Made by a program: the position numbers and the translations under genes
Assembly (NCBI GenBank): GCA_000182565.2
Contig: KQ257452.1
Length of the DNA: 64,000 nucleotides
Reading direction: 5' to 3' (one strand)
From: Spizellomyces punctatus DAOM BR117
Lineage: Eukaryota
In this document: one piece after another, positions 1 through 64,000 of the stretch
How the letters are laid out: the number at the start of each line of letters is the position of its first letter
Numbering within the stretch: the stretch's first letter is position 1
Notes under the pieces: generated by a model
The model's input: only the letters and a program-made list of their open reading frames with translations
Told to the model about the DNA's origin: nothing
Database searches by the model: none

Positions 1-353
1 AGAAATAACGACCGGATCTACATCTATAAAGCCATGCCAGCACCAAAGACAAATTCAACCATCCTGCGACGTCTCTTTTCCACTCGCTCAAATACAAATA
101 CACAACCACAAACAATCAAACCGATGCGTATTCTGATGACGGGAGGTGCAGTCGTGCTGGCTGCACAGATTGGTAGCGAAATCCACTAGAATGTACATTG
201 TATATATATACACACCCGCACACCACATAATTTATTTTTTTGTACGTTGGGGGAGGGAGTTGGGGATACCCAAAGTAATAATACATAACGAGTCTAAAGA
301 GTTATGATGAACAACATCTATGAAAGCAACAGTATATGATACTTTTTGGAAAT

Positions 354-2201
354 TTATCCATCGCCATCAAAGGCCTGTCGACCTCGCGCTCTACTCTGTA
401 CTTGGTCCACTTTGGCGACATATGTAATATACTCGTTCATGTCATATCCTTCACGCACAAACCATCGGACATCATCCACACATTCGGGATACGTTCGTTC
501 AAACAAGTCTTTCAGCATGAAACCGCACTTTTCTGAAAAGCGTTGCATAGGAAGATTGATGCGGCGCGTCAAGAGCCAGACGTAGCGGATGGGTGTAAAC
601 GATTCGCTTTGAATGCGATTCAAGGTTCGTAAGATGAGTTCCTGAGCAATACCTTGGGATTGCACAGATTGCATGACGCCAACTTCCGCCAAGTAGATAG
701 AGTTGGTTGGCAGTTGGTGTTCAGAAGCGCAGACGCCCACGTAGCATCGCTCTGTTGGATTGCATTGTGGTTGCTGTTGTGGTGATTGGCTGGCCTTGCC
801 TGCCCAGACATTGTACTTTTGTGGATCGGCGGCATACGTCCCAGTATCTGATGGTGGGCTGTTGAGCCCCGAGTCTTCGCTTGATGTATCTTGGCTGTCA
901 AACAGAACATGTCGCGTACTCTTTCCCTTCTTTCGTGGAGGATTAATGATCCACCCTGCCGCACAGTACCATATCGACGTGCTTGTCGGTGTAGCTGGGC
1001 GCAGAATATCGGCGAGGGCGTCTGACCAGGCAGCTCGCAAAAAGTTGTTTAAACCAACAAAGGTGGCGAATGCTGGAACTTCGTGCATAACTGATGGCAT
1101 ACATCCAAAAGGTTCAATTTTTGGTGTTCAAAGCCAATAAATGCCTATAAATCTCACCTTTGGGAGTGGCATACAAGGCTAGAAAAGCATCATGATAGAC
1201 TTCTGACAAAAGCTCAAGTTGATCCAGTGGCAAATCCGCTCCCGTATAGACTTGGTAGTGAAGTCTCGCATTCCCGACGCGAACATGGGATAACAGACAT
1301 GTTTTGCGATTTTTCGGGAAGAGTTCAATCGGTCGATATTTCCCCGTCCGATACTATGAATGCCTGTCATGAGGGTCATGCATTCATTCGCAAAAGAAGT
1401 CATTCAAGGCCCCACCTTTCCACCACCTCCACAACTTCCACAGAATCCATACTTTCCCTTACAGTTGAGACAGACTGCCTCTACCGTAATCTCCAACTCC
1501 ACTTCATCATCTGCCAGCGTCCGCACACGTCCACACCCCAACATTTCCTTGCAAATCTCACAATCAACCATTTGGCTCCGTCCGCGCTTTCTACCAATGC
1601 TTGGATATAAAGATCGGTTCATCGTAGGTCCGCCATGACTCGCATTTGCACCGGCGCACTGAGCACACAGAATCTCAATCACAAGCCCTGAATCTAGTAA
1701 TGTTGTGTCTCCTCGGATATTGAAGAGCGCCAACGTGTTCCCGCACTCCAGACATATCCCAGGTTGTTCGACCGTTTTCTTTCGTCTGGCTTCTCTTTTG
1801 CGAGGTGGACATGGTACAGGCGGTGGCGTCAATTGCTTTTGCTTTGATTCTTGTCGTTGTGATGGGACAGAGGGAGTGAGTGGCGTGGGTGGAGTAAAGG
1901 GCGGGACAAGTTGGAGTGTCTGAGGGAAGGAAAAGGTCTGGGGCGGTACAGTTTGGAGTGCTGCGGCTGTCCAGTCAGGAAATGTGGCTTCCCAGAATGG
2001 ATCTGGAACACTGGAAACGTCTAGTGTATGTGTGTAGAGTTGTGTTGTCGGTAGTGTGTAGGGTGCAGTTTGATATTCTGCTTGAATGACAGCTGGGGAG
2101 TACGTCGGGTGCGCTTGAAGCTCAGCAGATGCATTTTCGGCTTCTTGCTGGACTTCCAATAAAAAGTTTGCAATAAAGTCTTGGTCGTCTAGGGGTTGCA
2201 T
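354..2201 (-). CDS. Multi-CxxC zinc-finger protein fused to a C-terminal GNAT acetyltransferase (at least 3 exons)
   Basis: ORFs 1404..2324 and 354..1100 join in frame via introns 1415-1354 and 1157-1091 (both GT-AG) and a middle exon YRTGKYRPIELFPKNRKTCLLSHVRVG...LYATPK. GNAT motif A AEVGVMQSVQSQGIAQELI and motif B NLPMQRFSEKCGF. Start ATG at 2201 assumed (upstream in-frame ATGs to 2324). Confidence 0.75.
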
Positions 2202-2413
2202 GATGCGCTTGATCGCTCTCGCCCTGGACGGGGAGGAAGAAAGAATTGGGCATGCCAAAAAAGCTGAGTTTTCCAAGCAGCAGAACACTTCGGGCGGACC
2301 TGACTTGTGCTGCGCCATAGTCATTTTACTTGTTTTGGATTAAGCACAATGACTGTGCCATCCGTAGAGTTGTTCCACCCAACAGACGCTTCCATTTCGA
2401 ACGGCCAAAAGCC

Positions 2414-3355
2414 ATGCTCATCAAAACGTCCCATGTCGACCTTGCGACATCAACCACCCCCATCCGTGTATTTGTGACTGAGCCGAACCTTCCACAGTAT
2501 CCAAAGGCGAGATTCCCTGCCATTGTCTGTTGGAGCGAGATATACCAAGTAACGGGGCCAGTGTCACGCTTAGCGTCCCAAATCGCATCTCAAGGCTACA
2601 TTGTCGCTTGCCCAAGCGTCTACCATGAATTTGAAGGACCCGAGCCATTAGCTTATGATGAAAAGGGCACAGATAGAGGGAACGAACTCAAGGTTACCAA
2701 AACCTTGGCTGCGTACGATGAGGATTCGCGAGTAGTTGTCGATTGGCTACTTGGTTTAGAAAGATGTACTGGGAGGGTGGGGAGTACAGGAATGTGTTTG
2801 GGCGGGCATTTAGCCTTCAGGGTGAGCTGAATGCATGGGCATGGAGTGCCTCGCGTACGCATCCCGTCATGAACTGACTTGCAGCCGTCCAGACTGCATT
2901 TGATTCACGCGTATCGTCAGCTGTATGCTTCTTTCCTACGGACATTCATAGCCACTCGCTTGGCCAAGGCAAGCAAGACGACTCGTTACAACGTGTGAAA
3001 GCAGGAGATTTGGGCCACGCTGAACTGCTCATGATTTTTGGAAAACAAGTATGTTCTAACATGTAAAGAGTGCGCTATGGATCTCGAGTCTTACTTGCTT
3101 TGACAGGACACGCATGTCCCACGTGCCGGCCGAGACCTTATCCGAGGCACCCTCGAAGACGCAAACGTCACAGTGAGCTGGTGTGAATTCCAGGCGCAAC
3201 ACGCATTCATTCGGGATACGTCGTCCAAGGGTCGATATGATGCGGCATTGACCTCGGTGTGCTTTCAGCAGATGATGGAGTTGTTTTATAGGACTCTGGT
3301 GGTAGATTTGGGAATTAAAGTTGGTGGGAGTGCCAAGTTGGAGCATGTATGTTAA
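2414..3355 (+). CDS. Dienelactone hydrolase family (alpha/beta hydrolase), 3 exons
   Basis: SEIYQVTGP, nucleophile elbow GMCLGGHLAFR, QDTHVP and C-terminal AQHAFIRD..SKGRYD; introns near 2822-2892 and 3049-3105. Confidence 0.9.
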
Positions 3356-3680
3356 ATTGGGAGTTTGGTGAAGGCTGATCGCTCATGGATCTTACGTTAG
3401 CTGCGTGGCGCGGGCATGACGTTGACCGAATTGGCCAATCGCTTGTCTGTCAATTTTTTTGGTTTGAATGAGTCACGTGTTTTCCGATCTTGCAAGTTGC
3501 TTGAAGCTTTTGTGTTTTTCGTTCAAGGTCCGTTTGGCGTGGGGGCATTGGTCTCAGCGACGACGACAACGACGACGATATTGGGCAAGGAGGGGTGTAT
3601 ATTTTCTCATTGAAGGGTCTGTGACTACCCGCTCTATCACGCCAGTTCCCTCAGCCAACATCCCAACTTTTTCGTTGATA

Positions 3681-6600
3681 ATGGCACCGTCTGCAACGAA
3701 AGCTCCCAAACGGGATACCAGTACATTCCGTACCTTGGACCGGCAAAAAGAGTCTATCTTGCCCTCTAAAACCCGACCACACTACCCACGCCTTGCCAAG
3801 CTATCTGCCCCACACGTCGAATCCTTTAATAGCTTGTTTGCATATGGGGGAGTTGGTGCGGGGCTATTGGAGACTGCTGTGGGCGATATTGGCAGAAGAG
3901 TGGTTTTTGATGGGAAGACAGGAGGCGGCCTTGGAGGGAGAAACAAGCTAGAACGTAAGTGCTTTGCATATTATAGGTTCCGATACTGTGTGCCCTGACT
4001 GATGATTGATTCAGTATGGTTGACGAATGTAAATGTTGGTAAACCTTCCATTGAAAACTCTCGTGGAGCTGTCTCCAACCAGCTCTTCCCTTCTGAATGT
4101 CGAGAACGTGGCATATCCTACAAAGCACTCATGCAAGTTCGCTTAAACTGGCGTGTGAACGGAGGGCCCATCCAGTTTGAGATGAAATCTCTTGGAAAAC
4201 TCCCCGTCATGGTTCGGTCCACCCGTTGTAATCTGGATGGAAAAGCCCCACGAGACCTGATCAAACACCATGAGGATCCCGACGAATTTGGAGGATACTT
4301 TATCTCAAACGGGATTGAGAGGTTGATTCGTTTGTTGATTGTCCCGAGACGTAACCATCCTACTGCCATTATTCGATCATCGTACACGAATCGTGGACCG
4401 ACATATTCTCAGTACGGTGTGGCTATGCGATGTGTGCGACCAGATCAGTCATCGCAGACTGTGACATTGCATTACTGTACAGATGGTGCTGTGACATTAC
4501 GATTCTCGTACAGAAAGAACGAGTATATGGTTCCTGTGTTACTGGTTTTGCGTGCTTTGGCGGAAGCGAGTGATAGAGAGTTGTTTGAGCGGCTGACAAT
4601 GGGACAGGCGAACAACACATTTTTGACGGATCGTGTGGAGCTTTTGCTAAGATCTTTCCGTCGCTATGCTGTTCATACTCGAAAACAGTGTCTGTCGTAC
4701 CTCGGCAGCAAATTCGCCGTGATGATGGACTCCCCCGAGGATATGTTTGAAGAGCAGGTCGGAGAGGAGTTTTTGAAACGGGTCGTGCTGGTCCACCTTG
4801 AAGATAGCCGAGAAAAGTTTGACATGCTGATCTTTATGATGCAAAAACTGTATGCTCTGGTAGCAGGAGAATGCGCACCCGATAATCCGGATTCACCTCA
4901 ACATCAGGAGATTCTTTTGCCTGGACACCTCTATCTTGGAATTATGAAAGAGAAGATGGGGGATTGGTTGAGTGCGATCAAGGCACAGATCCAGCAGGAT
5001 TTGAGAAGGATGCCTGCATCTGTAGACTTTTTTGACAAAAAGTATTTGAGCAAGGTGTTTCAAAAAACGGGAGGATCCGCCGACATCGGTCGGAAGATGG
5101 AATATTTCCTAGCGACTGGAAATCTGGTCAGCAATACAGGATTGGATTTGCAGCAAACATCTGGATACACCATCGTTGCTGAAAAGCTCAACTTTTACCG
5201 ATATATCTCACATTTCCGATCTGTCCATCGTGGTTCTTTCTTTGCGGAACTCAAGACAACTACTGTTCGAAAGCTTTTACCCGAGTCGTGGGGTTTCTTG
5301 TGTCCTGTCCATACGCCCGATGGATCTCCTTGTGGTCTTTTGAATCATTTGAGTCATACATGTCGAATTATTGTAGATAAGGTGGATGTTAACAAAATTC
5401 CGGGGCTGGTTGCTTCTCTTGGTGTTGGTCAGATGGGCGGAATGGGCGCGCGGACGATCCGCACAGAGGCGGAAGATGTCCCTGATGACGATAATGCTAT
5501 GGACCTCGATGAAGACGAAGGAGAGGAGGCGGAAGATGAGTTGGATTCGATGGACCCGGTGGTGGAAGTGGGACGGAGACAATACATGACCGTTTCCGTT
5601 CAGCTCGATGGAAAAGTCATTGGATGGTGTAGCGCGCGGTTAGCCGAACAAGTCGCCAGACGTCTCCGACAATGGAAGGTGACAGGGTCCAAACCGGTGC
5701 CCCTCGATTTGGAAATCGGCTACGTTCCTCCAAGTCGAGGCGGACAATACCCTGGCCTGTTCCTCTTCTCTACACCAGCGCGCATGATGCGACCTGTAAA
5801 ATACCTTGCCACAGGTGGCACTGATATGGTGGGACCTTTTGAACAAGTGTACATGGATATTGCATGTTTGAAAGAAGATGTTGTTCCCGGTATTACAACA
5901 CATATCGAATTTACGCCAACGAATGTGTTGAGTGTTGTTGCGAACTTGACGCCATTTTCCGATCATAATCAAAGTCCACGAAACATGTATCAGTGTCAGG
6001 TATGTTCGTAGCATTAGGGTATTTTTTCAGATTTTGTGTTAATTTGTATTTGATCAGATGGGTAAACAATCTATGGGAACACCCGCTCATAATCTACCGC
6101 ACCGAACCGACAACAAACTCTACCGTCTGCAAACGGGACAAACTCCTGTCGTACGACCCAAGCTACATGACGAGTATGGTCTGGATAACTACCCCAACGG
6201 AATGAACGCCGTTGTCGCGGTTATATCTTACACTGGTTATGACATGGAAGATGCTTCCATTCTAAACAAGTCCGCTCATGAGCGAGGATACGGATACGGA
6301 ACCGTTTACAAAAGCGAGTTTATCGACTTGTCTGAGAAGCGACGAAAAGGCGAGCCTATTTCCCATCATTTCGGGCTCTGGGCAACAGACTCTGTTGCAC
6401 GGTTGCCCCCAAAAATTATGAAGGGTGTAATGGAGTTTTTGGATTTGGATGGTCTACCCATCATTGGACGACGATTGACCCAAGGAGATCCGCTTTATGC
6501 CTATGTTGATGACGTTACTGGCAAAGTGACTGTCATGCCCTACAAGGGCATGGAAGATGCATACATAGATGAGGTCCGACTCATCGGGACGGATTCAGGT

Positions 6601-7509
6601 GACCAAGAACTCCAAAAGATTCACATCAAACTCCGTATCCCCCGTCCACCTATCATTGGGGACAAGTTTTCCTCCCGTCACGGACAAAAAGGTGTCATTT
6701 CACAAAAATGGCCGGCAGTCGACATGCCGTTCAGCGAAACAGGTATTATTCCAGACGTGATTATCAACCCGCACGCGTTCCCCTCTCGAATGACGATTGG
6801 AATGTTTGTCGAGTCGTTGGCGGGCAAGAGTGGAGCGTTGCATGGTCGGTCACAAGATGCGACACCTTGGACGTTTTTGGAGGGTGCTGGAGAGTGTGCC
6901 GCAGACTACTTTGGGGAGGAGTTGAAGGATGCTGGGTTTAATTATCATGGGAATGAGGCCATGTATAGCGGTATCACCGGTGGAGAGTTTAAAGCGGATA
7001 TTTACATAGGGGTAAGTTTCGTATTGGATGTTGATCAATTCTGCAAAGCTTTTTTCTCATCTATTTGATTTCCGAATCAGGTTGTCTACTACCAACGGCT
7101 CAGACACATGGTTTCTGACAAGTACCAAGTTCGAACAACCGGTCCCGTCCATAACGTCACACAGCAACCCATCAAGGGCCGTAAGCGAGCCGGAGGTATC
7201 CGTTTCGGAGAGATGGAACGCGACTCTCTCCTAGCCCATGGTGTATCCTTCCTCCTCCAAGATCGACTCATGAATTGCTCTGATTACAGTCAGAGTTGGG
7301 TTTGTGGTGGATGTGGTAGTTTGGTAGGCGTTGGGTTGATGGGCCAGGGTGCAAAGGATGTAGGCACGTCGGTCAGCAGTGGCAAGGCCGTTTGCACCAT
7401 TTGTGGGAATGGTGACAAGGTGGAAGTTGTTGCAGTTCCGTTTGTGTTTAGGTACTTGGTAAGCGAGTTGGTTGGGATGGGTGTAAAATTGAGGCTGACG
7501 GTAGAATAG
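3681..7509 (+). CDS. RPA2: DNA-directed RNA polymerase I second-largest subunit (Rpa135/POLR1B)
   Basis: GGYFISNGIERLIR, VRKLLPESWGFLCPVHTPDGSPCGLLNH, HNQSPRNMYQCQMGKQ, YTGYDMEDA, IGDKFSSRHGQKG, GGIRFGEMERD and a C-terminal Zn ribbon; 3 introns. Confidence 0.97.
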
Positions 7510-7662
7510 GTTGGGAGTTTGGGTGTATTATAGAATCTGATGGTGAATGAATTGACGATATTTACTTTTGCAAAGAAAAGACGGTGGAGTAGATGCAAGG
7601 AGACAAACTTTTGTTCTCACAAATGAAATGCAATAAATCTACGTAAATATAAAACATGCACA

Positions 7663-10379
7663 TCAACAATCGTAACATTCCAATACATTATTCCCCTCCC
7701 CAGTTTCCATTCCTTCCTGCAGAACGCTTTCATCCACATCCAATACTTCCTGATAAATATGCTCAGCGACACATGATTCTCCTAGCCTGTTCATATCCAC
7801 GTCCCGTTTGACTCGCTTTACAAACTCCTCAACTCTCCCACGACTTGCCCTGCCCCTCTTATGGCCCGTTTCTTCCATCTCATCCGTTGTACACTCCATC
7901 GCTACTACTTTGGACAGAAACCGGTACATTTCCTTCCGCACCACCCTCGATGCATCCTCGACACCTGCCAGACACAAGGTATCACCACCAATCTCAAAAA
8001 ACCATCGGTCGTCTTCCTCGGGACTTGCTTCAAATCCCGCATCCCAGATCGCTTCCAATAGCCGTACACCCAAGGCACGAACTTCAGCATCCATATCTTC
8101 CATAACTTGTCGTATGGTTTTTGCATCCAGTAACGAGTGTTCAATCTGAAATAAAATCTTATCGGCTTGCTTCTCTGTGATGAGGTACACGACTACATCA
8201 ACAGAAGCTCGTCGGACAAGAGATTCCGTGTCCTGGAGAGAATTTGTCAACAATTTTGTAAGGAGGGAATGAAGGAGGGAATGAGTCTCTAGGTATACAT
8301 GTCCACGAGGGTTCTCGCTGATGCGCCTTAGGGCTCCGAGGCATGTACACCGCACATAGACATCAACATCGTCCATCCCGTCAAAGATCAATTGTACCAG
8401 ATGATGCGTGAGAGCGAAATCGAGGCAAGGCTTTGAAACAGAATCATGGTCCCATTCAAAAAGTGATCCCATGAATTCTAGGGCGCTATCGCGTACGTCC
8501 CAGCGAGTGTCGGCGAGGAGTTTTGTAAGTGTTTGACTGATGCGCGTTGGGAGTGTGGACAGAACTCGTTTGCTTCGATCAGCGTCGTCAATGATCCATT
8601 TGGTTATATCCAAGCCAAGTTTGATATTTTGGGGTCTTACGGCAGGATTATTGAGACATGATAATAGGCATTCAACGACCTAGTGAAATTGAATGTCAGT
8701 CAAAAATAAACTTGAGTTGATCATCCAAGGCGGATCGTCTTGACCTACCACGCTCCATTCGCAGTCATTATCCCTTTTTAGAATAGTTTTCAAACTGCAG
8801 AGCACCGCTCGAGCAAGTGGGTTATGCTCTTGATAAGGAGTATACGAAAGGGCTTCGAGGGTTATCGCGCGTAGATTGCTCGGATGCTGCCAAATTAATG
8901 CCACATCAATGCCAGCATGCGCATAAAGTGTCACAGTTCTCTGCAACTGACCACAAGACGACTACTATTCAGAATATTTTCCAAGGCCCCAAAAAGGCTG
9001 CACAAAACGCTAAGCTTTCGAATGTTTTTCTGATGTGGGGATACCGAATTTATGGACGACTCTATCTAAATGGACCAGCAAAGTAAGCGTATGCTATCAT
9101 CAACAACTTCATTGATTAAGGTGTCCCATTCACCTGTTGAATTATAGATCTCCCAAAGTTTTCTTCTCCTTTTTCCCAGGGTAACTGCCGAACGTCGTTG
9201 AATTTATCTGCCCTTTCCTGCAACCGCCAGAAAGTCGTCATCAACACTTCCTCTATCCATTCACGTAGTTGAGAATCGTCAGCCCGATCAGCAAGGACAG
9301 CCAAAATCTCCAGTGCATCCAACAGTGTCGGAATATGGTGAAACTTGAGGTGCTCCTGGGATGTCAATGTGCCGCTCATGATCTGGCAGAAAAGCTCAAA
9401 GGCTTTTGTCGCGCTCGCTCCGATGCCAGCGCGTTCGATTGTACCGCAAAGCAACCGATACGGATCAGGAGCCCACACAAAAACCGTTTTTAAAGCATCC
9501 AACACTCTGTTCCTCATTATTCGATCATCATCAGTGAGTAGGCCGCAGCCAGTCTTGACAAGCTCCCCATCACTCAGTGCTGCATAAGCTTTTTCGCTTT
9601 TTGAACCGCATAACCAAAATACGACTTCGACAGCGGCCAGCTTTTCGCTTCCGCCCGCGGTCGGCTGCAACCAGGCTTGCAGTACACGGTACAAATGTCC
9701 AGTGATAATGAGATTTGCAAGCAGGTGATGGTACGGAGTTGGGCCTTTGGGGATTGGATCAGGGTGGTTGATGATGGTGACCAGTAGCTTGCAGGCTGCA
9801 GTAACTACCTATGAAAATCATCAGAATATGAAATGCTCCAACTACAGCAAGTGTTTGACGTACGTAGAGGCTGGGTGATGTCAGTGCACGGTAAAGTATG
9901 TTTGGGAATCTGCCAGTGTCAAGGAGCCTGGAGTTGTCGGTTGAATTCAAATGCCCTAATAAACCGCAGAAGCGTAGCAGAAACGCACACTCCTACCATT
10001 GCGCTGCTGCATCACTTGATAATGCCATTCTCACTGCCTCCAGGCATCCATATAATAGCTGAGGTGGGCATTCTGAATCCAAAGTATCGATCAAGAAATT
10101 CAGCGTCGGGAGATAGTTGGCGTAGATGTGGTTAAAGAGCGGTGGATCTGCGGCGATCAATAGTCCTGTATAAAAGTCTTACTACCTGGATGTGATAATA
10201 AGTAAGTCCATCACAACCTTACCTAGAAAGCGAAGGGAAAGCGATGGTACTCGGTAATCTGAATGCGAAAGACTATTCTATCCATCAAACAGTTAAACAC
10301 CCCGACAAACAAGCGTTCCACTATGCAATAGAAATGTACAAACCTGAACAGCATCCAATGCATCTACCTTCCAGACCAT
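7663..10379 (-). CDS. BRAT1: BRAT1-like ARM/HEAT-repeat protein (multi-exon; 5' end approximate)
   Basis: Last exon has RWDVRDSALEF, DVDVYVR, DTESLVRR, DMDAEVR and terminal NNVLECYDC, matching remembered BRAT1 motifs (WEVRDSALEF ... DLDWEVR ... DCY). Upstream helical exons at 9116-9694, 8680-8946 and others. Confidence 0.75.
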
Positions 10380-10961
10380 CCACTCGACGCAGTCTTTGTT
10401 TCTCACTTGGGACTGCAAGAATGAGAGGAGCTTCTCGTGGCGCGCTGGATCTGCGATACTCTGTTGACTTTTGCCGTTAGCTGACTTTGAAAGTTCACAA
10501 TCGTGATAAGTGTGGTTTTACCAGACCGGATTGAGTTTGGGCAGGGTTGTGAGGATTGCGCGGAGGCGATCCTCTTCTTGCGGTGTGTACAGATGAGCCA
10601 TGATGCGAATGTATCAAAATGCAGTGACGTTGATAGGGAGGTGGATGCCGCTGCGTTCACAACAACCACCCTGTCGCAGGAAACAAACACTATTCAGATG
10701 CCAAAAATGTATTCGGGATCTCTATTACAATTGCGCTTGGTTGCTTCAACGCAACCCTAGTCCCGTTGCATGACAGACTGGGTTGCCTCTGAAGGAATGA
10801 ACACGGCCGTAATGGGAGGAATGAAATGATGGAGTTCCGGGTTCCCAGATATTCAACTTGCAGAATTATCTTAGCAAGCTGCCCAGTATTGTCGTGTCAA
10901 GTGTTCATTACTGCTGTCCATTCACCAGCATTTCCATGTTAATTGAATGGAATGTTGCAAA

Positions 10962-10979
10962 AACCGTTGGGAAACGCGT
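10962..10979. promoter_or_regulatory. Adjacent MSA-like Myb site (rc CCCAACGGTT) and MCB-like ACGCGT about 70-85 bp upstream of the SKA3-like ATG
   Basis: AACCGTTGGG at 10962-10971 and ACGCGT at 10974-10979; function inferred only. Confidence 0.3.
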
Positions 10980-11046
10980 CGATCGTTTCCACCTCCTCCG
11001 GACATCATCTTGTGTGAACCATTGAAGATCTGGAGATCTCTTCGTC

Positions 11047-12645
11047 ATGGATTTTGCATATCTCGATACACTGCTGGCGTGCTCAAAGCGCCTTGACAAG
11101 GACCTTCAGGACCTCGTGTAAGCACCTGTAGTATCTGCACATTACGGCGAGATTGCTAATGGGACTTGTAACCCTAGAGCCACTCTTTCTCTGCCGACGT
11201 CCACTCCCAACGCAGCTCTCCACAGCTCCTTTATTGCGAAGAACCAACAGCGATGCGACGTAATTGCCAAGGCAGTTGAGGCTATGGAGAAAGATACTGG
11301 AGGAAAAACAGGGCGGCGGCCTTCTGCGGAGGAATTGGTGGACGCAGCGGGCGATGCTGTGCTGCAAATGCAACGACAATGCACAAAGGTTATGGAATTT
11401 TTGAAAGAATACGGATATGAGGAGCAAGGTGAGCATTGGAGTTAAGTTTGGTTTGGGTAGGACTGTACCGTAAAACCGGGATTGTCGACCTCGGCAGGAG
11501 GATATCGCGAAGCACAACTTCAACCTATAGCCAGACCTGCGGAGCCACCTGTACCCTCGATATCACATCCGCCACCCTTGCTACCAGATGGTCACCAGTC
11601 GGAAGAAGAAGTTGAACCTCCTTCGTCACCACAAATACCCATTACCATGGCGATTCCGACGACGCCTCGCGCTTCTGGACAAACAGGCACTAAAAAACCT
11701 GCCCGTTCCGCTGCAACAAGTCCCCCAGATAGCCCACTTGCGACTTTGGAAGACTTTGGGCTTTCGTCCTTGAGTCTAGGTCTTTTGGAAGGTTGGTAAC
11801 GGACGTCAATGACAGACTTTTGATGATGCAGATGTAACTTTCTACCATACAGGAGTGACGGATACGCCCTCGTCAGAAGGTCTCTCTTTCCATTCACATC
11901 CAATGTTTGTAGTATAATTGGAGGCCACACGCACCTTGACACGCGAATATTTATCCTTTTGTTTAGAGGAAGAGAATCGATCGACTCTCCTGCTATTCCT
12001 ATCCCAGATTATCATCCCGCAACTTGGAACCAGTCACCGCGCAAACCGAGAAAATCGGATCCAAATTCCATGTTCAATGCTCTTATTGCGCTGGCCGAGC
12101 GTGAGGACTATGAGGCATTGCCCCAGTACTTGAAAGCCCAGATGACATTGGAGGTGCGACAAGGCCCGTTCCCCCATCATGTTAACGCAACGACTAAACT
12201 TGTTTGGTTTCTTGCGTATAGTTTTTGAATGATATGATAACTGGTATGGAAATGAACAGATAAACACTTTGAGGATCTTTCCGACATATGAATGACTTGT
12301 TCCGCCGCGTATAAAGAGATAAATGAAATCCTAACAGGTGCGTCCTGCATATCCCGCCCGACAAGGATGTGGTGGATTTGTTTGTTAATCTTTTTCCTCA
12401 GATAAGCGATTCATGGGAGAAGATCAAGAAGGTGAAGACGTTATAACGATCGAGGAGCTGATGGATGTCACATCAATAGGTATGATATCTCTAGGCATTT
12501 TGTTTGGATATGATATCTGACTTTGCAAGCTGTTACAAAAGATGCGGGGAAGTGTAAAGCAGTTTTTGTTGCCATGCTTCATTTACAGAGATTGGAGGCA
12601 GAGTCTTTGGAGGGAAGCGACGGGAAGCGGTATAGGGTTGTGTAA
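11047..12645 (+). CDS. SKA3: Spindle and kinetochore-associated Ska3-like protein (multi-exon, several microexons)
   Basis: N-terminal helical region ending VMEFLKEYGY; central TLEDFGLS motif in a Pro/Ser-rich linker; C-terminal EDYEALPQYLKAQMTLEFLNDMITEINEIL...KAVFVAMLHLQRL resembling the Ska winged-helix domain. Confidence 0.7.
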
Positions 12646-12709
12646 TATATATTTCCTACTCTTTCCAAATTTTCTTTTTAAAGATTCGAAAAAACAATAT
12701 GGCATAGAA

Positions 12710-14238
12710 CTAAACCTGGACTCTAAATATAGGAATCTGAAAAACTCTATCGTAATGTTGTGCAGGTACGTCTACCGGCCTATCATCTTTCCACTCCTTC
12801 AACTTGCGTAGAGCCTTTTCGCGAGCCCATGTTGCTGTAATGATACTAGCATAACTCCAAGTCAAGTGGGGTGCACCCTGCATAAACCCGGTGTTTTTGT
12901 TCACCTGTTCAGAGAGTGAGCCGCTGGTGGGTGTGTGAAGCCGCACGCGGTTTAGAAAGTGGTCGCCTGTATCAGTTACATTCTGTGCCAAGTGCAGATA
13001 CGAATGTTTAAGCGACGATGGTATAGTAGTGTCCTCAAGGAGGTGTGATGCAGTATGGTAAAGAGTTTCGGCGATCGCCGCGGTTGTCAGAATCCAAGGA
13101 TTGCCTTCTGAACGGCCATATCCATCGTATGTGTCTTCACAATATCTACCAATGGCAGGTGCAAGGGTTAAATTGGAATTTCCGTTGATAGGATACAAGG
13201 GAGCCATGCGAGAAACGAGCTCTTGTGCGGTGAGAAGAATTTCCTGGCTGAAGGGTCGGTATGGCGACGTCTGGTCAACCGTGTGGAGGGCGGCGAGAAT
13301 TGTGGCAGTATCCAGGTTTAGGATCTTGTCCGGCAAACCGCCACTTTGATCCAGTGTCTCTTGCATGTATCCGGAAACTGGATCCCAATGTGTTGTCACG
13401 ATTTGCTTCAGCTTCATGCTCTGAAGTTTGTACCAGTCCGCGGCACCTACATCCTTCATTCGTTTTGCAAATTGCGCACCGGATTGAAGAGCGGCGTACT
13501 GAACCATCCTCGTATAGAAATGGTGCCCATATACTTCTTCCCAGAGATCAAAGCACTTGTCTCGCCAGGCAGAGGAAGTGAACTCGAGATCAGCTTTGAT
13601 GACTGTTTGGGTAGGGTATCTGCTGTCATACAACAGTTTTTTTACGGCTTCGATGGAGCCTCCCCGATCTAGGTACGCATTTGCAAAGCGAATCAATGTT
13701 GATGCGCGAAGGGCTGGTCCATCGTTCTGCGGTCGTCCCCAGTTTCCATTGAAAGGGGAACCGTTCTAACATAGAGTTTTGCAACGGTTTCTAAGCAAAG
13801 CAATGAATAAAGAACCAGAAACTTTTCAGCTACACATACCACATGAAATTTTGGCTCTCCAAAACCAGATTTTGTCTTTTGCAGCTGGTTCATTCTTGAA
13901 AATGTTGCATAGTTCCACAGTAAATGTTCATATCGTTTGCTTTCTGGCGATCCAGGTGACGCCCGCTCATATAACCGCTCCACGACGCTCATTACCAGAG
14001 CGCTGTCCCTTACCCAATGATAATAATAGTCTGGGTGGCTTTGACTCGGTGAAGCTATCACGACGCCGGCACTTGTTCCGACTGGGTGGACATTGTCCAG
14101 TAAATGGTCAACCGAAAATGCATACTGCCTATCAAGCCATTCATCCAGGGTATGGTGTGGTTTCAAGTTCTCAGACGAGGAAGCAAAAGCTGTCCAAATG
14201 AACACAAAAGTCAAAAGACAAACAGCGATGGTCTGCAT
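12710..14238 (-). CDS. Secreted glucoamylase (GH15), no evident starch-binding module; 1 intron
   Basis: Signal-like N-terminus, ASPSQSHPDYYYHWVRDSA, GEPKF, spliced WGRPQNDGPALRA, catalytic DLWEE and LSEQ, LTWSYAS. Confidence 0.95.
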
Positions 14239-14398
14239 GGTTTGACGGACGATAGCTGGAAGGACGTGAAAGCCCAGCAAATGCGCAGCCGTTACGTAAT
14301 CATTCAACATTGGTCTTGTTGCCATCCGCAACCGTGGCACAGCGGAAACGTAATGGGAGTACGTTGGCCTTGGGCTCGGTGCTTGGGTTTTCCTCCCT

Positions 14399-15934
14399 AT
14401 GGTTCAACCTGCCAATGCCCAGCGACAAACAGACATGGCAGACAAGACAGCTATGCGAGCGCCCTGCGTACCGTCTCTGGACACTTTTAGCTTCACATGC
14501 GCCGCTCCTAGTCCTGTTATTGTGAAACAGGCTCCACCTGGATGGACAACTCCTCCCTTTCCACTACGCATGAACTCACCTGCCACGGCAGACCGACATT
14601 CTGTACATATCACTACCGGAGCGGTTTCTACGCACTCCAACACATCAGATCGATCTATGGTTCCCTTTCTGAAAACATTTGACTTTACATGCCCGCCACC
14701 ACAGCCGCCTCATATGCATGCTAGAACTGGTGCCTCCACTCCGCCTTTCGCCCTCAGACTTGAACCAAACACGGCTGGCCATGATCAAACGGGTTTACTC
14801 CATAGGGATTTGCAAAGATCGAGTAGATCTGGATTTGGCCACACGCGAAGAGTGCAGAAACTCACAAAACGCGCTCGTCGGGTTGGGCAGCAAGGACCGG
14901 TTACAGCAGAAATACCAGAGATCTCAGCAGGGGAAATGGGTGCGAGAGGCGTAGAGGACATTACCGACATGTTTATGAGATTGCAGGTGGCGACAGATCG
15001 TGCGGCTTTAACTTCCGGTAGAGGGCCGCTACTCCCGAACATATCCAATATCCCAGTGGGTGACCAGGTGGATGTGCTGTGGTTGAGTAATGAAGACAGC
15101 TATGAATACGTATCAACACCTATGAGTGACTTTGATGCGCTAGTGGATACGATGATTCCGGCAGAAATGGAAGAAATGGACCAAACCCTCTTTAATCCGA
15201 TTCTTGATTCATGGCTCACAAGTACGGGACAGACTCAAGAGCCTCAAGACATGCACGTACTTTATGAGAATGACTTTCTGGAGATCAGAGCATGCAATGA
15301 CACGGGGACGGCAAGTTCGTGCGCAGAGGTCACTGCGGATGATGAAAAATCGGGCTCGGAGGCAAACGACCGGGGCAAACTTCCCAGTCACCGTGGTTTC
15401 ATTAGACCGTTGCGTGATGAAGGGCCATTTATGGGAAGACCGGCAATACATGAACAGCATCATCCCCGTCATAATCGCCTGTACCAAACAAGTGCATCTT
15501 ACACTAGCTGCGAAGACGTCCATACCTGCACAATACCTCCACAAAAGGCACACCACAGAAGGCGCAGAAAACGATCAAATCGCCAAACGCCCACTTCACA
15601 CGCATCTCCACGCATACATGATCCATCTATGAATCATGTTTTCCACAGTATAGACGACGTGACATCACTGATATCAAAGATTTCTGTCCACTCCAGAGAA
15701 GACGACGATGTCGACGACGACCCTGGTAATCAAGGAGATGATGAAGAAGATGAATATTTAGAAAAAGGACCGCGTGTACGAGATCAAATCGCGTCCCTGA
15801 AGTCGCCTTTAGTGTACCCTAGTGGCTCGCTTGATGTTTCCATCGTCCGACATGGAGGGTACGAGATGGCTACTGAGCAAGGCGCGGATCTGGATTTAGA
15901 CGCATACATACGGTGGCCGGATGAACAAGGGTGA
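14399..15934 (+). CDS. Hypothetical intronless, largely disordered protein (511 aa) with an internal repeat
   Basis: 1.5 kb open frame filling the gap; duplicated TF(S/D)FTC...TPPFxLR motif, basic RRRRKR stretch and acidic tracts; no family recognised. Confidence 0.65.
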   Translation: MVQPANAQRQTDMADKTAMRAPCVPSLDTFSFTCAAPSPVIVKQAPPGWTTPPFPLRMNSPATADRHSVHITTGAVSTHSNTSDRSMVPFLKTFDFTCPPPQPPHMHARTGASTPPFALRLEPNTAGHDQTGLLHRDLQRSSRSGFGHTRRVQKLTKRARRVGQQGPVTAEIPEISAGEMGARGVEDITDMFMRLQVATDRAALTSGRGPLLPNISNIPVGDQVDVLWLSNEDSYEYVSTPMSDFDALVDTMIPAEMEEMDQTLFNPILDSWLTSTGQTQEPQDMHVLYENDFLEIRACNDTGTASSCAEVTADDEKSGSEANDRGKLPSHRGFIRPLRDEGPFMGRPAIHEQHHPRHNRLYQTSASYTSCEDVHTCTIPPQKAHHRRRRKRSNRQTPTSHASPRIHDPSMNHVFHSIDDVTSLISKISVHSREDDDVDDDPGNQGDDEEDEYLEKGPRVRDQIASLKSPLVYPSGSLDVSIVRHGGYEMATEQGADLDLDAYIRWPDEQG

Positions 15935-18184
15935 TTGACAGAACGCGCGGATGTAAATGAGGTTTTATGCTGTACGATAACATGGGCATGCGCGATTTCC
16001 AAATCTTCTTCACTTTGTGTGCTTTGCTGAGCGCAAGGACTTGTCTGGCGGCTTTATTGCGTCAAGTTATCCCGCTCAACGTAACGATATGTCATGTGAC
16101 CAAGTTCATGCGATAGAACGAAACTCCTCGTGTCAGTGGATTCACTGTTGGATGGAAATGTAGGAATGCCCTGATCGAGACTCTACACTTTCAAGGTGTC
16201 CAAAAGTGCATGTAACGAGCAATCACGATCAAGTACATGGCAAGATTGTTGCAAAAACGAGGGCAGCCATTGTCGTGTTCAAACAAATTCATCCATTGTT
16301 CATGCACGTCCCGTTGATGGTCCGTCCACAAACTAATGTCTTTAAGCGATATTGAAACAGGTCATCAAAGCAGTCAATTTACACACATGAAATAAAAGCT
16401 CCTGAATGCCGTACTCTAGTAAAAACTAGTAAGTCGTTGCTGTTGGTTTGAGGTGTGTGCCAATTTGTTTGAAGTTCCTCAATTTACCTTTGATGAAAAT
16501 GTCGAAAGTGTTCATCAGTCGAGCGAAGCAAACGGACGGTTGAATCCGGATTGAACCACCATCTCTCACGTGTGACTGACTTTCGGAGCTTTCCGGGAAA
16601 CTTTCCTTGTTTTACCAAGGGGCTCCAAGGGAGGGGAATGATGAAATCCGTAGCCATTTCCTCAAACACTCAAACACTTAGGACAAATATTGAAACCAAT
16701 ACCCGTGTTGAAATGGGATATTGGAATCGCCGTTTGTTGCATTTTGGGCCGTTTGTTGTCATGTTGGGCAAAATGTTGCTTTTGCATGTTCGGCAGGTGG
16801 CAGTCCGCAGGTGGCAGTGGACAAGACAAAAGCAGACAAAAGCTGGCTGGGTTTTGTCGACCAAGAAGAGCACATGTGTCAAACAAACAGGTTTGAAACT
16901 TTACTTGTTTGGATCGGCTGACAAAGGCAAAACCCAAAGGGTGATGAAAAGAGAAACGATTTTTGAGAGTCCTTTTTTGATGGCGAATGGTTAACAACAC
17001 TTGGCAAAAAAGATTGACACGACAAAAACACCTGAAAACAACAAGAGAGATTGGTTTCCAAGGGAGGAGGAGGAAAGACAAGGAGGGACAATGCCCAGAA
17101 AAAAGGGAGAGAAAAGGCAACCAATGATCAAACGACGACAAGCGAGCTGTGCAAAATGGATGGCCCGTCGAAAGGCCATCCCCCACAAGGTGTGAATTGT
17201 TTACGCTCAACAATTCTGGGCAAATTAGAGCCGCTTCGATACAAGTTTGTAGGTGCTTTTTTATTCATCATTGATGTCAAAATGAAGTTTGGGGGATCAC
17301 GATCATCGCACACACACTGTTCGTTTTAACAACTTGTCATCGTCGTCGTTCGTCTCACTTTTTTTAATAAACATTTGAACTTTTGGTGGTTGGCTGCGGG
17401 GTGCTACGGAATTTCTCAAGTGTGGATTTCTCGTGCGCGTGTGTTTTGTAAGTTTCAGGGAGGGTTCAAAGGAAGGGAAACCCCAGAAGGGAATGCAAGA
17501 CAAGCAAGGCCATTGGCTCCCCCTCTCGTTACCCTTCCTCTGCCCCCCTCCGTCCAAGCTGCAAAAAATGTGAAAATCGCTACGCAAACAAAACGCAACG
17601 GGCAAAAAGAAAAAAGCACACTTATGGAATCAAAAAGTTATTATCCATCTTCAGCGCGGCCACCTTGGGGAAGGGCTCTTTTTTTTCCAGACTTTTTCGG
17701 GTGGTACGCCGACAACTGGCGGAAAACCAAAATTCCCCCTCTTCTTATCCTTTTTACAACAAACCTTTTGGGGGGGCTTCCGGTCCACATCCTCCTTCCT
17801 CCATTTCTCCTGCTCTCCCCGTTACCTTCAAAGCAAGCAAAAGGGCTAAAAAAAAGATCCATTTCTCATCCGAAATTTGGTTCGCAAGTGCGTGATCGTC
17901 TTCTCGGCTTTGCGCTCATTTATTTTTTGCACGCCGCCGGATGACAGCACAGATGGCATGTTGAGAAAGGGGTCCATCTTTTTTTCAAAATCGCCGAGTG
18001 CAAACGGTCGAGTTGGGCTGTCGCAAAAAAACTCGTCAACACAACACATACACACAATGAAATGATCTCATAGATAGTCCTTGAAAGCAAAAAACAACAG
18101 CCTTCGGTCTCCTTCTTGCCCTAGCCTTTGGGTTTATCCGTTAGCCTTTCTCTCGCCCTCCCTGCCCTTCCTTTCCTCCTCCAG

Positions 18185-19342
18185 ATGGCGGTCTTAACGT
18201 GGACTGGTCTGCATCCGACGACCCATCCTCACAGCCACTACTACTACAAGTCCTACTCGTCAATGAACCATCATGTCCCGCACCATCAGCCGTCTCAGCG
18301 CCGCCCTCGCAGAACTTCCCCGTCCCCGTCCTTGTCGTCATCATCGAAAGCGATACCCCAGTTGGTAGCACACTTTATTTGCCTGGTTGTTCACCGAACA
18401 TGGCCAAGACCGAACGGCCAGCTCTCTTCGCAGCCATCCTCCACATTCGACGACGCTCAACCTCACCCTTCCTTCCTCGCCTTTGTCAACCGAATTGTAC
18501 GAATGTCTGGTGTCTCCAGCGACCTCCTTTTCCTCGCCCTCCTCTACATCATCCGTCTTCGCCGTTCCTCGTCCGGTTCCTCATCCATGCTTGAACCTAC
18601 ATCGCCAACGACGCAGTCTTTGGTATCAACACACTCATTTGAATCACAGGCGGCACTTTCAGAAGCACGCCTTGTCACAGCCGCCATCATCCTCGCTCAA
18701 AAAGTCACGGATGATAACAGATTCACCAACAAAACCTGGGCAGAGCTGACTGGATTTGTTTTGACGGACGTGAACCAGATGGAAGCGGACTTTCTCGCAC
18801 GGGTGGATTTTCGGTTACATGTCGGGGACGGGGAATATGCTGCCTGGGTGCGGCATTGCAAGACTTGGGCGAGGCAACTCGGTGTTTTGCTGGAACACGG
18901 CGGAGAACAAGTAAACACCGTCCAACCCGTCCAACCAGATGGCAAGGTCGCTGGTTATTACCGAAAGCGCAAAGCGGGTGTCCCCGACTACGCACTCAGT
19001 GATACATCTACCCGAAAGCGAGCCGTTCGCCGCCCACTCGACATGACTACATACCCTGTGGACCAAGCAAAATGGGCCGCTCCTACCGCCCCCCACGTCT
19101 TTTCCGCCCTCCCCGCTCCATTCCAACAACCACACAACTCTCAAACAGCGCCCATCCACTACGTCACCCTCCCACAGCCAACACCATCCGCATACTCTTG
19201 GACATGTTGTGCCCATGAGTTCCAGCAGCCTCTTTACGCTGTCTGTGGATACACATATACCACCACGGGTCACGTCGTTGCTGAAACCACTTGGCTGGAT
19301 GGGATGGGAATGGCTATTGGGCAGTATGGCTATATGCAGTGA
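18185..19342 (+). CDS. Pho80/Pcl/Clg1-type cyclin with low-complexity C-terminal tail
   Basis: FLAFVNRIVRMSGVSSDLLFLALLYIIRL ... RLVTAAIILAQKVTDDNRFTNKTWAELTGFVLTDVNQMEADFLARVDFRLHV cyclin box; start ATG 18185 or 18263. Confidence 0.88.
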   Translation: MAVLTWTGLHPTTHPHSHYYYKSYSSMNHHVPHHQPSQRRPRRTSPSPSLSSSSKAIPQLVAHFICLVVHRTWPRPNGQLSSQPSSTFDDAQPHPSFLAFVNRIVRMSGVSSDLLFLALLYIIRLRRSSSGSSSMLEPTSPTTQSLVSTHSFESQAALSEARLVTAAIILAQKVTDDNRFTNKTWAELTGFVLTDVNQMEADFLARVDFRLHVGDGEYAAWVRHCKTWARQLGVLLEHGGEQVNTVQPVQPDGKVAGYYRKRKAGVPDYALSDTSTRKRAVRRPLDMTTYPVDQAKWAAPTAPHVFSALPAPFQQPHNSQTAPIHYVTLPQPTPSAYSWTCCAHEFQQPLYAVCGYTYTTTGHVVAETTWLDGMGMAIGQYGYMQ

Positions 19343-19678
19343 AATAACATTTGGGGATGACTATCTTTATATGTTTGTATGTATATCGTATGTGATTTTC
19401 ATGGGTCATTGGGGGGGACGTCAATGGGGTTCTTTAAATACCGTATTTGCGGGAATCTTTTCGGGAAATGTACAGCTTTTGTTTTTAGAATATAGGTATG
19501 GCATGCTGATACTACAGTGGTCATTTTACATCTTGGGGATCCATATTTCTTTCTTTGTGTTTCTCTGTGTACAATATATATACTTTTTGCTGCTAAAACG
19601 AACGAGATGTCAGTAATGCTCATGACGGGGCTTTCTCAATAGAGTATCGCCATGCCGACTAAAGAAATGCTGCTTCGA

Positions 19679-19694
19679 ACACACACACACACAC
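19679..19694. repeat. (AC)n microsatellite between convergent 3' ends
   Basis: acacacacacacacac run. Confidence 0.8.
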
Positions 19695-19817
19695 ATAGAT
19701 GCCGAACAATACTACATGTTTTTAATAATTCATACAAGCTTTCGACAGAATAACAAAAAAACAAAAGAGTTAGGAAAGAAAGGAAAATACGAAAAGCTTT
19801 CTATTTTCGCCTGGGAT

Positions 19818-23281
<3,464 letters not shown>

Positions 23282-24257
23282 GATTTTGATATGTTTTCCG
23301 ATTGCTAATGAAGATAGGCTCACTTTGATTAATTCAGATCATTCTTGCTGTCCGCACTAAGAGGAGAGAGGGTGTACCTGATTCTCCAAAAGATGACCAA
23401 AGTTCGATTTCAGAAAAGACTTGTTGTTCTTGATGCACTAAAGCAGGAGCCGCGAAGGTATCGTATGGCTAGAGGTTCGATTACAAGCTTGTGACGATTC
23501 CGTTTGCTCGGTTGAACCTCTATTGGGTTATGGTGTGACCACTTGGACAGATTACGATGGCGATGAACTGGATTTTTTAGCAGAGGCCGAATCAGCAAAA
23601 AACCTCTGACCAAAGCTCAGCAGTTTTCTAGTCAGTCAAAATGTTCCTTTACAGATCAGAACGTTTTGTCAACGGCTTTGCTAATATTGGCCAGACTGGC
23701 TGAAGAGTATACTCTCAATGTCGATTCGGAATCTTGTCAAACTCGCAACCAAACGATATCTTTTTCCTAGCTAGACTGGTACACCAAGCCACACCCTCTT
23801 GCCAACGTAAACCACCAGTGGAGATTCCCCTCCATTGGCGTTCATGCGTTGTTTGGATGATCCCAAAAATAGCACATCCGCTTCATTAATTCGTCTGGCC
23901 CATGCATTCCCTCAAACAACCGCGCGGGCTGTATGGAAAGCAGCAGCCCATCAAGGGCCCATTCAAGCAACATCTACTGGGGGTGTGTTGGGACTCGTCC
24001 CAGTACCATTGCCCGTAATAAAAGTGGATGAGTTAGAGTTCAATCATTTTTCGTTCATCCTATATAGATCCATTGCAACCTTGAAATGACTGCTATATTG
24101 GTCTATCTTTTAAAACTAGTCATGGCATGAACGGTTGCGAGTCAGCCTGGCCCGTCGACCGTCTGTCACATCCCCAAACTCCGTTCAATTACGTAAAGAA
24201 GCGGCACAGTCAGCGACATCTGCTCATCACTTCAACATTCTTGTTCAACTTTACACA

Positions 24258-25458
24258 ATGTCCCATTCCAAAATCTTTTTTGTAGGAGCGCTATATCAGG
24301 ACATCATTTTACATACAGACAGGTGATTAAGAGGAAAGAGCAGTACTGATTTCCGATAAATCATCTTAAATGATCCTGTGACCTCCCAAAGCTATCCGAT
24401 AGAAGATTCAAAGAGCCGAGCTCGAAAGGTCGAGAAAAGAGTCGGTGGGAACAGCGCAAACAGTCTAAGCGTTCTGACGCAGCTTGCCCCAGGAGGACAC
24501 TGGCAAAATGCTGTTGGAACGGGTACGAGTGACTTGGAATTTGTGGGAGCTTTTGCTGGAGAAAGGGATGCGGATGGAACGATCTGTAGGTGCAGTAATT
24601 TAGTCCACTCTTGACTATAATACAAGACGGGGATCTGACGATGAAGTACAGCCCCTTAGCTCGACACATTGCAGCGCATGGTGTTTCTCTCAAGTACTCC
24701 GTGACCCGTCCTTTAGCGACCACTGATCCCACCTCTTATATTATATCCACACAAGCTTCCCGAACAATCATAAGTCACAATGATGTTCCAGAACTCACGG
24801 CAGCGGAATTCATACCAGCTCTCAAAAAGGATATATTTGAATCTACCTCAACGGCGCCAGACTCGGCGCGATTATGGTTCCATTTTGAGGGAAGAAACGT
24901 GCAGCAAGTTTATGATATTCTGGATTTCATAAACTCTGAAAAACGGACCAATGTGACCGTATCGATAGAGTTTGAGAAACCCGCCAGGGAAGGCCTTGCT
25001 GATCTTTTAGCTATGGCCGACATCTGCTTTTTTTCCAAAATTTATGCAGACGCTATGCGATCGGATCTTGATGCCGCTGCATTTCTGGTGGACGCAAAGG
25101 CCAGATGCAAAGATGAGTAGGTTCCAACAAACCGATGTATAGAAAATATCTTGATTGACTGCGTAAAAAATTTCTTTCCTTGGTATCTAGCGCAATTCTC
25201 GTGCTCACGCAAGGTGCGCAGGGAGCGTGGGTCTTGGCACCCACATTGGACTGCCCAGTGCACGTTGCTGCCTATCCACCAGCCCAAGGCGTAGTTGACA
25301 CCACCGGCGCAGGAGATACATTCATAGCCAGTGTCATAGCGGGACTGTTAGGAGGAGAGTTGGATATTATTGCTGCAGTTGACGTCGCATGTCGAGTTGC
25401 TGGCGCTAAATGTGGACTGAGTGGAGTAGAAGGAGTTATTAAAGCAGCTGGCTTCTAG
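24258..25458 (+). CDS. KHK: Ketohexokinase-like PfkB/ribokinase-family sugar kinase
   Basis: YPIEDSK...RVGGNSANSLSVL, WFHFEGRN, SIEFEKPAREGL, DTTGAGDTFIA, VAGAKCG. Confidence 0.82.
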
Positions 25459-25787
25459 CGGTAATCTAGTGAATATGGGCCGTTGGCATTGTGGGTGCTG
25501 GAGACGTGTGACTTATCATGCCGGGCTGGGCTGCGGTATACGGCGGTTTGGAGTGTGAGGCAATCGCGGCTGAGACAGTAATGGCCAGCATCCGCTTGCC
25601 CCTTGCTGGACCTCGGCCACCACTAGGCAGAATGATGCTATTTCATGATTGGAGCAACATCGAACGGCGGTAACAAATGTCCTGGACATTAAACATATGG
25701 TCACGTCTGACGCTTATTTGACATATAATATATGTAATACTTTCAACATGCTCACTGCCTAATTCCTATTTACCTCTATAAACAACG

Positions 25788-28243
25788 TCAACCCAACTGT
25801 CCGATCAGAACAGCATCGACCACTTCCCCTTGCGCTACCTCCATTCTCCCTTGTGTGCCCGCAGGCATCTTCAAAAGCGCATTTGCGCCCCTCATACTTA
25901 CCATTCGACTGCTTCGCTGCGATCCTGTACTATAGGCAACAAGGCGCGTTCCCTGATGTCCCGAAGATGGGGCGATGGCAATGTGAGCGCGATGGAATTC
26001 AGGCCGCGATGGATCGAGCTGGATTGTATCTGCGAGCTGTGGTCGACGTCATGTGAGCCGTTAAGCGTTCGGTTCATAATCAGCGAACGCCAAAGGCGAT
26101 GCTTACCTCTGCACGCACTACGGGGAGAATAGGATCTGAGTACCCCGCCATCTTCCTCAAAGCAGGAAGCACAAAGAGATAAAAGGTGACACTGGCCGAA
26201 ACGGGATTGCCAGGCAGAGCAAAGATTAGCTTTCTTCGACCACCATCAGTCCCGGGAATCGTGGCAAATGTAGTCGGCTTCCTGAAGTATCAGGGCCAGT
26301 ATTCGGCATCAGCACGCGTCCCATGTTAACCAAAATGGCTGTAGGACCATACCCTGGTTTCAACAGAACTCTTCCAAAATGTATTGTCGCACCCAATGCC
26401 CGTTCGAGAACCGGCTTTAATAAATCCAGTTCTCCCATGGATACTCCGCCGGTTGTCACTAGTACATCCGCTTGATCCAATCCTTTCCTGATGATTTTGG
26501 CTAGCTCCTCCGCACTACCCACAAATAGAAACAATATTGAGAATTCAATGCAACGAGTGAGGCAGAAGACATTGATCTTTCAATTTGGCTCACCTGTCTG
26601 GCGCAATCCCCAGATCAATCGAGTCAAACCCCGCGACTTTCACGGCCGCTGCGAGGGTCGGACGATTAGAGTCCCGGATGACCCCGTATGGAATTGGACC
26701 TGGAGTCTTAGCTTCTACCACTTCGTTTCCTGTGGACAAAAGTCCCACCACAGGCTTCCGAATTGCAAGAACTTGCGTTACGCCGACAGACGCCAAAACG
26801 CCAATCTCAGAGGGTGTAATCAGGCTGCCCTTTTGCAATATATCTTCTCCAATGGCAATGTCGGAGCCAATCTCTCGAATATTTTGGCCCTCGGCGGCCG
26901 TTTCGTGAAGCTGCACAATCTCTTCCACGGTACCATCATCTGAGGCTTTAATCAAGGAGGTGTTCTCCACCATGACAACGGCATTAGCGCCAGCTGGGAC
27001 AGGTGCACCAGTTGCTACCCTTGCAATTTGCCCTTTCTGCAAATTGATACGGGCTCCTCCACCTGCAATAGATCCAGCAATAACCGGGTACTCTCCTGGT
27101 CCATCCGACGCTTTCATATGCCATGCATGAGTGTGGGGCCGCGACGATGTCAACGACATCCGGTTTGCTTACCCACTACAGCGTAGCCGTCAACAATCGA
27201 TGCTCGATAGCCCGGCACGGCCTCCTGAGCAGCAACATCTTCCGCCAAAACCGATCCTACTAATTCTCGCGGATTGTCTATAGACATGTGAGCTGGCAAC
27301 AAGGTATCTGCATGGGCCATGACTGTCGAAAGAGCTGCCTCATAAGATACGAGAGGATACAGAGATTTCCGCGGACGCATTGCAACTGTGTAAACCCACA
27401 TATCAATCAGGTATTATTTCAATGAAGATTTCAAATGACCGTAGAGACCAACGATTGCCATACCTGGGACGGTAATCCCTCCGTCGACGAGCTGTACCAC
27501 TTCCGCTGTTCCATGTTTTTGTCCATCATGATCACGGTGATGAGAGTGATGATGATGGTGACAGTGGTGGTGATGACGATGCTTGTGTGATGGTCCTTTC
27601 GCCTCACCCATCTTTCGATGCGTCTCATCCGCACCCTCAACGTCTCCTTTTGCAAGCTCAACGGCGTGAGCAAGTACAGGTAAAACTGCCTCCAGATTTT
27701 CCTTGCTTCCCTTGGGACTACCCGGTAAGGTAATAATCACGCTTCGTTTCCGAATTCCACAAACTGAACGTGATAGCGCTGCCATAGGCGTAGTTTCAAG
27801 CGAAGTAGTTATCATGGCTGTTACTATTCCTGGGGCAGTCTTTTCCAGCAGAGGATTAATGGCCTATTGAGAGGAACAAGTTAAAAAGGTAAACCAGCAA
27901 TATAGAAACAGATAACATGAAGTACCTCTGGTGTGACGTCTCTAGGTGCAAAGCCTGTACCGCCTGTTGTCACAATCAAGTTCACACCTTCAACATCAGC
28001 TAATCTCTTGACAACGTCTTGAATGGCAAGTATGTCGTCAGGAACAGTAGCAAGCTCCTGGACATTCCAACCGTCCCCTGACAGTTGGTCTGCCAACAAT
28101 GGGCCACTACGGTCTTCGGCGAGGCCTTGCGAGACTCTGTCGCTCACTAGGGATTTATGAAGCGACCAGTCTCACACGCCAAAAGTTCATACATGGACAG
28201 TCTAACCTGAAATTATCGCAACGCTTCCCTTTGTGCCTGACAT
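25788..28243 (-). CDS. GPHN: Gephyrin/CnxE molybdenum cofactor biosynthesis protein (MogA-like G domain + MoeA-like E domain)
   Basis: VSDRV...[29 protein letters not shown] domain [51 protein letters not shown]. Confidence 0.93.
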
Positions 28244-29028
28244 GGTTCAACAATTTCAGTTCTGCAATGGTCTCCTTGCGGGGAGATGGACACTGTTGCT
28301 TGCGAACGCGTCTGGCAAACCTTTGCCCAAATGGATCAGTCTTGCTGTTGCCCATCTTCCGCCCAGAAGAAACTTTCAGTTTTTCAAGATTAACGACGAC
28401 AATGTGATAAATAAAATGCAGCAAGATGTCAAGATGATGTCTACAGCCATCGTAGACCACATGGTTTCTTGTAAAGCACTCGAACTTGTGCCCATTTCTG
28501 ACAATGACGCTCAGTGCAAATCCATCATGGACGGGACATTTGGATAAAGCTCATGAAAACATTACCAGGCTAGTTTTGTTATGCATATCCGAGAAGAACG
28601 ATAAAGTTAGAAAATGTTTAAAAAAAGAAAACAACGCTTTTTCCATAAGGATACTGACAAAAACATTGGCTGGCCACAGTCAACATGGAGCGCTTGGCGA
28701 TCGGACCCCCTTCCTAGCTCCTCAACCTTGATTCCGCGCAATCAACAGCCAGCTGTTTGAGAATCACAAGGGTCAGCAGGTATAAACAATCTAGAAACAC
28801 AAGTAATAGGTTGCAGGGTTGCGCGGAACTTTGCAAGTAAATCTATTCATATCCGATATTGTAAATAATGGCGATGCTTAATTTAAGCCAACATTTAAGG
28901 GCAACTTTCCGCGGCCCTCCAAAATTCCGCTAATTACATTTGTAATTAGCAAATGCGATAGTTTCCGTCTTAACTTGGACCCGACAAGTCTCCACGCCGA
29001 GTTGCAACTTGCCTACGATATTTTGGTC

Positions 29029-30304
29029 ATGGCTTCATCCGACGGCATTGGGGAACCCTGGCAAGTTTTAGGTCATGGCGAGTGGCATCCACATGGAACG
29101 GCCGAGCGAGTGTACAATCTCGTCGCCTTCTTTGTAAATCTTACAAATGTGTTCGGCAATTCCTTCATTTTTTTCATGTTTGCAAAGGATAGAAGTCTTT
29201 GGGAGCCTAGGACGCTCTTGGTATGCTTACTTTATAACCCATGCTTCCTCAAGTGCCTCAAAATATTCCTAACCATCCTTCACACCAGGTCCTCAACCTA
29301 GCCTTTGCAGACCTTAGTTGGGGCTCTGCGGCAATGATCACGGAATTGATCAACTCGATTAAAGGAGGATTCGCGACTGGCACACTTGGATGCAATGTCG
29401 CTTTGCACTTCGCCAGCTTTGGAATTGCGTTGTCAATGCAAACTTTTATGTGGATATCTGTGGACAGATGGTTGGCAATAGTTCGTGAGTAAGTATTTGC
29501 TGTTTATCCGCTGAAACGATATATGATGCCGTTGGTTGATATCATTTACCTTTCTCCAGACGACCCCCGAACCCATGGCAAATATACTCTGTGATTGCGT
29601 CGACATGGGTCGTAGCGTTAAGTAAGTTTAATTCCCTTGCCCATTCCAATGGCTTAAACTTACGTGAAACTCTCCTGCGTTTTACAGTGTACACAATCTG
29701 GCTCATTTTCGCCGGCCGTCCTGCCGGCGGGGGTGTCCTGAGCAGTACACACACATACTGCGAAGCCGCTTGGATGTTTCCGTCCTTTTTGATGAAGAGC
29801 ATGACGTACTTCACCCAGGCGGCTTATTTCTCCTTCTTCTTGGTTACCACGTACTGTTATAGCAGCATCTATGTGACTTTTAGGGCAAGTAGACGGAGGT
29901 TGTATGGAATGAACCTCATGACAGCTGGTACGGTCGCAAATACAGCAAGAGGAATGGTCGGCGGCAGTACGGAAATGTTACAGTTGTCAGCAGTGCAATC
30001 TAACCGATCGAATGCCACGAGCAACGTCGAAAAGGGCATCAAAAAGCCGCCGAAGCTACAAGATCAAGAGTACCAAATCATCAAAAAGTTTGTGACCCTT
30101 GTGTCGGTCTTTCTGGTTACGTGGGGGATGTGGGTGTTTGGTGTTGTAACATACCAATCTCACACGGGACGACCGTCACCAATCTGGCAGAACGGACTTG
30201 GGGCAATGATGGCCTACATGAACTCTGCGATCAATCCAATCCTACTCATCGTAATGGATAATCGGTTTACTGCGAGTGCCAAGAGGGTGATCGGATGGAC
30301 TTGA
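29029..30304 (+). CDS. Rhodopsin-like (class A) 7TM GPCR, 3 introns
   Basis: TM1 GN, TM2 LNLAFAD, TM3 C...SVDRW, TM4 W, ECL2 YC, TM5 YCYSSIY, TM6 FLVTW, TM7 NSAINPIL, helix 8 DNRF. Confidence 0.9.
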
Positions 30305-30555
30305 AAGGCGCAGGCTGTGAATGTACCATTGTTGCTGTAGATATCTAGTTAGAATGCTATACCCCAAGTAAAAACTACTTGATCTTGCATTACGTAAGAT
30401 AACCAATTGGTTCCATCCAATGCTCATCCCGTCATGGTTTTGACATGACGAGCGCAATCGCCTTGTTTCTCAACGTGGCATTTGCGACCACGGGCACTGA
30501 CGCCCTCAAGACGGGACATGAGAGAGTAACCGCATGAGGAGGATCTGAAGCAGAC

Positions 30556-32247
30556 ATGTCCAAATCGACCATTCCGACCGAACTTTTAAACGCTGTATTC
30601 CACTGGGTGAAGGAACTTCGCGACTTGTACGCATGTTGTCTGGTCAGCCGCTCATGGTTCAGTTCTGCGCACACATATCTATGGGGGAATTTGGAGTGGT
30701 ATACCGACGAATGCAGGTTTTTTAACCTCCTGGCTCATTTTTCACACGCTGCATTCACTGACATCGCTCCAAATACAGGGGAAGACTTTCGTAATGTACT
30801 TTCCCGCCCACGGCACCTTGCTGCCGACTACCGACATAGCATTCAAAAACTTGTCATCACAACATCTTCCCCTCCTGAGGCTGGAGAGCCGCGCCTTATG
30901 GGACTTCGCAAACTCTTACACAATTGCCCACGTTTGACTGTCTTAAATTTGGATTGCCCGGCACTAAACGATGACGATATGTGGACCCTTTCAACATCAT
31001 GTCGTCAACTGCGCGCACTCTCACTCGTTTCAGGGTCCCATCCTTCGGGTTGCGTCACAGATGAAGGTATCCAAGCAATAGCATCAAATTGTCGGAACCT
31101 TTGCCATCTACGATTACGGGCGACATGCGCTGGCGCGTTCACTGAACGAGCATTCAGGGCTATTGCGGAAAGATACACGGACCAGCTACAGAGCTTTGCA
31201 TTGGAATGGGTCGGAACGCACTCCACAGGTTTATCAGTTTACGGTGGGGGTCCCGACGCGGAACGACGTTTTGTGGAAGCGTTACAGGCGGTGATCCTAC
31301 AGAATGCAAAGTTGCATGCGCTTTCATTGGACTGGCCAATCGGAATAGACAAGTCACTTGATGCTGCCGCGCAAACCCTTCGCTATCTTCGTAGCCTGCG
31401 AATAGGCAACGCCCACAACACGTTAGCCATCAAATTACTCATCGCAGCCAATCCGTCCCTCGAATCCCTCTCTCTATACGAAGTTAATCTTGCGCCGGAA
31501 CCGAGCCGTTTTTTTGCTCCGTTATTATCAAACTTACGAAACCCGCGGGGCCCCACTATACGGGAACTGGAACTGGAGGGCATTGGCTGTGTAGCAAACA
31601 TCCTCCCCTTCTTGACTCGCTTCCACTCGCTGACTCGTGTCAAATTTGCACAATCTAGGCGAGCTGCTTTTTTGCATCTTCCTGCCATTGACGACTTTGT
31701 TGCCGCGGTAGCCAGATCATGTCCACATCTGCAAAGTATTGATATACCTATCATGACCGACGTACCTATACTGCAGATTGCACATGGCTGCCCAATGTTG
31801 GAGGAGCTGGATGTCGGATACGGAAAGGAAGTTACAGACTCGGCAATCATTTTCCTAGCTCGAAAATGCCCAAAGATCCACAAGCTGCATCTGGGCTGTG
31901 CGGAACTCTTAACCGACACATCGCTGACAATTCTTATGGAATCTCTCGGCCCAAGTCTTCGGCGCCTCACATTACCGTTTGGCAACAAGCTGCTGACCAT
32001 TAAGACGCTGCGCGCCATTGCTAACCACTGCAAACGGTTGGAGGGCTTGGCAAATTTACCCGCAACGATGGGAATGCGTCCATTGTTGGAAAATGTTCCC
32101 AAACTGACAAGATTGCTGGTCCTTGGACTTTCCATTGGTCCGCATGTAGATTCTGTGCAAGGGTGGCGACATTACATGAGTAGAGAGGAGCAGGATACAT
32201 TAAAAGCTGCCTGTAAGAGGCTGAAATACATATCATACGGTGGATGA
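30556..32247 (+). CDS. F-box / leucine-rich-repeat (FBXL, AMN1-type LRR) protein, intronless
   Basis: N-terminal IPTELLNAVF...LYACCLVSRSW F-box; repeated VTDxxIxxxAxxCxxLxxL LRRs. Confidence 0.88.
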   Translation: MSKSTIPTELLNAVFHWVKELRDLYACCLVSRSWFSSAHTYLWGNLEWYTDECRFFNLLAHFSHAAFTDIAPNTGEDFRNVLSRPRHLAADYRHSIQKLVITTSSPPEAGEPRLMGLRKLLHNCPRLTVLNLDCPALNDDDMWTLSTSCRQLRALSLVSGSHPSGCVTDEGIQAIASNCRNLCHLRLRATCAGAFTERAFRAIAERYTDQLQSFALEWVGTHSTGLSVYGGGPDAERRFVEALQAVILQNAKLHALSLDWPIGIDKSLDAAAQTLRYLRSLRIGNAHNTLAIKLLIAANPSLESLSLYEVNLAPEPSRFFAPLLSNLRNPRGPTIRELELEGIGCVANILPFLTRFHSLTRVKFAQSRRAAFLHLPAIDDFVAAVARSCPHLQSIDIPIMTDVPILQIAHGCPMLEELDVGYGKEVTDSAIIFLARKCPKIHKLHLGCAELLTDTSLTILMESLGPSLRRLTLPFGNKLLTIKTLRAIANHCKRLEGLANLPATMGMRPLLENVPKLTRLLVLGLSIGPHVDSVQGWRHYMSREEQDTLKAACKRLKYISYGG

Positions 32248-32622
32248 ATAAAAATATGTCGTCCTGTAATGAAAGTGGAATTGTTTGAAGACCGTTTCTT
32301 GATTGGAACAGAAACAACGAGATTAACGGTAAATAACATGTAAACGTAATTGCAGCCAGCGTTGATGCTCATCTTGGAACGGATTATGTAATGGCTCACG
32401 TAAGTGATCACCCAGCTAAGGTCTGCGATCTCGTCAAATATAGTTGAAAGTCAAGGCCGAATCGCATATTAGCAACAAGCTGTGATTCCTCGAGGTATGC
32501 ATCTAGCCATGAAGTTATCGTTTGTTTAACTTTTTCACTTACTGATCTTGATCAATTCTTTCACTGTCTGAGAGGTGTGCCATCTGGTCGTCTTTACATC
32601 CCAATCCGCCCGTCCCATTAAA

Positions 32623-35600
32623 ATGGCAGCAACGACGACTTCACAATCGAGCACCAGCAATGTCTTGGTATGAAAATCTGTTTGAGGATCTGGGCATCTA
32701 TTGATATTAACCATTGTGCGCCTTGGCCGTAAACACATTTAAATAGGGACTAGCATGGACTTTTGGCCTCAATAAAAGCATTCTTGGAGGAGTCCACAAC
32801 CTGAGTGATAGCGGTAGAAAGGTGAATGTGATAATCTCTTCTTATAAAATCCTAGACTTACCCTATGAATCCTGCCTTCATTAGGTCATATTCTACGCGG
32901 CCGCCCACACAGGTGTGCTCTACGACTATGCGAACGGCAAACAGCAGCTTCTCCAAGGCCATGTACGTCCAATGATCCTTTTCCCTGATCTCATACTGCT
33001 CACATTTCACGACAATTTAGTGCAATCAAATAACAGCCCTCACGACCTCTTCCGACAAACGATTTCTGCTGACGGCAGATCAGGGCAATGATTCAATGAT
33101 TATTATCTGGGATACCACAGTTGGAAGTCCCGCTACAAAGGACACTACCACCGATGGGCCAAATAATGCAGCGCTTAACGCTCTTCCTATCAGAACAATC
33201 TTTGATTCCCATGGAGGAGCAGGAGTCATTGCGGCCGAGTTTACGAACGACTCGAAGTATGTGGTGACGCTGGGAAATGGTAATCTTCTGATCACTGGCT
33301 TGTATGAAAGCCATCTACTTATTTACGGAATGCCCTCTCATGGTGAAATACTTTATAGACTCGCCACAGACTATTTCCATTTGGGATTGGACGACAGAAA
33401 GCGATGAACCTGTCGTCTCTACTATTGTGGACGGCGAGGCGCAGGTGAACAAGACAAAGTGATAAATGTGCCTTATCACCAATTGACCGTTGTCACTTCT
33501 CGAAAACAGACATCCCTTAAAATCAACCCTGAGGACTTTACGGAATTTCTCACCACCGGTCCCCATTCAGTGAATTTCTTCACATGGTCTCCTGACGCCG
33601 GAATCAGCCAGCATGTTCCCGTCCTCAGCCCCAAGTATGTGGACATTGACATCTCAGACAACGTAGCTATTTTCTTACTCTCCTTTGTGTCTCAGGGACT
33701 TCAAGCACACGCCTTCCTCATTCACCCATTCTACTTTCCTCCCTTCGACGCCATCGAACACTATCGGACAGGCTATCAGTGCAACCGCAGACGGAGACGT
33801 AATTGTGTGGACAGATCGGAGTCTAAATAATCTAAGTGTAAAAATGGAGAGAGGAAAGAAAGCAGGAGTTAAAATAATGCGGTATGTTGTGAGTATTTCT
33901 TATTGATAGTCAGGCATACTAAAGCTCGGATGAAGGTTACATACTGGTGCCATCAATATTGTGATGGTTATGCAGGGAAAATGGCTTGTGACTGGAGGTG
34001 AAGATGGGTTTGTAAGGGTTTACGATATGCAGGTAATACGAGACATCTGCAATCGTAGACTATGACCCATCGCTAGCCATAAGCTGATGCCGTTCACCTG
34101 CGATTTCTAGTTTCGTTTGATTGTTTGGTTTGAGCGTCTTCGAGCAGGTCCTATCTCCTCAATTTCCCTTGGAGGAGGTGCAATAAATTTGGAGCAAGAT
34201 GATGGTGGTATGTACGACCCGAAAAGGAGGATCTTGCAGATACTCGGAAACTCAGTAATTTTACAGCTGATTCCTTGTCCGATGCGGACATTCCGGCTCT
34301 GATTGTCGCTACGAAGCATTCTCGTGTACTCCTCCTTACGAATCTTGGAGAAGGCGTTACTCGGGATACGGTAGCAAAGGGGGGGATCGCTGCGGTATGA
34401 CTCTTATATCAGCTACATGCCTTTGACGAGTATTTGATGTGTTTCTTAATCAGAATGCGGCAATAAAAACACTCCTTGAGGGTCAGTACGATTCCATGCA
34501 CGGACTAGCTGTTCATCCGACTCTTCCAAAATTCGCGGTAGGGGGATATAGTGGTGAGCGGCCTAATGGTCTTTTACCCATTCCAACTTTGGTACTCATA
34601 GTTTTTCTTGATCAGGTTGGGTTCATGTATGGGACTACACAACAAAACAGTTGGTTACATCCCGTCGATTTGAAGAACCTCATGAAGAGAACCCCCATAT
34701 AGTCAAAATCGGCAAAAAGAAGCAAGAGCACAATGCAGATATACTGAAAGTACAGTGCATGGCATTCTCTCCAGATGGCAAGACACTAGGTATGACGCAG
34801 AATTTTCATTGCAAAACTGTCCTCGGAACCACATCAATAACAGAGACCTCCAGCAATTGGCTTTACAAATGGCACTGTACGCCTCGTTCATACGCAAACA
34901 TTGCAGGACTTCCACCAATCCACACCTGCGTCTCATCGTCCCGGAATACCTGGATACGCAGCATCCAAAAAACCCATTATGAGAGCCGTCTTCTCCAATG
35001 ACTCGCAATGGATGGCAATTGCTGATGAGGGTTACGCTGTTGGAGTTTTCAGATTTGGCCCAAAGGACGAATGGGGATTTGTGGGCAGATGTAGAGCACA
35101 TTATGGAGAGATAGTTGGTAAGAATGACGCCACTTTGTTTCATAACACGGCGACCAAGTAATCCTAAAGTGGTCACGTAGGGCTAGTTTTCGTTCCCCCG
35201 GCGCCAGATATGACTTATCCTCGCCTCCTTTCAATTTCACACGACAGACAAATCGCCGAATACGACTTGGAAAAATCCAGCATTACAGCCGGCATTGTCA
35301 TCAGTTCCCTCACAAGAATCGATCAAACTCACAGTCCGCTCTGTGCAGTCCTCCATCCGTCCCCTCCCATTCGCGGCCCGCACGATGCGCCTCAGTATTA
35401 CATACTAACAGCCAACACTGGAGCCAAGTTTCGCTTGTATACTGCGGAATCGGGCATGTGTCGACGAACTGTTGTTGCACCTAGATATGGAGGGGAGCTG
35501 CGGGGTTTGGCGGTTGTAAACAAGAAAGATGGACAAGGCGGTGAAGATGACAACACATTTTTGGCATATATGACGACGGACAAGGTATTAATGCCCATGC

Positions 35601-36766
35601 GATTTGCGGACATAATCACACGGGCTCGAACTAATATCAAGAAAACTAGGTGATTGGCCTCATTAAGCTCCCCCTGGACGGTAACCCACATAAATCTATG
35701 GGTTTGATAGCTCATCCCGGTGCAGTAAGTTGCAGAACTGTTCTAATGCACACTCCAGCAAAGACTAAGCTGCATCTACAATAAACACAGATTGCCGCTC
35801 TGGTGCCAACACCGACCGGTTCACATCTGCTAACAGTCGGATGTGACGATGGTGTCATAAACTTATGGTCCATCAACCCTGCTGCCCTGGATACGCAAAT
35901 CGCCCTTGGTGGAGAGGAACTAGAGCCTTTTCTCGATTTGCTTTTCGCTGGGCAATCGGAAAGAGCAGCATTTGTGCGAGAGATGGAAGATTACTTTTAT
36001 TATGCTCAGCTAAGAAGGTGCGAGGAAGCCCTTGAAGCATCATGGTGGGAATTACTTGACTTACGCGGAATTTGTTGAAAAGCCAAGGCGAAGATGTAAC
36101 CCGCAACCGTCAAATATCCACCACCGTCGCTCTCGGAGAAGTTCCTTCCATCATGCAAGCCATGGGATACTATCCATCCTTCCAAGAAATTGAAGACATG
36201 TTGAATGAAGTTCGGTATTCAGGGTGGTTTGAAGGGTACGCGGCGGACCTGAGGGAAAGTGTAACGTTTGAAGAGCTCATCAGACGTGAGTCTTCAGAAA
36301 ACATATTTGTCATTATTGTCCCCTCCCGGAACTAACGTGAAGGCGCTGTCTGCTAGTCTACGTGAATCATCGCCCGATAGAAGATTATGCTCAATCAGAC
36401 ATTGATGCGTCTCTTGCCCATGCAAAGCGCCTCGAACCCGGTGTGCCCCGTGGCATCGAGGGTGTACTACCGCCTATCTCCGCTGCTGACAAAATCTCTA
36501 GAGAGGGTCTTATGGCACTATTACAGCAATACGGTAAGGATGGGAGGCGCAGGCGACATTGTGACCCTACACATTCGACGCTGACATGTTTGACCTGCTA
36601 CATAGGCGAAACTTTGTCCTCTGCGGATTTTTTGGATACATTCCAGACACTATTGATCAATGATCCACGATATAATGGGACTTTCCCGGACGAGTTTTCT
36701 AGTCAAGAATTTGTGGAGGAGATTTTAGGGTTGATCCCGCAAGTGACACCGCAAATAGACGTGTGA
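32623..36766 (+). CDS. CFAP251: Cilia- and flagella-associated protein 251 (WDR66): WD40 repeats plus EF-hand-like tail; many introns
   Basis: WTFGLN, QQLLQGHCNQI, PLDGNPHKSMGLIAHPG, REMEDYFYYAQLRSQG...PSIMQAMGYYPS. Confidence 0.9.
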
Positions 36767-37095
36767 CAGTAAACTTATTTATTTGACCATAGTTATAAAC
36801 TCCATATCAGTTTAAAGATTGCATAGGCATAAAGCGGGGTGACACATTTGCCACGCATTCTTACCAATTTCCAACTGCTTGCATCTCAATCGTTGCCGAT
36901 AACGGAAGTTACGGCAAGATGGAAATGATGGAGAAATCCACATTTAATCAAGTAAAATTCACATGCTTATCCGGGCACTAATGCCTTCCTGACCTTGGTG
37001 TTGGCTGCTCCGCGGCGTCTTTTTGTAGATGGACAAAGTTACGAGAATGGGTCATGCTGAGTATACCTTGCTAGATTATTGACGCACGAGTAACA

Positions 37096-38125
37096 TTATT
37101 CGCAAGTATATTGAGGAAGATACCAGGCTAGGAACCCTGTTACATAAATTTCCCTACCTACCATCTATCTGCGTAGCCGGGTCATTCGTCCCCGCGCAGC
37201 TATCCATAAGGCAATTATAAGACATCATCCGCACCCCCCAAGTTATAAGAGCTATCGAAAATTGGATGACTCGCCAAATTCGTGCCGGGACGCTATCATT
37301 CAGGATGCCAAGCATTGCCCCTCCATACGTGACCATCTGTACCGGAGAACGAGAAAGTCAGGCATCCTCCATGGCTTGTATAATTGCATGGTCAAAGACG
37401 CTTACCATCGAAAACACCCACGACCCACCCAACCAGTACAATGCGTCGCCCAAAATTCCACGGGTTGTTCCAAAGGTTACATCAGGCTTCAAGAACACTA
37501 GTACTGACCATGCAATACACATTAAAACAACGGTGCTGCGCGTCAATAGTCGCATTTTTCGATGCACCGAACATGTGGGCAGGTAGGCGTAGCCAGCAGT
37601 GTGTAAATAGCGAGCACCAGTCACGCCCAGCTGAGCAAAGATATTGCAGGCCATCACAAATGCCCACAGATACATGCCCGAGCGCAAGTCATTGAGGCCC
37701 GTCATTGTCATCACCACAACATAGAATAGAGTTGATGGCACGCTCACGCTCTCTCGTAGCCTGGTTTCTTGCACTGTCCCAAGATGAAAATGACTGGTTT
37801 TCCCTTTGTGTAGCTTAAATCTGTATCGTATATATAAATCCGCACAAGTGTTGCCGACCAGGTCGAGTTGTTCGAGCAGACAGCCTGTGCTGACAATCTG
37901 CTGGAAGGTAGTTTTCCAGTTCCCAGTGCCCCCACTGATCGCATCTGCTGCTATTCCGGAAACGTAGTTTGCTTGCAGATTAATCGCCACATTTATGAGA
38001 CCGACCGGTGCACCAAAAATGGTAAAGCCATTGGAAGCTTGGACGAAAGTAATTGAAGGATTGGCAACAACAGAAAGTAGAAAGAAAGTGAGGTGCCCGA
38101 CTAGCTTCCTAGATGGAATCCTCAT
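37096..38125 (-). CDS. Hypothetical multi-pass membrane protein (3' exon structure tentative)
   Basis: 255-aa ORF with several hydrophobic segments; a GTAAGC donor after VFSM links to the MVTYGGAMLG...ALITWG exon; no family recognised. Confidence 0.55.
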
Positions 38126-39752
38126 GTCAGGTTGCTAGGACAAGAGCTAAGAATCGCTCGACCGACTGGCAATTTCAAGGGAGTATCTGTCTAGCTCGTT
38201 CATCTTTTTCAAGTGCTTTCTTGTCCCTGGAATCCTTAACCCAATATCCTGACATCTTAAACGCATAATAAAAATAAACTGCAGCCCCGCCCCTGAGGCT
38301 TTGTCATTGTTTGTATCCCACTCAGTGATCAGAGTACAATATCACCCTGGACATACAAGATATTTTTGGGCAACTGCATTCTTGATGCCATAATACCATC
38401 CCGTAGGGAACATGTACAATATGGCTCCAAAAGCAGGGGGTCAGGGCTCAGTCATGACGATGTAATTCAAAACCAACATCCGGGAGATGCAGATATACAG
38501 ATGCTTACAATCCTACTTGCAAAATACCCCATTGAAATCCTCAAGCACCCTCCGCTGGTGTCTTGAAAAACTTCATTATCTTTATGCTCTTTGACCTCAA
38601 GTTGGAACGTCATCCGAGAAGTGAATGGCAAAGCTGTGGCAAAATGTTTGCGCTCCAAACTATGGTTGTAATTGAAAGTTGGCTGCAAGGGTATTCATCA
38701 ATTGGACAAGGAATGTGTGCCTTTTCTTTCAAACCAAATGCCGTTCAGTTACTGCGGGATATCTGCTTTCAAGGCAGCCTCATATCTTCACTGTCTATCG
38801 GATTGAGGCTCGCCCCGGTATGTTATTCTACTATTCTACGACCTAAACTAAACTTTAGCCTTAATCCAATGAGAAGCATCAGCACATCAATGGTTTCAGC
38901 AGATGGCGGTATAAAAGAGTCATATGCCACTGAGAGTCGTGGTGAGCATGGTCTGTAAAGAGCTGCGCTCTCCCCATCTGCTTCTTCTTGCTCACATCGA
39001 CATGAAAGTCATCGAAAACGGATTACTTTGTAGCTATAGGGCTCGGCCACCTGAATAATTCAACATGCAAATTACTAATAGGTACTTGCTTGGTGGGAGG
39101 TATAACCGGTCATTATTTGAACTAATTGCAAGTTACATATTGTCCCCAAGTATTTGCAACAACCTATGCCCGCTTCTCTCAAGTGGGCAACTTTGGGCTA
39201 AATAACTGGTTGCAATAAAACAATTGGTAAAAACCCAACGACTCAATAGCCTACAGCAAGAAATCTTTCCTTTTCAAGGCCCTTGTCCTCGATAGTTCCA
39301 GGAGTGCCGTCGGTGGTTTACGGACTGGTTTACGTAGGATTATAAAATCGAGAATAGACTGGATGCATTTAGACATATGTTAGAACTTGTTGCAGTGTCA
39401 AGGTTGGGCTGCTATGTTTTGTAGACATTTTTGGCAGCCTGCCGAATATGTAATGCACGATGGTACATTGAAAACCGCGTATCATGGATTGAGCTAAAGT
39501 AATCTTGCTTGAGCGGGATATCAGTGTGAATGCAAGCCATGAAAGTGCAGTCTATCCATCGTTCAGTTGCTGGGTATTTCAGCCTGGAGGTGTCCACTGG
39601 GGATATTGGAAGCACTGACGGTAAACTGTCTCGTAACTTGTGTTTTGGGGATAGGATAGCTGTTCGCCGCGTCGGATGCGCGTGTAGGTAAGCAACGTTC
39701 CTCTCCAAGCAATGTGGCCGACAATCAGCCCAAAGTGTCATCTTACAGCCCA

Positions 39753-41322
39753 ATGCCTACGTCGAACAAATCCCGCGGGCGCTTGCGAGCAACCAGCTCT
39801 AATAACCATTCCGCATATGTCCAGACACCCCCATCGTCACAGACACCAACTCGTCCACGCTCGGGAAGTGCCAGTAGTACCACAAGTGATCGAAGCTCGA
39901 TCGGTATAGCAAAACCTAATCCCACAGATTCTCCGCGGCGCAAAGTAGTATGGAACTCATCTACATCCCTCACGCAAAAGCGATCTTTGGGAGTAGCATC
40001 AAAGCCGCCATCAGGACGAGCTAGCACATCACAACCAACATCTGGCCCGGGGAAATCGCCATCGCAGCAAACGCTTCGACAACAGTATGAGGCACTGCTG
40101 GGGTCAAAAAACGGCTCGGACAATGAGTTGCGGGAGGCATTGAGGAAACTGAGGCGGATGGTTTTGACAGAAGGATTGCCCAATGATGTTGAGGTGATAA
40201 CGTTAATTGCTCTGGATTGATGACTATACATACTTATCCGGAGACTCAAGACTTTTCGATCACCGTCGGACTGCTCTCTACGAGGTCGTATCTGGAAAGT
40301 GCTTTTAGGAATCTATCGACTCTCATCTTTTGAGTATTTCAACCTCATCGAACGCGGTCCATCGTCGGTCTACGATAAGATCAAGAACGACACATTCAGA
40401 ACTCTGGCAACGGACAAAAACTTTCTGTCCAAGGTCGATGAAAACATGTTATCAAGAGTTTTGAATGCTTTTGTGTGGAAGATGGAGGGTAAGAGGTGAC
40501 CTGAAATGACCTGCACCGCACTCAAATCCTTGATACAACTCTCATATTCGGCAGATCTCCCACCTTCCCGCCTCCTCAACCTCACGTACACATATGTTCA
40601 GGGAATGAACGTTCTCGCAGCGCCATTTCTATATGTGATGCCGGAACTGGACGCATTTTACACTTTCACTGCGTTCATCCAGCATGCTTGCCCATTGTAT
40701 GTACAACCCGCACTGGAAGGTGTGCATTGCGGATTGAAGGTATGCCCTCAGTAACGCTCCAATGTCACGTTGGTCATACCCACTAATCGAATATATGTAT
40801 CCCTTTCAAGCTGCTAGATAGGTGTTTACAAGTTTGCGACCCATCTCTTTACCGTTATCTGAAATCCAAACGCCTCACAGCAACTGTTTACGCCTTCCCA
40901 TGTATGTGCATACCACATTCAGTCATAGTTAGTGCAATTGCTAACATCACGATTTAGCGGTCATGACTTTTTCAGCCTGCACGCCTCCTTTAACCCAGCT
41001 TCTGCCCTTATGGGACTTTTACCTCTCATATGGCATCCATCTCAACATTCTCTGCATTATATCACAAATCATTCTCATAAGAGACCAAATCATGTCCCAC
41101 CCGTCCCCCATGAGGCTGTTGAGGACCTTCCCAGACTTAAATGCCAAAGAACTTGTGGCGCACACTGTGGGACTAGTACCGAGACTACCGGAAGACCTAT
41201 ATGATATGTTGGTGAGACATACATTCGATGCTGGGATTTATGACGTTGTAATGGGTGACGATGGGGAAGCGGGAGGTGCTGGTGTTTGGATGGGCGAGGG
41301 AGGTGATGTAGAAGAGATTTGA
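39753..41322 (+). CDS. BUB2: Bub2/Cdc16 TBC-domain GAP (mitotic exit / septation network)
   Basis: LRGRIWKVLL, KIKNDTFRTL, YVQGMNVLAAPFLYVMPELDAF, ALEGVHCGLKLLD, YAFPSVMTFSACTPPL. Confidence 0.92.
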
Positions 41323-41551
41323 CGGGTTGTACAATTGTAACTTAAAGAGCATCCTACCCGGTAATTGTGGTTGATTCATTCCTGGCTTTGAGAAGAAAAA
41401 GATAACAAGTTTGTGGAACCCATACGTCTCAACAGTGTGGAATCAGTGTCTAGGCTTCTGATACTGGTTAGGAACGGCCGAAGCCTCGATCGCGCCGTGC
41501 CTGGATGAGACATACAATACTTTGGGCCTCAGCTCCTTATGACCATCAAGT

Positions 41552-43024
41552 TCATCCTATTGTAGACTGATAGCCCTCTATCAACGCCTCTATCGTAATA
41601 GTCAAATCCCTCTCTCCAGTATTCCAATTCGCAATAGATGCCCTAATAGCCGGCTCGCCTCTCCACACCGTTGGTGTTACAAACACCTTGCTAGTCTTGT
41701 TAATGGCGGCAAGGACGCAGTGCGCTTGCTCCGAGTCACAGTCATTTGCTCGGAATAGGATGGTATTCAAGCGGACAGGTTCCAGCAAACTGTACTGGCT
41801 GCTTGCTTCAATCCAGTTTCCTAGTCGCTGTGCAAAGAGGCACGTACGCTCAACCAACTGCTGGAATCCCTCCCTCCCATACGCCTGTAAAGACATCCAC
41901 AGAGGGAGTGCTCGAAAGCGGCGTGAATTCTCTATCCCGCGATTAATCGGAGCAAATCCAGTGGATATTCCCAAATACGAGGCCGACGCCCCAAACGCCG
42001 CTTCATGAACGGTAGAATGTCGAGTGAAAAAGATACCACAATCATAGGGGACATTGAGCCATTTGTGCGCGTCCCCAGTGATGCTGTCCGCCAACTCCAG
42101 GCCGCTCAGAAGGTGCCCATACCGGTCAGAGACCCGGGCAAGAAGGTTTGCAGCTCCATCGACATGAAGCCATGCACCATGCTTTCGGCAAACAGATGCT
42201 ACGCTTATCAAATCATCACAGTCGCTTGTGTTCACCTCACCAGCTTGCGCGATGACAATGCAGCCTGCAGCATTTTCATCCTGCTTTGCTGCCGACAGCA
42301 GCCGGTCCAAATCCTTTGGGCACATTCGAGCTGGTCGTCCTTCATCACACTGCACATGTTGCACTTTACGGCCAAGCCCAAGGATGCCCATAGCCTTGGA
42401 TATACTTTGATGCGCCATAGTTCCAAATACCAAGATTCTCCCTTTCAGAGCTTGGATCCCATCGTTGGCTACATCAACACCTTGATAATGCTCACCAATC
42501 CATTGCCTCGCGCAAGCCAATGCTACTGTATTGGATGCGGTTCCACCAGTAGTGAGCACACCGTCGAACTCGGACGGCAATCGCAGTAAATCCGCCAGCA
42601 TCTGCAAACAAACAGGAATATGTCAACACACTCCTTCTCCATATTCCCTATGCGACTATGATGAAGTCACCTTCATAACGGCCGCTTCAACATCGGCACT
42701 GCAGGAGCCGGCTGCTGCTGCTGCCGTCATGACATTTTGATCATATGCGGTTGCTAACACATCTCCAATAAATGCAGCGGGAGTCACACCGCCAGTTATA
42801 AAGCCGAAGTATCGAGGCCCACTACTGGAACTCAATCCAGGGGCAATCGTTTGTTTGAACAAGTCGAAAGTATCCGCGACTCCAAGGCCCTGGCGTGGGA
42901 GTGTCGAGGGGATCGACGTCAAAGGGGCCAAGGGAATGGTGGGAGCATCACCGTTCTGACGTTGTACCTGAAGGACATGGTCAGTTACCCGTGGTAGTAT
43001 TGCCCCGAGATCGTTTGAATTCAT
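41552..43024 (-). CDS. Group II PLP-dependent amino-acid decarboxylase; 1 intron
   Basis: GPRYFGFITGG, AYDQN, TTGGTASN, AGEVNT, WLHVDGA, SITGDAHKWLNVPYDCG (PLP lysine), ENSRRFRALP. Confidence 0.92.
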
Positions 43025-43405
43025 CTTGAAGCTCTTGAGCAAGGCGCTTGAACCCAGCTGGATGAGTCACCGCTGCTGGAGCTTACGAAATCAAGTTCCA
43101 GCCACAGCGACTGTGGCAGTTTTCGGGCTTGTTTGAATTTCAGAACGATGCAAGTCAATGTTTGTAATGTGATCAATGTTCAGTTACAGAAGGGGATACA
43201 CTCCCATGACGATGCTCCCATCACTATTTGATATGTACTGTCATGGCGCCGTTCATCGAAAAGTATAAATGGTTCTGCTCCCCCCATCACCTCTACATCG
43301 CCACTCTAATAGATAATGGCTATGTGCAAAGTAAGCATCCTGAATACCCGCCAGGCTCCAATCCAGTATGTCATCCTCGTGTTCAAGCAGTTTCGCCGAC
43401 TGCAA

Positions 43406-45351
43406 TCAATATGGTACGCCCTAACAAAGATTAAGACGTCTCAGCTCTTGTCGTTGGGAAGATAATGTCGGATGTGCAAATTTTACCTTGGCATCCAATT
43501 CCTTCCTAACCAGCTCAAACACTTTGAGCATCTTGCGACGTGCACCAAGCGCGGATACACCCTTTTCAATCAATGCTTCCTCGTCGAGCTTGATCATATC
43601 TTTCCACTGCATGTGCTCAAATGTCGGCGTATACTTGTGGAGCCGAAGACTTCTCAGCCAGCTGGGAATATCTGGTAGTCGCCCAACAGGATTAAGCAAT
43701 AAATTCTATACGAGCATGCATCACCAGGAGCCTACCATTGAGCGCTTCTAAATCCACGGACTCTGGAATTTTGCCCTTTTCTTTATGCGGTCCAGGACGT
43801 AACCGATCATGGTACCCTTCTTGATCCTCTCGGAGACCATCATGACTATGAGTATCACTGTAGTCTGAATGGGCATACGCAGAGGGAGTCGATGATCGCA
43901 CATCGACGTAACCCCAACCAGGAGAAGGATGGCCAGCATGTGGTGCATGAACGCCCGCCGGAGTGGGTGGGCTGAGGATGATAGGAGAAACTGGCCGAGG
44001 TGACACCGGACGGGCGTAGGGTGATCGAGGAGGTTGGAGAGATAAACCAGCCATACTTGGGGCAAGGTCATCATGTGGCAAACCGAGGTGTGGGGTAAAA
44101 GTGCCATTACCAAGTGCCCCGCTGGGAGGTCTTTCCACTACTGGCACAGTCGATTTCTGTCCAGTTGCCGGATTCAGGGACCAATCCGCAGACGCAATGG
44201 CGTCATCCACCGGGGTGTTCGGTCTCAAGAGTGGAGACATTTGGGCGCTGTTGCGTGCAGACCCTGGTTGTGATCCCGCCTGACGCAGCGACTGATAAGA
44301 GTTGCGCTGGTAGGCGTAATCTTCTGGATACTCTACTCCATGGGCGACACCTTCTCTTGAGTGAAGATCTCCCAGTAACTGGGCATACTGTTCATCGGCA
44401 TTTGGTGCACTGTGGCGATCGTAGAGTCTCCGTGTGCTTCGTGGGCCATTGCCGGCCAAAGGAATGACTGACAAGTATCTGTCGTCCTCTGCATCCAGCT
44501 CCGTCGGGAGGGTGACGCCTATGGCGGCGGCAGCTGCAACGGCGGCAGCAGCAACAGCGGTACCGGGTGCAGGTGAAGCGACTCTAGGCGGCATGGAGGC
44601 AACTAGCAGCGGAGCAGTAGCTGTTACATTAAACTGTAAAAGTCTAATTACAAGAGATGCATACAAACCTTTTTTAGGAGCCAAACGAGTTGCTTCTGGA
44701 GGTACAGGCGGCTTTCCGCTCGGGTCTGGCGGCGCCGCTCCACTTGCAGGATCTTTTTGTGCCATTTGCTGTAGTACGGTAATGAAAAACCGGATTTGCA
44801 CCTGTGTTGCATGTTGCAATAGACTGTAGAGGGCGGTAGTCCGCTCTGGATCGGACAATACATTGAACCACTGCTCAATGTGCTTGAGCTCCTCACGAAA
44901 GTTATCATCGAGCTAAGCACCGGAATGTCGGAAGAGATAAGTAACATTTACAAAGCTAAGCATTGAGATGCTGCTGCAATTACCTTGGCGCGGGCCATTT
45001 GCTCCAGCGTACGCTCATAGTAGCTCAGGTCTTCGAACCATCGGTCAATTGCTGTAACATTTGTACTTGTAAGAAATTGCTTGGAACATTTCTCAAACCC
45101 ATATCTGGTGGCGTAAACATGCACATTTGCTCAAATGAAGTCGGAGATGTCCACGTACCCTCTGCCTCTGGTGATTTATAATGAGAGTTGAGCACTTCTG
45201 AACTCGGTCTCTGAGCATTGCCCTTTTGCAGTGTCCCGATATTTGCCGAGACCGGCCTTGCCATGCCAGGATGAAAGTCCGACATTGGTCTCTCTGCGGC
45301 GCTTGAGCGTTGAGCTTGTTGAACGTCACTAAGTGCAGGCGCCGCTGACAT
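43406..45351 (-). CDS. VTS1: Vts1/Smaug SAM-domain RNA-binding protein
   Basis: [39 protein letters not shown] and SAM domain [15 protein letters not shown]...[16 protein letters not shown]. Confidence 0.92.
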
Positions 45352-45511
45352 TGCCCTTTCTGCTGGCAGTTGCAATACTTGCTTAAAAGGAATGGAAGAA
45401 AAGGAAATCGAGTGCCAGCTCGTCCAATCTCCCAAACCCAGTTTCCACCCGAGGAATAATGACAAGCCGCAACAGTCACACGTTAACAATTTCATTACAC
45501 TGTTGCAGGAA

Positions 45512-45524
45512 TTGCCATGGCAAC
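45512..45524. promoter_or_regulatory. RFX/Crt1 X-box TTGCCATGGCAAC in the VTS1/ATRIP divergent promoter
   Basis: Exact match to the strong yeast Crt1 X-box T(C/T)GCCATGGCAAC, about 160 bp from both start codons. Confidence 0.55.
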
Positions 45525-45689
45525 AGCAAATGACATGCACCGCCACCGCCTTAGTTCGCCCGTGGGTGTTGACATGCACTAATGATTAGATTCAACATGC
45601 TGCTTCAACAACGAAGCAATGAAAGCTTTTGTAACACTGCTGCCAGCACAGTATTGAAGGGAAATGTGCTAGGTGCTTGATACATGAAG

Positions 45690-48654
45690 ATGAACAAACC
45701 AAACTATTTGGACGATTTCCAATATGGCGCTGACGACGACGACGACGAATACGATGTGGGCGATCTGGACATTGAGACACTCAAAGCCCTAGAACAGCAA
45801 GAGTTACAGTACTTGTCTCAGCTGGAGAATTCAATCAATTCTCCTTTGGGACCAGTAAGTACTCGTCACGCATGCAGTTGTTGTCACTGCAGTTCACGTC
45901 AATAAGGGATGTCAAATAGCAAAAACACCCAAGCTTTTCCGAAGTACACCCCATCAATCCTGCTGCTCAAGATGTGAACGCATTCGAAAATCGGAACCAA
46001 AGCCCCCTAGTACCAGGCAATCCCTTTGCTAAGGGGCCTTTTGATGGGCCCAAATCGGATGCTTTATCAATCAGTGAACTTCAGACCACGCTGCAAAAGG
46101 TATAAACAGCCCGGGGAATTTCGTTTCGGGAAAAGTTATTCATATGTGTTCTCGAATAAGCTCAAAGAAGAAAAAGAAATACTACAGATGGAAAAGGAGA
46201 CATTGGTTCATGATAAGCTGATCAGAGAGGGGGAAATTTCTATAGTTCGAAAGAGTTTGGCAAAGGTAGGGACTAATATATCCTGTCATTGGCCAAGAAG
46301 AAACATGTTTCATTGATATGTTTGTGGGAATAGGCAGATATTGATGCGAGGAACCTGAGGAGTGCATTGGCTGATCAGGCAGCCCGCGCTGAGCAAGAAA
46401 AGGAGGCAATGAAAAATCAATACCAAAAAGACATAGAAAGACTCAATACCGAGATGCTGTTTCTGGTTCGTAGGACCTCGCGTTCTTTAGTATCAACAAT
46501 TAAGAGTATCATGCTAAAGCGGTATATGGGCTTTAGCAACAAGAAATACGAGGAATGCAAACTCCCAAACGCGGACCAACTGTAGCCTTGTCACCCGCTC
46601 CCGTGATTGACGATCACAATGGTACACCAGCACTGTCTGCAAGAACTAATTCTATTTACGCTCAAGCCAATCTTTTGATGGTGGTAGTATCAGGGACGGT
46701 GGCAAGTTCACCCTCTCAAGTAAAAGTAGAACCTGAATTGGCCGCTCTGGACAGCCAACACGTGGATGAGAAAACAGTCCCAGCACTTATCGATCAAGAT
46801 TTACCGAAGCCGACTGAACGATATCGTCTCCGCATCGCGGAACCACCCGGCGCAATGGTACATGTGGAATGTCTATCTTTCTTGGGATCCAGACTGATAT
46901 AAGCTTCCATAGTTTTTGAGGCGCCTTCTAGTTGAAGATATCTTTACTGACGATGGCACCACAGTATGGACGCCGACTGGGTCCCTATCGGAAATGGCGG
47001 CATTCTTGCCATCTTACGTATCCAATCAGTGCTTTCGCGGAGGTTAGTGCTCCCTATGTATCAACATGGATTGCAGGGCTGGTGATTGATGGCCATTTCC
47101 AGATATGATAGCAACAGATGCAGACAAATCTTGTGCAACTTTTGTCTCTACTCTCACTAAAGATATCAGCCGCCTCGTAGTGGACCCATCAATCAGTCTG
47201 AATACGCTCCTGCCCTGCGTTGATCAGTTTATCGAAATGTGCATGCGACAAGGATTGGTAGGAGACCGCGTCTTTTTACGCATACAAGCATCATTTAACG
47301 CGGCGTTTCTCAACAGTTTATACCTCTCCCATTTCTTACACGCATGTGGGGTTTGCTGATTATGTACAGCAGGGAATGCCGCGAGCTTGTGTTGAAGATG
47401 GACCAGGATCGTGAGTTTAAAGAGTTCCAGCAAGGTCGGACAAGTGGAACGTCTTCTAAGCGATGTTGCATCTCACCTTAGAACCAAAAACTCCGATCTT
47501 GGAACATCTTCAACGCCTGGTTGACATGATTGCTTCCAATTTTCAGCGACCTCCTCAGAAGCAATGGGGCGACTCCATTATACCTGCGGCGCGACATCTC
47601 TTTACCGCAATGACCGCACTTGCCGGCACGACCGAGCAAGCTGAACTGCACCGGTGAGGCTGACGAGTTGGATGTTGCACCGTATTTCACGTTAACAAAC
47701 TTCACTTCTTATCCTCAGACTGACGAAAGTAATATCCCCCGCGGCTCTCCTTTATCTACTGGACCACCGACAGCCCCAGGAGATATGTTTCCATGCTGTG
47801 GAGTTTTGTGTCAGTCTACTAGCAGGTACAAACGAGCAGCGTAAAACAAACTTTCTTACCAGCTAAAGGCGATCAAACCATGCAGATCAAACCTTCGTCG
47901 ACAGAATCTTGGACCAGTCTCTTAAAGCAGAGGGCCGAAGAACAATATTGGAGCGATTTTGTACCATTCTCACCGATAAACATACCCAGACCTCTGCTGC
48001 ACCTGATCAAAAGCTGCAATTATCAGATACCAAATTTCCTCGATGGCGCCTAAAGGTCTCAATCATCAGACTTTTCTGCACCCTTGCGGCAAAGTATCCA
48101 AAGAGCCTGCCCTCCCTATGTACACCCATGGTAGGAAATCTTGCTTCTTGGCAATATTGATGCTGCCGAATGACTCTGACCGAATAGAATAGATAATGAA
48201 TCGTTTGATTGGTTACCTTCAAAATGAAGCCCAAGTCTTATACTCTACCGGCCATCAATTGCAAGATACCCGGTAGGTGTAGACTAGGTCTGCCTGTCAA
48301 AGAAGATTGTTGTATTACTAACTATTCTGACTCTAGGACACTTTTTTTCAAGGACTTACTGAAACTCCTTCATACCCTTTTATCCCACCCACACACGGTC
48401 GCAATTGATCCCAAAGCCAGTGAAGGCGCACAGCATATTCTCGTAGCGACATTGGCAGACTTGTTGATAACGGCTCAAGATCGAATAGATATGCAGGACG
48501 TTGCCGGCAAGTACAAGTCTCACCAACCGCGTTTCGTGATGGGAACGCTAATTGCATCGGTTCAATTGCAGACCTTACCAAAGAAATCATGCATTGTTTG
48601 ATTCTGGATCCAGATGCAGCCATGGCAGAGCTTCTGCCGCCAGGTATCGAATAG
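45690..48654 (+). CDS. ATRIP: ATRIP/Rad26/Ddc2-like checkpoint protein; many introns
   Basis: Acidic N-terminus (DDEYDVGDLDIETLKALEQ); coiled coil REGEISIVRKSL...IERLNTEMLFLQQE resembling ATRIP GEIKILRDSL...LQSELQFK; helical C-terminus. Confidence 0.65.
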
Positions 48655-48808
48655 TTTCCCGCAATAGATTCCAGATAATCGGACGCTACAAATAGCCCGA
48701 TGCATACATTATTTTTATATATATATTTTTTGGAATACCGCTATTTACAATGTTATCTAGTCATGCGTTTGAAGTGTCTTTGAATGTCTTCCAAAGTATC
48801 GTATATGT

Positions 48809-51800
48809 TCACAACCCTCCTTCCGTTCCCATCTGTTTAGCCATCCTTCTGGTGACAATGGTGCGTTCCACAGCAGGTGTCGCACGTGTCTTTCTCGTGG
48901 ACCGCGTGGAGGGGACGCTACCAAGCTCGACCCCGAGCGTCTTCCTGCGAGAGGCAGTTACGCTCTTTGTAGTGGACGTGGTTGACAAGGGTGTTGAAAG
49001 CTCATCGAGGGTCATTGGGTCATCTTGCGGGCCGGGGGTGGCTGGAACAGCCGTCTTCCTGGCCGGAGTTTTTGCTGCGGTAGCGCGCTTCCGTGTGGTG
49101 GATGGGGCTGGTGCGTTCCGCTCTCCAAGTGGCGCTGAACGTCGAGGTTCGTTATGGGTGGTAGCCGGTCGTGAGGAAGTAACAGTCTTCTTTCGTGTAC
49201 TGGGTTTGGTGATTTCGATATTCTCCGTATCTTCGTGCAAAAGCAGTGGGCGTGCGCGTGCGGGAGTTTTTCCCATTGTACGCGACGACACACCTTTGGG
49301 CTTGTTGGGGACGGGCGTCTCTAGTCGTACACCCAACTGGGATGGAACGGGCGTCTCATTCCTCTCTGCTTGTTTTGCGGCCAATCGTCCACTCTTTCTG
49401 ATTGGAGTCGGCTCCACAAAGTCCAGGAATCTGCGCTGCCGTGATCGCTCTGCTTTCACTGAGAAGGATACAAAGGTCAACGCAAAGGACTACACTGTGG
49501 TCCCAGAAAAAAAGTAAACTTACGTTCAGCGTTCTTCACGTTCTTATCCATGTCGGTAACAACTTTCTTGTCTTCCCTTGGCGAGAAATGCGACATGGAT
49601 CGCAACGGTGGTCCTCTGTTGACGAGCGGTCCAACGGGGGATGTGTGACATTCAACGTGCTCCACTTGCATTCCATCGTCTTGTGCTTTATCGGGGTAAG
49701 TGTTACCCGAAGAGATTGGTGTCGCGACATTGTTCAGCTCAAACGTTTTACCATCACGGTAGGGCGTTACCACCATTGACGGCTCAGAGTCCGAATCAGA
49801 TTCGGAGCTCGAATCTGTGAGCCCAAAGCCGACCCGGCGAATCTTTGGTTGAGCAGTGACATCCATGCCACCCTCTAGGGTTTCCGCGAAACTGGCGCGA
49901 CCAATTTCGGTCGACTTTCTTAGAGACATTTCTTCTTCTTCCTCCTGCGCCACTGGAGAACCCCTGGATACAGAGTTAGCAAATCGTTGCACCTCGTAAA
50001 CGCTCAGTTGGTATTACCTGCGCTTTTCGAAACGTTGCGTTGGTGATGGGGTCGATATGGCAGAGACAGAGACGTTCGCGCTGCCAGTGTGCTGTGGCGA
50101 ATCCACCATTGCAATATCATCCTCCTCATCGCGCACTGATATGGGCGAGGGTAGCGAGAGTTCCTTGATATCCATGAAATCAAAATCGGACATCTGGTTC
50201 TCCAGAACCGCTTCGGCAGGAGTTGTCTGAGCTGCCCTAATATCTGTCGGAAGGGCGGTTCGCAGTGCTCTCAACAAGATCTTTTGCGCGTCTGCGGCGG
50301 TCTTTGCAACACTGCGGACACATTTTTGGGCAGATAATGGAATGGATTCACCACCATTCTCGATTGATTTAACCGCTGTTTGCGCTAAATAAATAATGAG
50401 CGAAGAGCTTTCTTATAGCGAAGACAACTGACTTACGTTCCCTCGCCAGCTCCAACCGAATCTTGTTTAGAGGCGTCAGCATCGTTTGCAAGTTAGCTAG
50501 CATGAGATTGATGCGATATTCATTGAAGTGACAGCCGTCTGGTGGGTCGTCCTTGCCCGAATTTCTCACGCTGGCGTCACTGGCTAAATCCTCCAATAAT
50601 AAGATTGCTTCAACGTGTCGAGCTCGGGCGATATAGTATTTGATCAACGTCTCGCGACATGCTCGAGTTGGAAATTTTGCACAGTAACTGGCTAGTAACG
50701 ACTCTTCATATTGATTTATAGGAAGCTGAAGAAATTCAGATGCCAGGGGCTTTGCAATGGTTCCTGTAATAGAGATTAAATTACCACTGGGTGGTGACGT
50801 TCTGCCATACGAAGGTCCTACTCTTACCATTTTGGAAACAATAATGAAGAAGCTGATGCCACAAAACATCGCCGATGTGGTGATTCTGGTATCGTCTCTG
50901 TTGAAAGAAATCGTGAGACGAAGTCTAAGTTGGGCCACTCGCGGGTCGTCCCTTACCTGATATCTGAACGCTTCGAGCAAATTGGTTGCCAAGAGTACAC
51001 TCATATGAAGGCGAATAGCTGAGTCTGTCGTGAAGTCAGGCTTTACAGCTTGAATGAATGCCCGGGCGTCCCATGGCATGCCATGCATTATTAGAGCTTT
51101 GATGATCTTTTCGGGGAACTCGGGCTTGACGCCAGGCCATCCAAGACATTGAACACCTTCCTGATATCCAATCAGCTGTTAGAATTCTAAAATCTCACCC
51201 ATCGCATAAAAGCTTCTTACCTGAAGCAATCCATGATCCATATCCCAAAATCCACATATTCTTTTATATGGAGATTGACTGACAAATCGGGAGTTTGAAA
51301 ACTCAAGGTCCTTGCCATTTTTCCAGTCTTTGATCAAGTACATAATCTAACGAGGGATTGCATTTAATTCTGAGCCATTAGTACCTACAAATGACTCAAA
51401 CAAACCAGGCAGTTCTTCTTTGTTGATGTAGTATCTGCGGTCATGATGGCATCATACAAATCTCGCAGTTGTTGCGCATCCTTTGGAGGATACAATTCCT
51501 TTCCTATTCGTCGATTGCAAGATGAGCGATCATGCGCCTCCAGTTGAACATATTACCTTATCTCTCCTACCTATTATGCCAACGGTCGCAAGAAGAAGGT
51601 CAAAGAATAGCTCATTGTCTAATCTTTCTCTCATCTTCAAAATCCGTTCCCTGTCTTTGGGCTGATATGGAAACCATCCGGTGGACGACTGGAAGTATTG
51701 TTCCCAATCACTGGATTTCCTTGTGCAACTACTCCCGACTGGGGGTGCTAATGCCCTACAAGTTGCAACCTTATCTAAATACAGGATACGGCAATCCGCA

Positions 51801-53526
51801 GCGTCCGGGGAGGGGCAGATGTCCTAGAAAAACGACGTGAGACAATTCTCTTAAGACAACTTCTTTCAAATAAGATGGGTAATGTACCATCACTTGGTCG
51901 GCATCGGAAGCAGGAAGTTTGACTCGCGCGAAGTCATGTTTTTCTCTGCTATCGGCATCCACCGTGATTGCCTGCACCTCGCTGAGCACGTCCTCTCCGC
52001 GATATGTGACGGTGGCAGCAAAAACGCGGTGCGCATTGCCGACTGAAGCTTCTTTTAGCAACATAAGCAATCATCCGGAAACACTCTTGCTGTCACGTAC
52101 CGCGAGCAAACTTCAGAGCCACTAACAAGCCCGGCTTTCCATTGGTCAGCGAGCACTGCAATAGTGTGTCCAATTTTGCAAACCGTTCATCCAAATAAAG
52201 AGCGGTCATCGATGGCGACGGCAGTAACCTGCGCAATATTAAACATTAGTCCCGTGCAAAGTGCGTTTCGGCTAGTTCCTTTTCCGCCGCGGTACTAGTG
52301 CCCCTTACATTGTATCCTCTTGTGTCGCCGGCGTGTCAGACTGTCCAAAGAGTAGTACGCCATACTTTCTAAAAGTGCCTTCTGGGCCATCGAATCTCAA
52401 ATGCGTTACCGGAACTGCAATAGAAAGTCTCAGTCAAGACTCCTCAACGTGCGCACAACCGATTACTGTAGAAAGTACCATTTTTTTGTGAGCCCCTGAA
52501 CTTTGCAAACATTTCAAGTTCATCGTCAGATTCCTCTGAGATTCGCCACAGCTCTATCGTGCTCCGTTCTCTTCCAACGAATATTATTGGGGAGGTGGCA
52601 TTTGGTGGGACATACGTGGTCATGGCGGTGATCTTCTCCGCGAAATATTAGTGCTCATGTCCATTATGTAATGAATGCAATCCTGGCGCATGCTCACCTT
52701 CCCGGATGCACCTGAAAGGTCACCCTGAAAGCGCGTGTACGTGAATACTAACTAGAGTAAATGTGGCCAACTTTGCACCGACCTTATACGAATCCCAACA
52801 GCCCTTTTTGATCGCCTCATCAAGCTCCAACAGGTGAATACTTCTTTCTGTTCCGACAGCTAAATATTGCGGTGCTCGGGTGCTGGACGTCGCGAGCATG
52901 TTCTCGGACTGAAGGGACGATTAACACAAGAATGATCATCTCCATACCTAGATCGTGCTTTTCCAGCCTACCTGACATACTGTAGATATGGCCAAAGATG
53001 TTACCATCTCTTTCTGAAGATCCAAATCGAGCGGGGAAACTCCATCCACTGGGCTGAATAACCATAGCCGTGATGATCTACTTTTCGCATCGCATGTCGA
53101 CAACACCACCTGATTCGACCCCAGAATACAGCCGCCAATTGCCGCTGTTATAACAGGCTACAGTAAACATTGCAATGAGCCAAACTCATCCTACCCTAGT
53201 AGCGGCGGCGCTACAGAACTTACTTGGTCCTTTACGGTGTCTTTCAACATGTGTGCGTGCAACCTCATTCCAGCAACGCCTAGAGTGACATAGGCACGGA
53301 CTTCGAGTGTACATTGATTATAGCGAAAGAACCAATAGCCTGGCTCAGTGGTCCAGCGACAGCCGTCTTTGTCACTGGTTGTCGAGGGAACGGGTCGCGG
53401 GAAGAAGGTCGGAAACTGAGCATGTGTGAAAGGTGCATCCAGATCGCCCCCCGATGCTCGAGCCGGTACTATATGCTCTATGTGCAGCGGGGATGCTTGT
53501 GTTGAGCTATCGCAATGCCCTTGCAT
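48809..53526 (-). CDS. ELYS: ELYS-like nucleoporin (putative N-terminal beta-propeller, ELYS helical domain, long basic S/T/R-rich tail)
   Basis: LFFDLLLAT...YPPKDAQQLRDLY...KKNCLIMYLIKDW...GFWDMDH...WPGVKPEFPEKIIKAL. Exon 1 (ATG 53526) has a GTAAGT donor and continues into beta-strand-rich exons. Confidence 0.78.
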
Positions 53527-53708
53527 AATGTGATGAAAAGCAAAGGAATGGAGTGGGATGAAAGCTCCCAGATGCACCTTTGTCAGCTGCGAGAACGAAA
53601 GCGTGAAATCTGAAGAGCTAAGCAAAAAGCAGACACGTTGCCTTCGGACGAACGCGCTGGTTGGTTAATGAATCCACATTGGAACCATTCATTGGCTGGT
53701 TAATAAGT

Positions 53709-54720
53709 TTATTCCTTGACGGACATGCGCAACATGGTCGTCGTAGAGAAGGTAAAGACTACTACAGCCAGTAGGATCAAGAATATTAGACGTCGCATGC
53801 TAAGGCGCCTATCACTGCAAAAAAAGGTTGTGGAATGTCAACATTTGTGCCCAATGTGGGATGATATGTACAACATGTAGATACGCACCATAACCGCGCC
53901 AGAGACGATCGCCAGCCGCCAGCTGCATTGTGTCGTCCGTACTTGTCTGCATCCGCATCCCTAATGTCACGATAAGAAGTTTTTCTGCTTGGTTGTTTGA
54001 TAGTATTTAAGGGGATACTATTTGTGTGATTGGATTTGCCAGAGACGGGGGTACGAGGGGAAGGGAGATGCGCGCGATCCAGAGAACTGTCACCAATTGT
54101 GATTGAGAGGGTAGGGTTGGATGGAGTAGGTATCTGAATAGATGCTAGAATGTCAGTGACATAGCGCACCTTTGTAATCAGACGCATTTGTTTACCACAT
54201 GCTCCTGTTGTGCCGTTTGACCCCATCCATCCTCAAATGTCTTTATAAAGTGCTCGGCAACGAGGGACCATTTCGTGTCATTAGGACGACTTGATGCCTA
54301 GTAAAAGAATCTTTATTAAACAACACTCTTTGGTACCTGCTTTCTTTCAAAACGATCCTCGACAACTCACACCGCAACTTGGACACTGTCCAGCCCCTTG
54401 ACCACTACTCTTCCTCAAGCAATCGACATGAAACACGTCCAGGCAGGGCAAGCGTACCACAGATCCCTCTTCCAATCCTTGTTTACAGATATCACAGTTG
54501 GTGCTAAAGTCACTGTTTTGCAGCCATGTTAAATAAGGACGGACTACACATCTCGGGTGTTCCGTCAGCATGCACTTTTCGCACACATTCTTTCGGTGTG
54601 GAAAACAAACTGCGAATTGGTCAGCGCCACTGTCAGCATATATATCCAAGAGAAGGAAAGCCAAGATATTCGGGTCAACTCACACAGATTTGTTACGTTC
54701 CTGCACTTGCACAATCCCAT
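53709..54720 (-). CDS. ZFPL1: Zinc finger protein-like 1 (Golgi zinc-finger/RING, C-terminal TM anchor)
   Basis: MGLCKCRNVTNL, CFPHRKNVCEKC...HPRCVVRPYLTWLQNSDF..NCDIC...RLPCLDVFHVDC...CPSC, C-terminal LIFLILLAVVVF. Confidence 0.9.
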
Positions 54721-55295
54721 CCTGGCCCCACCATTCAGTGACAAACTACCTCCGAGCGAGTGAGCGACCGACGCCCGCGTTCACAGTCACATGACTAGAT
54801 ATCTTGAAGTTTCAAAGTTTTTTACACAAAACCCGTTGGGATTTTGGATAACGCCGACATATGGCATGTCGCCAAGACATGGGAATACATGTATGGATAT
54901 CTAGTCAACGAACATTGCAAACTTGGCTCTGCAGGAGACGTTTCGTGTTCAAGTTGGCTTGATTTGATACATAAAACAAGATCGTCCAGCCATGGACTGC
55001 ACCTCTCAATCTAAAGAGTAGAGCCTGAGGTTGCGTGAATATTGACGACAAACAAAGAGATGGAAACTGAAAACTGCCCATCGTTGAGTGAAATGTCGTC
55101 GTCAAAGAGTAGATATCGCGCGTGACTCAGCGTGGAGTTCGGACACTAGTGTCATCAGATCCACCACGGTATTTCGCACCTTTTGGCCTCCAACGGTCAG
55201 TGCATGTCAAGATGGTGGCCATTCTAGGTACCTCAAAATGCGGACGAGGGGGTAAACAACGAGAATGGCATGTTATATGTCAGAGCATCCATGTT

Positions 55296-58007
55296 ATGGC
55301 AAAGTTACATGGACTTGCAAGAACACTCCGCAAGTCGTCCACTAGTGCAGCCATATTGACACTGGATATGACCCAAAGCGTATCGGGGCTCTATTCGGGC
55401 GCTTCAAAGACCTCAGCAAACGTTCCTGTCACCCTTCGGCCATATCAAATTGATTGCATAGAGAAAAGTCTTGATATGCTGGAGAAGGGAACTAAGAGAC
55501 AGGCATGTGCATATATTTATGTCGGCGGACCCGGTTTGGCTTTGTTTACCGAATAAATCTTGGTGACCATTTAGGTAGCCAGCCTTCCTGTCGGAAGTGG
55601 CAAAACAGTACGTTGGACTCTGCAACGCTGGTACACTCACCATGTTCTGATGTATGTCGTTGATCAATCAGACGATATTTTCACACCTTGTTCCCCGTAT
55701 TCCGGCACCAAATCCCAAAGCAACAAAAACTCTATTGTTAGCACACCGTACAGAGCTGATTCAGCAAGCGAAAGACACTTTGAAATCCAGCAATCCCCAG
55801 CTGGTGAGAATCTCCTTTCCACCTCTGATCATCGATTCTGGATTGACATTTGCTCAAATCAGAAAGTGGATTTAGACGAAGCAAAGCGTACTGCGGATAT
55901 GGATTCCGACGTTATTATTGCCTCAGTAGCCACCCTTGGTAGATCCGAAACTAATGGCGGGAAGTCAAAACGGCTACTTCGATACGATCCGTCGCTTTTC
56001 AAAGCGATCATCATAGGTTGGCATTTAGGTCTTTCGCGAATAAGTGACGCTTCTAATTTCTGTATCACTCATAGATGAGGTGTGTCCCCCCATGGACTGT
56101 ATACTCACCAGAATGCTTATTAAACTCCTTGGTTCTTGGCCATTTGCGAAGCAAAGGCTCACCATGCCGCCGCACGTTCATATCAACGGATCCTCGAGCA
56201 TTTTGGTGCTCACAAGTCGGAGACGAACGTTTTTGTGTGGGGATGCTCAGCAACTGTGCGCAGGCACGACGGGCTGGGACTAACGAACGCATTTGATGGT
56301 GTTGTCTGCCATCGGGATATAATAGATATGATAAACGAAGGCTGGTAAGAAAAGGTCTTTTCAGACTTCCTGAGCAAGTTTATTGGACACTTTTGCAATA
56401 ATAGGTTATGTGACATGAAGGTGGAGAGCGTTTCAACTGACACTAGCCTGGATGGTATCGCGACCGGCTATGGGGATTTCGTAGTGAACCAATTAGCTGA
56501 AAAGGTGGATAACCCCGCCCGAAACAACTTGGTCGTACGACAGTACATAAATGTGAGAGGTAAGCGCTCAACCATGCTGAACCCCTTCCGAAAACAAGCC
56601 CATACCCTTCCCTTTTGTAGACAACGAGAATAGACGCTCGACTCTGGTCTTTGCTGCAAACGTACAGCATGTGAAGAATTTGGAGCGCTTATTCCAGGAG
56701 TCTGGGATAAATGCAAAAGGAGTGCATGGGGGCACACCGGCATTCGAACGACGTAACCTAATGCAAGACTTCAAGGCCCAGAAATTTCCTGTCCTTATCA
56801 ATTGCGGTTGGTAAGGGTGTATTGTCAAGTGCTCAGTATGTGAAAGGTTAATACATAGTTCAGGAATCGTCACTGAGGGAGTGGACATACCTGCAATCGA
56901 TTGCGTCATCCTAGCCCGTCCGACTCAATCCTCGGTACTTTTACAGCAAATGCTTGGGCGGGGTCTTAGAACATATCCAGGTATCTTTGATACGGGCTTG
57001 TAGTACGCACGGTTCTTAGAAATCCACTAATAAACTTAATAGGCAAGACTCACTGCCTTGTCATCGATATGGCTGACGTGATGAGTAGTCGTGCACGCAT
57101 GGCTACGGTTCCTTCACTCATCGGTCTTGATCCGGCCTTTGACTTGGAAGGTGCGACAAACGGATCCACTCCAATGTGTGCTTACAGACACGCTCACATC
57201 TTCTTTGATGACAGGACTTAGCCTAAAAGAAGCTGTCCCGAAGTTGCAAAAATGGCGGAAAGACGTACCGAGCATACTTGACAAAGCCACAAGTTTCTCA
57301 GAAGCACAGGAACTCGCCCGGATGCAAAACAAGGACCCTACCGAACTTTGGTACAAGCCATTTGACAACCCATTTGACGTTGCAAACTTGGATGAGGAGG
57401 CTTGGGAATTGAATCAGCTCTCAAGGCACGCATGGGTACGGGTTGGCCCAAAAGAATGTGCCTTGGCATTTCCCCAAAAATATTACATTGTAATATCACA
57501 GAAAAAAAATGGTAATACTTCTAAGGGAATGCCGCGCGGGAAATTGCTTGCTGATTAACAAACAACGGTAACTCAGGCCAAAATTTCCAAGCTGTTAAAC
57601 ACCACACAAGGGTGCTGGTAGGAAAGGGGAAAGGTGGAGGACCCCTTTTCGTGACAAGGAAGGATCTGATATTAGAACATGACACTCTCTCCTACGCCAT
57701 ACGTGCTACGGACACATACGTCAGGCGTATGAGGTTGAGCAAGTGTGTCCTTCGGACTGCAGATTGGAGAAAAAAACCGGCCTCCGCAGCCCAGATCCAA
57801 GTATTGAAGAAGTTCAAGATCCAGGCTCCGAAGAAAGGGTGGCGGACAATCACGAAGGGACAAGCCGCGGACCTGATCACCCGGCGGAGACTTGGTGGAC
57901 TGGGGAAATCTGAGGATGTTATTCGAAAGAGGCGAAAGGAAGAAAAAGCGAAGCAGCGCCTTGACCCGTTACATGGTGTAGTGGATACCGTGTCTAAAAG
58001 CTTTTAG
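55296..58007 (+). CDS. IRC3: Irc3-like mitochondrial SF2 DExH helicase; many introns
   Basis: [74 protein letters not shown]; start approximate. Confidence 0.88.
56075..56079 (+). other. 5-nt microexon ATGAG completing D-E of the DEAH (Walker B) motif
   Basis: ATA G|GT(56017)...TAG(56074)|AT GAG|GT(56080)...AAG(56156)|GCT CAC CAT gives IIIDEAHH. Confidence 0.85.
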
Positions 58008-58163
58008 TAGAGATCATTATTGGGATGGGTATTTTGATGTGTAGATATTTTGTATCATAATATGGGCTTGTTGCATATATCTTCTAAGCTGCTAAATAAA
58101 AGCGATAGTTGATAGCAGTTATATTCACATAACACGCACACAAAGCCAACACACTCTATCCTC

Positions 58164-59490
58164 TCACTTTGCCCGCATGGTGCGGATGGAGTTGAGAATC
58201 ACATCTGCAAAGTAAACAACAGAGTCAGTCGTCACGTTCCAGCAATTCAAGCAAAGAGATGCTAAATAACCATACCATCCAGAAGGCTTCTCGCCAACGT
58301 CAGTCTGTCCAGGTTCTTCTGCACTTCTCCCGTGAGCCATGGCAAGAACTGGGAGTCCACCTCTCTCTCTACAGCGTCGTAAAAGTATCCGGAAGTCGTG
58401 AGCGACTGGAACACACTGGGCACCAAATTTTGCAGATAGCTTTGAGCAAAAGCCCTTGCGGCAATCTTTTCGGCCACTTCTTGCTTTTCTTTGAGTATTT
58501 TGATTTGCTCTGCTAGTCGTCGTTCTTTTTCTTCTGTTCGTCGGCGTTCAGCGTCCTCAAGGCGTTGAACTTCAGCCAATTCGGCGTTGCGGCGTTCTTC
58601 GAAATCAATCTTATCGAATGGACAAAGTGTGAATTTCGCGTAAAGTAGCTCGTGCAATGTAGATGAAATACCATACCTGATGTCTTTTGAGCATCTCCAA
58701 CTCCTCCTCCTCGTGCACCTCCATCAAAGCCTGCTCAATTGTTTTCCCGACCAAGACTTCCAAAATAGGTTGCACCTCATAGTCAAAATCAAACAGTTCT
58801 CCCTCGTACACCTGCGTCGCGACATCCATTCCGCTTTTCTGCGGTATGTACAAAGGACTTGGTGCACGGTCCAAGAAGGCGTCGGTCTGGGTGGCAGCAT
58901 ACGCCTCGGGGACCTTGTCGCTGAGTTCTTCGAGATATAAATCTGTTTGAATGTCCATGTGTTTTCGGCCGGGAACGGGTTCGGGGGTACGAGTACGGCG
59001 CTGGGCTTCCGCTCGCTTTTTGGCACGGAGCCGGCGTTTGAGGTCATTTTGACGTTCGATTTCGACGGGATCGGGTTGATTACGCTGTTATAAGTAGGAA
59101 TTGATGACTAGAGTTTAATTTCATATTCCTTTGCTTGTTTTCTCTTGAACCGTTACTTTGCTTGGCACACTGTTTTCTTACCAGAGGAAGCGTTGGAGCG
59201 GCATATGTGCTTCCTCGGTGGATGCGGCGATCGTACATAATGTTTACCGCACTGCCAAAATTGTCATGAGGTCGCTGACATTACTACACAAATGACCCGC
59301 TCGTAATAGCTTAAACTCACGATGGCCTTTCTTCAATCTCACTTGGTTCTCGGTACTTTTTCCTGGCTGCTTGGACGGCCCGGGGCTCAGATGCAAAGGA
59401 ATAAGCCCCACCATCCTGTTGTCTGATGGCAGTCTGAGTTTGGCCCCCTCTGGAGAGAGGAGGCGGTACGGCCGATTCTGTAGCTAACAT
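58164..59490 (-). CDS. RSPH3: Flagellar radial spoke protein 3
   Basis: YSFASEPRAV, NIMYDRRIHRGSTYA, TPEPVPGRKHMDIQTDLYLEEL, TQTDAFLDR, ELFDFDYEVQPILEVLVGKTIEQALMEV. Confidence 0.95.
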
Positions 59491-59741
59491 GGACAAGAAA
59501 GCTGTTGGTGAATGGCAGCAACAGTCTTGCAAACGATCTGAAATGGTACACAGTTGAAATGTCGGTGCTGAGATAATTAAAATCTATTCGGTTATGTAAG
59601 CAACTAATCCAGGTCCAACGACCAACTGCGCGATGAGAAGCCCTGTGAGCTCCGTACCCTGAACCCTCACACACCCACCTATATAAACATTGAATCCTAG
59701 TTAGGGCGGACATCTACCCTCCCCTTACGTCACTGACTACT

Positions 59742-60686
59742 CTACGCAGATGCTGCGGGTTGGCCTCGTCCCACCGTTGGCAGACGCAGGCCATCCGTTC
59801 TCAACTTATCCCACAAACCGTAAGAGCCCACTACACTAGCGAGTATGGAACCTGTCAAAAATGCAGGTCGCAGACCAGCTTTAAAATGCAGAATACGAGT
59901 TAGTTTCCTACACGTCGGTAACACACGTGTACCAAAGCAAGCGTTACCTGTCGACTTGAAGATGAATCCAGACGTAAACGCAGCAGAAATATGGTTGATA
60001 TAGTCAGATTCTCCTCTTATCATCTCAAAGGCGTTGTCAAGTAGTGCCCATCCCATTGCTGTAAATGAAAATATTTAGCAACTTTTGCGTGTATAGGTAC
60101 CAATCTGCACGCCGAGTACTTACTCAGAATGCCCATAGAGTTTGCCGCCCATGGACCATAACGTGTGGTCTGATTGAGTACACTGTTCATTCTAACCTTG
60201 AATGTTGGTACCTGTGCGGTACGCAAACCTCTCAAGGCACCGTATACACCTCCCCCAGATAGACCTGCATTGCGACATTAGGACGAGTTCAGAATCTGGC
60301 CAAATAGCAACGTCTTACATACCACCCAGATATGCGGTTCCAACACCATACAAGAGTTTATCATAGTTTGTTCTCATTGGCAGCGGACCAAAGGTTCCTG
60401 TTTGGCGTTCCGTCGGCGGAAGTCCGAAAGGGTTGTCCGCCAAGTACAGCAGCTCAACGTCGTCTTGTGGGACGGGTGCAAGCTTCTGCTTTACATTGTT
60501 AAGGTCTGGGCCTGCTGAACCAAGGTCTGCCAGCATGTCGGAAACGGTTATTGCTTGCATGGAGGAAGATTGGGAAGGGTAGGAGTGAGGAAGGTCGGAT
60601 GTGGTTGCTGTGCTGGACACGTCGGTGGAAGAAGTGGGAGTGGGCTCTGAAGCCTGTTGTCCACCGAAACCAAACCAAGAAGGCAT
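59742..60686 (-). CDS. TIM23: Mitochondrial inner membrane translocase Tim23
   Basis: DKLLYGVGTAYLGG, KVRMNSVLNQTTRYGPWAANSMGIL, RGESDYINHISAAFTSGFIFKST. Confidence 0.9.
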
Positions 60687-61025
60687 GATGATGAACGAGT
60701 CTTGTGCGTTTGAAGCAGATGAAAAAAACAAAACAAAAAGTCGGAGCTGCGAAAACTGCTTTGAAAGTCGAATGGAAAATCGCCCTGCACGTGAGTCATC
60801 AAATGTCCCCGCGTTTCCACTGGCAACCGATCACTTACTTCGGACGCTACCTTTTGGGGAGATCAACGGCGGGTTTCTGCTCATCTGCGAGGACCTTTTG
60901 GGAGCTATCCCCAGGTACGTGACGAGAAGGAAAGCAAGGAGCAACGCCCAACCGAGATTTGGACTGATCTTGCCGGGATGGCTTGGCCAATTTAGTTGTA
61001 GAGGCCCGCGCTGCCGATTGCAACA

Positions 61026-63042
61026 ATGTCGTCGCAGGGCGAGAATGCAGAAGCAGCCACTGGCATGCAAGCCAATGATACCACAACCCCAACTTCAGAA
61101 TCTCGCGATCCAGCCTACTTTCATTACTATGCCCAATTCGTACACCAGCAAAACATGTTGCAAGACAATGTCCGAACATCCGCTTATCATTCGGCAATAA
61201 TTGTGAACGGACCTACCATGTTCAGAGACAAGGATGTACTGGATGTCGGGGCGGGAAGTGGTTCGTTTTGAAGATGTATTTAAAGAATGATCAAGCAGTG
61301 TACTTACGACACTCGGCGTGGACCCAGGCATCTTGTCCTATTTCGCAGTTCAAGCGGGCGCCAAAAAAGTGTATGCCGTTGAAGCTAGTTCGATGGCTCA
61401 GAAGATTCGAAAAATGGTTGATACGTCGGAAACAAAGAACCCATGGATGAAAGACAAGATCGAAGTCATCTCATGTAGGTGCAAGATCGTATGACTTGGA
61501 ATCCGGGTGTGAAAAGATCTCGGGGAGGGTTGATCTGGCTCTGTTCGTTGACCAACGCAAAAGATGAATCCTGTTTTTGTATGTGCGCATTCGATAGCCA
61601 AGCTCGAAGATGCGGAACTGCCCCAGGTTGACACTTTGATTAGCGAGCCAATTGGCGTATTACTCGTTCACGAACGCATGATCGAGTCTTACTTGCTGGC
61701 GCGAGATCGCTTTTTGAAACCGGGCGGAGCAATGGTGCCATCGGCGGGAACGATCTACCTTGCACCTTTCACTGATGCCACTTTGTGGACACAAACCATG
61801 TCAAAAGGTACTTTGAGTGTGTTCGATTTTGATGGTAGATCTCTTGTATCTTAACAGATTGCTTTCTAGTCCGATTTTGGGAGCAGGTAACGCAGCACGT
61901 CATCTGCATCTTTTAATCGCGTCCGATTATGGTGTGTGAACCCCATGATTCTTCATAGTCAAATTTTTACGGGGTAGATTTCAGTCCCCTCAGCAGCGAA
62001 GCAAAGGATGAGATCTTTGGACAGGTACTTTGACAAGTCGTTTGAGACTGGCAAGTTTCTCTTAATGATTTATTCAATTGTCATTCCAGCCTGTAGTAGG
62101 AAACTTTGATCACCGCATATTATTGGCCCCACCTGTTTCGCACCATGGTAGGTTGATAGCTTTTTCTAGTCGAAATTACCACCTGCGTAACCATGCTATT
62201 CATCCAGTTGATTTTCAAACCATATCCGTGCCGGAGCTGCAAGACATAGTGATACCTTTTACTTGGAAAGTTCCTTTCACCGGTAAATGTCATCGAGCTT
62301 GATAAATCACCGAGTCATTACTAATATCGGCTTTACAGGTCTCATCCATGGAATTGCTGGATGGTTTGACATTAATCTTGGTGGACTGATCTTGACAACT
62401 GCACCACATGCGGAGCGAACACATTGGCAGCAGGTCCGGTTTCTTCTGAAAGGTAACCCACACTATGCTAGGGATGGCGAAACTGGACTGTACTGACCAC
62501 ATATAATGTCCTATTCAGAACCTGTCGCTGTAAATGCATACCAAACCATAAAAGGTTGGATGCGACTAACGGTGAACACATCTAGATCATATGATGTTAT
62601 TGCTGAGCTAGCATTGGGTGAAGATGCCCAGCTGTCCGATCCACGAACATCATCTGCCGAGAGAGTTGCAGACCTACGACTCACGCCAGCTGGGGCTGGA
62701 GCGCGGCGAGGACAGTGGGCTTTGCACGAGCAGACATATATGTATGATCAAGGATTAGACTACTCCAAGGTATGTGTGCATGACGTTGAAGAGTTTGGAA
62801 ATTTAATTCATTTTCTGTTATCTTTGCAGCCAGAGTTCTTGGCCATGTATTCACCAGAAAACGCGAGTACCGAAGCAGGAAACGTGCTAGGTTTGACTAC
62901 AGACCCATTAAGCGGTCTGAATGCCGGTGGTGTAGCGACTCCTGGTCTTGGATGGGCAGATAGTGGACTAGAGAGCTTACTTGATCCAGCTATGGAAATC
63001 GAGACTGGAGAGGGGGCGGGGGCCGATATGGCTGATCTTTGA
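61026..63042 (+). CDS. CARM1: CARM1/PRMT4-type protein arginine methyltransferase
   Basis: YFHYYAQFVHQQNMLQD, VLDVGAGSGILS, ISEPIGVLLVHERM, IYLAPFTD, FWEQSNFYGVDF, QPVVG, THWQQVRFLL. Confidence 0.88.
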
Positions 63043-63255
63043 GAATAGGGGAGGCTAGTCGAATGGCAAAGCGACTGAAGGGACTCGTGAAAGTGCGTGG
63101 TCGCATCGTATAAATAGGATCTCTGAGGATATTGACAAACTTGACACAAAGAACAGTGCATAATATTTACGTTTTTGACTATTAAGTTAAAGACCCCATC
63201 TACAGAATTACAGCTTTGGTTTATGATATACTACATTTAAACAGATACTGCTCGG

Positions 63256-64000
63256 TTACACTTGACGGCCAATGACTTCCACTTGAAAACCAATGTTTTG
63301 CAGTTTCTTGGTATCAAGGAACAAGCGTCCGTCGAAGATGAAGGCGGGTTTGTGCATGTTATTGTAAACTCTTTGGTAATCCAGAGTCTTGAACTCGTCC
63401 CATTCGGTCAGGACGACAATAGCATCTGCATTTTTAGCGGCTTCGTAGGGATCGTGGAAGATGGTCACGCTTTTCTTGTCTGAGGGGAAAAATACCACAG
63501 ATTGTAGTCAGCACTCTGGTATGCCTGATGCACGGAATACAAAAAGTATCATGTAACTTACATTGCTCGGGGGTAGCGATTCCCGGTTCGCACAGATCCA
63601 TCTCAATCTGCGCGTCCTCTACTTTCGGATCATAAATATGGATATTGGCCTTCTCCTGAATAAAATGCTTGACGAGAGTAATAGCAGCGGACTCCCGTGT
63701 ATCGCCGGTATTCTTTTTGAATGCAAAACCAAACACTGCCAAGTTTTTGTTTGTAAGGGTATTAAAGAGGCGCTTGACGATGCGTTCGAGGAAGCGAGAT
63801 TTCTGGTACTCATTCATGGTGACCACTTGCTTCCAATATTCGGCAACTTCAGGGAGGTGCAAGCTTTCACTGAGGTAGACAAGGTTAAGGATGTCTTTTT
63901 GGAAACAGCTTCCTCCGAAGCCTACAGAGGCTTTGAGGAATTTGGGGCCGATACGAGAATCGAGACCGCATGCGTAAGCAACCTCATCCACGTCTGCCCC
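63256..64000 (-). CDS. UGDH: UDP-glucose 6-dehydrogenase, 3' part (5' end outside the window)
   Basis: [46 protein letters not shown]. Confidence 0.96.

Follow-up and report, generated by a model that had tools for sequence, protein, structure and literature searches.

SPPG_02234 of the chytrid Spizellomyces punctatus is an expressed three-exon gene that has been annotated but not studied. Its 572-aa product combines a C-terminal GNAT acetyltransferase fold with a Cys-rich, putatively zinc-binding module that has neither a Pfam model nor a solved relative and was previously undescribed. Our tentative reading, which we hold as plausible and not as established, is that the protein may be a nuclear acetyltransferase targeted by this basic zinc module.

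Gene structure and expression

All positions refer to the window, i.e., the whole stretch of 64,000 nt of contig KQ257452.1 that was analysed. The gene model consists of the following parts:

1416..2201, minus strand: exon 1, aa 1-262; ATG at 2201-2199; the same as residues 1-262 of the NCBI protein
1354..1415, minus strand: intron 1, 62 nt, GT..AG, phase 0
1158..1353, minus strand: exon 2, 196 nt, aa 263-327 and the first base of V328
1091..1157, minus strand: intron 2, 67 nt, GTGAGA..CAG, phase 1
354..1090, minus strand: exon 3, remainder of V328 to G572; TAA at 356-354

Read on the minus strand, exon 1 ends in phase 0 just after GGGGK, and read-through would reach a stop three codons into intron 1; exon 2 ends in phase 1 and splits the codon of V328 (G|TT). 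The joined exons encode a protein that matches an NCBI entry (locus SPPG_02234) and a UniRef entry with 100% identity and coverage, the latter labelled "N-acetyltransferase domain-containing protein". This identity bears out the two introns (1415-1354 and 1157-1091) by which the sequence-only reading had joined separate ORFs through a small exon. The same reading had called the gene hidden and unrecognised, which does not hold: the identical model was already present in both databases, so the gene is merely unstudied.

The residues flanking junction 1, GGGGK|YRTGKYRP, are invariant in 16 of the 16 sequences of one alignment with relatives, while those flanking junction 2, ATPK|VMHEVP, are contiguous in the NCBI protein and shared as ATPK|VM.EVP by the closest relatives. 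Both junctions fall within high-confidence parts of the AlphaFold2 model. In one relative, an unspliced ORF call carries a 19-aa in-frame insert (V...Q) exactly at the site of intron 1, and this insert looks like a read-through intron. When the protein was searched against the 64-kb window by tblastn, only the gene itself was recovered (next matches at E 1.1 and 3.6), and each of two protein homologue searches found a single protein from S. punctatus.

Expression was assessed in one RNA-Seq run, of which ~6% of the reads were used. Here, 238 reads in a single orientation covered the 3′ exon, with a depth of 64.6 at 300-370, 45 at 371-441 and ~0 by 726; none of the 238 reads of this 3′-biased sample crossed a splice junction. 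One set of sequence contigs spans both introns unspliced, from which it follows that these contigs are genomic.

Domain architecture and the putative zinc module

Along the protein we distinguished the following elements:

1803..2201, minus strand: N-terminal region, aa 1-133; a helix is predicted at 6-26, followed by disordered, acidic sequence rich in Pro, Thr and Gln
1776..1802, minus strand: basic patch RKREARRKK, aa 134-142, abutting the first strand of zinc repeat 1
1626..1790, minus strand: zinc repeat 1, aa 138-192; C150-x2-C153-x25-C179-x2-C182
1434..1595, minus strand: zinc repeat 2, aa 203-256; RKR, then C214-x2-C217-x26-C244-x2-C247
1273..1442, minus strand: putative third zinc site (C2CH) and loop, aa 254-289; spans intron 1
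369..1269, minus strand: GNAT fold, aa 291-568; spans intron 2; matched in Pfam and by structure
768..911, minus strand: disordered Ser/Pro/Gln-rich insert in the GNAT fold, aa 388-435; pLDDT <50
645..662, minus strand: P-loop Q471-S-Q-G-I-A476, the predicted acetyl-CoA pyrophosphate site

The N-terminal 133 aa carry a net charge of -10, are modelled by AlphaFold2 with pLDDT <50 over aa 26-100 and cannot be aligned across the family. The RKREARRKK patch that follows aligns with the RKR preceding zinc repeat 2; among 68 family sequences, Lys or Arg occupies position 140 in 74% and position 141 in 90%. Such a basic character extends through the entire module (aa 136-290), in which 13 positions are Lys or Arg in at least 70% of the 68 sequences and whose net charge is positive in 65 of them (median +7).

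Zinc repeat 1 follows the order strand-strand-helix-strand-helix (AlphaFold2; pLDDT >90), and its four Cys are conserved in 99-100% of the 68 sequences. The two repeats are homologous (hhalign probability 92.4, E 5.3e-7), and on the level of sequence the core of the module is best described as a tandem duplication of a unit made of a basic triplet and CxxC-x25/26-CxxC. The third site reads C254-x2-C257-GGGGK-Y-RTGKYRP-..LF...RKTC281-LS-H285-VR-VG, with the family consensus GGGGKxRTGK[YW]RP for the loop around it. C254, C257, G258, G260, G261, R264, G266 and R269 are 100% conserved in the 68 sequences, and C281 and H285 are 99% conserved. Altogether, this yields 12 candidate metal ligands: five CxxC pairs contribute ten Cys, and C281 and H285 complete the set. 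Each is conserved in 99-100% of the sequences, and we infer that they would bind three zinc ions; the AlphaFold2 model itself contains no metal. Modelled alone, the module reached a pLDDT of 81.3, compared with >90 in the context of the full protein. A reading of GGGGK as a Walker-A motif was rejected, as the residue following the Lys is Y, T, S, H or Q and E or S stands at the first Gly position.

Every motif quoted in the sequence-only reading (PPRKREARRKK, CLEC, CAQC, CEIC, CLNC, FCGSCGGGGKYRTGKYRPIELF, RKTCLLSH and QSQGIA) was found in the protein, and its inability to assign the Cys module to a standard PHD, RING or GATA class agrees with the Pfam searches. Exon 1, which bears the module up to GGGGK, matched 0 Pfam families at E<=10, a threshold to be read with the fact that the HMMER filters remove most matches above E ~0.1. 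The whole protein matched four families at E<=10, all within aa 401-518 and thus outside the Cys module, and for the module of one orthologue only DZR came up, at E 1.6. Searches by structure were run with a model of the module without aa 263-290: the best of 48,161 chains in VIA-align reached Z 3.7, with none at Z>=5, the best Foldseek match in the PDB had E 0.37, and Foldseek against BFVD gave nothing significant. In the literature we found no paper naming the locus tag or the motif strings, and searches on fungal GNAT with zinc ribbon and on Spizellomyces GNAT/HAT returned nothing on the family.

The GNAT domain

As had been proposed from the letters alone, a GNAT domain bearing the acetyl-CoA motif QSQGIA makes up the C-terminal half. 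PF00583 (Acetyltransf_1) passed marginally on the whole protein (21.5 bits vs a cut-off of 20.7; aa 445-518) and scored 23.4 bits on exon 3 alone. AlphaFold2 modelled the domain with pLDDT >90, and VIA-align placed it on 3fix_A with Z 15.1 and rmsd 3.0 (160 residues aligned over model positions 286-555). There were 214 chains at Z>=8, and the best 50 listed all carry GNAT-related titles. The best Foldseek match of the GNAT part had E 1.3e-5, with 28 matches at E<=0.001, and the matches in the structure atlas were all GNAT. By sequence, a search of the PDB gave for exon 3 only rows at E 0.05-0.65 and for the family profile none at E<=1.

A review (PMC4964394) gives the P-loop consensus as Gln/Arg-x-x-Gly-x-Gly/Ala, located between strand 4 and helix 3. 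The corresponding Q471-x-x-G474-x-A476 fits this consensus and lies between a strand (458-466) and a helix (472-490). A conserved basic stretch, R380-x-K382-x-K384, directly precedes the disordered insert.

Distribution of the family

Homologues with the same architecture are named from the chytrid orders Spizellomycetales, Rhizophlyctidales, Chytridiales and Cladochytriales. In addition, 93 clusters at 50% identity matched the zinc module, 77 of which add to the named members; we assume that these further members are eukaryotic and probably fungal. A further profile search, limited to 8,000 candidates, returned at least 10 chytrid proteins, and an atlas search with one relative gave no cluster above 0.80. 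Contrary to the sequence-only reading, the architecture is not lineage-specific. The family is sizeable, uncharacterised and eukaryotic, with named members so far only in chytrid fungi. Apart from one orthologue with 90% identity, the 68 aligned sequences are 20-48% identical to the S. punctatus protein.

Proposed function and alternatives

According to our tentative reading, the zinc module, being positively charged, would anchor the protein to a polyanion, most likely nuclear DNA or chromatin, and the GNAT domain, whose P-loop is kept in this species and its clade, would acetylate a nearby protein substrate. The GNAT fold would pack directly behind the invariant Gly-rich basic loop, and the acidic N-terminus may act in activation or recruitment. 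Zinc binding, nuclear location, nucleic-acid binding, activity and substrate are all conditional parts of this proposal, and the ligand of the basic module could equally be RNA, a phospholipid, an inositol phosphate or an acidic protein.

The conservation pattern would also fit a different possibility, namely that the protein is a zinc-module transcription factor or adaptor in which the module and its loop do the conserved job and the GNAT fold, without catalysing a reaction, acts as a scaffold or ligand sensor. Among the 68 sequences, 36 positions have one residue in at least 80%, and 32 of these 36 lie in aa 150-289, leaving only four in the GNAT part (including A324, P326 and the K515-adjacent G517). 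Conservation is centred on the zinc module and not on the GNAT fold, so the function common to the family may not need acetyl transfer. Furthermore, 60 of the 68 members lack the P-loop consensus, 36 of 39 relatives lack any Pfam family at E<=0.01, and an inactive GNAT domain without the P-loop Gln/Arg is mentioned in PMC4964394. The same review also describes active GNATs with atypical P-loops, so a missing consensus is no proof of inactivity. Moreover, the P-loop is canonical in the S. punctatus protein and in its entire clade (8 of 8, which are also the 8 of 68 members with the consensus), and 72 of 81 motif-bearing proteins keep a region of GNAT length (~250-400 aa) after the module. On balance, we regard a pseudo-acetyltransferase as unlikely, albeit the strongest of the alternatives.

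We give somewhat less credence to an acetyltransferase acting outside chromatin, e.g., on RNA or tRNA, on the N-terminus of a protein or on small molecules such as polyamines, with the zinc module used for RNA binding, substrate capture or oligomerisation. The structural neighbours of the GNAT domain include N-terminal acetyltransferases (4ua3, Z 12.6; 4xnh, 12.7; 4kvm, 12.4) as well as polyamine acetyltransferases (5k9n, 11.5; 3qb8, 11.3), and histone enzymes are not preferred. However, matches that differ by less than 1 Z unit count as ties, and the ranking by fold therefore points to no substrate. The basic Gly-rich loop could possibly contact RNA phosphates; on the other hand, long low-complexity N-termini and basic triplets would be more typical of nuclear regulators.

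A role in oligomerisation would fit the resemblance of zinc repeat 1, in the order of its elements, to the zinc domain at the C-terminus of papillomavirus E7 (CR3/E7C), likewise ~50 residues with two CxxC pairs, for which PMC5278158 gives the motif CXXC-X29-CXXC and a role in dimerisation. Zinc repeat 1 aligned with 6iwd_B at Z 2.9 (rmsd 2.3, 44 of 49 residues) and with 2b9d_B at Z 2.5 (rmsd 2.7, 46 of 52), values too low to tell kinship from chance; we treat this as a topological resemblance only. The match is equally weak in BFVD, in which E7 models ranked 41 and 46 in Foldseek with E 2.0. The spacing also differs, with x25 (C153-C179) and x26 (C217-C244) in S. punctatus vs x29 in E7C, and the sequences are dissimilar. 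On a bolder side reading, the zinc fold of papillomavirus E6/E7 would have a cellular relative in the Cys4 unit.

Finally, it is very improbable that the spliced model is wrong and the joined protein an artefact common to gene predictors, arising from two genes or a pseudogene: although no RNA read spans a junction and the named relatives are all predictions too, both junction sequences are invariant or conserved in relatives, the unspliced ORF call from another assembly shows the insert exactly at the site of intron 1, exon 2 supplies C281 and H285 to a site of which exon 1 encodes the first part, the GNAT fold begins in exon 2 and finishes in exon 3, and residues 250-380 form one confident folded unit (mean pLDDT of 10-residue blocks 84-97).

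Comparison with known acetyltransferases

The nearest solved GNAT is Ta0374 of Thermoplasma acidophilum (3fix/3f0a), with which the fold is shared over aa 286-555, yet in structural alignments the S. punctatus protein is just 8-18% identical to solved GNATs. Its GNAT part is distinguished by 48 disordered residues inserted into the fold and by a helix at the C-terminus, and the fused zinc module of 150 aa is absent from the listed GNAT structures.

Zinc fingers and acetyltransferases are combined in Eco1/ESCO (C2H2 and a GNAT core), in MYST enzymes (C2HC) and in yeast Spt10 (GNAT and C2H2). Like these, the S. punctatus protein has a zinc element beside an acetyl-CoA-dependent acetyltransferase fold and is presumed to be nuclear. 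The Eco1/ESCO and MYST families have Pfam models, and no acetyltransferase or finger model of Eco1/ESCO, MYST enzymes or Spt10 matched the protein at E<=10. The S. punctatus protein has two Cys4 sites with a C2CH site, a unit duplicated in tandem and the invariant GGGGKxRTGK[YW]RP loop; to our knowledge, no such three-site module, duplication or loop occurs in Eco1/ESCO, MYST or Spt10. Plant IDM1, to which the sequence-only reading likened the protein as a putative nuclear reader-writer, has a PHD finger and an acetyltransferase. Here the likeness is conceptual only, consisting of a Cys-rich module and an acetyltransferase in one chain, and the S. punctatus module has no PHD match in Pfam.

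Implications

The catalytic half of the protein is an ordinary enzyme fold, and databases already listed the gene. By contrast, few features that we saw are conserved as strongly as the zinc module, whose 12 candidate ligands and 16-residue loop are nearly invariant in 68 sequences. A more far-reaching version of the nuclear-acetyltransferase reading, which we consider speculative and rather doubtful, is that the Cys4 pair and the C2CH knuckle with GGGGKxRTGK[YW]RP form a zinc domain of a new type that binds nucleic acids. Through this domain, a widespread family of fungal "DNA-binding acetyltransferases" would be targeted, the enzyme having stayed active in the Spizellomyces/Rhizophlyctis clade and degenerated into a pseudo-enzyme in other members.

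P-loop-intact and P-loop-degenerate members would offer a natural series for probing the contribution of the GNAT fold. As S. punctatus can be manipulated genetically, function can be tested directly. The transcription-factor repertoire of early-diverging fungi is poorly known, and if the zinc module binds DNA or chromatin, the family would represent a new class of regulators for these fungi.

Gene structure and transcription of SPPG_02234

The ORF list for minus strand 1-3000 contains a 311-codon open frame (1404-2339) with its ATG at 2201, which stops three codons into a stretch starting with GT. In the stop-to-stop list, a 79-codon frame (1114-1353) starts directly 3' of an AG, and a 257-codon frame (354-1127) is entered past a second GT..AG interval. 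Two introns join these frames:

1415-1354, minus strand: intron 1, 62 nt, in phase 0 directly 3' of the GGGGK codons of exon 1
1157-1091, minus strand: intron 2, 67 nt, in phase 1 after exon 2 (196 nt), splitting the V328 codon as G/TT

The exon pieces translate into 262, 65 and 244 residues. Used as a query on longer proteins, exon 1 matched 2 of 1758 candidates. The top one is the 572-aa protein SPPG_02234 of Spizellomyces punctatus, with 100% identity over 100% of the query, and its sequence is exactly that of the product joined in the sequence-only reading. Thus, the spliced three-exon model proposed there is right, and the gene it had called hidden is already public. Both junctions lie within conserved blocks: GGGGK/YRTGKYRP (intron 1) is contiguous and invariant in 16 of 16 aligned sequences, and ATPK/VM.EVP (intron 2) is contiguous and common to the closest relatives in the same alignment. 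In the relative P0015, 19 extra residues (V...Q) separate GGGGK from YRTGKYRP. They resemble an in-frame intron that an ORF caller translated, and since this phase-0 site is that of intron 1, the intron position would be conserved. C281 and H285, encoded by exon 2, complete the Cys pair begun in exon 1, and exons 2 and 3 both contribute to the GNAT fold (AlphaFold2 model, VIA-align). That the separately listed frames represent two genes or a pseudogene is, with these junctions, extremely improbable.

RNA evidence came from one raw RNA-Seq run, of which about 6 in 100 was read, and consisted of 238 reads over the 3' exon only. Reads in the exon-3 bins had a single orientation, and a trace of the opposite orientation (0.24-0.45) occurred only at 2075-2216. 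Depth fell from 64.6 at 300-370 through 45 at 371-441 and 29 at 442-512 to about 0 at 726 and beyond; coverage farther upstream was sporadic (<1), and no joints were listed. Such a profile is what a 3'-biased library would give for a minus-strand transcript with its end near 300-350. The peak of 64.6 lies just 3' of the stop codon, where many reads were partly aligned with short loose ends, as would be seen if a short 3' UTR led to a polyadenylation region near 300-350. Contigs of run X1 were rejected as transcript evidence because they cover both introns and are therefore genomic.

A divergent gene of at least two exons on the plus strand (2321-3355) matches the Pfam dienelactone hydrolase family (46.1 bits in the 2321-2830 frame, 20.7 bits at 3104-3355). 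Only about 200 bp separate it from the SPPG_02234 ATG, so the two may share a promoter region.

A basic module with three putative zinc sites

The sequence-only reading could not assign the Cys module to a standard class, and this was borne out: neither of the first two exons matched any Pfam family at E ≤10, and all four Pfam matches of the whole protein fall between aa 401 and 518, outside the module. Likewise, membership in PHD, RING, GATA, Eco1/ESCO or MYST found no supporting profile match in Pfam at E ≤10. In the 68-sequence family alignment, C179, C182, C244, C247, C254, C257, G258, G260, G261, R264, G266 and R269 are invariant, and C150, C153, C214, C217, C281, H285, G259, K267, L273, F274, R278, T280, L283 and R287 are at least 90% conserved. 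From the pattern of Cys and His ligands we infer three putative zinc sites:

unit 1: C150-x2-C153-x25-C179-x2-C182
unit 2: C214-x2-C217-x26-C244-x2-C247
third site: C254-x2-C257-x23-C281-x3-H285

Profile-profile comparison aligned aa 138-192 with aa 203-256 (probability 92.4%, E = 5.3e-7, 47 columns), so that the RKK triplet falls on RKR and the CxxC pairs coincide; sites 1 and 2 are thus a tandem duplication of one unit opening with a basic triplet. Lys or Arg reaches at least 70% at 13 positions within aa 136-290 across the 68 sequences, and the net charge of the module is positive in 65 of them (median +7), with +10 in SPPG_02234, the N-terminal 133 residues of which carry a net -10.

A separate model of aa 134-262, without aa 263-290 (pLDDT 81.3), has the order strand-strand-helix-strand-helix in unit 1 and strand-strand-strand-helix in unit 2. 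For this partial model, VIA-align returned 27 chains at Z ≥2, none at Z ≥5 (best 3.7), and Foldseek, a check proposed in the sequence-only reading and applied here to aa 134-262, gave best E values of 0.37 against PDB and 0.55 against BFVD. The sole suggestive VIA-align rows belonged to the C-terminal zinc domain of papillomavirus E7: 6iwd_B (Z 2.9, rmsd 2.3, 44 of 49 residues) and 2b9d_B (Z 2.5). That domain is described as a dimerisation domain of about 50 residues with the pattern CXXC-X29-CXXC (PMC5278158). With scores this low, we read no more than a topological lead into the modelled resemblance.

The C-terminal half is a GNAT domain

Pfam placed Acetyltransf_1 at aa 445-518 (21.5 bits, cut-off 20.7), followed by three weaker matches, two further GNAT models and ATP-gua_PtransN (E 0.18). 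The AlphaFold2 model, built on the 68-sequence alignment (mean pLDDT 75.5, pTM 0.67), has 10-residue block means of 93-98 over aa 141-180, 80-97 over 211-380 and 91-98 over 441-560, with disordered stretches at 26-100, 197-204 and 388-435. Its best VIA-align match among 48,161 representative chains was the Thermoplasma N-acetyltransferase 3fix_A (Z 15.1, rmsd 3.0, 160 residues, model 286-555); 214 chains reached Z ≥8, and the rows listed were all GNAT-type. Among them, N-terminal, histone, polyamine and aminoglycoside enzymes lie no more than 3-4 Z units apart, which singles out no substrate class. Foldseek (28 matches at E ≤0.001, best 1.3e-5) gave the same assignment, as did the Atlas structure rows. 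Q471-S-Q-G-I-A476, between strand 458-466 and helix 472-490, matches the GNAT pyrophosphate P-loop consensus, given as Gln/Arg-x-x-Gly-x-Gly/Ala in PMC4964394, and the acetyl-CoA site of the S. punctatus protein looks intact. Profile, fold and P-loop thus agree on the GNAT superfamily, as the sequence-only reading had it.

By language-model features, bacterial and archaeal GNAT clusters with PF06906 (DUF1272) scored 0.87-0.88 (Atlas rows 11 and 14), where a match counts as more than a lead above 0.9; Pfam scans of the product gave no match to DUF1272. The conserved basic stretch PRKKGK (927-944, aa 377-382 region; Lys/Arg at R380 72%, K382 88%, K384 78%) comes after GNAT strand 366-376, directly before the disordered insert, and might act as another NLS-like patch or form part of the substrate groove.

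Phyletic range and distribution of the P-loop

A near-length search with aa 140-572 found 16 proteins among 3670 candidates. Fifteen were named, all chytrid, from these genera:

Spizellomyces, Phlyctochytrium, Rhizophlyctis, Thoreauomyces, Powellomyces
Fimicolochytrium, Borealophlyctis, Dinochytrium, Blyttiomyces, Cladochytrium

Five species checked cover the Spizellomycetales, Rhizophlyctidales, Chytridiales and Cladochytriales; with named relatives in four chytrid orders, the earlier notion of a lineage-specific system has to be given up. Exhaustive phmmer with aa 134-262 against 1.84 billion cluster representatives yielded 93 proteins matching the module at E ≤0.001 (22 at E ≤1e-10); this library carries no taxon names, and the named range rests on the 15 chytrid proteins. 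The motif C..CG.GG...G.[YFW]R occurs in 81 of 97 relatives, and 72 of these have the same architecture as SPPG_02234, with 100 residues or more between the N-terminus and the motif and 230 or more after it. Of 39 relatives scanned with Pfam, 36 showed no family; the others gave two weak GNAT matches and P0042 (1430 aa), in which an SNF2-related domain (29.9 bits) lies C-terminal of the zinc-GNAT unit. P0042 is either a real chromatin-remodeller fusion or two adjacent genes merged by the predictor.

The P-loop consensus (645-662 in SPPG_02234) is present in 8 of the 68 aligned members, which form one clade (FastTree, core columns, midpoint-rooted):

Spizellomyces, Phlyctochytrium arcticum, Thoreauomyces, Powellomyces, Fimicolochytrium, Rhizophlyctis

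All other members have unrelated residues at this position. This distribution hints that the consensus was lost repeatedly or that the cofactor site is atypical, and on the midpoint-rooted tree the P-loop of the eight may be either retained or gained.

Possible function

Acetyltransferases with adjoining zinc fingers are already known, such as Eco1/ESCO, MYST and Spt10. The SPPG_02234 product shares with them the general design, a putative zinc-binding element beside an acetyltransferase fold; its own module could not be placed in a known class. Neither the locus tag nor the zinc-module motif was mentioned in the literature searched.

In the main rival reading, the GNAT fold is a non-catalytic scaffold and the conserved function lies in the zinc module. 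This would account for both the missing P-loop in most family members and the peak of conservation at aa 254-289; given the apparently intact acetyl-CoA site in S. punctatus, we consider it unlikely. An acetyltransferase acting on RNA, protein N-termini or small molecules rather than on chromatin would suit the range of GNAT enzymes matched and appears quite unlikely given the nuclear-factor-like layout. That layout, together with the acetyl-CoA site, leads us to favour, tentatively, a protein acetyltransferase targeted by its zinc module. An acidic disordered N-terminus, then a strongly basic, strongly conserved zinc module and then an enzyme fold would be the layout expected of a nuclear factor, and such a protein would dock on DNA or chromatin and modify something nearby.
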